From NCBI GenBank assembly GCA_965113315.1, contig OZ220365.1: a stretch of 64,000 bases of DNA; one strand, written 5' to 3'. Position numbers and translations under genes: made by a program. This DNA comes from Podarcis vaucheri (taxonomy: Eukaryota). Each line of letters opens with the position of its first letter. Positions within the stretch are counted from its first letter, which is position 1. A model generated the notes under the pieces. It saw only the letters and a program-made list of their open reading frames with translations, made no database searches and had not been told where the DNA came from. Positions 1-64,000 of the stretch are shown in pieces.

Positions 1-2534
1 TTAAGGGAAGCTGGGGACACTGCCACTTACAATGCTGGTGAGACCCCAGTCACCTGAATTTGCCCAGAGAAAATCATGGAAAATTTAAGATGGTGGATGG
101 CTAGAGTCCCTCTGGTGCTCTACTTTGTGGTGCTCTCAGCTGTCCTCTAAGCAAAAATATAAAAATGGAAACTCTTCTTGCCTGTGCTTGGTAAGTTGGG
201 GGGGCAGTGAATGATGGGAGCCAGGAGGGGCAGCACAGTGATAGGAGGGAGGCGATGCTGGGGAAGCTTATTGGGTGACCATGGGCTAGTCTTCCCTTGC
301 AATCAAACACACATCAAAGGGTTGTGAGCAGGACAAAACTGACGCATGAAAAGCATGAGCACTGTCCTGAGCTTCTGGAGGAATGTAATGAGATGTCTCT
401 AGGAAGTTGGGCACATGAGAATACCATTTTCCAGTTAGTCATCACTATTTGGAATTCAGAAACAAGATGCAGAGTTTGGCAGAACCAGGTATCTGGAGCA
501 GGGTTCCCTGATGGCCATTGGGCATCTGGGCTGTTTGTATGGGAGGAGACAGTTCTTCAGTGACCCAAGACTTTAGTAAGGGTGGGTAATCACGGGCCAC
601 ATTGAGCAATTACTAAACTTCCTTGGGATCCATGTCAAAGTAAACGTGTGTGTGGCTGATATTTAAGTTTTTTTGTTTTTTGTTTAAGTACAAATTTTGG
701 AGAATTTTAGGGGGCTAATAAAAATCCTCTGCTATTACTAAATCATAGTGTAGTATCTATGGGAGCAGTCAGGAAAAAAAATTAAAATATTAAAATGGAT
801 TGCGGGGTGGCTCAAATTTTGACATCACGGCATCACAGTGTAGGACCCATTTTGAGAGTCAATCTTTTTAAAACACTAAAAACATTGACTCTCAAAATGG
901 GTTCCACACATTTTGGAGGGATCTATTGGGGGGGGGGAGATATTGCTTATAGAGTGCCAGTTAGCTACCCCTGCTGTGCTCAGAAAATGTTAATACTAGT
1001 TTCAAAATGTTCTCAAGGTCAGTTCCACACACTGACCTTAATAGTCCAGTTTAGAACTACTTGTACACCTGTCACCAGATCATCTTTAGAAAAGACTGGG
1101 CAGCTGGTGAACCAACTAAAGTTGGAAGAAGTACTCTTGATCATAGATACCATCTGGTGATCAAATAACAGAGCCAGGGTCAGCCTGATTTTTACATTTT
1201 TCCTAATTCAGGACATATGCCAAGGTAGCTCTCATCTGCTAGGGAATGGCAGTTTTAGGCCAGGTTTTTCACTGACTTGAGTGGATCATATCTTTTCATT
1301 TTTTTCTATATTTTCTCTGCTTTAATCCTTGACACCTCCCACATTGTCTAGATATGTTTTTTGCCAGCATTGTACCTTCTCAAGATAGATGGGACCAGCT
1401 TTCTGCAAATACAACAGAGAAGTCTTAATTTTAAGAAGTAAATAGACTGCTACGTTGTCCCCTTGTAGCTGTTCCTCTTCAAAATTATCCTCCAATAGCA
1501 TTGTACTTGAAGAAAAAGTAGTGTTATCTGTAATAGTGGGAAATTCATTCACACCCAATATTGATTTGCACTGACTAGTTGATGCTACCCATTGTTAACC
1601 ACAGTGCTGATGCAATGCTTACAATACACATAAGACTGGTGGGAAGATCATAGGAGGAATGGGGAAACTGGGAGATGAAGGGATTGTGTAGCTCTAAGCT
1701 GGCTCCCAAGCCCTTAACTATGGCTAAGAGATTAGAAGTGATGTACTCTGGATTAAAACAGCTGTAATTCCTCCCTCTCCTTTTTTTTATTACATAGATT
1801 TTAAATGGTTTAGTTATTATTTTTTTTAGAACAGGGCATACTGTAACTATACTGCTTAAAATTTTGCAAAAATAGAGTGGCTGAATTTGGAGTGTGTGCT
1901 GTTTGAATACTAGGTGGACTAGCACTGTTCTCTGCCAGAGCTCAGGGACATTATTGTCAATATATACCCTTTTGCAGCCAGAAAAGCTTTTAGTGTTTCT
2001 AGGTTGAGCTAGTGCTCATCAATGAATGGTTGGTGTGTGGAAAAAAAAGGCCTGAGGAGGTGGGTTTATGAATGAATGGAAGAAAATAATACTCTGTACT
2101 ACGCAACATTTTTTTCTGTGCAGCTTTGTAGATAGAAAAATTATTCTGATTACTATAATATACACTGTTCTCAAACATAGTATAGTTCTTCAAGTTATGG
2201 TTCCTTGGGGTTCTTAATATACATGCATAGGATTGTGCTTTTTGGGTGTCAAAACGTATGCTTTATAATAAGCACTGAGGGTCTGAAGTAAAGCTGTGTA
2301 TTAGCAGTTGAGTTGTTGCTTACAAATAATATAATTCATGTTGGATGCCTTCATATGCCCCAACTGCAACAAAACATGTTACTCCTGCATCGGTCTCTAC
2401 AGCCACAGTAGGTGCTGCAACCTTCCAGCAGTTTGACTTCAACCCCAAAGGGACATTTCTCCATTGTCTCCTGAATCGGACAAATGCCAACCTCGTGTTG
2501 GCTGAGGAAATTTTATGGTGTCAGAGAATTAGTA

Positions 2535-2892
2535 AAGGTAAAGGTAAAGGGACCGCTGACCATTAGGTCCAGTCGTGGCCGACTCTGGGGTTGCGGCGCT
2601 CATCTCGCTTTATTGGCCGAGGGAGCCAGCGTACAGTTTCTGGGTCATGTGGCCAGCATGACTAAGCCGCTTCTGGCGAACCAGAGCAGCACACGGAAAC
2701 ACCGTTTACCTTCCCGCTGGAGCGGTACCTATTTATCTACTTGCACTTTGACGTGCTTTCGAATGCTAGGTTGGCAGGAGCAGGGACTGAATAACGGGAG
2801 CTCACCCCGTCGCGGGGATTTGAACCACCGACGACCTTCTGATCGGCAAGTCCTAGGCTCTGTGGTTTAACCCACAGCGCCACCCATGTCCC
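2535..2892 (-). mobile_element. Sauria SINE, near full length
   Basis: (AAAGGT)n tail (ACCTTT on minus), diagnostic body (ccgtttaccttccc, ggtacctatttatctacttgcac), tRNA-like head; TSD AGAATTAGTA at 2525-2534 and 2894-2903. Confidence 0.92.
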
Positions 2893-2971
2893 AAGAATTA
2901 GTAGCACATCCCAATTACCTTTCTGTCTGAAGGTAAGATGTCTTTAGATTCAGACACAACTACTAGCTGCA

Positions 2972-3273
2972 TGGCGCTGTGGTCTAAACCACTGAGCTTC
3001 TTGGGCTTACTGATCGGAGCAGTTTGAATCCACGCCATGGGGTGAGCTCCCATTGCTCTTTCCCGGCTTCTGCTAACTTAGCAGTTTGAAAGTATATCAG
3101 TGCAAGTAGATAAATAGGTACCGCTGTGGCGGGAAGGTAAACAGCGTTTCTGTGCGCTCTGGTTTCCATCACGGTGTTCCATTGCGCCGGAAGCAGTTTA
3201 GTTATGCTGGCCACATGACCCAGATAGCTGTCTGCAGACAAAAGCCGGCTCCCTCGGTCTGAAGCGAGATGGG
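2972..3273 (+). mobile_element. Sauria SINE, older and 3'-truncated, opposite orientation to 2535-2892
   Basis: tggcgctgtggtctaaacc head; gtgcaagtagataaataggtacc; gggaaggtaaac; gctggccacatgacc. Confidence 0.88.
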
Positions 3274-5964
3274 TGCTGATTTACTGGGCTTCTGATGTCA
3301 TTGTGACAATTGGAGGAAATTAATTGTTTAAGGTCCTAGTGCTGCTGTATTTACACTGTGTACTGATTTAATTTTTTTGATTATTTTAATATTTTATCAT
3401 GTTTAAATTGCTTTTATGGTTGGTGTCTTAATTAGTATTTTGTAAATAGCCACGGGATCCTGCATGAAGGGTGGTTTAAAAGTTGAACAAACTAAGAAAT
3501 ATGGACTGTATTATCTTATGGAGACTGGACTTGCTGGATGGATACATATCATGATGCTTGTGCTAGATATGCTACTATGTGCTGCCAAATATGTTAAGTG
3601 ACCTATCTTGTTTGTCTTCAACAGTAGCTGTTAAATTGAGAAGTGTACAATGTTACACACTGTATTCATTAAACAAAGCAATGGAGTCAAAAGTAATCGT
3701 ACCTCAAATTTGCCAGAGGCTGTGTTTATATAAAATAGCTACTATGAGAACAGAATTTGATGTGCTGTATATTATGAAAGGACTTTGCTTGCAAAAATAA
3801 CTGTTTCCCATGAAAATTAACAGGAGAAATAGCAGTAGTAGAAAGTAGTTTGATGCAATCAAATAAATTATTAAACAGTTGTAACTATGTTAATGTAGCT
3901 TGATTGCAGTATGCACACAATCTTATTTTAGAATTTGTTTTAAGACTGTAAATGTTCTACTTAAAATATTGATGTTTTGAAGCTGGCTTCCTAAATCCTG
4001 TTTGGCATTGTTCTGTTTGCATAGAACGGTCAAAAGTTTATCCATTTATGAACAGAAACATTTTACTAAATTATGTAGATCAAAGACATATTGGGACCTA
4101 CTGGTAGATCTCTCAATGATTTGCAGTAGGCTCGTAGATTTTGCTGTTTGACAAAAGCAACAGCTAAAATCGCTTCATTTCAGAACCAGTTTCTATTGGC
4201 CATAGTGCCAGTGGTGCCAAAGTTTGATTTTATTTATTTATTTCTTTGCATGCAGTTATTTGAACTTCACATGATGAAGTGCATCAAGTAGTTATGTAGA
4301 GTTTTAAGTCTGACCTACTGCTGTTATATAACGTCTTAAAATGCCTTTAGAATATGATACTCAGGATATCTTCTGTGAATGCTGAAAAGTGTAAGAGGGG
4401 TAATTTATGGTCACCGAACAGCTATCTAACAAAACAGGTCTTTTCTCATCCAAATTCTGTAACTGAAAGCCAAGAAATAATTCATCTTGGTAGCATTTTT
4501 TATGTTTTCCATCTTGTGTAGCGTTCCCATCTACCAAGTTTTATTGGGTTTGAGGTGAGTACTATCTTTCTCTTCTTCCTCATGCCAGGGGAACCTTAAA
4601 GTACTCTCCTGCTGGTCCCCTGAGAGCTATAAGAGGATGGTGCATTAGAAATGGGCAAGGATCTCATTACTGATAAGGGATTGCACAGGTGTGCTTTCTC
4701 AGTCTTGCCTTAACTTCTTATGCTGTGCCTAATGAGCCCTCTATCCACAGCTTTATCCCACCCCCACCCCCTGAAAACTGTCTTCCCACCAGTCTCATGG
4801 AAGGGGGAGTAAATACTATGTTAAGAGAATAAAAAAGAGTTTCACTGCTCACATTTGGATTTCAGTGGAATGCTAGGCATAGTCTCTCCAAACGAATAAC
4901 AATATTTTGTTGAACTACACACATATAAAGTACACATTCTGCTACTTTAATTAAAATGTCTATGTTTCAGTTGATGTAGTTCTGGTGTAGAAAAAGAGAG
5001 AAGCTGTATTGTGAATAATTTTAACAGCTTTAATTGTTGTTTGAATACTTATCTTGTCTAAATAATGCAAATGATATAAAAAGCTGGCTTAGTACTTCCT
5101 CTTCATACAGCACAAATGAGAATTACATTGGAGGCTTTCTATGCAGGGTGCTGTTCTAATTAAACTTTTATGACAAAAGGCATTTAAAAGATGACTGCAT
5201 GACCATATTTTATGCACGTCTGAACAACTGAAGCATATTGAAGCTGACATAAGTTTTTAATGGTTTTGTACAGTTTGCTTAGATGAAATAGATGTGTGCA
5301 CTTGCTACCATAGGAGGAATTAAACTTTCAAATACCACATGACCTATGATTTATTAGTGAACTCATGATATTTCTAAAATGTAGGAAAGTGTTCTTTTGA
5401 ACCATGAACAATATTTACTTAAATCAGTTGCATATTGTCCATCTTGTCTATCTGTTTCAAAGAAACACTCCAAAATTATATTAATAACAAAGATTAATGC
5501 TATGGGGGTAGGGGACAGCCTGCAGCAGTGCCAGGGTGTGGTCAGAAGGCATGTGAAGGCTTCCTAAGCAGGTCTGGTCAGTGCCTAGATGAATGACAGT
5601 CTGTGTTCCATGTATATGCTGCCTTGGGTTCCCTAATAGAAGAAAGATGAGATATAAATGTAAATAAATAAACCACCACTTTGCTACATCCTGCTGGACT
5701 TTTGCTTGCTAGGCCGGAATGTGGTGGGATGCATTTCCCCTCTTCATTGTTCACTTTGCCCCCTCCCATTTGCTTAAAGGGAGGGAAGAGAACTACACCA
5801 GCTCCCAGAAAAGCATAAGTTTTTCCTCGTGTTGGGGAAATCAAAAGGCACTGGATCCTTGCAATAACCCTAAGACTTCCCATTTATTTTTCCACCTCTG
5901 TCAGAGCACTAACAATGGCACTTTCCACCACCACACTGAGGAGGCATCTTGTGGTGGACCTCAC

Positions 5965-6315
5965 AGGAAGCTGATTTACACTGAGCCAGACCACTGGCCC
6001 ATCTAGCTCAGTATAGTCTACACCGGGGTGGCCAACTCCCAAGAGACTGCGATCTAGTCACAGAGTTAAAAGCTGGCAGTGATCTACCCCCTTTTGGGGG
6101 TTCAGGTCAAAGTTATTGAGCTTTTTTAAGGAAGGAAAGTCCTGTTTTGGGGGGGTGCAGGAAGCTTCTTTTAGGGGAACCAAAGTTGTTGATCTTCTTT
6201 TGGGGGGGGGCAGTGATCTACCACAGATGCCCAGTGATCTACTGGTAGATCATGATCTACCCGTTGGATGTGCCTGGTCTACACCAACCGGTAGCAGCTG
6301 GTCAAGATTTCAGGC
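5965..6315 (-). mobile_element. Degenerate CR1-tail/Squam3-like SINE remnant interrupted by a hAT MITE
   Basis: ggaagctg...ctgagccagaccactggcccatctagctcagtatagtctacac resumes after the insert as caaccggtagcagctgg; similar sequence in opposite orientation at about 31925-32020. Family assignment is from memory. Confidence 0.5.
6024..6276. mobile_element. Non-autonomous hAT-type MITE
   Basis: 8-bp TSD GTCTACAC at 6016-6023 and 6277-6284; imperfect termini cggggtggccaac / gttggatgtgcctg; repeated GATCTAC subterminal motifs. Confidence 0.8.
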
Positions 6316-6921
6316 CTCCCTCTCAACTGGCAGGAAGAGAAGTCTGCAACATCAGTGGCTACTTGGGAGTTAGTCTGAACAGAGTGGGATTTAGTTTTGA
6401 GTAAATATTTTTATTTCATTAGTTTTATAATAAAATAAAACCACAGCCTAAAAACTTCCCAGACCCCTCCACTATACCAAGAGTATACTAGCACTTCTGA
6501 GTAAATATTAATAGAATTGGACAGGAATGTTTTATTAGACATCACTGTGCAAACTAGTAAACAATCAGATCTGATCAGTAAAGTCTTGCTTATTCATAAT
6601 CTGAGCAAAGAAGATAGAGGTTCATTCATGGACATCACGTTATGGATGAGCCTGATAGAATGCTCAATAACAACTGGGTTTTTACTCCTTTTGAGAATTT
6701 ACTACTCCTTAAGCCCAGTAGTAAAGTAAAGTATATAAAATGGAAAATTGTTTGTATTTTATTTCAATTTCATTTTAAATCAGGCTTTTTGTGAAAGGAG
6801 CTTATTATAATTTCATTTTTTTATTTTTTGGTTAAAAGTTTTTTAAAGTTGTTTTTTAAGCTACCCTTGGGCAGGAGGCAGTTAGTAAAGGCCTCCCATA
6901 ATATCAGCCACAAGTTAGGAA

Positions 6922-6922
<1 letters not shown>

Positions 6923-6959
<37 letters not shown>
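6923..6959 (+). repeat. (TG)n microsatellite
   Basis: Direct reading. Confidence 0.95.
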
Positions 6960-6960
<1 letters not shown>

Positions 6961-8805
6961 GTACCTGAATATATATTTCCCCATAATCTTGCTTATTCTC
7001 TGATGTATTTGTTGATATACGTTAACTACATATTGTTCCTTGTGTTTCAGCAGATGAGATGCTGCATTGAAAGATCTAGCTAAAACTGTAAATACTGGGA
7101 TCTAAATTGAGCAGTTCAGTCCTGTATGAATGTGCTTTGATTCCTTTTGAAACAAACAAACAATGTATTTATTGTGCTTGGTAGTTGCACTGCATACCTT
7201 TCCCCCCTTGTCCTTTGTATTTGTACAGTATAGCTCACAACTACTGTGTAGTGCATAGCTCACAGAGCATAGCAGGCTTGTTCAGTTTTGAGCTTTCTAT
7301 CTCTGGCTGCTAGGCACAATAACTTCAGTGTCGCAAGAGCCTACACATAGGCAGTTGATGGAGTTCCTTTGGAATTGCAGTGGCGTCTAGTGAAATCTGC
7401 AGGATAAGCAATTGCAAAAATGCCTTTCAACTGCCAGGTCTCAAAAATGTCATATTATGGCTGCTTTACCAAATGCCATAAATAGCAGAGTAAGGACGTG
7501 GGACTTGCTTGAAGTATAAGGCAGCATGCTGATCCTCTCCAATTGTGCCAAAGAGAAATTACAGTTTTTCAAAGAATTTCCAAATATCAGTGTGATGAGC
7601 CTCAGGGGCTTTTGGGTCCTTTGCTAACAACTTGCAATTTAAGTGAGCCCCAGTCTCTACCGCCAGGCAATGACTCCTGAGGAGACCATGTGTGGGCATT
7701 TACCTTCAGGCTCCACCTGTGCTAGAAGGAACAGGATGGAGCACTAATTCATCTGCATGATGGGAGAGAGGAGTACAGCAGAATGGCCTCAGCTGAACCA
7801 AGTGTAGTCAGTGGCAGATTGATAGGTCTGCACAGTATGCACAGAATTAGGGCCCCATGTGATAGAGCCCCCCCCCAATTATTAGCATATATTGTTATCT
7901 GAGAAGATCCTTTTGAAACATGACTACAAACAATGGATTGCCATTGCTGATGTTGATGTTGATGATGATTAGCTGTTGCTGTTTTTGCTTTTCATTCCTC
8001 CTACTTCCTGATTAAAGTCAGCGGAGGCTGGTCCTTTAGACCATCCAGTGCTTATCCCTACCAAGTAAAATGCAAAAATTTCCTTAGAAATCTCAAAGCC
8101 ATACATCCTTCCACAATCCATTTGAGACACTTGGGGAGACTGATCTGTCAATCTTCCATTCTCTGGCCAGCTCTCTGCACCACACAGCCAATCTCAGTCC
8201 AAAAGTATTGCTATGGCCAGGAGGTCCTACCCATCTGTCTCCATACCGAAAAACATTGTGATAGTAAATTTGTATGTTAATGGAACTTCCAGCACTTTTA
8301 GCCCTGGTTGTACAGTTTCCCCTTTTATGTTGGCAATCCAGCCACATTTGCAGGTCTGCTGTTCTGAATGACCCAGAAGCCAGTACATCTGTTCTGAGCA
8401 TGCTCAGAGCTGTTTGCTTTAAGGCCACACCTACGCAGAAGCAAAGCTTAGGGCCCAAAGTCCCTGATCAGCTTTGTTGTTTAATTCTAACCCCCTCCCC
8501 CACCCACTATTTATGTGAGTGAGCTACACTGGACACATTGTGAGTCTCTTGTTTGTAAAAAAAGGGGGGTGTTGTTTCTTTATTTTATACTAGTTTTTAA
8601 ATTGATGGGGAAGATAGGGATGGCAAAAAAATGGGGAGCACATTTCCTGTAACAGTTCACCCTCATTAAAAGCTGATGGGATTAAGAAAATAACATAATT
8701 ATGCTAAGGGTTGAGGGAAGGGGAGCAGAAAGAAGGAAAAGAAGAAAAAAGGCATTATTTCTTTCATTTTCTTTCTTGACATGCTGGACCATGGTGCTCT
8801 GATGG

Positions 8806-8873
8806 TGTTTCCTGCTTGGCAGGGGGTTGGACTCGATGGCCCTTGTGGTCTCTTCCAACTCTATGATTCTATG
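8806..8873 (+). mobile_element. CR1 LINE 3' terminal fragment
   Basis: ggcagggggttggactcgatggccc...ttccaactctatgattctatg: CR1 3' end with ATTCTATG repeat. Confidence 0.85.
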
Positions 8874-9699
8874 TATTTCCTTTGGGCCAGAAATGGTTGT
8901 TGTGTGCCTTGCAACTTCTTTAGTAAACCTGGAGTGGAACTGCCCTAGGTTCTGGTGAAGTGGAATGCATAAAGCACTCTTTGGACCTTAACATTACTAT
9001 GTATTGGTGCTGGAGTCACTTGTCCCCATCCCCTGGGCCTGGCATTTTGGTAAAAGACTAACAGTGATTCCAAGTATTATGTGGCTGACTAGCAAAGACT
9101 GGTTGCATTCAGTGCTAGTCCTACTCAGGGTAGACCCACTAAAATTAATGGAATGAAATTTGTCATGTTAATTTATTTCAATGGGTCTCCTCTGAGTAGG
9201 ACTAGTAATGGACACAACCCAATGAATTTATATTCCAGATTGACATTTCTGTTGTGGAACCATCTTACTAAATTCAAACAGATTCCTCTTTCAAAACCTA
9301 TATGTTCTTGAATTAAAGGATGCAAATCTTAAATTACATTGCTTACTCTTTGATATTTTTGTGTGACACAATGCTATTATTGGAAGACTTCAAGCTTACT
9401 ATTAGGAATTGTATGTAGCTTATTGTTCTGTTTAAGAGTATATTTCAATTACTTAAATACCTGGGGGACCCCATCTCTTAACAGGGGTTTCCTATTTACC
9501 AATTGCAGGTTTCAAGTACAGCTGTTGAGTTCTTTCTTCTAATAGATAAAGGAAACTAAGGAGGAACTAATATTGAACATTTTTTCTTTGTTAGTATGTT
9601 GAAGTGAGACACCTTAAAAAGTTTTAACATTTTTATAGTTTGAAATAAATGGTTTAATAGTCTATCCTCTTACTTGACAATAGTGTTCTTTCTCCTTAG

Positions 9700-9804
9700 A
9701 AAAAGGCTAAAGGCCATGTGCTATTTGATAAGGTGTGTGGACAGCTTAACTTATTGGAAAAGGACTACTTTGGTTTACTGTTTCAAGACCATGCTGATCA
9801 GAAG
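9700..9804 (+). CDS. EPB41L2: EPB41L2 exon, FERM N-lobe ([35 protein letters not shown]), 105 nt, phase 0-0
   Basis: Acceptor ttctttctccttag; donor AAG/GCAAGT (GC donor); FERM motif LEKDYFGL. Confidence 0.93.
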
Positions 9805-12009
9805 GCAAGTACTAAATTTTGCATTAATAACATTTGTTTAATGTTTTCAATCTTTTCCATCCTACTTCAGAGCCTCAAACTTCAGAGAGCTCTTATGACT
9901 AGCATGTTTGGTCCTAGTTGGTGGTAAACGTTTAACAAGTAACATATTTCAAATTGAGGAAGAATATCAGTGCCAGTAGCATTGGCTCCATTCCCTAGGT
10001 TCATTCAGATAATTCTCCTGAAGGATTTGAAATGAGCAGTGGGGAACCTCAGATTTATGTGCAGTCATTCTCTTCTTCATTGTCCTTCCATGTGAGGGGA
10101 AGAAGATTAGAAGCTACTTAGCAAATCTCCCCTTGAATGTGAAGGAGGCGAGAAAGATATGAGGGAACACTCATGCCTGAGGCTTGCTGTCATGGTTAGG
10201 GTTATTCTCTATGGCCAATCTCACTGTCATGAAATTCAGCACACAAGCCATGCTCACTCTTGTCCTTCCTGCTCTTCTGTTCCTAGTGGACAAATATGCA
10301 TGTAAAACAATTTTCTCAACAATGCCTAAAAGTTACAAAACCTAGGAAAAATTACAGCAATGCCAGGTAAAACATCAACAGCAAGGAGATGGCTCCATCA
10401 TGATAACCCAAAAATACAACACCCGTTGGTGTTTTCCCCATGGTAGCCTACAACACTGCAGCAAGGCTTGATTTAAAGCTATGAGGAGTTCTCTTGCATT
10501 TGGCATTTCAGCTCAAACATTCATCACCCCGCTTTATTGTTTTCCTATTTACTAAGGAGAGAAACAGAGCAATAATTTTTGCATTGGGGACTGATAAGGA
10601 TCATCTGTTGACAAGACCCTTCTGAGGAGGGTCTGCATTTACATGAAAGACAAAAAGAAAGAGATAGGAAAGAGCAAAGCCATACCAAGCTCATGGAATA
10701 TGACATCAAATCAAGAAGAATTCTGCTAACCAGGGTGTTGGCATGAGAACTCCAGGATATTTTATGTAGCTGTTTATCAGCAGCTAGGCTCTGAGGCAAA
10801 ATGTCAATAATTGAACTGTAATTTTGACATTCTGCTGAAGACATTCTACAACAGTTTTTAAAAAGCTATTTTATCTTTCTCGTCTGGACCAGATGAGAAA
10901 ATGTTGTCAAAATTGAGAAATTATCTGCACCAAAGAAAATGATAAATATATAAAATGACAGCTTGTAATGATGACACAAGTGGACACAGAAATCATATTT
11001 GTTTATATTGTTTCTTCTTACCTTGCCATGTTGTTTTTTGAATTTTATAATAAGGAATACACATTACTGAAGCCTCTCACAGATTTTATCAACTGAGTTT
11101 TGCTACTATTACCTCTGCCGTCCCTCAAATTTAAAAAGCTTAAGATGGAATAGTTCTCATCTTGACACCCACGTAACCTAATTCATTTTTTCCTACTGTG
11201 GCCATTGCCTCCTCAGATTAAAATGCCACAAAAATCTCTGACCTACAGCCCAGTAAATGCTAAATGCTGAATGATGTGTGTTTTCTTATTCTTGTACACT
11301 CATCATAGCCACCCATTTATGAGCCAGCTGTTGCACTAGACTGCAGCTGCAGAATGTAGAAACTGAATGCCAGGCTCTTTCTTCTCAGAAGAGAATTAGA
11401 TGTGGTCCCTAATGAAGCTCCAAGGTACTTTGGAAAGGAGATTAGGTAGTTAACTGTGGCATAAGTCTACACAATTTTTGACAACTTAATGATATTTACA
11501 GACAGCACAAAAATATTTTGTTGAAAAGTTTATGCTATCATAAATGCACAAGTGATTTATTTGCACCATTCTACTCTGATTGAATTCTACTCTGATGAAT
11601 TGTGGCAAGTAGTGCTTATCTGATACCAATATTAAAGCGTCTAAATATTTGTGGGGAAGCACCTTACATATCCTTATAGACAGTTTAGTGCTCTCTGTTT
11701 TGAAACATCAGACCATAGATTTTGTGAACAAAATCACACTGAGGGTAAGATGTAGAATATGTTCAGCTTTCTGATTAGATTACTTCTTTCTTTCTATTTT
11801 TGTATCATTTACAACTGCTGTATAATGAAGAGACAGTCTGTCTCTTGTGTAGAATAAGACAAAGGTATTTTGCATATCCAGTAGCCTTTTCTTGAGTGGT
11901 AGGCAAATATATAGTGAGAGATATTGCAATCCATGCTGATCTTCGCCTTCTTTAAATGCAGGTGAATGAGATAGTTGGCCTGGGATAGTTTTTCAAAAAC
12001 ATTTATTAT

Positions 12010-12031
12010 ATTGTTGTTGTTGTTGTTGTTA
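12010..12031 (+). repeat. (TTG)n microsatellite
   Basis: Direct reading. Confidence 0.9.
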
Positions 12032-12291
12032 TTATCATCTATTTTTACTAAAGTTGTCATCTTCCTGTAAGGTGCAAATCTATGCAAAGAGAAGGAAGAA
12101 AATCACTATAGCTTGATATCTGAAGTAGATTTGCTGTCAAACAAACTGCAGGCTGATTTTGAAAGAATAGCAATAACTTACAGTTTCACAGAGCTGTATA
12201 TAAAATGTGTCTTTAAGTATCCCGTGCTTTTCTTTCAATTGCATCCATCTTGTGCAATTCCTTATTATTCCTTTTTTCTTTTCTTTTTTAG

Positions 12292-12334
12292 AATTGGCTT
12301 GATCCTTCAAAGGAAATAAAGAGGCAAATTCGCA
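12292..12334 (+). CDS. EPB41L2: EPB41L2 exon, FERM (NWLDPSKEIKRQIR), 43 nt
   Basis: Long polypyrimidine tract then tag; donor gtaagt; WLD motif; phase fits both neighbours. Confidence 0.95.
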
Positions 12335-13101
12335 GTAAGTATTAAGCAGGTTTTAAAATTATTTCACAACTGAGCAGTACATTTCTGTTGGTTCCTGAGT
12401 TTCATTTAGTTAGTCTTTCAGAAACTAATTGCAGTGCATTTGTCTGCATCAGACTGAAGCCCAAGAAGGTTGGACACCTGTCAACTGCAAGACAGCACTA
12501 TCTCTTTAGTGTCTAAGACTATGTATTTCCACTTCAGAAATTTTCTCACACACTGCTGTTTTTAAGAGTAACCTTTGCCACCAAGCAGTGTGCAACTTTT
12601 ATTCATTTTAAGCACCACCACCCCATTTTTCTGCTGGAAAGGCTTCCCAAAATGCACTTAGATTTCTTCCCTCACAAAACTTGCAATTTAAAATACCCAA
12701 CACAAAAAGTAAAAGGATAGGATGGGAGGAGGAAAATGACAAACCTGGACAGTAGTTTTAAAGTTTCTAAGTTATTATAACAGCCAGCTGGGATGGAAAC
12801 AGTTCAGAGAGATGGGAAACCAAAGACAGCTAGTTTTTTGAGCATAGCAGATCGAGTAGCCTTGGTTCCCTTCTTTGGCATATGCTTGTTCATTTTGTTT
12901 GACCTTAGTATCAGTAGCAAGAGATTTTGAACAGTGTCAGGTATGGTAAAACACATCTCTTTGTACATTTGTATGGCCAAACATTATATAATCATTACAG
13001 GAAGGATCATTACAGGAAGGTTTTCATGGCCCTGAAAGGGCATGTTATTGTATAACACTCTTGATAGATAGGTAATCCTCTTCTCTATACTCTATTAAAT
13101 G

Positions 13102-13103
<2 letters not shown>

Positions 13104-13141
<38 letters not shown>
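13104..13141 (+). repeat. (CT)n microsatellite
   Basis: Direct reading. Confidence 0.95.
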
Positions 13142-13143
<2 letters not shown>

Positions 13144-13870
13144 TTCTTTCTACCCTACACATGGTTAAGGGCCTTGGTGAGTTAGCTTAAATAGAAGCTG
13201 GAAAAGAGTTCTACCAAGTACTTCCTCATTGTGTTCATAGGGTGTCACCTTTTCATTTTTACAGAGAAAAACAGGGAAGTGGGGCGGGAGGAGAATCAGT
13301 GGATGAGAGACAATGAAGTATTTCTGACGAGACATGCTCACTAAAATTGGGAAGTAGCTTCTTAGTAATTTGATACACGAGGAAATTCTCAGGCTACATT
13401 CTAAGTTTTGTGAAGTCCTTTGCTTCAGTATGGTACCACAAATATCAGTACCATACAATTTTATGATTCTATGAATTTTATTCAGTAGCATTATGTTAGC
13501 TTCTGAAAATGTATTGGTGGCTTGTGTTCATGATAGCCAGAATATTCCTTCAAAGAACAGTAACGTTTGAGTCTGAAGTGCAACATTGCAGAGATTTGCA
13601 CTTTACACTAAACAATTATTCATTTGGCATGCAACCTACAGTTGTGAAAGGTCAGATTTGCAGCGTATACATACACAGATTCATGAATAGAATGAAGAAT
13701 GCCCATAAAGGTTACTGTGCAGCCTACAATGCTGGATTCCAGATCATAACTAAAACTAAACTTATTTTTGCAGTCATACAAGAAATCTAGATGATTATTT
13801 TCTACCTACTTAACAATAGTACACTTTGCAAGAGCTCATCAAATGTTTCAACTATTTGTACATTCAGGGT

Positions 13871-14230
13871 AAAGGTAAAGGTACCCCTGCCTGTACGGGC
13901 CAGTCGTGTCCGACTCTAGGGTTGTGCGCCCATCTCACTTAAGAGGCCGGGGGCCAGCGTTGTCCAGAGACACTTCCGGGTCACGTGGCCAGCGTGACGA
14001 AGCTGCTCTGGCGAGCCGGCACCAGCGCAGCACATGGAAATGCCGTTTACCTTCCCACTAGAAAGCGGTCCCTATTTATCTATTGCACTTAAGAGTGCTT
14101 TCGAACTGCTAGGTGGGCAGGAGCTGGGACCAAACGACGGGAGCTCACCCCGCTGTGGGGATTCGATCCGCCGACCATGCGATCGGCAAGCCCTAGGCGC
14201 TGAGGTTTTACCCACAGCGCCACCCGCGTC
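13871..14230 (-). mobile_element. Sauria SINE, full length, young (CpG-rich)
   Basis: (AAAGGT)n tail, diagnostic body, head ...cccacagcgccacccgcgtc; 11-bp TSD ACATTCAGGGT at 13860-13870 and 14231-14241. Confidence 0.93.
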
Positions 14231-14577
14231 ACATTCAGGGTTACATACACATTATCTCTCTTTTACAAGAAATCTGAAATTTACTTGGAGTTAACATGCC
14301 TGGGATTGCACTGCAATTTAGGATTAAATGAAGAAACAGTCAACCTTATTTGTGGTTTCAATTGATAATTAAAAAAAACAAAAGTAGGACTAACAGTTTC
14401 AATTTTAAAATGTAGACAGTAAGCTTAATTGAATAACACTAATTATAATGGTAAGGTAATGGTACGTTGATTAAATCTCATATTTTTTAAAATAGATGCA
14501 TGTAACTTATAAACATGTTCTGCATTTCTTTTTCTTTTTAAATCAGGCTTCTATGTCAGCATAATAGCCAAATTATT

Positions 14578-14658
14578 TTGTTGTTGTTGTTTAGTCGTTT
14601 AGTCGTGTCCAACTCTTCGTGACCCCATGGACCAGAGCACGCCAGGCACTCCTGTCTT
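14578..14658 (-). mobile_element. BovB (RTE) LINE 3' terminal fragment
   Basis: (TTG)n tail then tagtcgtgtccaactcttcgtgaccccatggaccagagcacgccag, the reverse complement of the 3' end of the copy at 56390-56935. Confidence 0.85.
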
Positions 14659-15470
14659 TGCATATACTTGTTGTGTATATATTCTTGTTTATCATGAAAG
14701 GGGCAGAAAGTGTCAGGCCACTAGCCATTGGGAATATTACTTGGCCGCACCACCCTTGGCTTCTGATATTTTATTAATTTCATTGTCCACACAAGCTAAA
14801 GACAATATTCACAGCTAGGGGACTAGAAGTAAGCTTTATAAAAAAGGAGATGAAGAGAATGAGCTGAGATTTCCCAGGATGCTGCGTTCTGTTCCTAATA
14901 TCAACTGCCTGCTGCCTTGCCCTTTTGTGCTGAATGCAGTGGTTTAGTTGTGCTTAGGGATGGGAGAGTAATTCAATTTGGTTCACATTTTGATGTGAGC
15001 CTACCCAATTCTCACTTCCAAAATGCAGTTACCCTTTGAAATTCGACTCTTATCTGAGTTCTGCAATGCCATTCTCCAATAAAAAAAAGTTTGCATGAAT
15101 GCATATATCAAAAGTGTAGTCCAACATCTTCTGGAGGGCCAATCGGTTCCTCATGTGTATGTTGATGGCATCTCACCTCAAATCTTTGGATGACTTGACT
15201 ATGCACAGTGGTTTCATGAAGATGTTAAATAGCACGAGGGACAAAATAGAAACGGTTAAGATCCCAAGGAGTTACAGTAGCAGCTTTGCAAGAGAACTGA
15301 AGAATATGTTAAATATGTTCAACTTTTAAAAGTGCTTTGAAAGTATCATGGTGTAGTTTTTGTGTACACTATTCCCCAAATGTATATGTAGTAGACTTCA
15401 GTGTACGTGCTTTTGTCTTCTTATCCTCCCACCAATACATTTCCTGGGCTTTTGGAATTTCCCAATTTAG

Positions 15471-15546
15471 ATTTGCCCTGGCTATTTACATTTAATGTGA
15501 AGTTTTATCCTCCGGATCCCTCACAGTTAACAGAAGACATCACCAG
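15471..15546 (+). CDS. EPB41L2: EPB41L2 exon, FERM ([26 protein letters not shown]), 76 nt
   Basis: tttag acceptor, AG/gtatgc donor, VKFYPPDP motif. Confidence 0.96.
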
Positions 15547-16335
15547 GTATGCCATGAAGCATTACTACCTGACTTTGAATCCTGTGTTTTTCTTATTTCT
15601 TTGGAATGCTATGTAAAGTTTAAATCTGTAAGCTTAGGAGAACATGACCAAGATAGAAAACACAACAAATAGTTTTTGGCTCAGACTCGGTAATGTCTGG
15701 AGACATCTTGCACCTGTTTGCTGCTAGCAACTTATCCTGAATCCGGATTCTGAAATATTTCTCTTGGATCTCTGATAGTGTAAAAGTTAAGATAACAAGT
15801 GAAAATGTATATGGCTTATAGATTCCTTTAGATGAATTTTGGGGAACAGGGACTGGCATAACCTGAAGCTTTCTGTTGTAGAGAGAAGGCTATAGGGTAT
15901 ATGGGACACTGAGACAGGAACAAAATTAGCAGTGAATCAATAAGAAATATTCAAACACCCGAGTAATTGGGTGTAAACCAATTCTTATACGAAATAAAGT
16001 TTCAGTAAGGATGTTTTGATTGTGAACTAAAATATCTTTGCAGTGAATTTTAACTATAATCCATTTGTACTAGAAATCAGAATATTGGTGCTAGGATTTC
16101 ACAAGTGTGTATCTGTTAATGGATATCAATTTACACACATACATTTATTGGTGGATATATATGAAGAACAGGTTGCACTTGGAATCCTATGTCCTTTAAA
16201 AGGTATTTTTGTGGCATGTTTTTTTTTAGAACAAAAACAAAAACTTTGCTTTAATAAAGATATTTATCTTTTTAGTTTTCTTAACATGTCAAAATGAATA
16301 AGAAATATTTGACTGATGACATTTTCTCTGTTCAG

Positions 16336-16554
16336 GTACTTCCTATGTTTGCAGCTTCGTCAGGATATTGCTTCTGGCCGCCTACCATGTTCTTTTGTGA
16401 CCCATGCTCTCCTTGGTTCATATACTCTACAAGCAGAACTAGGTGACTATGATCCAGAGGAACACAACAGTGATTACATAGGGGAATTTCAGTTTGCACC
16501 TAACCAGACAAAAGAGATGGAGGAAAAAGTAGTGGAGTTGCACAAAACACACAG
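16336..16554 (+). CDS. EPB41L2: EPB41L2 exon, FERM alpha-lobe ([20 protein letters not shown]...ELHKTHR), 219 nt
   Basis: ttcag acceptor, AG/gtgggt donor; lies within ORF 16316-16606. Confidence 0.97.
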
Positions 16555-18548
16555 GTGGGTCATTTCTGAACCTTTCAGTTCTGTTCCCTTTCCTAGTAGT
16601 AGGTAGTATTGGATTTCATGCAGAATCCTAATACCTAGAACACCTTTGTATTTCTTTATAACCTTAATTTGGAATATCACAAGCTAGCTCAAGCTTAAGA
16701 GTTTTTTGTTCTTAAAAATTTGGAAAATCAGCCAAAGGTGTTGAAAATCAGAAAATCAGCCATTGACTTAGCCAGTAAAAACAGTAACAAACTCTTCTGA
16801 TGGAAAAAATCAGATTGAAATTACATTTGTAAATTGAAACCACAGTTGATGATCATCTGTCCTCATCATGAACTTTTGCCGTTATGACTACAGCGCTTCA
16901 TATCTGAGCTACTTTTGTTTTTCTTTTTCCCTTGTTCTGGAGTTAATATCCAAGTATATTTGAATAGTATGATAACATTTTTCAAACCAATAAATCCTCA
17001 ATATTCCCCAGAGATTGTGTACAAGAATGATGTAATGGGGAGAGGTAGATTGTTTTCAGTGTGGGCTTAATCATCTAGAGAAAAACATCATCAGATTTTT
17101 TCACTCATAAATTACTTTTATTATTTTTCCAATCCAGCAAAAAACGTTTTGTGAGATTATATAATGCTAGAGCTGCGCCACTCAGGTGTGCGGCCCCATT
17201 CATGAGCAGTCAACTTCTGTGGTTATCTCTTCATTTTATTACTGCTAGTATGTGGTATAATACTGTTGTGAAAGGGGATAACTTCTTTATCCTCTCCCGC
17301 CACTGCACTCAGTGGCAACAGCACAGACTTACTACTCTTGTCATCCATATTTTAAAGTTGCGTTGTTGAACACCGGGCATCATCTAGCCAAAACCAAGCC
17401 ATTTATATTCTGACTAGTGATGGGTGGCATACGCTTCACTTGTCATTGAAATTAGTAGGGCTAAAGCACATAATTTTAACTTGACTGTGCCCCCAGCAAA
17501 GTGTGTGTTTTGCTGAACTCATTGGGTACTTCACGTAGTTAGCTTTGTGAGGAACTGAACATTTTGTATCACATGAGGGAAGAGGAAGGTTTCACAGAAG
17601 GAGTCTACAAAATATAATTAGTCAGACACATCCATTTTGCAAGTAATTGGAACCTTGTGTATATGTTTTAAAAAGACTTCCCCTCTCTGTGATTTACTTG
17701 CATTCAAGTTGTTTTGCTCCTCTCCCCACCCACAAACCCATGGGGATTAGAACATAAACAGATATGTTTCAATATGATCCATAATCTCAGCAAGGAAACT
17801 TAAATCTGTCCAGTTGGCCGTTTGCACTGCTAGATAGAGAAAGCCATGATTGGGCAAAAGGTTACTGTTTTAGGCAACAGTGAACTACTGTGTAACAGTT
17901 GTAGCCAAAATTATTATACTGTCCTATGCCCGTAGATCCCAGGGTGGTTCACAACATTAAAATTGCAATATAAAAAATATCAGATATTAGATGTGTTCCA
18001 GCCTTAGTGCTTATGGGTAATATACCTCTGTTCTCAAAGGAGAGTAACAGCTAATTTGTGACAGTTGGGGCAAGAGTTTCCTACTGTCGGCTTAACATTT
18101 CAGAATGTCACAAGCAAATGCTTATGACCTAGATTTCTTTGTTGACAGAGGCAACGATATCACTGTAATAGCAACAAGTTTAGATCAAATTTCCCGATAC
18201 TCTGTTCTTCAAAGAATTTCTTATTTGTTTTCTTCTTTATTGTGTAATGCTCCTACAAGCAGGTGAGATGCGCATGTGTGCAGAAGTTGCCCCTTTTGTT
18301 CTGTAAGGTTCATGTTGGAAAGAAGGCTTGGCAAATCTTTCAATAAGGTTCATTCTAAGCCAAATAAAAAAAAATCTCTTCCCGCATTTAGGGGGTTCCC
18401 TGGTAAAGAGGGTGAGTGTTCAGGTTTACACCTTCCATAGTAGAAGGTGGAGTTTGTGAAGGGCTCTGCTGAAGCGTGGGCAGGAGCGTTGTGGGGTGAA
18501 TAGTGGTTGGGCTTGAAGTATATGTTGAAGGAATTGCATTGGCCCAGA

Positions 18549-18678
18549 CCAGCCTTTCCCAACCTTGGGTCCCAGATATTCTTGAACAACAATTCCCATC
18601 ATCTCTGACAACTAGCTATGCTGGATAGGAATGATGGGAGGAGTTGTCTAGGGATTCAAGGTTGAGAAATGCTGGTCT
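18549..18678. mobile_element. Short hAT-derived MITE
   Basis: cagcctttcccaacctt ... aaggttgagaaatgctg inverted termini with internal ctcccatc/gatgggag symmetry; related copy at about 61460-61600. Confidence 0.55.
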
Positions 18679-19417
18679 AAATTATGTTGGCCCCAACCAC
18701 TCCACCAGTACCTTTCAGGTAGTTCAACAGCAGCTAGTAAATTTTAGAGATGGTTTTGGCCAAAGAGTATGGAGCTGCTGTCATGCCCCCCACCCATTCT
18801 CCCCAGAACAGGACACCTGTGTTAAGAAAATCCCTGGTTTCTCCCCGCTAAAAATGGTTCTAAAAGCAATCTCCAACAAAGCAAATTTCTTTTTCTATAA
18901 CATGTTACACCTTTGCAGCCTTTTCCATAGGAGATAGATGCCAGGTGAGGAGAACTCCCTGATTACTTAGCCAAACATGAGAGAGTACTGTTTGAAGATT
19001 CAGGTTCTGTTGCTTCCTTAACTTACTTAGAGACTTGGCAGACTTGCTAAGACCTTGGCTTGCATAGTTTGAGTGTCTGCCATTGATTTTTTAACCAAAA
19101 TGTTTATGAGAGACTTAGTGCGGTGTTGGTGTTTAAATAATATCTACCATGCCATTTAACTAGTATCCTGTCATTTAGTTTCAGTGCTTTTCTATAGATG
19201 CGAGGGTCAGTGACTGCTAGGATTGAATGTGTAGCAGAAACAAGATGCTGTTGAGGGCCAGATGCTTGGGATAAATGGAATAACCAATCACAGTTAAACC
19301 TCCAAAAGGCTACTGCTAGAAACAGGCTGTTGTAGGGACATGGATCTGATGCAGGAAGGCTTATGTTGTTGTTGATACTCATTTTTGCCGTGAATTTTCT
19401 TTTATTAATCATTCCAG

Positions 19418-19505
19418 AGGCTTGACTCCAGCACAGGCAGATTCCCAATTCTTAGAAAATGCCAAGAGACTTTCCATGTACGGAGTGGATTTACATCATG
19501 CTAAG
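19418..19505 (+). CDS. EPB41L2: EPB41L2 exon, FERM ([29 protein letters not shown]), 88 nt
   Basis: ttccag acceptor, AAG/gtattg donor, MYGVDLH motif. Confidence 0.96.
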
Positions 19506-20410
19506 GTATTGGCCGGCATTTCTATAGATGACATTTCATTTAGAACAGAGGGGTGTGGAACCTTATCCACAAGGGAATGCGGCATTCAGGCTGAATAACT
19601 TTCTGAGGCCACATGCCATCAGTTGGTGGGACCAAAGCCAAAATTGTACAGGGCCAAAGCAGCATACACATCCCATTTATACCCAGCTATCCACACGTAC
19701 TCCACCTGTTCACGCCCTTTATACATCTACATGGAAGCATGTACCATATTCAACCATTCATTTTCTTTCTGTTGCACATGCCTCACACAAAATCATTTGC
19801 ATTGAACCAATTGCATTGCATTTTAAAAATAAGCCTTTCTCTTTTCTTTTTTTTCCTTTTTAAAAATCCTCTTAAGTAAACAGATGCTCCATACAGACTT
19901 TTCCCCAGCTTGTATTTTAGAAAATAGGGCTTAAACTCCTGACAGTTTATATCTCTCTTTACTTTTTCTATCTCCATCTCAATCCCTCTTTTTCCTCCCC
20001 TGGTCTCTGTGCCTCCTCTCTTCTTTTCTGCCATGCATATGCACATACCTCTGCAACATGCTGGTTTTCAGATTGCAGTTTTACTTTTGCCTCCTTCTTT
20101 CTCCTGGTCATTTCTGTGTTGTCTGCATACAAACCTAATCTCTACATCTCCTCTCTTCCCTTCTGTGAATCATACAGTGCCCAGAATAATGCACTTGAGA
20201 TGAAGCCAGAACCAGAACTGATTCTAGAATGTGTTAAAGGCAGGCTAAGCCACAGGAGGGAAAACATGACACTCAAGGACTTCTGATTAAACATACATAG
20301 GGTTGTGCTACAACTCAATGCCTTAATGTGACTTCTGTTGAACTATTAAGGTTTCTGTTCTCTTTTGCATTTAATACTGATAGTATCCATCTAGCCTCTG
20401 TTTATTCTAG

Positions 20411-20847
20411 ATTTTTACAACCTTTTTGAGTCCACGGCTCCCTTGAGCAACAACATTTTTTCTGCGGCATCCCTGTGTGGTTTAGGGGCCCAATTATGTC
20501 ACCCCTTGCCTTTTTGAACACCCTCCCTTTTGTAGTGTTCCCTCAGCCTCTTCTCCCCTCTCCTTGGGAGCCCTCTAGGCAGCCACTGCTGCTACACCTG
20601 GTCTTTCAGCTGCCCCCCCCCCGCCCCAAAGAAAGATGCCTTCTCACACTGTCCCATTTGCCTGAGAAGCTTGTAGCCAGGGCTGCTGCAACAAACAGCT
20701 GTGCAAGCCTTTTGGAGGCAGAGTCGTGAGAAGGCATCAGAGAAGGGAGGGAAGGAAAGAGAGACAGAGGCCAGTATTGCTCACAGCACCCCTGATCATC
20801 ATTCAAGGCACCCCATGGTGCCATGGCATACTGGTTGAAAACCAATG
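20411..20847. mobile_element. Degenerate hAT-like non-autonomous DNA transposon
   Basis: tttttacaacc ... ggttgaaaaccaatg termini; repeated gcaccc/ggcaccc subterminal motifs. Confidence 0.55.
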
Positions 20848-21023
20848 ATTTATTCTTTAGAAAGTTTAGATTTTTCTATCACTGTTTTTTTCTTAGCTTC
20901 AATCTCTCATCACTTCCTGCTGACTCTTTAAAAGGTTACATTTTGTCTTTGCTACTCAATTAGTCTTAAGGGCTCTGTCAAAGATCACTGCCCTGTGATC
21001 TTTGGATTAAAGGCAGTATTTAA

Positions 21024-21026
<3 letters not shown>

Positions 21027-21069
<43 letters not shown>
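21027..21069 (+). repeat. (TAA)n microsatellite
   Basis: Direct reading. Confidence 0.95.
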
Positions 21070-21387
21070 TGATAAACCTGCTTTTATTACTCTCTTGTAT
21101 CCAGCCTCTCATAAAATCTTGTTATTTATCTCTATATTTCCAGAATAAGTTATTTTTCAGCTCATAACCACAAAATGTATTAGTTCAACATTATACTTTT
21201 TCTGGTTTTTAAACTTCTGTTTCTTAAGTCTTTATTTAAGACTTTTTTTCCTGCCTATGATACAGTGCTCCTTGATTTTCCAAGTGTTATTTGAATGACC
21301 TTAGCATACCTTCCTGCTCTTTTGTCTTCTTCTTTCCATATTCCTTCAATATTCCAATAGAAATTACTTTTACAATTGTCTTGATAG

Positions 21388-21549
<162 letters not shown>

Positions 21550-22648
21550 TGACTGGCATAATTTGCCACTCTGTTGTTATAACTTTCAGCCCAGAAGTTC
21601 TTTGAAAATAGGTCCAATCTTACAGCAATTTGCATTGTGAATAATGTAGGAATATGTCCATTTGGTATAGTTTTTTAGCAAATACAGTTTCATCCCTGGT
21701 AGCATAGATAATTAAGGTTTCAGTATGTCTGCAGTGTGCTTTCTGATGATTGGACACATTCCTGCCCTGTAAATTTCCTTACTGTAATGGAAGGTTGCCA
21801 TGTTCTCACATCTGCCATTATGCAGCTCTTAGTTTATGTGATTTGGTCTCACTGGAGTGGTTTGAATTATATTTAGGGAAGTTCATGATGTGGTTTAAGA
21901 ACACTCTACCATTTGAGTAGGTTTTTCCCATAACATGCAGTTCAGCTTCTGAGAGTTAACTGCTACTGATTTCAAAAACAAATGTCAGTTCCGTTTGGAA
22001 CTAACATTGAGAAATGTGTAAACATTTAGTTTTAAAAATAGCATGGTAGTTTCGAGCCTGCTTGAACTATGTACAAAACTGAGAAACTCTGGACAATACT
22101 TGAAGGAAATTACAATCCTACTATCTAGTCTGAAACTAGTCTTGCTGTTCATTCATTTACTCTGGTTTTTTATTAAATCTTTGTGCTAGTGCCATGCTTT
22201 TCATTAATTCCTATGTAAGCAGCATTTCATATTGTAAGTAAAACAATTTGCATGTTTTTGATGGAAATTTACTATAATAGACCATGATACTAGTATGTTA
22301 TATATGTACGGAGAAACAGCTAAAGCACACATGCAACAATTTCTGCTGTCACAGCAAGCAAGCTTTAGTTTAGAAAGAGCTTGCCTTTTTTGGATCTTGG
22401 AAAAATATGGCTACTACCTATAGAGTTGCTTGTGAATGTATTCATTCTCTCTTTGGGGGAAAAGTGTAGTTACTACTGTATGCAATTCAAGCAGTGCTGT
22501 TATGTTAGAAATATGAAAACTCTGGAGTATTTCTAATCTTGAGAAGGGAGATATGCTGTAGTTGAAATAACTGCACTCTTAAATTGTAAGACTAGACAAC
22601 AGTGATTTCTAGAATTTGTGCTAATTTTGGTGTTTGTAATCTTTATAG

Positions 22649-22746
22649 ATGGAACAGTTCGAGAGTACTATTGGGTTTAAGCTGCCAAACCATCGGGCTG
22701 CGAAGAAATTATGGAAGGTTTGTGTGGAGCATCATACATTTTATAG
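22649..22746 (+). CDS. EPB41L2: EPB41L2 exon, FERM C-lobe ([33 protein letters not shown]), 98 nt
   Basis: ctttatag acceptor, AG/gtaatt donor, [11 protein letters not shown] motif. Confidence 0.97.
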
Positions 22747-23829
22747 GTAATTTTTAAAATGTTCCTTAGTTTATGGGGTCACCATATCCTCTGGGGAGAA
22801 TAGCAACTTTGAGAGGGCAGTTTTGATTGAAAATGCCCTGTGGGTTGAGGACACCCTTCCCCTGCCACTGTTTCAATGAAATTTGCAATCTGTTAAAAGC
22901 AAACAAACTTTAGGAAGTCCCACATTCTGTTTTATTTTGACTTGGTAATATCCTGCATCCTAATACATGAACCATCAAATTTCTAACTATCTTTGCTGAG
23001 TAAAATCACCTCTGCAAATTTTCCACTATTACTAAAGAAACACAACAACTTTTAGAGTATTTTTTTCTCACTTCTCAACGATGTTGAGATTATATGATGT
23101 TCTCTTTAATCATGAACCATGTTACTGCTGTAGTATTTTCAGAGAGCTCGAACTGGCAAATATGAAACTACAGTATTTCAGATTGTATGTACCCATGACA
23201 TCTTTATATGTAGTTTGTACATGTCACCATCAGTGTGGTGCATAACTCTTCACCTGCAAATAAGAATAATGGATTTCCTCTGAGTGTGATTCTTAAGGAG
23301 GGGAAATTGGGATGTTGGGAAAGAAGTAATAAAAAAGTGTTTTGTGAACTCCCCTAAGTTCACTTGGTAAAAAAATAATTAAAGTCAGGATATAAATTTT
23401 AAATAAAAATGATTCTGCAGCAGGGTCATCACTCAGATTATGGAAGTATATCATAATAAGATGAAAGTACCTTCATTAATAAGCATAAATAATGCATTTA
23501 ATGCAGGTCGAGGAAGTTGAGTGGACCAGGAGCAATACCTAGATGACAAAGACCATTTTGTACTGATAATGACAATTTGGTTGTTCATTTTCTTGATTTG
23601 CTTATCTTCATTTAAAAAGAGTAATTAAAACAGCAAGCTTTAACATAATTTAAAGCTCATACAGTCAAGCAATAAAAGTAACAGTATTAAAACCAGTTTT
23701 TACCCGGTCCATACAGGAAAGCAACACAGTTGCCAACCCACATCTTTGAAAAGTATTCTATATTAAGAATGTCACAACAAGAAGCTTTGTCTCCAGTAGT
23801 CATCCACTCAACCACCAATAGTCAGACTT

Positions 23830-24150
23830 ATGTTCTCCATAGACTGCCAGGTTAATACAGGTGAAAACAATTCTTCAGATGCCCTGATCAGAAGCCAGGT
23901 TAATGCCAGCAGTATGAATGCTGTCCAGAAACAGACTGGAAGCCAGTGTAGTTTAAACATGTATATGATTCTGTTTTTGCAACAAGTTGGTAATCTCACT
24001 GCAGTATTTTGAACTGACGTATCTGAGGCTTTTAAAAGGCAGCCCCACATGCAGCACATTTTAGTAATCTCAATGAATATGCTCAGAATAGGAATTACTT
24101 GTTATTCAGGAAGGGGTCCCGCTAGTGCATCAGCCAAAGTTGGTGAAATG
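23830..24150 (-). mobile_element. Old L2-clade LINE fragment
   Basis: Minus-strand translation has QNTAVRL...KLHWLPV, like the L2 ORF2 C-terminal motif in the 49340-50470 copy. Confidence 0.55.
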
Positions 24151-26541
24151 CTCTTTGGGTTTCCAAAGGCTAGATTAATGTTTTGGTCATGAATCAAAAG
24201 CCTCCAACTACTGACTGTAGCAGAAGAGGCTCTGCAGTCCTTCGAGGTGGTGGTTCTCCTTTCATAGCTGGCAGTGGGAAGCATGATTTTGTATTGTTTC
24301 GACGGATTTTGCTGTAATCCTAAACAGATTTATTCAGGACTATATTTCCATTTTACTTCTAAATAAATGAATACAGTATGATCTGACTTTTAAAACATTC
24401 TCTAAACAGGGAAAAAATATTATTTGCTGTCCGGCCAGCCTCTTTTTAGACCATTTCAAGTTACAGATTTATTCTGTGACATTTTCATAGAATACAATTT
24501 AATTGGATTCTATTCCAATCAGAAATAGCTGTTTGGGTAAGGAGGGAGAATGTACTGCATGTATCAAATCCTGTTCCTACTGATGGTCACCATGCAGAAA
24601 ATCCGCAGATTTAAATCATCCTGATTTAAAAATAATCTGGCTTCTGTGTGTTCCAAGAAAAAAGCTATGCCAGCAAGACTTTGAAAGACTATTCACATAA
24701 ACACGAGCAATATAACTGTTGCAGCAAGTGTAATTCTAATAGTTAAAGCTGTCTTTCTAGAAAGGTCGTATTTATTACACCCACCCACACCCCTTAGATG
24801 AGGTATGGGGATAGGGCAAATACTGTTCTATCACTGCCACTCATTTCACTGGAAATACTGTGCAGGGGTTCCATGCAGATCCCTTTTGAATAAATGGACA
24901 CTCGGTAGCATCACTATCAGGGGCTTATCTTCCCATTGCTTTTAGTTAGTCATCTTCCCATAGTCATCTAGTTAATGGCTTTGCCAGCTGACTCTAAGGA
25001 GTTGATTAGCAAAAGAATGCAGCAGTTTTAGCTGCCATTGTTACCATTGTAGGAGGAGATTCAGACCAGAAGGTTCCCATAGTGGAGTAGTTTATTAGTA
25101 GTAGCAGTTGACTAACCTTCATGGGGCCAGTTAAGATTGCCTAGCCTGGGAAATCTTGGGTGGAACTGTTTCATAGAATCTACAGAACCCTGTGGTTTTC
25201 CTCCTTTACCTGGAGAAAATAGGCATGGGGTCTAACAGGGCATGTTGATGGGGAAAGCTGACAGATGCTACCTTTTTCTGCTTAAGCCAGGCTTGTGGTT
25301 AGTACTTGTGTTTGGCTTGAGATGTTGGAGCACAGAATTTTGAGGTTAGTATGTATGCACCCAACTTTTTTGTTCTTGTTTTGGGGAATGTGCTGGATGC
25401 TTGTATGCATACACTATTTTTAGGGTAAATAGAGATGATTAAATATATATTACATATCCATTTCCTTTTGCTTGCCATCTGAAGACAGGGTGTCAAAATA
25501 ACATAGATCTAATGCAAAACTTGCATTTCATATTTTCAGATAGCTTGTTAGGAAGAGAAGACTAGGTTCAAATGTTATATGTTATCTCCCTTTGCAGGAA
25601 GTAGTGTGACTTGGGAAACATGCAGTCTCTCATTTGTATTCTAAAACAGTACTGGTCTGTAAGGGTTGTACTATAAGATTTTTATGAAAGTTTTAATTTA
25701 CTTTTATATAGTGCTTCTTGGTGATTGTTTTAAATGTCTGAGATACCTAATATTCTGTGCGATTTGGAGAATATTTTCGAAGTTTGTACCCATACTTTTC
25801 AGTTCTTTGTATCACCAAGATTGGTAAATTAAAGCATCCTTGAAAATATCCCAAATAAGGAAGTAATTAGGTTTTTCTCTTATTAAGAGATTAAAAGTTT
25901 ATCTCAGCAGGGTAGAGAATTAAAGACAGAAATTATTGCTATAGCAAGAGGAGAGCTATGTCTGTAAATGAAAAATGATTCACATTTTTCCACTGTGCAT
26001 GTGGCATGTAACCATGCAGTACTAAAAGAAACATTTTTTAAAATGCTCTTCAACCCATTTTTTAAAAAAGAAAAGTGTTCTTAATTAATCTCTTCAACAG
26101 GAACAAAAGTCAAAAATCATGGACAACTTTGGTGCTTTTTTATATACTGGGATTGGCTACTCCCACTAGCCCTGTGTGGGCCTGCAAGAAGGTTAACCTC
26201 AGACGAGTGCATGGCTGTAGCTACCACTTCTTGAAGGCCACCTCCATGTTTTAACCCCATGTTTATTAGACAGGGGTGGAGGAACTCTGGCCCACTAGCC
26301 ATTCTTGGCCTGCCAGGCAATCCAGTTTGGCTCATGAGCCCATGTGTGGACACTGACTAAGGACTACTTTGCATATGCAATATAAGTTGCAAGGCTGCTT
26401 ATTTGGCCCTGCTCCCACAATGCTCTAAAAGCAACAATGCCTGAGTAGGTATCTGACATGCTTTTGGAATATGGATCTTTTTTAGTTTTGAAATACCTTT
26501 GAATATGGTGACCTGTTTCCTTTTTCTTTTGGGGGTTATAG

Positions 26542-26714
26542 ACTTGTATCTCCAGAGCAGCCTGCTAAGGCCAAGTTCCTGACGCTAGGTTCCAAGTTCC
26601 GCTACAGTGGGCGTACTCAAGCACAGACACGGCAGGCTAGCACTCTCATAGACAGACCTGCGCCGTACTTTGAGCGGACCTCAAGCAAACGTGTTTCCAG
26701 GAGTCTGGATGGTG
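26542..26714 (+). CDS. EPB41L2: EPB41L2 exon, FERM-adjacent domain ([33 protein letters not shown]...SRSLDG), 173 nt
   Basis: ttatag acceptor, G/gtaaga donor, [10 protein letters not shown] motif. Confidence 0.97.
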
Positions 26715-27409
26715 GTAAGAGTCTAACCAAAACCAGTAAACTCCTAATATGTGCCGCACATAGGTTCTTCAGTGAAATTAAAACTGAATATTCAGATAAA
26801 CTTCTTGTGTATAATGGTTAGTAAGGCATTTAGGGCCAGCACTTACAGAGGGTATAAAACCATTATGTTTATGTACCAGGATGGAATTTAATATATTGAA
26901 ACATTTTTGTATCGAAACACATTCATAGACCTGAGTTATTAGAATGTGTCTCATTTTTACAATACTACAGTTGCTTTGTCTTAGAGCCCCTCCTCCTGGT
27001 GGACATTAAATATTGTCAATATAGCATTAGCATTATGCGTGATCTTTTGATTTATCTCCTCATTCCTGAATGTATGAAAATTGTCCAGTGATATTGGTTT
27101 GATGTTATCATTTGCCAATATACCTTTATAGCTGACCTTTAGCACCTCACAACTTTCTACAACAAACAAACAAACAAATCACTTTCTTCAACATTTAGTC
27201 ACTATATTTTTAAATGTTCCAAAGGTTTTTTCACCCAAACTATTTACTGGCATATCATGTACCCAGTTTCTTTTTCCGTTGATTTTCTGACTAAAACCAG
27301 AATACACTGGAATCTTAAAAAATAGACAATACTTGTCTCATAAAGAGCAAGGTACTGTGGAATATTTCTCTCAAACATAGTTGAATTAACTAAACCTATT
27401 TTTTTGTAG

Positions 27410-27579
27410 CTCCAGTGGGTATTGCAGACCAGAGCCTGCTTAAGGACTTTTCTGCTACAGCTGTGGGGCCTGATGGTGATAGGATCTTTGATGCTTCCGG
27501 ACAGTTCAAATCAAAAGATGGGGAAGGTAGAGATGAGGATGGAGGCATAAGTAAAATGCCACAATTAGGAGATGGAAAG
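27410..27579 (+). CDS. EPB41L2: EPB41L2 exon, U2 region (APVGIADQSLLKDF...PQLGDGK), 170 nt
   Basis: ttttttgtag acceptor, AAG/gtaaga donor; resembles recalled human APIGVMDQSLMKDF...QLIEGK; phase 1-0. Confidence 0.92.
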
Positions 27580-28825
27580 GTAAGATTGCTGATGTTTTTC
27601 AGCTTTGTGGAAATAATTGATTTTGGAAATGGATTAAAACCAACTGCTGCACTAGTGGAGCTGCACTTCAGCTAATAATTTTGTGGCTGGGTTTTTTGCA
27701 CAGGATGACCCTGTGCATGTCTTAAGGCACCCATATAAACTGGTGAAAGCTGCTAAAGAGCAGTTTTTCTAGAAGGCAGTTACTCTTCTCTAGATTAGTG
27801 TACCTGGCACCAAAAAGAGAGGGACTGTGTTCATCACCTCTTAGTAGTGGAAAGAGCAGGTAAAGTCCTGCAATCTTGCCCAAGGGCATCTTATTTGGTA
27901 ATAAGCTGCTCTGGAGCAGAGCTAATATATTTGCTTCAGAACTCCCTGCAACTAGCTCCATTCAGTTGTGTGAAAGTGAAATCAATTTGCATATATAATT
28001 CATTTTATGATTTATTCATACTTGTGCTACCTATAGTTACATTATGCAACCACAGCTGCCATCTTCTATGAATAACTCTGTGCAGAAGAAAACATAATTA
28101 AGTGTAACACACGTTTTATACTAGCTTTTATCATTTGTGTGCTTGAAGCACAATACTAGGAAATTTATTTTATAATGTGAGGTGAATCAATGTGAGATAT
28201 GGACATTTAAACTTTATTTTCATTTCCATATTGACAGGTTATAAACATGCATTAATTTGAGCTTTTTCTGGCACACACAGCGTGGAATCACTTTACTAAG
28301 AATACTTTGAGATTTGATTCAATCTTTTTTTTTTAGGTTGTAATCCACTGAATTATCTGTGGAATATTTGTATTTTGACGGTTACACTTTTAAATTTAGC
28401 ACTTTCAAAGGAAAACCTGTAGTTGGAAACATTGTCCTCATGCTGATGTCTCTCCCCTGCCCACCTTCTGTAGAAGCTTTGAATGTCTGTCTGCTTTCAT
28501 CTATTGTGACTGCACTACTACAGTTCCAAACTACAGAATTCTTCACAGCCTTACAAGGTGGCAAAAATAAAAATAAAAATCTTTTTGAGCTGATATAATC
28601 CAGGTATTTGGATTATATCTTGTTGTATTTGAATACAGTTGGGACTAATGAATGTTTGTGGCATCCATATTGTAATGGTAGTGCTGTCCCTACTTCTGAA
28701 TAAATGTTCTCACTAACAAGTTTCTTCCCTCCTCCCTCTTTTGTGCATTCCTTCTGCCCCTCAAATGTGCATTTATATCATGGTCTCTCATCTGCATCTG
28801 GGACTGGACTCTCCCCCTCCTCCAG

Positions 28826-29467
28826 TCAACATACACACATCAGCTTTCACTTCCCAATCATTCTTATTCATTTTGTTCCCAAAACCTACCTGCTATCCCT
28901 GAAATGGACGTATTTTCAGACATTTCAGAGGATGATCATTTTGGTAAACCCATGTATACACCCTCAGATACCATAGTCTGCAGCCCTGTGAAAGAAGCAC
29001 CAGTTCATGGTATAAATGAACAGAAGTTCCCAACTAATCACTTGGAACTTATGGATCTTTTGGTGGCTGACCATTGTCTCCCTCTTGCTATAGAGAGAGC
29101 TGCTCATAAAAATACTGATCATGAAGATTCTGTGTCTCATTTTCCAGTTAGGGCAAGCAAACCTTTTCCCTTCAATTTCCCTTCTCTGCTTGATGAGAAT
29201 GGTTACATTAACTTTCCTAGCCTTCCAGAAGTTTGCATCTCGTTCCTCCCACCTTATCTTCAGCATTATGTTCCCATTACTTCTCCCTCATTCATTCCCT
29301 CCTTCTTCCTCATCTTTGTGCTGCTTCTCTGTACCATCCAGTCTATTCCTTTCTCACTCACATTGTCCCTTCCTGTTGCTCTGTCCCTCTGCTACCTGGA
29401 GCCTAAGGCAATTTCTCTGACCACCTCTAATGACACTGCTCTAAAAGACAAAGCTGAGGAAGAGGAG
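28826..29467 (+). CDS. EPB41L2: Candidate alternative EPB41L2 exon (642 nt, 214 aa, phase 0-0) with a 4.1B-like hydrophobic segment
   Basis: Acceptor ctctccccctcctccag in frame with ORF 28904-29488, no stops; donor GAG/gtgtgt. FPSLLDENGYINFPSL...LQHYVPITSPS...LCYLEPKA closely resembles recalled human EPB41L3 U2 (FPSLLDDDGYLSFPNL...LQHYLPIRSPS...LCYLEPKA). An alternative in-frame acceptor ends at 28843. Confidence 0.8.
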
Positions 29468-29716
29468 GTGTGTAACTTTGTTGTCTAAATTGCCACTTGC
29501 CTGTAGATTTGTTTGGGTGTACTAAGAGAGAAATTCAACCTTCATCCTTTCAGCATGAGGCTGCAGACGCCCTATTTTTTTTTTGAAAAAAAGTATTCCT
29601 TCTGCAGATATTTACGCATCTATCTTCATAAAATCTAGTGTTTTTAAAAAGCATTCACAATTTTTTCACTTCACATGGTCCTTTTAAGGATCTTCTCATA
29701 CATCTACTGCTTATAT

Positions 29717-29952
29717 CCCAGTGGTTCTCGAACTTAATCTGTTCCGGGAGTCCATTTGACTCCCGAAACCGTTCAAAAATCAAGGCGCGGCTTCCGATTG
29801 CCTGCAGGAGCTTCCTGCACTCAAGCGGAAGCAGCATCGGATGTTCGGCTTCCGAAAAACGTTCGCAAACCAGAACAGTTATTTCTGGGTTTGTGGCATT
29901 TGGGAGCAGATTTGTTCGGCGACTAAGCCATTCGGGAACCAAGGTTCCAGTG
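29717..29952. mobile_element. Tc1/mariner (Tigger/pogo-like) MITE, left end partly deleted
   Basis: cagtggttctcgaac ... ttcgggaaccaaggttccagtg followed by TA; CpG-rich with repeated gttcg/cgaa motifs. Confidence 0.65.
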
Positions 29953-32900
29953 TACTATCTTTGTGAAGAGCTGTGTACAGTTTCACTGCAGCCATTCTGA
30001 AAAAGGGATACAGCGATCTCACAACAGCCCTGTGTGCATCTCTCATATGAAGGTTCTGTTCCTTGCAAAATGTCTGTCAGAACCCACTGAGTCCACACAT
30101 TTCTGGATATGATCAGAGGCAATCTCAGGCTCCTTTCCCCCCATGGCAAGGAGAAGTATACCCCACCCCCACTGTCCCTTGTGCCCTTGTCAGAGGAGCC
30201 CGTGTGTTTGCTTGGCTGCCCAGAGCAGTGGAGGAATGGCCCAAGGAGCATGCAGATGGGCAGGCAGATTCTAAGCCTCAGCCTACACTGTTGACATGGG
30301 CCAACATTAACCCTTAGGTACACTCCTGGATAGGCACGTTCACATGGGATCTGCCAAAAATATTAGCTCTTAGACACAGTACTTTGCAACACAGCTTAGC
30401 ATTTATTGAGGGGAAAAATGATTTAATTGCCTTCCCATGATCCATATTCTTCTCCTACTTTTTAGTTCTTCTCTAGCACTGACAAGTACTTGAAATTCCT
30501 TGTTCAAGGAACAAGTTCAGCAGCTGTTTATCATTTTGAGAATGAGTCTATGTGAGCCTTGAACTTGTGTGCTTGTCATTTGCTACACCCACAGAGATAT
30601 TGGAAGCATTCATTTCCATTTTTTGGTAGCTACAATTAAGTGGTGGTACATCCAAACCAAGTTAGTAAACTATAGTAGAAAAGAAGCAAATGAACTTCAA
30701 ACCATGGTTTGTTGGCTTATTTCCATGAACTAGTAACCCGGATATATAATATAACTAAACAAAATGTTTTAAGTGGTGCCTTTTCTACTCCAACCTACAT
30801 TCCGATGAAGTAAAATATTCCAAAAGGTCTGGTGTAAAAAAATGTCTTTCCCTGGGTCAGTTTTCCCCCCTCTTTAAATGAGATTTTTATTTTTTTCTAA
30901 TGCATTAACATAAGCTGGAACAAAAAAAAGCATTTTTTGCCCCAATGATTATTTTTCAAAAATGAAACTTTGGGGGTACTTTTATCTGCATCACCGGATC
31001 AGATTTTAATGGGGGGGGGGGTAGGAAAGTGCCCCAATATTTTAAGATTTGTGGGTGAAAAAAGTACTCCATAGCTCAATCAATAAACTCTTTGTGGTAC
31101 CTTTTCAGTGCATGCATGTACCAAAATAAACCTGTAAATGATATAGGTGGAAAAAAATTAAATGATTGAAATTTGGGGCCATTGCTTACTAGTGTGTTCA
31201 GTTCTGCATAAAATCTGCAATAGAAAAGTGCATCAGGCATGCAATTTCGGCTCCAAGGTCCGAGTTAGGGTTAATAATAGTTTGGGTTTGGGCATAATGA
31301 TAAATTGTGGTTAATTGAGAGAATAGGAGGCCAATTATATACGTTCAATAAAATCATTGTTTCTCATCACATCTGAACTTGACCATGTGTCAGTTCTGAA
31401 ATTCAGTTTAGCTTTTTGGGTAGTAGGTAGAGAGGGTGGAGAGAGAAGTTTTTTTTTGTTTTAGTTTTTAAAGAGGGTGCTGAATTTTGACCAGTACAAT
31501 TTTAACATTGTCAGGTACAAAATTATCTTAATCTACCTTAGTTTAGCATACTCCTGCTTGGCTAAAATTGTCAGGATTACATTGAATGCAATTTATATAT
31601 GCATGGATTTTTAAAAAGCTATACTTTGATGTTAATGTTGATAAGTTAAACCTCCTGACTATGTCCATATGCTTTGACTGGGTAACACTGTCTGCATTCC
31701 ATAGGGCAAATGCAATTGCAGTATTTAAAAAAAGCATACTATGAAGATTTAAAGCAGAAAATTATAGCAGGGAAATCCTTGCGGTGAGCTAGCTGCCTGT
31801 GGTTGATAATACCAGAATTATAAATATATATTAGACAGAAATGATTGTACAGTTTCTGAAGAAAGTCAGGCAGCAAGATGGGAAACATTTATAGAAACCC
31901 CAAAATAGCGTGCATAACTGCACTGAGAACCTGGAGACCTGTTGCCAACCAGACACAGACAGGACTGTGCCAATTAAACCAGTGGTCCAACTCTACATAG
32001 GACAGCTGTAGACAGCTGTGTTCAGTGCGATACTTGTATCCCTAATTTCAGTGGAATCAAATATGCCAATTTGTATATTATGGTAACTATTTTCTTATTT
32101 AATCAGTTAAACACTTTTGATACTGCATTGCAGCAAGAATTCCAAAAACCTCAGATAAAGGTGGGACTGGGATAAATATATCCTGATAATGTGTTTGGTA
32201 CAGACTATACTTTCCTCTTTACATAGTTGCTAGTAAGAGATGTGTGTGATAAAAGTAAAATAGTTATTAAAACAATGACCTTAAACTAATAGAGGTTGTT
32301 TTAATACCTGGCAATTCATATATTGATTCATTTTTATTTTGTGGGGACATAATTACGTTGATTAAAATTGTATTCCAGATGCCTCTGGCAAGTCACTCTT
32401 GGTTAGCTAACCTATAACACCAAGCCATAATTTGATATTACATGAACAAAGCTTCTGCTCATGTACTGCATTTCCTCTTCTCATCTCATGTTTCACTTTG
32501 GTTTGTTACTTCCTATTTAGTGCAAACCATAATTTTCTGTTGCATCCAGAGCACTGAACTGTGGTTTGTGCTTTCCCTCCAGACAAAAACTGGCATTCAG
32601 CTACAAACTGTGATTTATAATCCTGGTGGTTTGTAAGTAACAGTAAACTTTAGTTTGAACTAAAGAGCAAGTTATTAAACTGGAGTGTGTGGGGAGGAGA
32701 AGGGAGTGCACAAGCATTTGGCTCATTCACAGAGCCCAAAACGATGGTTTAATGTTATACCTGAAGTCTGCAATATATATTTTTATGTGATATCCCCAAA
32801 AAGCATAAAACAAACCATTCAAATAAAGCTCTTGGTATCTTTCAGCATTTAACAATACAAATGTAATTTCCCCTGTATAGTTTTTAACAGTAAACATACT

Positions 32901-33273
32901 ACAGATATATTCTGTGTTGGTATTGCAATCACTCTTCTTCAGTGTTCAGAATTCAAGCTGATCTCTTCACCTTCAGATTTTAAAAAATTATTTCAAACTG
33001 TGGAGAAAAATAAGCGAACACGATGGTTGTAGAGAGACAGACAAATCTTCCATTTTCCATTTCACCTATACCAAAAATTACTTCAGCCATTTCTACAGTG
33101 TTGTAGGTGGAAGACTGCAGTGGTTTAATAACTTGAGCAGCATCCGAGGCAAAAACAATAAAGGTTTGTAAATAGAGCACATTGTTTGTAGTATTTCTAA
33201 ACAAAAGACCATGTGCTACTTCAGTGTCTACACTAATGAGTGTTTTCTTTTGCTGACCTCTGGGCCTACATAG

Positions 33274-33306
33274 GCAGAGATAGAAGAGGAGGAAATTCGC
33301 AAGGAG
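33274..33306 (+). CDS. EPB41L2: Candidate 33-nt microexon (AEIEEEEIRKE), phase 0-0
   Basis: Branch-like gctgac, acceptor catag, donor GAG/gtggat; purine-rich; frame-preserving. Confidence 0.55.
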
Positions 33307-33506
33307 GTGGATATTTTCAATTACACCTGGTTGTTGCCTGCTATTATCAGTGCTTGAGGCTGCTGTCGATTATGTTTGCATAGTGGCTATCCCTGTTTTA
33401 TTTTAAAAGCCCCATTTATTGAACCTTAAAACACTTTTTTGTTGTGTTGATGATCATGGGTTGTTGTTTTTCCGTGTCTTCTTTTGTGTGTGCTTTAATT
33501 TTACAG

Positions 33507-33569
33507 ACCTTTTCCTTGAGAATAGATGGGGAAAATATTTATGTCAGACATAGCAATTTAATGTTGGAG
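33507..33569 (+). CDS. EPB41L2: EPB41L2 SAB cassette exon (TFSLRIDGENIYVRHSNLMLE), 63 nt; equivalent of 4.1R exon 16
   Basis: ttttacag acceptor, GAG/gtttgt donor, NIYVRHSNLMLE motif. Confidence 0.93.
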
Positions 33570-33617
33570 GTTTGTATAATCTAAGGAGTACTTTTCTGTC
33601 CTCATGGGCTGCCAGGC

Positions 33618-33699
33618 TGCATGAGATTGGAGGTCACTTGCAGGCTGTTCTAGGCACAGTGCATGAAATGCATGGGGGTGTTCGACTTGGACATGCATG
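33618..33699 (+). promoter_or_regulatory. Intronic splicing enhancer: four RBFOX motifs TGCATG
   Basis: TGCATG at 33618, 33660, 33669 and 33694, 49-130 nt downstream of the 63-nt SAB exon. Confidence 0.75.
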
Positions 33700-34965
33700 T
33701 TGAAAACCAATCTTAGTCATTGTAAATGAATGAATTTAAGTATGCAGCTGTTAATACATTTTGGAATGGCAAGTAGAACTTATAGCCCTGTTTAGATGTT
33801 AATATTTGGAGGAAATCTTTTTTTAAAGACTTGCCAAAATGGTTGAGGATGCACCATCTAGAATTCAACTCATGTTTCCTTTTACATTTCCTATGCATAA
33901 CTGGAAATGTGAGGCAATGAATGCTAGTAAAAAATGATGCAGTAAAATTAGAACCAGGAAGTTCTTTGTTCTCTTCCTGGAATCCTAGAGAGCTGAATCT
34001 AATTCTATAGTAAAATAATACTTACACCATGAAGTAATTCGTGCTTTATTTGTTGTGATATCAGGAGGCACTATATTGCCTTTGGAATGAAATTATGAAT
34101 GGTAGATTCTTTTGGCAGCCATATTGAGTAAATATTGTTTACCTATTACATCCAAATAGTGCATTCAAAATAACAAAACTCTGGATCCAGAAGAGCAAGC
34201 TTTGTCATCCAAATTGGGCTATTTGCACTGTTAGATTTAGATGATGTCAGTTATTTGTATACATGCAAAAACATTACATTAAAATCTTCAGATTTACAGT
34301 AACCTTACTAATATGTTATGTTGCTTTTTGGCAGCTTCCGATAACTAAATACATACTTTGTATAATTTTACTAAAACACTGTAAAGTGTACTGCATAACG
34401 TTGCATTGAACAAATCCAAGAAATGTGCCTGGTCTCAACCCAACATTCTTTTTGAAAATACTCTATTGACTCAAACTGTGATAAATCTCTACCAATTGGT
34501 TGTTTTTTTGTTACTTAGATTGTTACTAAAGGTACTAGTTGTACCCCTTGGAAGTTTTTACTGCTTTTACACTTTTAAAGCTCATAGTGCCATACACATG
34601 GAAGTTTGGGGGGCAATATTTTGGCTAATTAAATGCCAACACAAAAAACCTCCAGTTGTCCTCCTCCCCCAACAGACTATGGAAAAATGTCCTTCCTCCA
34701 TGCTGTCCTTGTCACTTATCTCTCTCCCCCCGCCAGTGTTTCTTCTATCCCAGAGCCTGCTTCCCAACCCAATATTCCAGGCACTCTTTTTGTTCCTTCC
34801 CTCTTCTTGATATGCATGCTATCTTATTGCCCCTCTAGTACAAGGTTATATCTGAAAGTCAGCTTTCAGCATGATTGAATTATGTCATTCGGCATAATGG
34901 CATATTATTTTATGGTGCCTTCAGATGTGGTTTGAAAATTAGTTGCAGCATGGATTCTAGCCCCA

Positions 34966-34966
<1 letters not shown>

Positions 34967-35033
<67 letters not shown>
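34967..35033 (+). repeat. Compound (CA)n(GA)n microsatellite
   Basis: Direct reading. Confidence 0.95.
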
Positions 35034-35036
<3 letters not shown>

Positions 35037-35802
35037 CATGCCCATGTCTTAAGAATGACATACTGCTTCAAAGGAACTTCATAGAATTGTAGCTGGAGAA
35101 TTGGGAAGTGCAAGCTTTCACTATGTTTGTTTAAATAAATGATAAAGCAAGATGCCTAAATTATTTCTGGTCACGCAGCATTTCCTGTGTGTTGTACTGC
35201 TTTCCCCTACAGAATGGGTAATCTCATGCTTGCTGTACTTTGCAACACAGAAACAGTTGAAGCCACAATTCTTTACCTACCATCTTCTCACGTGAGAGTC
35301 ACTGGTGTCCATGGTGGTGGGGAGGGGGCAAACTATGCTCTCAAAGCTAAATGTACATTAATAGAATGCTTGATCCCCATCCTCTCACAGTAAATAGTGC
35401 CATGTACTTTTGTGGGCAAAAGATGGTGTGTTTATCCTGGATATTATTGGGGTGAAGGCAAACCCCGCTTTTCATCTGGAGACTGGGTGGCCTGGTCTTC
35501 ACTTTTAGGGAGTGCGTCATCATTATGGGTATTTTGCCCTTATAGTGACAAAAATAAACATTTGCTCTGTGACTAAGTGTTCTACATCTCAGAAACTGCC
35601 TTGTAGTTCAATTTGATAATACTGTAAAGATTAAGAAAAGAAAAAGCACATAATGTCATAGTAAAAAAAAGAGAACACTTTAAATAAGTAAATTACTGAA
35701 TCTTGATATCCCAGGCACTTTTCATGGTGTGTGTTTTTTTTTTTTAAATGGTTTATGTTTGTCACATGTTGTCCTACCTTTTTTACATTACACGTTGCTT
35801 AG

Positions 35803-35949
35803 GACCTGGATAAGACCCAGGATGAATTACTGAAGCATCAGGCTAGCATTAGTGAACTCAAGCGCAATTTTATGGAATCCACTCCTGAGCCACGCCCTAA
35901 TGAATGGGAAAAGCGGCGTATCACACCTCTGTCTCTACAGACACAAGGG
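35803..35949 (+). CDS. EPB41L2: EPB41L2 SAB core exon (DLDKTQDELLKHQASISELKRNFMES...SLQTQG), 147 nt
   Basis: ttgcttag acceptor, GGG/gtatgt donor, HQASISELKR motif. Confidence 0.97.
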
Positions 35950-38340
35950 GTATGTCACTGAAGACCCTTGTCAGCATGCATAGCCACAAAATTAAGAAAA
36001 TAGTTAAACTATACATTGTGTTTCAGTATTAACAAGGAAGATATGGGGTGTTTCTTTGTTGCTAATGTGATATTTGTTTGCTGCTAACACATTAACATTG
36101 TGTGCATCTGTTGCTTTCTGTTTGCAAAAATTTCAAAGTAACTACATTACTTTTTAGGTTGAGAAAGCAAGAATGAAGTAGTTATTAATAATATAATTTG
36201 AGAGTTTGAGATAAAGAGTGTGGAATGTCAGTTTACAGTGCAGCTCCAAGTATATTCACTCCAAGTCCCTAAGTCATTTCATTGCCTCACCATTTACAGT
36301 AATTTGGAGGCAGAAGTACTTCAACAGGAGGAAAAGGGGTAAGGGAAACACAATTCACAACCCTCCCTTCAAAACAGGTACTACAGAAAAAGTTATTCTT
36401 GAATGCACTCCAATTTAGTGGTGTTATGTCTAATGTATTTTGAGTGAAGCACTGTCAAGCAACTAAAAAGGAGATTCAGAAAATTCAACTTGGCCATTAT
36501 CATAAAATGTATACTGCTAAAATGACATTCAAATGTATTTACATAGTACTGAGAATGCTAATAGGATTTAAATTCCAGTATCAGTAAGCTCCAGTCTTCT
36601 ATTTCTATTTACAGTTTTCAGTGTGTGTGTTCTTTAAAAAAGAAAAACAAATGCCATAGATGTGCATACATTGGTATGGCATGCTTTCAGGAATGAAATG
36701 CACTTTTTGTTCAGCACTTTCGAAGTTTACCTCTTAGGTTGCTTTGTGAACCATTTCCATACAAACAACACAGATTAATTATGGAAATCCAGAATGAGCC
36801 AGTAGGCCAGGTATTTACTTCAGAACATTTATTTGTGGTTTTTATCTGTATTGAGGCAGATTCTGAAATCACTGTCTCCAGAGTAACTCATTGACATGAC
36901 TAGACTCCATCATAAAATGCTTTTGCCTTAAAAACAAAACAACTTTGGGCTTTTCAGTATTTAATGACCCAACCATATGTGTGGTTTTTAATCTCTGTTT
37001 AGCACAAATAATACCCAGTACATAGACATGGGTCCACTGAAGAGCTGAACCTGTAGCATTTCCCATCCTGTGTACTTGGGGAGAGATCATTCAGAGAGTA
37101 CTCCATGCATGATAGTGTATTCCAGATGTCTGTGCAGAAAACATTGTTGATTATGCCAGTGACACAGGAATTCTCTGCCTGTTTTTATGCCAGTTGTCCT
37201 AGCAGAAAAAGCACTGCGTGGATGTATTTGTTTCTTTTAGCATTCTATCATTTAGCATTTAGTTTCTTTTAGCATTCTGTCATGTTCGCTGTTTACTGTG
37301 GCTGTTATCTCTTCTGCAGTTTCTTAAATTTGTATTCTGCCTTTTCATCAAACGTGCTCAACATAGCCAACATCAGTAAAATATAAAGTAAAATACAAAA
37401 TGGATTAGCTAGCGAATGTGCCACACTCAAGCTATTTGAAAATGAAGACTCAACTATATTTCTCTGAATGTATATTGACATCAATTAAAACTGTTCTGCA
37501 GATCAGTAATGTCAAAGAATGGGATCCTCCCAAATAGAGCCTTCTCTTGTTCCAAAGGGTATTTAGCTGTTGATAAGGCTGTATTCTTTTTAGTGTATTA
37601 AGAAATGAGGCTTTAAATGATGCTGCCTGATACGCATATAGAGTATTATAAGCTCAGGTGCCAGTTCAAGGTGTATCTGCCATATACCCTACGCAGTGGC
37701 AGATTTGTGCTTTTTGAATAGAGCTTGATTTTTCTCCAAATTCAGCCTCAAAGAGGGATGTGCTTCCTTTGGCGTTACCTTCAGTTTAGTTTTCATACCA
37801 CTGTTCCCTAGCACAGCATAGGGAGCCAATTTCATATTTGTTAATGTGTTGCATGTCTTTGTCCAAAGACATCTTGTCAATAATAACGAGTTAATAGAAT
37901 AAGAAATACGCCACAGTTTTAAGTTTCCAATAGTTGGTACTGTATAAGCAAAATACTTGCCAAGCTGAGCAAGAAATTGATAATCCACTTCAAATTAGTG
38001 AGAATAACTGTAGTGTCATTATAGTTGCAGTGCCCTTGCCAATTTATATAATACCTGTGTTCTAGAGAGCTTAAATTTTATCAGTGAAATTAGTCATTTC
38101 TTGAAAGGTTGTCTTAGTTCCCTTCAGATTCAGGACTATGCTACAGGTTTAAGTATGCATCACTGTCTTGCTTTTTCCCTTCTTTTCCCCATCAATTTTT
38201 TTGTACTCATTCTGAACATGTTAGAGCTAGCAGCCTATTTAAGAATAGTGCTATGTTTTGACATAGTAGTAGTACTAATAAATTGTTTCCTTAAGTTCTT
38301 CACTGCTGCAGGGGCAGAGTAGTAGGAGACAAATGAAATA

Positions 38341-38509
38341 CCGTATTTTTTGCACCATAACACTCACTTTTTTCCTCCTAAAAAGTAAGGGGAAATGTCT
38401 GTGCGTGTTATGGAGGGAATGCCTACGGGTGGCATGCCTACAGATTTTCCTCCTCTAAAAACTACGTGCGTGTTATGGTCGGGTGCGTGTTATAGAGCGA
38501 AAAATACGG
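38341..38509. mobile_element. Tc1/mariner-superfamily (Tc2/pogo-like) MITE, 169 bp
   Basis: TA|CCGTATTTTT ... AAAAATACGG|TA: terminal inverted repeats with TA TSD; internal repeats gtgcgtgttat. Confidence 0.85.
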
Positions 38510-39810
38510 TATTTAGGCTGGGGAAATATTGGTCACTAGCCAAGAGACTTGCACTAGTGGAATGGGACTTTCCCATTCTCACCCCTGCAGCCCCCCATGT
38601 GTCCTCAGAATCAGCTCTGGAGGGCTGAGGGACCCTATAGAGAAGATTTTTGTGAGCATGCGAGGGAAGGAAATAGAGGTGCCATGGCACCAGCAGAACT
38701 TCACTAGCACTGCTTTAAATACAAGCCATTATCAGCAACTATTGTGAATATTACTCAGTGGACGGTGCTGGATTTTAACAGCCAGAAAAGAAAATCATGG
38801 TGCCTTGTGGGATCAACTGTTACTGACTTTTGAACTGTATGAAACTCTTCATGTACATAGATTGGAGTAGGTGGGAGTTTTCTACAAAAGTAGCTTTATA
38901 GGCAACAATTGATACTGAAAAGTGGAGGGCACTTCTCTTTTCAACATTCCTGTGCTCCAAATTGCACTCCAGCATAAATTTATATTATAAAATGAGTGTT
39001 TGCCTTCACAGCCATGTGCTTTGACAATCAACAATTCCTCCAAGTAAGCTCACAAAATCATTTAGCCCACATTTGGGTTATAATTTGGGTTTATTGCACA
39101 CGTTTTATAGTTCAGCCTTAAATGTGCTATCTTGCCTAACCTTCCTTTCATAATTAATGTCCTAGGGAAAATGGAATATTAATTAAGAAAAAAATGGATT
39201 GTACAAAAGCCTGAAAATAAAAGTTTGAAATATAAGCTAGTTTTAATGGCCATGATACATAATAGGTTTGCACTTGAGGGTTCATGTAGGCTTCAACTTA
39301 ATAATGGACGTTTCAGAAAGGAGCAAGATTGTGAGAACAGAGTTGCACAATTTTCTTGATGAATGGCTTAGATCCAGAGATGTCTTGCGTGAGCCAGAAA
39401 GCCCTTCCAATTATCCAAGGCAGCTTTGCTGAAATCCTCGAATTTCTTATCCTACTCTAGTCACCCCACCTGCTTCATCACACACATTTTGAGAGGGTCT
39501 GTTGCCCTACAGGAATGGATTTAGGAAGATGCCATGATCTACAGTATTGGGGGGGGGGGGAGCCAGGGAAACCCCTTGATCATCTTCAAATCCTATCCGT
39601 AATGGGTTAAAAAAAGAATATCATGAAAATAGATGGAGCTGTATCCTTTAGGGAAACACATTTGAATGTACTCTTTCTTGTGTTTGTGTGCTTTCCCCCC
39701 TCTCCTGTCCTTTTTCTTTTCTTGCCTGATGCTTTCCTTTATTTTGTAGGTCACTGCTGTTTTGTCTTCTGCTGTTTAATTCGTTACTTTCCATTTTCTA
39801 ACTTGTCTAG

Positions 39811-39978
39811 AGCCTAGAAGAGGAGATAGCATCAATTTTATTTAGTAAAGAGGGTTTTTCCACTAGCATGAAATCTGCCTTCACTTCAGCTACCTTGTGG
39901 ACAGCAGAGGGCACTGTTGTGAAAGATAATGTACCTTCTGAAAAGCTTTCTGCCTCGCCCTTCTCTCAGCTGCCTGAG
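39811..39978 (+). CDS. EPB41L2: Candidate cassette exon in U3 (SLEEEIASILFSKEGFSTSMKSAF...PFSQLPE), 168 nt, phase 0-0
   Basis: About 150-nt pyrimidine-rich stretch, branch ctaac, acceptor ttgtctag; open frame; donor GAG/gtgctt; two TGCATG at 40155 and 40181. Confidence 0.6.
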
Positions 39979-41389
39979 GTGCTTTTCCACATTTACTTTT
40001 TCCACCATAAAACTATATATGAAGACAGTGGGGTTTCATGTCAGATGAAATTGTGTCCCAGTGATTAAAAGATTGTAAGATGAAATTAGGATAGAGAAAA
40101 ATGCAGAGCCTAAAATAAAGCTATTTGAAATGGCTGGTGTGTATGCAAGACGCTTGCATGAATTGGTTTTACCAGTGACTTGCATGTAGAAGTGCCAACT
40201 CCATGCAGGAAGTGGGAACGGACAGTTAGAATGTAAATACATATTGCACCATTGTGCTTTTTTAAAAGTGAGAAGTAAAATTATTTTGAATGAAAAAATG
40301 AAAGGCAAGCGCAAGCTAAAAGCTTATCTTGCCCATTCTAAATGTTTTGTAGACATAGATCTTCAAAAGAAATAGTACTATATATTGTTTTTCTGTTCCA
40401 TTTATATTTGAAATTATCTGGCAGCCATAGATAAATCTAGTCTTAAACTTTAATTTGAAACCAAAATTAAATCACAGCTGCTGTCATAGGATTAATTATT
40501 ATAGTAATGGTACTGTTACATTTTTCCTTTCACTTTTTTGTACTGTCCCTTGTGTGTATGTGTATGTGTGTCATCTCTTAGCTTTTAAGATCTACATACG
40601 TCAGTTTGCCCTGACTCTAGGTCATAACAAGTGGCACAGTACAATTTCCTTGAGGATCATAGGACAGTATGGGCTTCTAAAATGCTGTTCCTTACATGCT
40701 TATATGCTAAACACATTTCTCCATTTGAGATATTACATATGTACAGGCAAATTTCATATATCTTCAGAGGTGCCCAGCTAATCAAGGGTCTAAAACAAGG
40801 AAATGTATGTGAGTTCAGATATTATATCTGTGAAATAGGAACATCTGGCAGAACCTGTAGCAGCCCTTTCAAGGGTGTCAATATTCGCTGATACACATTA
40901 GGTTTGTTAGAAAAATCTGCAAGTACATGAACATAGCTGGCCAGTTAATGTTAGCCTTGTTTGGCACTTAATAACATTGTTTTACAAATATAATAATGAT
41001 GATGATGATAGTTACCAAAGTAGAATATTTATTTCAGAGTTTAACCTGTCCCAAGCTGAGAGAGTGCAAGTTTCAAATAGAGGTCTATCCTGTTCAGATA
41101 AATCAAGTGAAATAAAAACCCCTAAAGAATCCAGATTTACCAAATGCCAACTTTGGAGCTTTCATAAGTAGAACATTTTACAGCACTCTGGACTAAAAAT
41201 ATTGCATATTTTCAGTGTGCTTATTGCTGTGCACTTGATCTGTGCTAATTTAACAAATTGTGCTGTACATGTGTGAGCGTGCAATCAGTCCCTCTGTGCT
41301 GTTTGTGAAATGATAAAATCAGATGTTTGTGTTAAGAGATGTTGAAACTTGTATTTATGTTTGTCTTCTGGTTGCTTCTTGTTTCACAG

Positions 41390-41443
41390 AAATTTACACC
41401 CCAAACAGAAGAGCCTTCCATTGGAGCCAGCAGGACGATTAAG
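41390..41443 (+). CDS. EPB41L2: Candidate 54-nt cassette exon (KFTPQTEEPSIGASRTIK), phase 0-0
   Basis: Strong acceptor gcttcttgtttcacag; weak donor AAG/gttcta; frame-preserving. Confidence 0.45.
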
Positions 41444-41644
41444 GTTCTACTATTTTGCCATAGTCCATTGAGCTTTGACATTTCAGAATCTTCATTCTTC
41501 CTTCCTTCCTTTTTTCATTTAACCATTACAGTCATCTTTGTTCTTCATGTGACCTGAACCACCCATCACATAGTTTTATGTTCACTATTTTATTTATTCA
41601 TGTTTTCTACTTTTTGTTTTTCCTCATCCATTTGTTTTGTGCAG

Positions 41645-42193
41645 AGTTCGCATGAGACTCTGAACGTAGTGGAGAAGAAGCAGGCAGAGGTTGGGATAGA
41701 AGAGACAGTAGTCACTGCCGATACCAACAGAGGCAAAACACAACTTGTCTCTGGTGGTGGGCAAACTCAGAAGATGGAGCACCTATCAAAGAAGGATTCT
41801 TCATCACTGTCATCAAGTAGCAGCAGTAGTGAGAGTGAAGATGAAGTAGGAGAATATCAGCCACACCAACGGATGACTCAGGGTGCCATAAAAGAAGAAA
41901 TAGAAGAAAATGAAGTTATCATAGAGGAGGGAGAACACAATGCACAGGCAACAGTGTGTGCAGAAATTTCACAAGAAGCCAGTCCAGTTCAAGTAACAGT
42001 TACGCACATACCAGTGACAGAAACATTGGTCCAGGCGAATGAAGTATCCACCAAGACACCCGGAGAGGGACACCCGGCAAAACTGGATAAGCAAGCCCTG
42101 AAAGAAGAGAGGGTGGAAGAGCAGCTCAAAGTAAATGGAGAGGCATCGCATAGTGACATTGATGTTTCACAGCAAATAATTTGTTGCTCCGAG
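41645..42193 (+). CDS. EPB41L2: EPB41L2 large U3 exon (SSHETLNVVEKK...VSQQIICCSE), 549 nt
   Basis: tgtgcag acceptor, GAG/gtaaat donor; Ser tract and acidic region colinear with recalled human 4.1G. Confidence 0.95.
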
Positions 42194-42718
42194 GTAAATG
42201 GTAGAAGAGTAAGGGATCCTTTATCAGGCCCATCGTCCTAGGGTTCAATATCTCTGCCTTTCTTCTTCTCTGTCCTCTTCAGGTTTTCATAAAGATTCAG
42301 ATCTGGAAAGTGGAAAATGGATGTGCAGTCAAATTCTGCCTTTGGTTAAGGCTTCTGAATTTTTTACTAGTTTGGTTACCCAGAAGAGCGAACTTGCCTG
42401 GGATTATGCCATCTTTTTACTTTCTCATGTTCTGTTTGTTTTGCATGTGTTAATTTGTTTGAGTCTTGTCCTGTCTAGTTTGATTTTTATTATCCTTCAA
42501 TAAGTTTTAATTGGAATTGTGATGTTACCTTTCTTGGGCATGAGATGAAAACGCATTTTATGCATTTGATGTAATAGTCTTAAAACCCAAGTATTTTTTT
42601 AATTGAAAAACCCTACCTATTTTATGAAACCTCCTATCTAAATACTAAAATACAAATAGCCAGAATTTGTAGGAACGCACAGTTGATGCATTCTATAAAT
42701 CACCATGAGACACACGTA

Positions 42719-43431
42719 CAGTGGTGCCTCGCAAGACGAAATTAATTCGTTCCGCACGTTTTTTCTTCTTGCGAGTTTTTCTTCTTGCGAAGCACAGTTT
42801 CCCATCGGAATGCATTGAAAATCAATTAATGCGTTCCTATGGAAACCGCTTGCCAGGCTGGCGGTGCGGAGAAGGGCTTTTCTCCCCACCGCAAGCCTTC
42901 AGGACAGGTACGGGAACAGAGGGGAAGGGGCGCAGCGCTTCTCCTCTGTTCCCGGGGCTTGCGGTGGGAGGAGGGTTTTTCCTCCCCACCGCCAACATTC
43001 AGAACAGCATTCTGAATGTTGGCGGTGGGAAGGAAAACCCTCCTCCCACCGCAAGTCTTCAGGACAGCCATCCGAAGGCTGGCGCGGGGAGAAGGGCTTT
43101 CCGCCCCACCGCCAGCCTTCGGAGCAGCCTTCCAAAGGCTGGCGCGGGGAGAAGGGCTTTTCTCCCCACCGCCAGCCTTCGGAGGAGCCTTCCAAAGGTT
43201 GGCGCAGGGAGAAGGGCTTTCTGCCCCACCGCCAGCCTTCGGAGGAGGTCTGAGGACAGTGGGGAAGACGCGCTGCGCTTCCCCGCTGTCCCGGAGATTT
43301 CCCTATGGGCTTTCGTCTTGCGAAGGAAGCCCATAGGGAAATTCGTTTTGCGAAGCGCCTCCAAAACGGAAAACCCTTTCGTCTAGCGGGTTTTCCGTCT
43401 TGCGAGGCGTTCGTCTTGCGGGGCACCACTG
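42719..43431. mobile_element. Tc1/mariner (Tigger-like) non-autonomous element, 713 bp, with internal palindromes and 60-bp minisatellite
   Basis: TA|CAGTGGTGCCTCGCAAGACGAA ... TTCGTCTTGCGGGGCACCACTG|TA; GC/CpG-rich; explains the cluster of overlapping spurious ORFs. Confidence 0.9.
43076..43250 (+). repeat. About three tandem copies of a 60-bp self-complementary unit inside the MITE
   Basis: Consecutive 60-nt lines 43081/43141/43201 are near-identical (ggcgcggggagaagggctttt-ctccccaccgccagccttcggag). Confidence 0.9.
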
Positions 43432-44805
43432 TACCATATTTACTACTCTTAACCAAAGTCCTTTGCAGATACAGTTATTATTTTATGCTAGCCACTTGTA
43501 GTCCTCGAGAGGCATGAACTTACTCAGTAGATGCTAAATCAAATTTATTTTCTCTAAGAACATGCAGCATAATGAAGAGCCTGAGAGATGGTAAATGAAG
43601 CACAGGTTAAAGGTTCCAATCCAAGGGTGTGTGGGTGGGTGTGGGTGGTCCTGGCAAACAGCAACTTGGGAGCACAGCAACTGTGTTAATCAGCTGATAT
43701 TTCTGGAGGGAAAGACCAAACCCATTCCGCTTCCATCCATCCATCCCCCCCAAAGCTGATCTGTGCTGCTGCTGCTGTTGTCATTGTGTGTGTGTTTCAA
43801 AAAAAACAGAATGGTGCACATAGCAGCTGGACTGGAGGAGGATTCCCAGAGCCACTTGCATGTGCAATTCCTCATCCAGCTAGAGAAATGTGTGTGGAGC
43901 ACCATAGTTATACTGGAGTGGCTGAGGGCATTTCCACCCCCAAGGTTATTAAATATGGAAACAGAAGATTTATAATGATGGTCAGGGCCATCTAGGTCAA
44001 TCTTGTCCCCATTGGCAGGATTTGTCAAGTTTTAAACTGTCTCAAAATGCATTTATGCAATTTATTAAACATTGCCATATAAGGAGTTGTAGCAAGTTTG
44101 TGACACTCAGGAAGTAGTGTATGGAGTTGGTTTTGGGGTGACATCTATTGGCTCTATCTCATACCAACAAGATCATTGAAGATATATTGACAAGCTTAAT
44201 AAATAATGATTCAAACTGTTCGTAAGGGCTGTTTCAGAAGAATTTTATGATGTACTTGCTCAAACCATAAAGTTTGAAGTAGTTACATATCTTGTTAACA
44301 TGGTGTACAAGACAGAAACAGATAAATGCTGTGGCCATTTGTGGCTCACCTACAGTGAGTATATATTATGTGCATGAAGTTTAAAAAAGCCAGCTTTTAA
44401 ATCAGATGTAAGCTATGGGTTCAAACAATGGAAAGCTGTGATTGGCCATGGGCTCACCACTGTATAGATCGCTCGTATACCCTGATATTTTAAAAGCTTT
44501 AAATCTTACCAATCTGATTGTATGTTAATTTATTAACCATTTTTATATATGCTACTGATTTAAATTTATATTCCTATCTAGCATAGGAAATATACTATGG
44601 TGATTTTCAAGTGCTTTCTTATATTTAGTAGACAGAACACTTAACATTTCTTGTGTGTTCATGATTTTCAGACTTGGGTTTAGAATTTCTTCTAAGGAAT
44701 GTTTAAAAAGTGAATCTGGGATCTTGTTGCCTGAAGCCAGTTCATAGACTGCTGTATCCCATGTACTTCAAAATTCATACTCTTCTGTGTTTTTCTAAAC
44801 ACTAG

Positions 44806-44928
44806 CCTCCAGTGGTTAAAACTGAGATGGTGACCATTTCAGATGCTTCACAGAGAACTGAGATATCCACCAAGGAAGTACCAATTGTTCAGACAGAAAC
44901 TAAAACGATCACATATGAATCTCCCCAG
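44806..44928 (+). CDS. EPB41L2: EPB41L2 CTD exon (PPVVKTEMVTISDASQRTEISTKEVPIVQTETKTITYESPQ), 123 nt
   Basis: actag acceptor, CAG/gtacag donor. Confidence 0.96.
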
Positions 44929-45304
44929 GTACAGGTGTTGTATAATTTAGAATGCCTTTTTGGGATACAATATTGTAAGCTTGTTGGGAGAGGAAAAGTT
45001 GTCGTATCTCCTTGTGGAAATAATATCTATATACATACACTGCTTATACTAGGACAATGAACTAATGGACTTCTTTATCTGAGAACATCATTGAGATGCC
45101 ATCTTGACCTCACCTGCCTGAGAAGGGGTTAATAATGATTGAATCATGTTAAATGACATTTAGTACATTGTGTGTTCCAGAATTGTCTACTGCACTTGAC
45201 GTCTTCATTTCTAAAACAGGCAACTTTTGTTTAAAAGAAGGCTGCTAGTTTGGCTTCCCTGTTTTGTCAAAATTGACTATTGTTCTTTCTTCTTGATGGT
45301 GCAG

Positions 45305-45397
45305 TTTGATGGCAGTGGTGATGCTGGTGTGCTGTTGAGTGCACAGACGATCACTTCAGAATCTCTTTCTACAACCACAACCACACACATCACAAAG
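45305..45397 (+). CDS. EPB41L2: EPB41L2 CTD exon (FDGSGDAGVLLSAQTITSESLSTTTTTHITK), 93 nt
   Basis: gtgcag acceptor, AAG/gtaaaa donor, TTTTTHITK motif. Confidence 0.95.
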
Positions 45398-46122
45398 GTA
45401 AAAAGAAAAACAGTGAGGTTTGCTGTTCTCATCTGTTTTAACAAAACAGGACAGAAGTAGACTGCTCTTAATCAAAATCGGCTGTGAAATGTTATATTAT
45501 TCCAAGTTTCTGGGCACATTATATATGTACTAATGAAACATTCAGAATTCACGATTTTGTGACTCTCTTATTTTCTGGAACCTTGAACTTTCATTATATT
45601 TAACCTAGGATGATTTATTTTAAGTATGTTTAGAGCAGTTATGACTATCCTAAATGAAGGCATGGACACCGTTACCATTTAGTACCATCTGTTCAACCCT
45701 CTCCCCCCTTGTCTTTCGATGCTACTCTAGGTTGCAGTGCATAATGGATTTATGCTGCTGATTATTTTGTGCTGGTGGGGCTTTCATATATTCTTTTAGT
45801 ATTGTTGATCGTATTTGTATTTTACTGAGTTTAAATTGTGACCCACATTTGACTGAGTGGTACTGGAATTTCCAGATAGTGAAGAAGAACGTTGAGTTTT
45901 GTGCTGCAGGTGTGGTTTTCCTGTTACACATATGAATAATGAAAGTATAGAAATAAGTCTTAAGGCCTTAATGTGCTGTGTTTTTTTATCTTAAGAATTG
46001 TTACTAAACTGTAAACATTAGAAGAACTAGAAAAAGGTTTTCTGCCTTTCCTGTGTTCAGTTACAAGCTGCTACTTACATTGGAGGATTAAGTAAAACAT
46101 TTCTTGTTCTTGAAATCTTTAG

Positions 46123-46203
46123 ACAGTAAAAGGTGGTGTGTCAGAAACCAGAATTGAAAAGCGGATTGTTATCACTGGCGATGCGGACCTTGACCACGAC
46201 CAG
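46123..46203 (+). CDS. EPB41L2: EPB41L2 CTD exon ([27 protein letters not shown]), 81 nt
   Basis: tctttag acceptor, CAG/gtgaga donor, [14 protein letters not shown] motif. Confidence 0.97.
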
Positions 46204-48082
46204 GTGAGAGACAGAACACATCATAATCCACTTTCCAATATTTTGCCCCTCATGAGGCAGTTGAGGTTTTTCCCCTGTCAAAAATGTTCTATTATAAGAA
46301 CACGAACAATATTTTTAAAACTCGGCCACCTCATGATGCAAATCTCTAACCATCACTGAATTACTGTAATTATAATCTGCCGTTTTTACTATGTGGTGCT
46401 GCACTGATTCTTAATTGACGGTAGGTTCACAATTTAACAGAACAGGGATTTAATTTTCATTTCTTAATTGTAATGTACCAAGGACTCTGAGTAAATTTAA
46501 TTTCAGATTTTGATGTGCCTGTAGCAAGTGGCTTGTGACAAGTTCAATCTCTCCTTGAAGCCTGAAATTAAATGACAGAGCTGTTTAGCATTAGGCATGA
46601 GGGATGTCTGTCTCAGCACATGCTAAAACAAAAAAACAAAAAACATACAGCTGGGGAATCTGGAAAGGTCAGACAACAGAATTGCTTTAATAAAATTCAT
46701 ATCTCAGTATATTCCACTTAGGATAAATATTATAAAGCCTTAAAGTAAACTTTTTAGAGATAGATTGTATGCATCTGTTTGTAACACAAGATCTTGTTCA
46801 GCTTTGTAAATGTCTGAGTTTTAAATTTATGTAAAACATCTGCTCATATTCAGATGTAAATTCCAGCATTATTTCAGTAAAATTAGGATCTGTAGTAACC
46901 CTTTAAAATGGGAAATACACTTGATAAGAATAAAATATTTTTATTTTTCATATTTGAACCCCTGAATTATTCAATTTGAACAACCCTGATATGTGATTCT
47001 TCATTATATAATCTAAATGATGTTCAATACAGCTTAGAAATAAAGTATTTGTCAAAGCTGAAACCGTATCTAGGAACCTTGAAAGCATTATTTTTTAAAA
47101 CCAGTTTTTTTCTTGCCTATCCGATCTTGTTTTCAATTTTATTTCTCTGTATTCTGAAGAATAACTCTTCCATGCTCAAGTACTAAATAAAGTATAGGGA
47201 AAGCAAAATAGTGTATGTATATACTTAGCCATTTATTGTTAAGCCCTAACGGTTATATATTTAAAAACTGATCGCTATTTATTTTGGTTTATGTCTCGAG
47301 TTTCCAGTGTGCATCTGTCAAGGCAAAATCGCCACTCATTTTGTTTACCTCTGAACTGTGTTTTGAAAAGATCTTTAGGGAAAAGTTGCTAATTGCCCAG
47401 TGCTTACACTTTCCACATCCCACATCAACAAGGTGTGGAAGGAAGCTGACAGGTGCCTCCTGGCAGAACTATCCATTACCTTGCGAAACATATATTCCCA
47501 ATCCTACAATTGCTGTAGCAACTGTGGTAGTGGTGGGGGTGAGAATCAGTTGTCAAGGAGACTTGATGGGGAATCTGGTGCCCACTGATTGTTTTCTCCA
47601 TCCTTGGTCATTTTCGCTTGGTTTGGGTTTCTTTTCTGAGTCCAGCTGGTTTTCTGTGGGAAGGAGGGGATTTTAAAAGCCAGTTAGGGCATTTGAAAGC
47701 AGAATTGATGAATGAGGGAAACATTAAGGACCATCCTCTTTGCCCACTGATTTCCCTCAGCAAATTTCACCCTCTCCACCCTACATTAGTGTTGCTGTGG
47801 TCTTATGTACTCAGTCACCGGTGAATACATAAGCCACTGTTCTTGGCAATTAGGTTTGATACTGGTCAGTGTCTTGCAGCTGGTTTTATTACCTGAATTG
47901 GTATCTTCCAACATTGTGTGCAAGATATATGCCAAATACCAAAGGACCTGTGCCCACAAATGAGCCTCCTGTCACTGCATCAACACAAGGCTAAAATAAA
48001 AGCATGTGTAAAGTGTTGCACACACACACAAAAACCTAATTCCACGCTTACTCTGATTGCGACTGCACCAGTGGCAGCCCAC

Positions 48083-48745
48083 CAGGAAAGAGGTCTTGGC
48101 GTTGTGGTGGACAACTTGATGAAAATGTCAACCTAGTGTGTGGCAGCTGTGAAGAAAAGTCAGATTCCATGTTGAGGGGAATTAGGAAAGGGTTTGAAAA
48201 TAAAACATGATAGAGGGGGATAAAATTATGTATAGGGCAGAAAAGATGAATAGAGATAAGTTCCTGTCCCTTTCTCATAATACTAGAACTTGGGGTTATT
48301 TAATGAAGCTGAATGTTGGAAGATTTGGGATAAACAGAAGGAAGTGATACACACGACACATTGTTAAATTGTCACAGTTAGTACCACAGGATGTAGTAAT
48401 GGCCACCAACTTGGATGGCTTTGAAAGAGGGTTAGAGAAGACTTGTCAGTGGCTACTAGCCATGATGATTATGAACCTTCTCCAGGGTTGTATTCAGCTA
48501 AGTTTTGCTCATAACAGATCCATTGAAATTAATGAACCTAACGAAGTTAAGACATAGCTAAGTGAGATGGGTGTTGAATACCTCCTCTAGTATTGGAAGC
48601 AGTATTCCAGTTGTTGTGGTGGAGAACGTTGTTGCGCTAATGTCCTGCTTATGGGCTTCCCATAGACATCTGATTAGCTACTGTGAGAACAGGATACTGA
48701 AATAGATGGTCTTTTGGTCTGATCTAGACGGACTCCTCTTATATC
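48083..48745 (+). mobile_element. Degenerate CR1 LINE 3' portion (ORF2 end plus 3'UTR, internally deleted)
   Basis: ERGLGVVVD (ERDLGV-like) motif, gtgtgtggcagctgtgaagaaa, gtagtaatggccaccaacttggatggctttgaaag, then CR1-type 3'UTR ending near ggtctgatctag. Confidence 0.7.
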
Positions 48746-49185
48746 CCAATGCTTGTATGTCGTTGCAGCAATAAAACATTCCTGTCTAGATATTATATTG
48801 ATCCAAATAGCTCACTATGTGGATCAGTATAAAGATGTGGTGTGCTTTAAAAAGTTTTTCTGTTTCTTACCTTTTCTGGAGTTTTTATTATTAGTGCTTT
48901 CTTAATGTTTTGGTGAAAAACTGCTTTGTGAGGTTTGCCAGAAAAGGAGGATCTAAATGCTTTAGATAAATATGTAAGATACCAAAACATAGTTTACAGC
49001 TCATAACTTAAAATACCCAGTAGCCTCTCTAGGCTTTTTATTTGGCTGTCTCAGTAATGGAGGAGCAGCATTCTTCCTCTGTTCAGTTGTCACTTCTGAA
49101 CAAAATCAGTCCAGGAAGTGTAGTCATTACTGGCCAAACTACCTCATAATTTTTATTTAATGGGTCCTTTTTAATACTTACGTAG

Positions 49186-49290
49186 GCATTGGCACAAGCC
49201 ATTAAAGAAGCCAAAGAACAGCATCCTGACATGTCTGTAACAAGAGTTGTGGTGCATAAGGAAACAGATCTTCCGGAAGGAGGAGAATAA
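49186..49290 (+). CDS. EPB41L2: EPB41L2 last coding exon (ALAQAIKEAKEQHPDMSVTRVVVHKETDLPEGGE*); exon ends at 49291
   Basis: cgtag acceptor; TAA at 49288-49290 followed by G/gtaaga donor; QHPDMSVTRVVVH motif. Confidence 0.97.
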   Translation, partial: ALAQAIKEAKEQHPDMSVTRVVVHKETDLPEGGE

Positions 49291-49339
49291 GGTAAGAGCC
49301 TGAGACAAGACCTGATACAAAACTATTATCCTCCCAGGT

Positions 49340-50470
49340 TAATAATAATAATGAATTTTATTTATATCCCGCCCTCCCCGGCCAAGACTGGGCTCAGGGC
49401 GGCTAACATCAAATATATAATACATTAAAACTTAAGATCAAACAATCGGTTGAAATACAGCTTAAAATCAGATTACAATCTGAAAAAAATCAGATGGCAA
49501 CCCACAAATTAAAACTATAACTATGGGGTTGGGAACATTAAGTGTTCACCAGGCCCAGCTATTTGTGCTGATCATATGAGCCAGTGAGAAGGGTTAGAGG
49601 GGCCCTTTACATGCAAGTTCTTGTAAGAAAGGTCCCAGACTGGATCTGGGCGGTCCTGTAGGTACGAGGGTCCTAGGCCATATAGGGCTTTAAAGCTTAA
49701 AACTGGCACCTTAAACCTGGCCCTATAGTCCACCGGGAGCCAGTACAACTGGTGTAGCACTGGATGAATGTGATCCCATGGCGAGGACCCAGTAAGGAGC
49801 CTCGCCGTGGCATTCTGCACCCGCTGGAGTTTCTGGGCCAGCCTGCATAAAGTGAATTACAATAATTGAGCCTGGAGGTAATCATCACATGGCTCACAGT
49901 GGCAAGATCAGGGCAGGAAAGGTAAGGGACCTACTGCTTGGCATGGCAGAGATGGAAAAATGCCACTTTTGCTGTAACTGCGACCTGTGCCTCCATGGAG
50001 AGGGAGGCGTCGAAGGTTACGCCCAGACTCTTGACTGAAGGTACTGGTACTAATTGCGCCCCTGCAAGGGATGGGAGCTGGCGCTCAAACCCCATGTCGT
50101 CCCAACCAGAGGACCTCTGTCTTTGAAGGATTTAACTTCAACTGGCTCCCACGCAGCCATCCAGCCACCACATCCAAACATCTGGTCAGTGTGTCTGGGG
50201 CTGAGTCAGAATGGCCATCCATCAGCAGATAAAGTTGGGTGTCGTCAGCGTATTGATGACAGCCCAGCCCGAAGCTCTGAACAAGTTGGGCAAGCAGGCG
50301 CAGAGAGATATTAAAAAGCATCGGGGAGAGGATTGTACCCTGTGGCACTCCACAGACCCGAGGGGTTCCGCGACGACAATTCCTCACCTAGCGCCACCCT
50401 CTGTCCCCGACCTGAAAGGAAAGAGCACAGCCATTGTAAGACTGCCCTGGCTGCTGCTACCAAGCACCTG
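49340..50470 (-). mobile_element. L2-clade LINE, 5'-truncated, frameshifted reverse-transcriptase remnant in the last EPB41L2 intron
   Basis: Minus ORFs give GVPQGTILSPMLFNI, YADDTQLY, LNPSKTEVL, SRLNYCNSLYAG and QNATARLL...LYWLPV; (TTA)n/ATAAAT tail near 49340-49365. Confidence 0.88.
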
Positions 50471-50670
50471 GAACCCCTATTTGAATGTTCTTTACCACAA
50501 ATAAATGCATCTCTTGTGATTCTGTCTGGAATCAGATCTAGGGTATAATGTTTTGGACCTTCCAGTTTGGAGTTTTGTTCAGAAGAAGAGCACAAAGGGA
50601 AAGCAGAAAGGCATGGCTGAGACTGTGGGCCTTTTGAATGCTAATGGTGATGCATTAGGAGCTATTTGCA

Positions 50671-50673
<3 letters not shown>

Positions 50674-50712
<39 letters not shown>
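50674..50712 (+). repeat. (GA)n microsatellite
   Basis: Direct reading. Confidence 0.95.
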
Positions 50713-50716
<4 letters not shown>

Positions 50717-50927
50717 CTTAGCTACCTCCTTGAAAAATGAAGGAAAACTGCTCTTCTGAAGAGGGAGGTCTGATGCCACTTAAAATAAGAAAAATGTAGC
50801 ATGTGACTGACTTGAAAAAGGAACATTACTCGAAGAAAGCTGTAATATGGTTGAGAGTGTTTTTAATAGTATTCAAAATCTGTGACTAAATGTAAAGAAT
50901 GACATTAAACTGCTTGCCTTTCTTTAG

Positions 50928-52105
50928 AATTCTGAAGACTGATTTGTGACCGAAGAACTTTGATCATTCAAGTCGGTGTCCCCACCGCTACTTCACTGAC
51001 TTCACCAAGCCTGGTGACAATGACCAGACATTTCCAGAACAAACTGCCGACACCAAAACTTATCTTCTCTGGTCCTTTACCATATATGTCTTTTATTTTT
51101 ATAACCACTTCTTAACATTCTTGGCTTTTTATGAGGTTTAGAGATTTATTATTTTTTCCACGTTTCCCTGACATTTTATATAACTGATTTCTTGATTGCA
51201 TGAAAGTGAACAAAAATATTTAGTAAGCACTTTTCACTTTAGCAAGTGCAGGAAGGAAAGAATCTTTCACTAAATCTTTTCAAAATGTTTCCAAATAAAG
51301 CCTCTTAATGGGATAACAGCTTTTTTCAGATTATTCAGGTAAATAAAACATCAAATAATATAAGAAATACATTATCTTGTATTAAAAGAAAACACAAAGC
51401 TTTCCTATGACCTGGTGGGGAAAATAAAATTTGTATGGATGTTGTACAAAGTCCTTATAGTCTGTTCTGAGGATCTCCCACTTTCTGAAGGGAACTGGTG
51501 CTGGTATACTATAGAAGAGATAGTTATAAAGATGTTTCTACTGACTGAGCACTGTTTTAGTAACTTCTCTGCACTTCAGTGCCATTGTTCAATTTCTTCG
51601 TGGACACTTTGGTCTGCAACATTCCAGACAGGATAGGAAGGACTTTGCTCTCTTCCCTTCTGGCAAAGATAATCCAGGCAGCTTAAAACCTTAGTGCTTT
51701 TCTCTTAACATGTTAAATGTCAAACACTTTGATTATATGAATACATGTGCAGGATGCTTGCATTACATAACTCATTGTCTACCTGTTATAACTGACACGT
51801 CTGTTGAGCAGTTGTCTTTAAGTAGTTTGCCTGATGTACTTGTACAGGTTTTCAGGACATTGAGGGACTGGGGGGCAGCCAAGGACCCATTGTAAGTAGT
51901 ATGGGAACCAACTGCTGAGTGAGGCTGCTAGTCACTGAGGAGGTCTATATGAAAACCTGCTAACTGTCTCTTTCCCACATACTTCACTGTTCACCTTGTG
52001 TATAGTTAAGATGCCATATTAAATTTATAGCAGCTTGAAGTTGTATTAAGTGATATTTTGCTTTCTGTAATACTGTTATAAAATAAAGTTTGTTTATTCT
52101 CTAAA
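50928..52105 (+). other. EPB41L2: EPB41L2 terminal non-coding (3'UTR) exon; 3' end approximate
   Basis: Acceptor tgcttgcctttctttag at 50927; AT-rich UTR-like sequence; AATAAA at 52082 followed by a GT/T-rich stretch. Confidence 0.7.
52082..52087 (+). terminator. Polyadenylation signal AATAAA (EPB41L2)
   Basis: AATAAA preceded by TGTA motifs and followed by U/GU-rich sequence; further AATAAA copies near 52140. Confidence 0.6.
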
Positions 52106-53017
52106 TGTTTCAGCACATTTGTATTTTGACACCTCAAAAAATAAATAAATCAGTTTTGAACCTCTTTCTCAACATGGTTGAAAGCATTTCAGGAGGGTGG
52201 GATGTCTTTAAAACAAAACTTGATTTTATGTAACCTAATAACATTCCTATAGCAAGAGGCACCCTGGTTTTGTTCCCCCTGCCTATCCAGCCCAGTGGGG
52301 AAGAGTCATGCTGTTAACTGAATGTCCTCCTAGAGGTCAAGTTGCCCAACTCCCCAACTGCTCCCTGAAACTCCACTACTACAGCGTCCCCAACAGAGAA
52401 TCGTAGAACAATCTTGCTACTGTAATGCCATTAGCAAGTGTTCTTCAATGCAGCAATGCCATAATCGCATCATAGACGAAATCTCAGTAGCAAGAAGAAC
52501 TGTCTTTCGGCAGCAAATTTCAATTCATTTTGAGTACAAGGTTCCTACCAAACCTCTTTGCTTTAGTTGAAAGTGTTGCAAATCTGCAATTTCCAAAACA
52601 AACACAAAACCCTATACAAGCCCTAAGAAATGCATTAGGTCTAAATAATGTCATCAGGTACAAGCAGTATTATACTCTCTTGTACAAGAACAACATTTCA
52701 CTGTATTTCCAACATTTGTGACTGCAGAGAGATTTTTTTAAGTGGTAGAGAAATGGAGGAAAAGTCCAGTTTTCCATTTTGTGCACAATTATTTTTGCAT
52801 GAAAACATTTTCTGCTGTTAACTATTTTGATTCCTAATATAAAGTTAAAATCCAATTTTTAGATAACAAGCCCATTCATTTATACCTTTTTAAAAGAACA
52901 AATTGTTTCAACTTCCCTTGCACATCTACTCCCAGTTTTTGTATAACATTAAACAGCTATTAAACTTCTGGAGTAAATAGCCAATGTTAAACTATGTATC
53001 TGGAAGTTACCAATTTC

Positions 53018-53127
53018 TTAGGATGATCTTGGTTTCCTTTTACCGTTTCCCCGTTTGTAGTATTTGGCATAGGCTTCAATGGCAGCAGCATCAGGGGGAT
53101 TATGCATTATGTAGAGCTCCTGGTCCA
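53018..53127 (-). CDS. SMLR1: SMLR1 exon 2 CDS (VDQELYIMHNPPDAAAIEAYAKYYKRGNGKRKPRSS*)
   Basis: Minus-strand acceptor ttatccttttcag; phase 1 joins exon 1 (G+TG=Val); VDQEL...HNP resembles recalled human VNEEL...HNP; TAA at 53020-53018. Confidence 0.82.
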
Positions 53128-53271
53128 CTGAAAAGGATAAGCACACTGTGTTAGTTTGCAGCAGCTGCTGAAAGGCGACCAGCAAGATAAAATTATCCTC
53201 TCAGCAGTAGAGCTTCATGCTTGTGTTCATTTTTTTTATACACAAATGAAAAATAAACTTCATACTATTAT

Positions 53272-53705
53272 AAATTTATTTATACCCCGCCCTCTGGCGT
53301 TCTCATGGAGGAGGCACACAAAGAAGGGCCTGAGATAATAACCGCAGGGGTCTCGGGTCAGTTAATACGCTAGTTCTTGAGGTACTGTGGTCCTGAGCAC
53401 CAGCACTTTGAGTTGGGCCCGGAAACTAATTGGCAGCCAGTGCACTTTGGCCAGGATTGGTGTTATATGCATGAATGTAGCCCGGGGGGGGGGGCTGTAA
53501 AACAATAGAAATACTTAACCAACTGACCAGTCACATTGGTCCTGCCCCCCCCCCAAATCCTGCCTCCCCCCATGGTAGGTTTGAGCCCCCATGGCTCAAA
53601 CAGTCTTGGCTGGTGAGCAACCAGGCTGCCAAATTCTACACCAGCTGAAGTTTCTGAACTGTCTTCAGAGGCAACCCTATGTATAATGTGTTGCAGTAAG
53701 CCAAC
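53272..53705 (-). mobile_element. Degenerate L2-like fragment in the SMLR1 intron, interrupted by a G/C-run insert (about 53470-53590)
   Basis: tttatttataccccgccc tail and ttgggcccggaaactaattggcagccagtg, similar to the 49340 copy. Confidence 0.55.
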
Positions 53706-53749
53706 GGCAGTGATGCCATTTGAACCAACAGAAGCTGCTTTTTAACTTC

Positions 53750-53930
53750 ATCAGTGGCCTGGAGTTAAGGGTGAGCAGTGAAGTAACCAAGCTTGCTGAT
53801 GACACACAATTTATCACAATGGCAGAAACAAAAGGGAATTGTAAGGAGCTCTTGTAAGAGATCTTTCTATGCTGGGTGACTAGATACTAAAATGGCAAAT
53901 GAAATTCAATCTAAGCAAGCGTCAAGTGAT
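53750..53930 (+). mobile_element. CR1 reverse-transcriptase fragment
   Basis: Translates to LELRVSSEVTKLADDTQ and KWQMKFN, CR1 RT motifs (FADDTK, WQMKFN). Confidence 0.65.
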
Positions 53931-54760
53931 AAGAAATCAGGGCATATAAGTAAATAAAGCCCAACTTTGCAAACTCACAGGATTCACTGTCTAGGACAAA
54001 GACCTTGATCCCTGTGCTGTAAGGAGAAACTGTCACCATCCAGCTCCCAGAATGGCCCTCCCCCAACTGCCACCCCCAAGGCCCTCTGAAGGACCATCTT
54101 GCGCTGAGGGAACAAGAAAGAGCAACAGGTTCGTCTAAGCAAGTTGCCTTTTACATTCTTCTGTAACTTAAAAAACCGGATGCTTATTGTTGACATAACC
54201 TTTGGGGAACCACTTTGTAGGAGTCTCCTGAGGAGTGATATGTAAGTACAAGAAAAAGAAATAGCCATATCTAAATGCAACAGTGAAATTGGGCAAGTGC
54301 CGGATAGCTTTCGGTACTGATTTATGGACTTTCCCAAAGCAATTTCATTTCAAATGCATCAATAAAATTGTTTGCCAAACTTGAAATAGAGCTGGACAAA
54401 ATCAAGCCAGGCTGAGTGGGAGACGCTATTACTTGCCATTGTCTTACTGCTTGATGCTCAGATCTGTTCAGCTCTATTTGGGGTTTTTTTGGGAGGGGGG
54501 TTCTGGTTCTGAAGCAGTGCTGTATCCCACCCACCAGTACCCTTTCAATACTGGCAATCTACGCCATGCATTATCAGTAGGAAATCAAATATATTTACTG
54601 GCCTTTGCCTGTGGAAGTGCGCTGAGGATAATATCAGTTTCTTACAGTACAGCAGGAGATTAGGTGTTGTTTCGAAGGAACAACTAGTTCTAATTACTGT
54701 ATAGGTTAAATTCAGAGTGTTCTGCTTTATTATTAGTTCTGCCTACCTGCCCACCTTTCA

Positions 54761-55147
<387 letters not shown>

Positions 55148-55168
55148 CTAAACTGAGAATAAGAGGGG

Positions 55169-55176
55169 CTTTTATA
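55169..55176 (-). promoter_or_regulatory. Candidate TATA box (TATAAAAG) for SMLR1
   Basis: Plus-strand CTTTTATA reads TATAAAAG on minus, about 95 nt upstream of ATG 55075. Confidence 0.35.
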
Positions 55177-56389
55177 ATTTCTCAAGTCAACTCTTTATTT
55201 GAAATACCTGCATGCCAGGAGGCTAAGAGATGATATATAAATGATTTCAGGCATTTCTGTTTTATACTTCCGCACTTGCGTTGTGTTAAATTTGCTTTGC
55301 ATGATGCACAGGAAAGTGGGGAGAGTAATGATGTCTGTCTCTCCCACGGTTCCAGAAAGTGTGGGGATCTTGCAGCCCTAAAATATTATCAAGGATGTGA
55401 GTTTAAGGTTTGGTGCTAGTTTCCAGCCAATGGTTAGGGAGTTGGAGTCCAGCAACAACTGGAGGGCAGCAGGTTCCTCACCCCAGGATAAAATCTCTTG
55501 TGTCTCATCCTCTAAATTCCTCTAGTCTCCTACTTAAAGGTTCTTTGCCAATGAGAAATGATGCAAGTTGGTGTCTATATTTTGTAAAGTGCATTTTCTC
55601 CACTGAGCAGCTATTAAAAATCATCACATCAATCCTGCTCCTGCTTACTAAGCTGAGATCAATTCTTTGCCAATTTTCAGACTGTAGAATACAAAACAAT
55701 CTGGCCATGACAGGAATAATGCCCTTCCTGATCACACAAATGAATGTATAGAAGACTTAGAAGTGATATATTTGATGCATTGGACCCGAATTCTCATGTG
55801 TATGAATATGTTGGTGGCAAGCTACTCCTTTATACACAAAATCCCTTTCCTGAACACTTTCCTGAATCCTCCTTTATTCAAATCATTTCTCAAAACCTGC
55901 TTTCTGTGACACTCAAGCCTCACCTGCAACCTAAATGAAGCCTGAGGATACACCACTGTATTTACTCATGTTCATCTTGTTATCCCTCTGTCTGCTGCTG
56001 CTGCTGCTGCATTTGTCTCTTTCTTCCTACCCTCGCACTCAACTCTGTCTAGACTTTGCCTCCGGCTAACAGAAGGGCTCCTGCCATCTGCAGATGGCTC
56101 TGATCCAGCTGTGAAAACCTGCAGACAGAAGCAATAACCCACACGCACCCAAAAAAGAAAAATCTCTGGCAGGTTGGGGAAGCCCTGGGAACAACACAGA
56201 AGGTGGCACTGGAAGCTGCAGAGGGAATATTAATAAAGAGGGCTAGGATTGAACAAACATATGCACATACCTATATACACTGATCTACGTATAACTTACG
56301 CTCTCTGAGTGAGCAGCACCCTGCTTTCTTAAATTACTCTGTAAAGTACTATGTGGATAATACTCTATTTGGCTTCTTCTATTGTTGTT

Positions 56390-56935
56390 TCTTGGGTTCC
56401 AAGATGCCTGCTTCTTGGGAGAAAAGCAATGACAAACCTAGACAGCATCTTAAAAAGCTGAGACATCACCTTGCCAACAACGGTCTGTATAGTTAAAGCT
56501 ATGGTTTTCCCAGTAGTGATGTATGGAAGTGAGAGCTAGACCATCAAGAAGGCTGATCGCCAGAGAATTGAAGCTTTTGAATTATGGTGCTGGAGGAGAC
56601 TCTTGAGAGTCCCATGGACTATAAGAAGATCAAACCTATCCATTCTGAAGGAAATCAGCCCTGAGTGCTTAATGGAAGGACAGATCCTGAAGCTGAGGCT
56701 CCAATACTTTGGCCACCTCATGAGAAGAGAAGACTCCCTGGAAAAGACCCTGATGTTGGGAAAGATTGAGGGCACAAGGAGAAGGGGACAACAGAGGACA
56801 AGATGGTTAGACAGTCTTCTCAAAGCTACCAGCATGAGTTTGACCAAACTGCGGGAGGCAGTGGAAGACGGGAGTGTCTGGCGTGCTCTGGTCCATGGGG
56901 TCACGAAGAGTCAGACATGACTAAACAACAACAAC
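56390..56935 (+). mobile_element. BovB (RTE) LINE, 5'-truncated 3' end
   Basis: ORF 56603-56920 (LKLRLQYFGHLMRREDSLEKTLMLGKIEG..RRGQQRTRWLD) is a BovB ORF C-terminus; (CAA)n tail; TSD ATTGTTGTT at 56381-56389 and 56936-56944. Confidence 0.93.
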
Positions 56936-59289
56936 ATTGTTGTTGCATCCTCGACTGAGTGAACAATGCTCAGAAGTATGTAGCAAAGGTGTTGGATCAT
57001 GAAAATGGTGGTGGCAGAGGAGACAAGGCCAGAAAATAAATGAGTGTCATCAAATGACAACATGGGCGCAAGGAACAATGCTAACAGTGAACAGGAAAGA
57101 TTAACAAACTGCGGGGAAGCATTTGTCCTTCCTTTTTATGAGATTTTAATAAGAAAGTTGGGATATTGTGGGTGGTATCCAACACTGCAGCTTGGCTGTC
57201 ACAATGGACTTCTGCACCCACAACAGAACTGCTTCTCCCCTTCCAGCCCCATGAATGCTTCCAAAATCAGCTCTGGAGGATTAGGGACCCTTTGGAGCAG
57301 TATGAGGGGATGGGCAGGGGAAGAAGAGGAAACAGAAGTGCTATTGCGCCAGGGGAGCTGAACACACACAGAGCATAGGATGCAACCCTCTGAATTTCAG
57401 TTGCATGAACATAAAGCTCCCTGAGCTAGGACAAAAGTCCCTCCCCTCCCCTCATAAATTCTTATTTTCACAATAATTCCTTTTAATACAGTTGCTTTTA
57501 TGAATCTTCTCAGCAGGCACTCATATAAATATTATTATGAGCCCCATTTAGCTCGGCGCCCTGTACAGGGGAAACACCCACCCCCTTAGATCTGGCACTG
57601 CATAATGTTCAGTCAGCACTCAGCACTCTCAAGACTAGTGGAACAATCATACACTGAATACCTCTGCACACATTCAGAGTGCATTGTCCTGCTAACTGAG
57701 AAATTTAAGGCTTTTAAAAAAAGAAGAAAATCTGGGCATCCAACCATTTCCTCAGTGGCCTCTCTAAGATGTGTGTGATATAAGAAAAGCAGGTGTTTGC
57801 AGAAATGGTGGTGTTTGCAGGGCTCAGAATAATTTTAGATTTTGCAGTGGAGTTTGAGTAAGGCATGAAACGTCCCCATATTTCAATCCACAACTGTGTG
57901 GGGTAATCCATTACTGGCTTCCTCAGACTAAGCTAGAGTAAACAAGAAAGTGATACCAGTTGGCAGGAAAGGAATGTGGGTCATCAACAAAATACAGCAC
58001 CCCATTAGTGTGAAAAGCTGGTGTGTGTGAGTCAGCCATATAACAGGTGATCTGACATTCTTCCATTGCTTGGTGCAGATAGTCCGTGCTATGAAACAGA
58101 TTTCTCCTGTTTACTTTGGCCTTCTGATTTGGCAATAACACTGATTTTATTTTTGGATAGTGCAGTATTTTATCCACCCCAAATCCAATAAAGAACTCCG
58201 TATTGGTCAAAACTAAAAATGACTGCCCTTTCAAAGAATCATTAAGAAAGCATGCTATGCTTAGGGCTTTGTTAACTTTTAGGACAAGTGTTGTCTGTTG
58301 TTATCTAGGGTTGTGTCCATATGGGAGCATCCAGGCTGCCAGTTTGTTATCTTAGCATACAGTAGTAAATGCACACAGCAGCACCAGAAAAATAATTCAG
58401 TACCAACAAGCAATTTAACACTACAAACAAATAATACATTAGCACAGTAAGACGGGTCAGTGGCAAGTTCTAAAATTACATAGTAAATAAAGCAGGCATA
58501 CTTATATGGCAGTAGGTAATCATTAAAGTAAACTAGCCTTTGGTAATTTCAGGCTTTAAAGGCCAAAATCAGCACTTTGAACGGGGAATGGAAGGAAACA
58601 GAACTGCCAAAGGATCTGAGCTATATGTTCTGACTTGTGGATGCCGTACAAAACAACACCTGGTTCAGCCTGACGTTTGCATTCCTTTCTGAGCAACCTT
58701 CTGGGGCATATGCCTCTGGTGGGCGGGGCCAGGAGCAAAAATGGGTGAACAATGAATATACAGTTCACCTTTGCACAGCAAATTCTTAAACACATAACCT
58801 CATTATCCTCCAGGCAAGCAAGCGTAATCCTCAGACTCCAAAGGCACATTCTAAGCAGGCAAAGATGCTCAAGCATGTGAAGCAGCACCAGAGGTGCCTG
58901 GGGGTGGGGTGTAGCCTTAGGAGGCCTGCATTTGGCCTCTGGACCCGAGGTTATCCACCCCACGCTAGCGGGAGAAAGGGGGACTACAGGAGACACTCTA
59001 ATGGCCCAGCTCAGAGACCAGCAACTGTTGGTTCCTCTCTTCTTTGATGATTTTAAGAACCCTGTAACTAAGAAGTAGTGCTTGAGTTTGCTTCGCCCCT
59101 CTTCCCTCCCTGCTCCTTTTCCTTTGGTGTCATGCCTTTCAGATAGTAAGCAGTGTCTCATTACCAGGAGTCTTTTTTCCCCCTGACAGAACACCAGAGG
59201 GGGAAAAAATGCTCCAAACCTGAGTTTGATTTTATCAGTTTCAGCAGCCTTTGTAGGAGATATGAAGTATAATACATCATCCTTCTGGT

Positions 59290-60031
59290 GTACCTGGAAG
59301 TAAGTCCTGATAGTCCAGTCCCAAGGACAACACTGGAGAGTAGTCAGACTATCCAAATGGTCAAATACCAGTCCAGGTCCAAAACAAGCAAGGTCTGAAG
59401 TCAATCCTGAAGGTCAGGTTCGTGCCTTGGCAGAAGATCCAGAGCTGGAACATCTGGGGGTCAGTCTCAAAGTTCCAGTCCAGTGGTCATCCCAAGGCAA
59501 CCCAATTGTGGCCCATCATCAGAGAAAACTAAGCAGACACAGAGCTTCTGACTTGCTTCTCTTTTACCCTTCCCAATCTTGATTGCTGCACCTGAGTTTG
59601 CTCCAGCTGAGCAGCTGTGTCTCTCCACTTGACGAAGCATGTGATCTTCCCCTGCCCTGAGCCACATCCAGCTGAGTGACCACAAACTTCTTCTCTGACC
59701 TAACGAGCCTCATGATCTTCACCTGGTCCACTAGTGAGCTGAGTTGTTTTCCCTTGCCTGCCTTATTCTCCTGGAGTGCTCTTCCTGCTGTTTCCAATCA
59801 GAGGCTGCCATGTCCACGGAGACGCCTCTGCTTCCGGTGATGTGTCACCCATCCCTAGCTGCCCTGAACAGTTAGCTGCTCCTGCAACATCCTCTGATGT
59901 CCTGTGAGTACCTCCTAAGTCCCCAACCTCCCCTTCTCTGTCTCCAGCTTCTCCCAATGTGTACCAATCATGGCTACATCCCTCACCAGAATCCTCTTCC
60001 CTTTCCTCTGTTGTCCTGCCAGTTCATGGCA
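59290..60031 (-). mobile_element. Possible solo LTR (Gypsy-like); left boundary uncertain
   Basis: Right end reads TGCCATGAACTGGCAGGAC... on minus, resembling TG-initiated squamate LTRs as I recall them; repeated agtcca/ggtca motifs; no TSD confirmed. Confidence 0.35.
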
Positions 60032-60196
60032 TTCTGTGGGTTTCTTTACCCTTTCAGACTCTGAAACTCACCTGTGGATTTCCAGGAGGTCTATGCAGAA
60101 GTAAAGTGTGTGCTGGATAGCTTATTTGTATATGAGGCACTGAAGAACCTTGCCTGAATGCAATGGGAGGCTGTTTCTACATAGGGACTCCAAAAA

Positions 60197-60335
60197 TTAT
60201 TATTATTGTATTGGGAAGTTTTTAATGTTTTATGTTATGTTTTTATGTGTGTTGGAAGCTGCCCCGAGTGGCTGGGGCAACCCAGCCAGATGGGCAGGGT
60301 ATAAGTAATGAAAGTATTATTATTATTATTAATTT
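60197..60335 (+). mobile_element. L2-like 3' tail fragment
   Basis: T-rich stretch, gttggaagctgccccgagtggctggggcaacccagccagatgggcagggtataa, then (TAT)n. Confidence 0.65.
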
Positions 60336-61459
60336 ATTTATTAGTCTGCTATAGCTTGCTAAGTGGACCCTTCCACTTTTGGAGCAGTCTTTTATCCTTA
60401 TAGTTCTTTGTCCTTATAGAACTTCTTGGACAGCTAGCGAGCAAACAGTTTTGTTTCATCTGAGAAAGGAAGTGGAATGCATCAAGAATGTGTCTCTGCG
60501 GCAAACTCAAATAGTTTTTGAGGTTATGTGCACCATGCAAACAGGATTGTGCTCAAGACTGTCTTTATTGTTAGGCAGGATGACAGGGTCCATCTCGGGT
60601 GGCAGCTTTCTGAGTCCCATTACAGGGACTGTTATTTTGTTACTTTTTTTGTTTTGTTTTATCCTCCTAAAAAGGCTAGCATTTGGATTTTCTGCCTCAG
60701 TGCCAAAACTGTCTTGGGCAGTTTCTGGATAGGGTGCCCAAGTGTGGATTGTGCAAAGTGTGTGTGTGTGAGGGGAGACACTCTACATTTTCTCTTTGCT
60801 CATGTAACTGTAACTTTCAAATCCTCCTTTCTGTGTCTGCAAAGCAATGAGAGGCGACTGTTTGCATATGTCCAAGACTTGGCTCATCTTGTTAGTCTCA
60901 GTGAGGGAAATGCTTTTTGGCACTTATCCTTTCCAGGTATAATGTGGCATGAAATAAAAATGGCATTTGGCATTCATCATAGCCTGCCATTCATTCCTCG
61001 TGAATGCTAATTTAATTTGCCACTATTTCACCCTTTTGTGCTGCAATTCTGCATCGTAATGAGGTTCAGCCATCTGCCTGCTCAGCGCAGTTCTGAACCT
61101 GGCAGGAAAGATGCACTTTGAGTTCCATGCCATCCTCCTTATGGGGACCTTCCTCCTCCACAGTAACCTTGGCATTAATGAATGCCCAACTGCAGCCTGC
61201 CTTTCCTCTTGTGATTTGCTGTCCAGATTTTGAGCTTACACTGGGTGGAAACTGTAATTCTGCCAGAGGAATACTGCATCCCAAATATGTCTTTGACATA
61301 TTCCTTAGGCAATTCCCAAACATATTATAAAAACGAAAGTTTTACCTCTGGGTTGGTTCCAAAATGTTGGGTTTTTGGGAGATTCAGTCAAAATTCAACA
61401 AAAGTAAGATACAAATGTTAAGCAACCGATTTGTCGAATTCACACAACCTTCCAAGCCA

Positions 61460-61600
61460 CAGATAGGGAAACAGTGGTACCCTAGATATTGTTGGATTAC
61501 AGCTCCCATCGTTCCTGATCATTGGCCAGCAATGCTGACTTGGGCTGATGCAAGTTGGGACTCCAGAAACATCAGGAGGGCCGCAGCTTCCCCTGGTCTG
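61460..61600. mobile_element. Short hAT-derived MITE
   Basis: gatattgttggattacagctcccatc ... gctgatgcaagttgggactccagaaacatc internal symmetry; related to 18549-18678 and to fragments near 15120 and 55430. Confidence 0.55.
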
Positions 61601-62393
61601 TCCCACCAACATCATCTGATAAGTCAGCAGGGCAAAAGGAAAAAAAGAAATTAACCAAGAGAGTTTGGAGAGAGCAGAGACTGTAAATGAAGCATGGACT
61701 GATGAATGCAGTGTGCAAGCCTTTAAATAGTCAGGCAAATGTAATCAAATTTTAATTAAAACTGGACACGCTAGCAAGCAGCCTGGAAACAAGATGCATT
61801 ATAATAAGGCTGGTGTGCTGGTGGAACAGAACAGATCTGAGCAATGTGGTGCTTCTGAATGGAACAGCAAATGCCCACAGATCAGGCAAGAAGGCATCAA
61901 AATGAAAACTGCTTAGAGAATCTAGCCTGATGGTGCTCTGTGGGTCGGCTGTGGCATCTCATTTTGCTTCTTCCTCACAGTCTCTGGAGCTTCAGGCGCT
62001 TGACTATGGATGACTCATGCCCTCCTAATTTTTTTTTTTTAATAACCACCCCTTTGACTTGTTTTGATATCAATAGGCTTCTGTTGACACACACATGGTG
62101 AGAGCAGGTGTCTACCAAAGCCTTAGGCATCCCTTCCATTTTCCTGCTTTGCTTATCAATCTGGTAACAAGCCACCTTGTAACATTTCAGTGGGCAGACG
62201 ATGGAGAATCCCGATTTTATTGTTGCTCATTTTCTTCGGGACTTGAGGCAGCTAGTACTTCTTTCTGTCTCTCATATGAAAGCCTCTTTCAGAGGTTTGG
62301 CTTGTGTTTTCTCTTTCCCAGGTATCAGTGCTTAACACTCTCCTCTTCTAGGTTGTGCCTTTCTACTTTCCTGGTTTGCTCTTATGTTGTGGG

Positions 62394-62758
62394 TAAGGAT
62401 GGGAGAAAAATTCAGTTCACTTGGCATGAAAAAGCGAACCTACTTAATTCAAACTTCCTGAAACCATGTATGAACCAAAATGCATTCATCCTTTGAAAAG
62501 TGCGCTTCACTGAATTATGTGGCGTAGTTCTTCAACCAAACAATGTATACAAAATCCACAAGTTTGCATAAGAATGCACGCAGTATTGAAAATAGTGTGC
62601 AGAAAGGCATTACATTGGGAAAATGTGCATATTGGGACAATTGTTTACGAGGACTTTAAAAAAAAAGAATTTGCAAATTGATGTGAAAATGTGGAGATCT
62701 GAGATGAGAAATATGAGGAACTGTGAGAAACCAAAATTAACATATTCGTCCATCCCTA
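62394..62758. mobile_element. Old DNA-transposon-like element with TA(G/A)GGATGG...CCATCCCTA termini
   Basis: Inverted termini; a related partial copy lies at about 14955-15110. Confidence 0.5.
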
Positions 62759-62861
62759 GTTATGGATGTATGCAGCCTATGCTGGGTTTTGACATTTCAA
62801 CAGTCTAGTACTTGTTAAGGATATATTGAGAGTTTGCAGCCTCACCTGGGGTAGATCATAG

Positions 62862-63033
62862 AAGAAGCTCAGAACAGCCTGCTGAATCAGGCCAATGGCC
62901 CATTCAGTTCCATATCCTGTTCTCATGGTTGCCAACCAGATGCCCATGGGAAACCCAGCAGGACCCAAGCACGAGAGCACGCTATTTTCCTGCTTTTTCC
63001 AGCAACTGGTATTCAGAAGCATACTTGCCTCCA
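62862..63033 (-). mobile_element. CR1 3'UTR fragment
   Basis: Reverse complement resembles 48580-48745 (cctgttctca...accagatgcccatgggaa). Confidence 0.65.
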
Positions 63034-63077
63034 AAGTAGCAGCATTGTGACATCTACTGCCAAAATAGCAGCACTAA

Positions 63078-63102
63078 GTGTGTGTGTGTGTGTGTGTGTG
63101 TG
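63078..63102 (+). repeat. (GT)n microsatellite
   Basis: Direct reading. Confidence 0.95.
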
Positions 63103-64000
63103 TCCGCAAATGAATGTCTGAAAAGGTTGAAGACTACTCTAGCTAAGCCCAGAATGTGATTTTGATGAGAATTGCCCCCTGACTGTATGAAAAGTGACAT
63201 TTCCACAGCAAATTTGGGGTTTCTTACTAAGGAAAATAGTCTGAGGAACTGATCACTGGTAGCGATGTGATGATTCATAGGCTTGGACTGTTAAGGGGCA
63301 TGTACCAGTCTTTTGTCTTTCGCCTTCTTTGTTTGTTAGAGTTCTTTCTGGATTTCCTTTTTGTGAGCCTTGTGTATGAGAGCAGCCTGCTGATGCCCTG
63401 CTCCCTGACACTACGCACACATTCGCGTCACATTGAAGATGGTAGCAACAGAACATCAGAGGGAAGCTCTGCTTGGGGGTTCGATGCTAATAGGCTGCAA
63501 TTTCACAAGAAAGCTGCATTTGGCAACATGTTGCTGGCCTTGCTTGTGCTTTCAAAAGCAAAGTGATGCACAATGGCCATAGCATGGATCTTTGCAGCCT
63601 CTGTTCACTTTACAAAGCACATTTCTAAATTAAGCCTTTCAGCATACCCCTTTCTGAGCCAATTCAGTTGCAACACTGAGAGGTAGATTTCGCTTTCTCT
63701 TCTTCCTAACGAGGAGTTCAAGATGCTGTGCAACGGTTTTGTCAAAAGGTGAGATAGCTTTCTCCCCTTTCCATCCAGTTACCTTCTCACATTAAGAACA
63801 AGTTCGAACAGTTTTCAGAGGCAACCTATCATTTATAATTTCCCCGCATGGTAATGCAGATGGATGGCCTGCGAGCATGCCAGAGGATCAACATTTCCCT
63901 AGTGCATGAAACACTCCAGAGAGCAAAGTATTTAACAAGTAAATACTGGAACTTTGGGGGCATCATTTTTGGATACATCTGATCTGGCTGCAATGAAGTG

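Follow-up and report, generated by a model that had tools for sequence, protein, structure and literature searches.

In a 64,000-nucleotide stretch of DNA from the lizard Podarcis vaucheri (contig OZ220365.1; hereafter the window), an optional exon of EPB41L2, the gene for protein 4.1G, encodes a hydrophobic segment of 36 residues without any charge, and the reading that we favor, with a probability of about 0.6, is that the exon provides a splice-switched monotopic hairpin membrane anchor, as comparison of homologs and structural models suggest. In gene models of other vertebrates the exon is also used as the last exon of 4.1G, which gives a FERM-FA-anchor protein without SAB and CTD. An earlier reading of the window from its sequence alone (the sequence-only reading) had proposed a membrane-inserted isoform, and its interpretation is partly supported by the evidence presented here.

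The Exon and Its Host Gene

The stretch 28826-29467 on the plus strand is free of stop codons over 642 nt and is translated into 214 residues; the other two plus frames of the same stretch contain 6 and 18 stops. It is preceded by a pyrimidine tract with an AG acceptor (28800-28825, plus strand; sequence ...ctccccctcctccag), and its 3′ end, GAG/gtgtgt, is a phase 0 donor with the canonical GT and a moderate match to the consensus. Acceptor, donor, phase 0 and the stop-free 642 nt are all as the sequence-only reading had described them. In homologous gene models, the upstream sequence ...DGK is joined to the hydrophobic exon at the equivalent position. With four homologs as tblastn queries, exons for FERM, FA, U2, SAB, U3, and CTD were located in this order over positions 9700-49287 of the window, the exon in question lying in phase 0/0 between the U2 and SAB exons. 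Those relevant here, all on the plus strand, are the FERM-adjacent (FA) exon (26536-26714; Pfam PF08736, E=5.5e-20), the upstream U2 exon (27410-27579), a 33-nt exon placed by homology (33274-33306, AEIEEEEIRKE), to whose counterpart the hydrophobic exon is most often joined on its downstream side in non-placental models, and the U3 exon (41645-42193, SSHETL...). The best protein matches of the exon peptide are named band 4.1-like protein 2. Since the domain exons are present in order and the other three 4.1 paralogs of the same genome are on other contigs, the earlier assignment of the host gene to 4.1G is upheld. Frame-preserving splicing, canonical splice sites, and protein-level selection are all present for 28826-29467, and it is practically certain that this is an in-frame, optional coding exon of lizard EPB41L2.

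The 5′ part of the exon contains an acidic motif specific to 4.1G (28886-28936, plus strand; LPAIPEMDVFSDISEDD, with the pattern L..IPE.D..SDISEDD), which is recognizable from shark and teleost to mouse, the rest of that exon part being variable, and which was not seen in the alignment of the 4.1B exon. It might be a phosphorylation or sorting signal. As for the surroundings, there is a high-copy, repeat-like element nearby at 29722-29860 and a GC-rich tandem array near 43000 (42700-43470), and two repeat-like frames at 50085-50387 and 56540-56920 resemble fragments of LINE reverse transcriptase.

Splicing Seen in RNA

Of 24 RNA runs listed, four from a close relative, whose DNA is not identical and whose tissue is not stated, were mapped to 24500-33400; two of them were raw-read runs, with 6% and 12% of the reads examined, and the other two were contig sets. 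The FA-U2 junction is found in three of the four runs. From the donor of the U2 exon, 13 reads (X21) and one contig (X1) pass over the hydrophobic exon, joining 27579 to 41645 of the U3 exon; one X7 contig leaves 27579 into sequence resembling the first SAB exon. Exon skipping thus takes place in lizard RNA. The junction 27579>28826, proposed as a check in the sequence-only reading, did not appear: in these four runs of low depth no junction entered 28826, and only skipping was seen. In the two raw-read runs the exon is not covered by any read, against about 11-13 reads on the neighboring exons, and contigs X1 and X7 cover it solely within unspliced intron. In this mapping, with 42 loose ends beyond what was displayed, a junction leaving 29467 for the SAB exons would have surfaced solely as a loose end. 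Over the intron 27580-33400 the depth of the X1 and X7 contigs is flat near 10, and the two upstream introns are uncovered, as if the former were spliced late. The differences listed for the related species within the exon are V29I, F39L, N129S, and Q172H (the last at 29340-29342), and all four are non-synonymous.

A Homologous Copy in 4.1B and Selection on the Peptide

A search of the lizard's own genome gave one other clear copy, which is in the 4.1B gene (E=1.5e-25, 54% identity over 100 aa) and lies 10 kb downstream of the 4.1B FA exon and upstream of the SAB exons. The remaining matches (L005-L010) are weak (E 0.2-9) and were put down to chance; those displayed as alignments are low-complexity Leu/Ser-rich frames. 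The 4.1B copy is 97-99% identical to the listed sauropsid matches (best 120 of 2750), which are named band 4.1-like protein 3 except for two unnamed rows. In lizard 4.1N and 4.1R, neither the part from FA to SAB nor any other part of the stretches searched showed such a module (best domain E 0.13). Homology to a 4.1B exon, which had been put forward in the sequence-only reading, is thus borne out both by this copy and by proteins named EPB41L3, and its proposal that the exon is older than the 4.1B/4.1G split is supported, too.

What the two paralogs have in common is a core of 78 residues (29177-29410, plus strand; FPSLLDENGY...LCYLEPKA), in which 42 of 75 residues are identical between lizard 4.1G and 4.1B. 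The first, second, and third codon positions are 64, 81, and 44% identical, respectively, the third positions being near saturation, and eight of 25 fourfold sites are identical. Estimated dN is 0.33 and dS 1.68 (near saturation), so that dN/dS is around 0.2. Judged from these codon comparisons, the core is under purifying selection at the protein level, as had been supposed. Can the conservation nevertheless reside in RNA or DNA, with the hydrophobic peptide as a mere by-product of pyrimidine-rich sequence? The region is CT-rich, and uncharged runs occur in 19 of the 918 stop-free stretches of 36 or more codons in the six frames of the window; an uncharged run by itself is therefore not beyond chance, and it is conservation that places the segment beyond it. 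However, second positions are far better kept than the nearly saturated third ones, the frame is kept in all homologs, and an Rfam search of 27400-33400 returned no match. The codon pattern largely refutes this explanation, to which we attach next to no probability.

When the four lizard paralogs were subjected to a quartet test without an outgroup, a sister relationship of 4.1B and 4.1G was weakly disfavored (1 of 16 informative sites; p values of 0.032 by AU, 0.14 by KH, and 0.25 by SH). If they are not sisters, the module would predate both genome duplications, but the signal is too weak for such a claim, and a module that is older than both duplications and was lost twice may be taken as a lead only.

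Spread Among Jawed Vertebrates

Searching with the exon peptide gave 297 proteins among 895 candidates, and the best 120 of these 297, every one of which has the CYLE motif, are 4.1G models (a few of them without a name) of lizards, turtles, birds, marsupials, and a sturgeon. The lizard, turtle, and marsupial models have the junction with the upstream exon as in P. vaucheri. A marsupial query gave 1895 proteins among 3662 candidates; the best 120 of these 1895 bring in echidna as well as 32 placental rows with names, among them mouse EDL04797.1 and primates, and orangutan XP_063522669.1 is present as a cluster member. A profile built from both paralogs, run against 1.84 billion representatives, gave 30 matches at E<=0.001, of which 29 have the motif; the thirtieth (P0335), without the motif, was dropped before columns were counted. 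Among the clusters of these 30 matches, 20 were looked up. Wherever a member has a name, it is 4.1G or 4.1B (from bamboo shark, zebrafish, catfish, herring, shad, medaka, or vole), and the remaining members are unnamed fish proteins; no 4.1R, 4.1N, or invertebrate name was seen in these 20. The homologs are for the most part gene models produced automatically. That of the sturgeon (P0022) bears an "unverified" flag and contains one piece twice; paddlefish P0307 is independent support for this clade. Although it goes by the name of band 4.1-like protein 3, a herring protein of 250 aa (P0327, XP_031436973.1) contains an exon of the 4.1G type, ends in CDPAA, and is probably a lone 4.1G exon under a wrong name.

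The sequence-only reading had the exon kept under selection in the lizard lineage, which is too narrow: every jawed-vertebrate group sampled, with primates and mouse among them, retains it in 4.1G. Annotation in sauropsids, which had been left open, can also be settled, as the exon is already in RefSeq-type models there and, more widely, in automatic models of sharks, bony fish, reptiles, birds, and mammals.

Use as the Last Exon

The use of the exon as a last exon, the annotated form in placentals and teleosts without SAB and CTD, had escaped the sequence-only reading. Among the matches listed, 31 of the 32 placental rows stop 34 residues past LCYLE and have neither SAB nor CTD; the sole exception is one Galemys model. 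Five of the 120 listed bird and other matches of the exon peptide (best 120 of 297) are terminal bird models ending in VCNFVA, and the terminal ends are VCNVVA in echidna, VCNPVA in paddlefish, and CDPAA in zebrafish, Danionella, and catfish. In the lizard, reading through the donor (29468-29488, plus strand) gives VCNFVV and then a stop at 29486-29488, which matches the ends of these terminal 4.1G models. Candidate poly(A) signals (AATAAA) lie farther downstream at 31082, 31125, and 31347. The last three residues of this read-through, F-V-V (29477-29485), correspond to F-V-A in birds and are not kept in placentals; we take this end to resemble a class II PDZ-binding end.

Because Val-Cys is partly set by the donor sequence, its conservation among amniotes is weak evidence for terminal use, and the teleost CDPAA end together with the fixed position of the stop is stronger. 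Directly after the acidic run, 30 of 31 placental terminal rows have Ala in place of Val, and teleosts likewise have a residue other than Val; from the proteins, it seems that the GT donor has changed in placentals and teleosts. Moreover, two Logan contigs from public runs (2872 and 2619 nt), which cluster with a gerbil model and come from a rodent-like sample, encode the whole terminal protein of 828 aa. In this window the corresponding exons are spread over some 20 kb or more, so that these contigs are spliced sequences, for which mRNA is the simplest explanation.

It might be supposed that the terminal exon serves mainly to down-regulate 4.1G, through truncation and through an exposed hydrophobic end that marks the protein for degradation. 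The truncation does remove SAB and CTD, and the failure to see inclusion in the four RNA runs would agree with such a role, but a generic degron is hard to square with conservation since sharks and with the internal use in 4.1B, and we regard this as quite improbable.

The Hydrophobic Segment

The 36-residue segment (29291-29398, plus strand; FIPSFFLIFVLLLCTIQSIPFSLTLSLPVALSLCYL) is divided into predicted helix 1 (29291-29341), a break of three residues (29342-29350), and predicted helix 2 (29351-29398), all on the plus strand. The sequence-only reading was right about the position of this peptide, though the run without D, E, K, or R around it is actually of 56 residues (aa 136-191). In an alignment of 32 rows from paddlefish, shark, teleosts, and amniotes, with both 4.1G and 4.1B represented, the 36 hydrophobic columns contain no charged residue in 1150 cells, and P158, S173, L180, P183, A185, C189, and L191 are invariant. 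Of the two cysteines that had been pointed out, Cys189 (29390-29392, plus strand) at the distal end of the segment is C in 32/32 rows and is a candidate palmitoylation site, whereas Cys169 is private to the P. vaucheri sequence, with Ser in the other 31 rows. Similarly, the central Q-S-I-P break is present here, but its proline (P175) is kept in only 23 of 32 rows.

Over the 78-aa core, the lizard sequence has 68 identities with Elgaria, 65 with eagle, 62 with marsupial, 54 with mouse, and 60 with sturgeon, and the range against nine homologs is 54-68, while the 5′ part of the exon has 27/98 with mouse. Even the most eroded copies, of catfish type, which have lost the upstream half of the core, retain the hydrophobic segment and LCYLEPK. 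In all four proteins tested, the module is the sole strongly hydrophobic part, with a best 19-residue Kyte-Doolittle (KD) mean of 1.8-2.4 vs. 0.9-1.3 elsewhere. Helix 1 has a mean of 2.35 over 17 residues, including 12 consecutive strongly apolar ones. Helix 2 is less hydrophobic (1.76), and its alternation of polar and apolar residues is strand-like (moment 1.44 at 170 degrees). A higher value than that of the 36-residue segment (3.1) is reached by the clear transmembrane segment of a neighboring SMLR1-like exon. The latter is an exon-like frame on the minus strand (54761-54922) with a strong transmembrane segment (KD19 3.1) and a weak Pfam match to Adipogenin (E=0.004), and we take it to be SMLR1, a known neighbor of EPB41L2.

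Two AlphaFold runs, with 7 and 22 sequences, both gave a helix over aa 156-172 and, beyond a break at S-I-P, a second one starting at 176, so that the helix-break-helix appearance noticed earlier is reproduced with modest confidence. In the deeper run of 22 sequences, pLDDT is 71-74 over both helices, the overall confidence being low (mean pLDDT 54-56, pTM 0.29) and antiparallel packing of the helices not displayed. Each predicted arm has 16-17 residues, which is short for a full membrane span. For the 214-aa exon, no Pfam family was found at E<=1; a PDB sequence search had no match, Foldseek had none at E<=0.001, VIA-align gave generic helices at best (Z 6.1) and no fold was assigned, and the ESM Atlas gave leads below 0.9 only.

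From these features, insertion of the segment into a membrane is predicted, and we consider it probable. Another possibility is that the segment does not insert but is a buried element for protein binding or self-association, or binds peripherally through palmitoylated cysteines. The near-invariance of residues (97-99% in the best 120 of 2750 4.1B matches, and the seven invariant columns) exceeds what a lipid-facing anchor needs, and conservation extends to the polar half of the core (LLDEDGY, FP.L, LP, PI.SPS). In addition, passages of PMC8473747, citing Robb 2005, state that membrane targeting of 4.1B U2 depends on FERM, for a construct that may or may not have included this exon. On the other hand, a buried or peripheral element does not readily account for 36 columns that are chargeless in 32 rows, for a hydrophobic part that outlasts deletion of the polar half, or for the 12 consecutive strongly apolar residues of helix 1. 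We hold this alternative to be unlikely, at perhaps one chance in five; still, the invariance at the level of residues suggests a binding partner as well as an anchor.

If the segment does insert, does it cross the membrane? Helix 1 might be a single span; terminal 4.1G would then be a FERM protein of the tail-anchored kind, its short tail lying in the lumen or outside the cell. Its hydrophobicity would suit a span, the segment ends about 29 residues before the C-terminus in the terminal form, and this form is the sole one annotated in nearly all placental rows among the matches listed. The geometry of a tail anchor fits the terminal form, however, and not the internal one: the same sequence lies before SAB and CTD in 4.1B and in 4.1G of shark, reptile, bird, and marsupial, where with a single span SAB and CTD would have to cross the membrane. 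A single span is thus less likely still than a buried or peripheral element. Because SAB and CTD follow the same peptide in 4.1B and in 4.1G outside placentals, only a topology with both ends in the cytosol fits all the forms, and a hairpin would be needed if FERM and CTD both remain cytosolic in the internal form.

Comparison With Known Systems

The closest known relative is the U2 exon of 4.1B (EPB41L3), which has the homologous core, the position between FA/U2 and SAB exons, the phase, and the GAG/GTGTGT donor in common with the 4.1G exon, and copies of which were seen in vole, lizards, turtles, and teleosts. The long human isoform of 4.1B presumably carries the homologous exon, too. The 4.1B exon differs in an unrelated 5′ part, in F-S-V-P at the break, and in having more cysteines. 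In named full-length 4.1B models it is internal, whereas 4.1G also uses its counterpart as a last exon. A Golgi-associated 200-kDa variant of 4.1B is said to have been described by Kang et al. in J Cell Sci in 2009; such an endomembrane location is what an exon-encoded anchor would give. That variant may concern this exon, in which case the 4.1B side would be partly known. We know of nothing comparable for 4.1G.

Hairpins of caveolin, of reticulon/REEP, and of class I lipid-droplet proteins consist of about 33-36 uncharged hydrophobic residues in a helix-break-helix arrangement with a cysteine at the cytosolic exit. The 4.1G segment is like them in length, in lack of charge, in the predicted break, and in the exit cysteine, but has no sequence similarity to caveolin or reticulon hairpins, and with no Pfam family at E<=1 it does not belong to either family. 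Different from the caveolin type, it would be one hairpin within a large scaffold, switched by splicing. FRMD3 and FRMD5 have FERM, FA, and a C-terminal hydrophobic segment, which would also be the domain order of terminal 4.1G, although their segment is constitutive and that of 4.1G is optional; no FRMD3 or FRMD5 name appeared among the 20 profile-match clusters looked up out of 30.

Among the papers that the literature search brought up, none describes the exon as a membrane anchor; prior art in the primary papers on 4.1B isoforms is possible. Nor did this search bring up a report on synaptic scaffolds with hairpin anchors that are added by splicing. The passages of PMC10606877, PMC10887211, PMC7550591, and PMC10830384 that were consulted contain no description of the exon as an anchor. 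Exon 14 of 4.1R, as far as passages of PMC9926112 go, is a different cassette of 19 aa. According to parts of PMC3180372, 4.1B isoforms differ between CNS and PNS, and according to parts of PMC11450717, 4.1G in human retina is mostly without SAB, a novel junction there belonging to another exon; the terminal isoform may be among the entries of the long-read tables of that study. The U domains of 4.1 proteins are called nonconserved in a passage of PMC8473747.

A Proposed Mechanism and Its Meaning

How would such an exon work? According to the hairpin model, the 36-residue segment would insert into the cytosolic face of a membrane as the predicted helix-break-helix, likely helped by palmitoylation of the invariant cysteine. 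Splicing would then yield three forms. With the exon skipped, as seen in RNA here, 4.1G would be an ordinary peripheral adaptor. With the exon internal, as in shark, reptile, bird, and marsupial models and in the usual form of 4.1B, the product would be FERM-anchor-SAB-CTD. With the exon last, as annotated in placentals and teleosts, it would be FERM-FA-anchor of about 820 aa without SAB and CTD. For the hairpin topology, the target organelle, and the use of the terminal form in this lizard, we rely on inference. More tentatively, and with odds against it, we suggest that jawed vertebrates have an overlooked integral-membrane 4.1, namely 4.1G of about 820 aa that lacks SAB and CTD and ends in a hairpin, in addition to long 4.1B and 4.1G anchored by a hairpin, so that a single choice in splicing would send a FERM adaptor away from the cortex and to a specific organelle (Golgi, ER, or lipid droplet), where it would sort FERM-binding cargo or compete with full-length 4.1.

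The module is real, ancient, and automatically annotated, and it is apparently uncharacterized. The exon sequence is already annotated and splice-switched anchors are a known device; what would be new is the function. The short terminal 4.1G exists in mouse and zebrafish models, and antibodies or constructs directed against SAB or CTD would have missed it. The exon could bear on the tissue differences of 4.1B and 4.1G isoforms and on knockout phenotypes in nerve and retina, and a U2 module that has stayed nearly unchanged since sharks in two paralogs and looks like an anchor would revise the view of 4.1 proteins as peripheral adaptors with a nonconserved U2.
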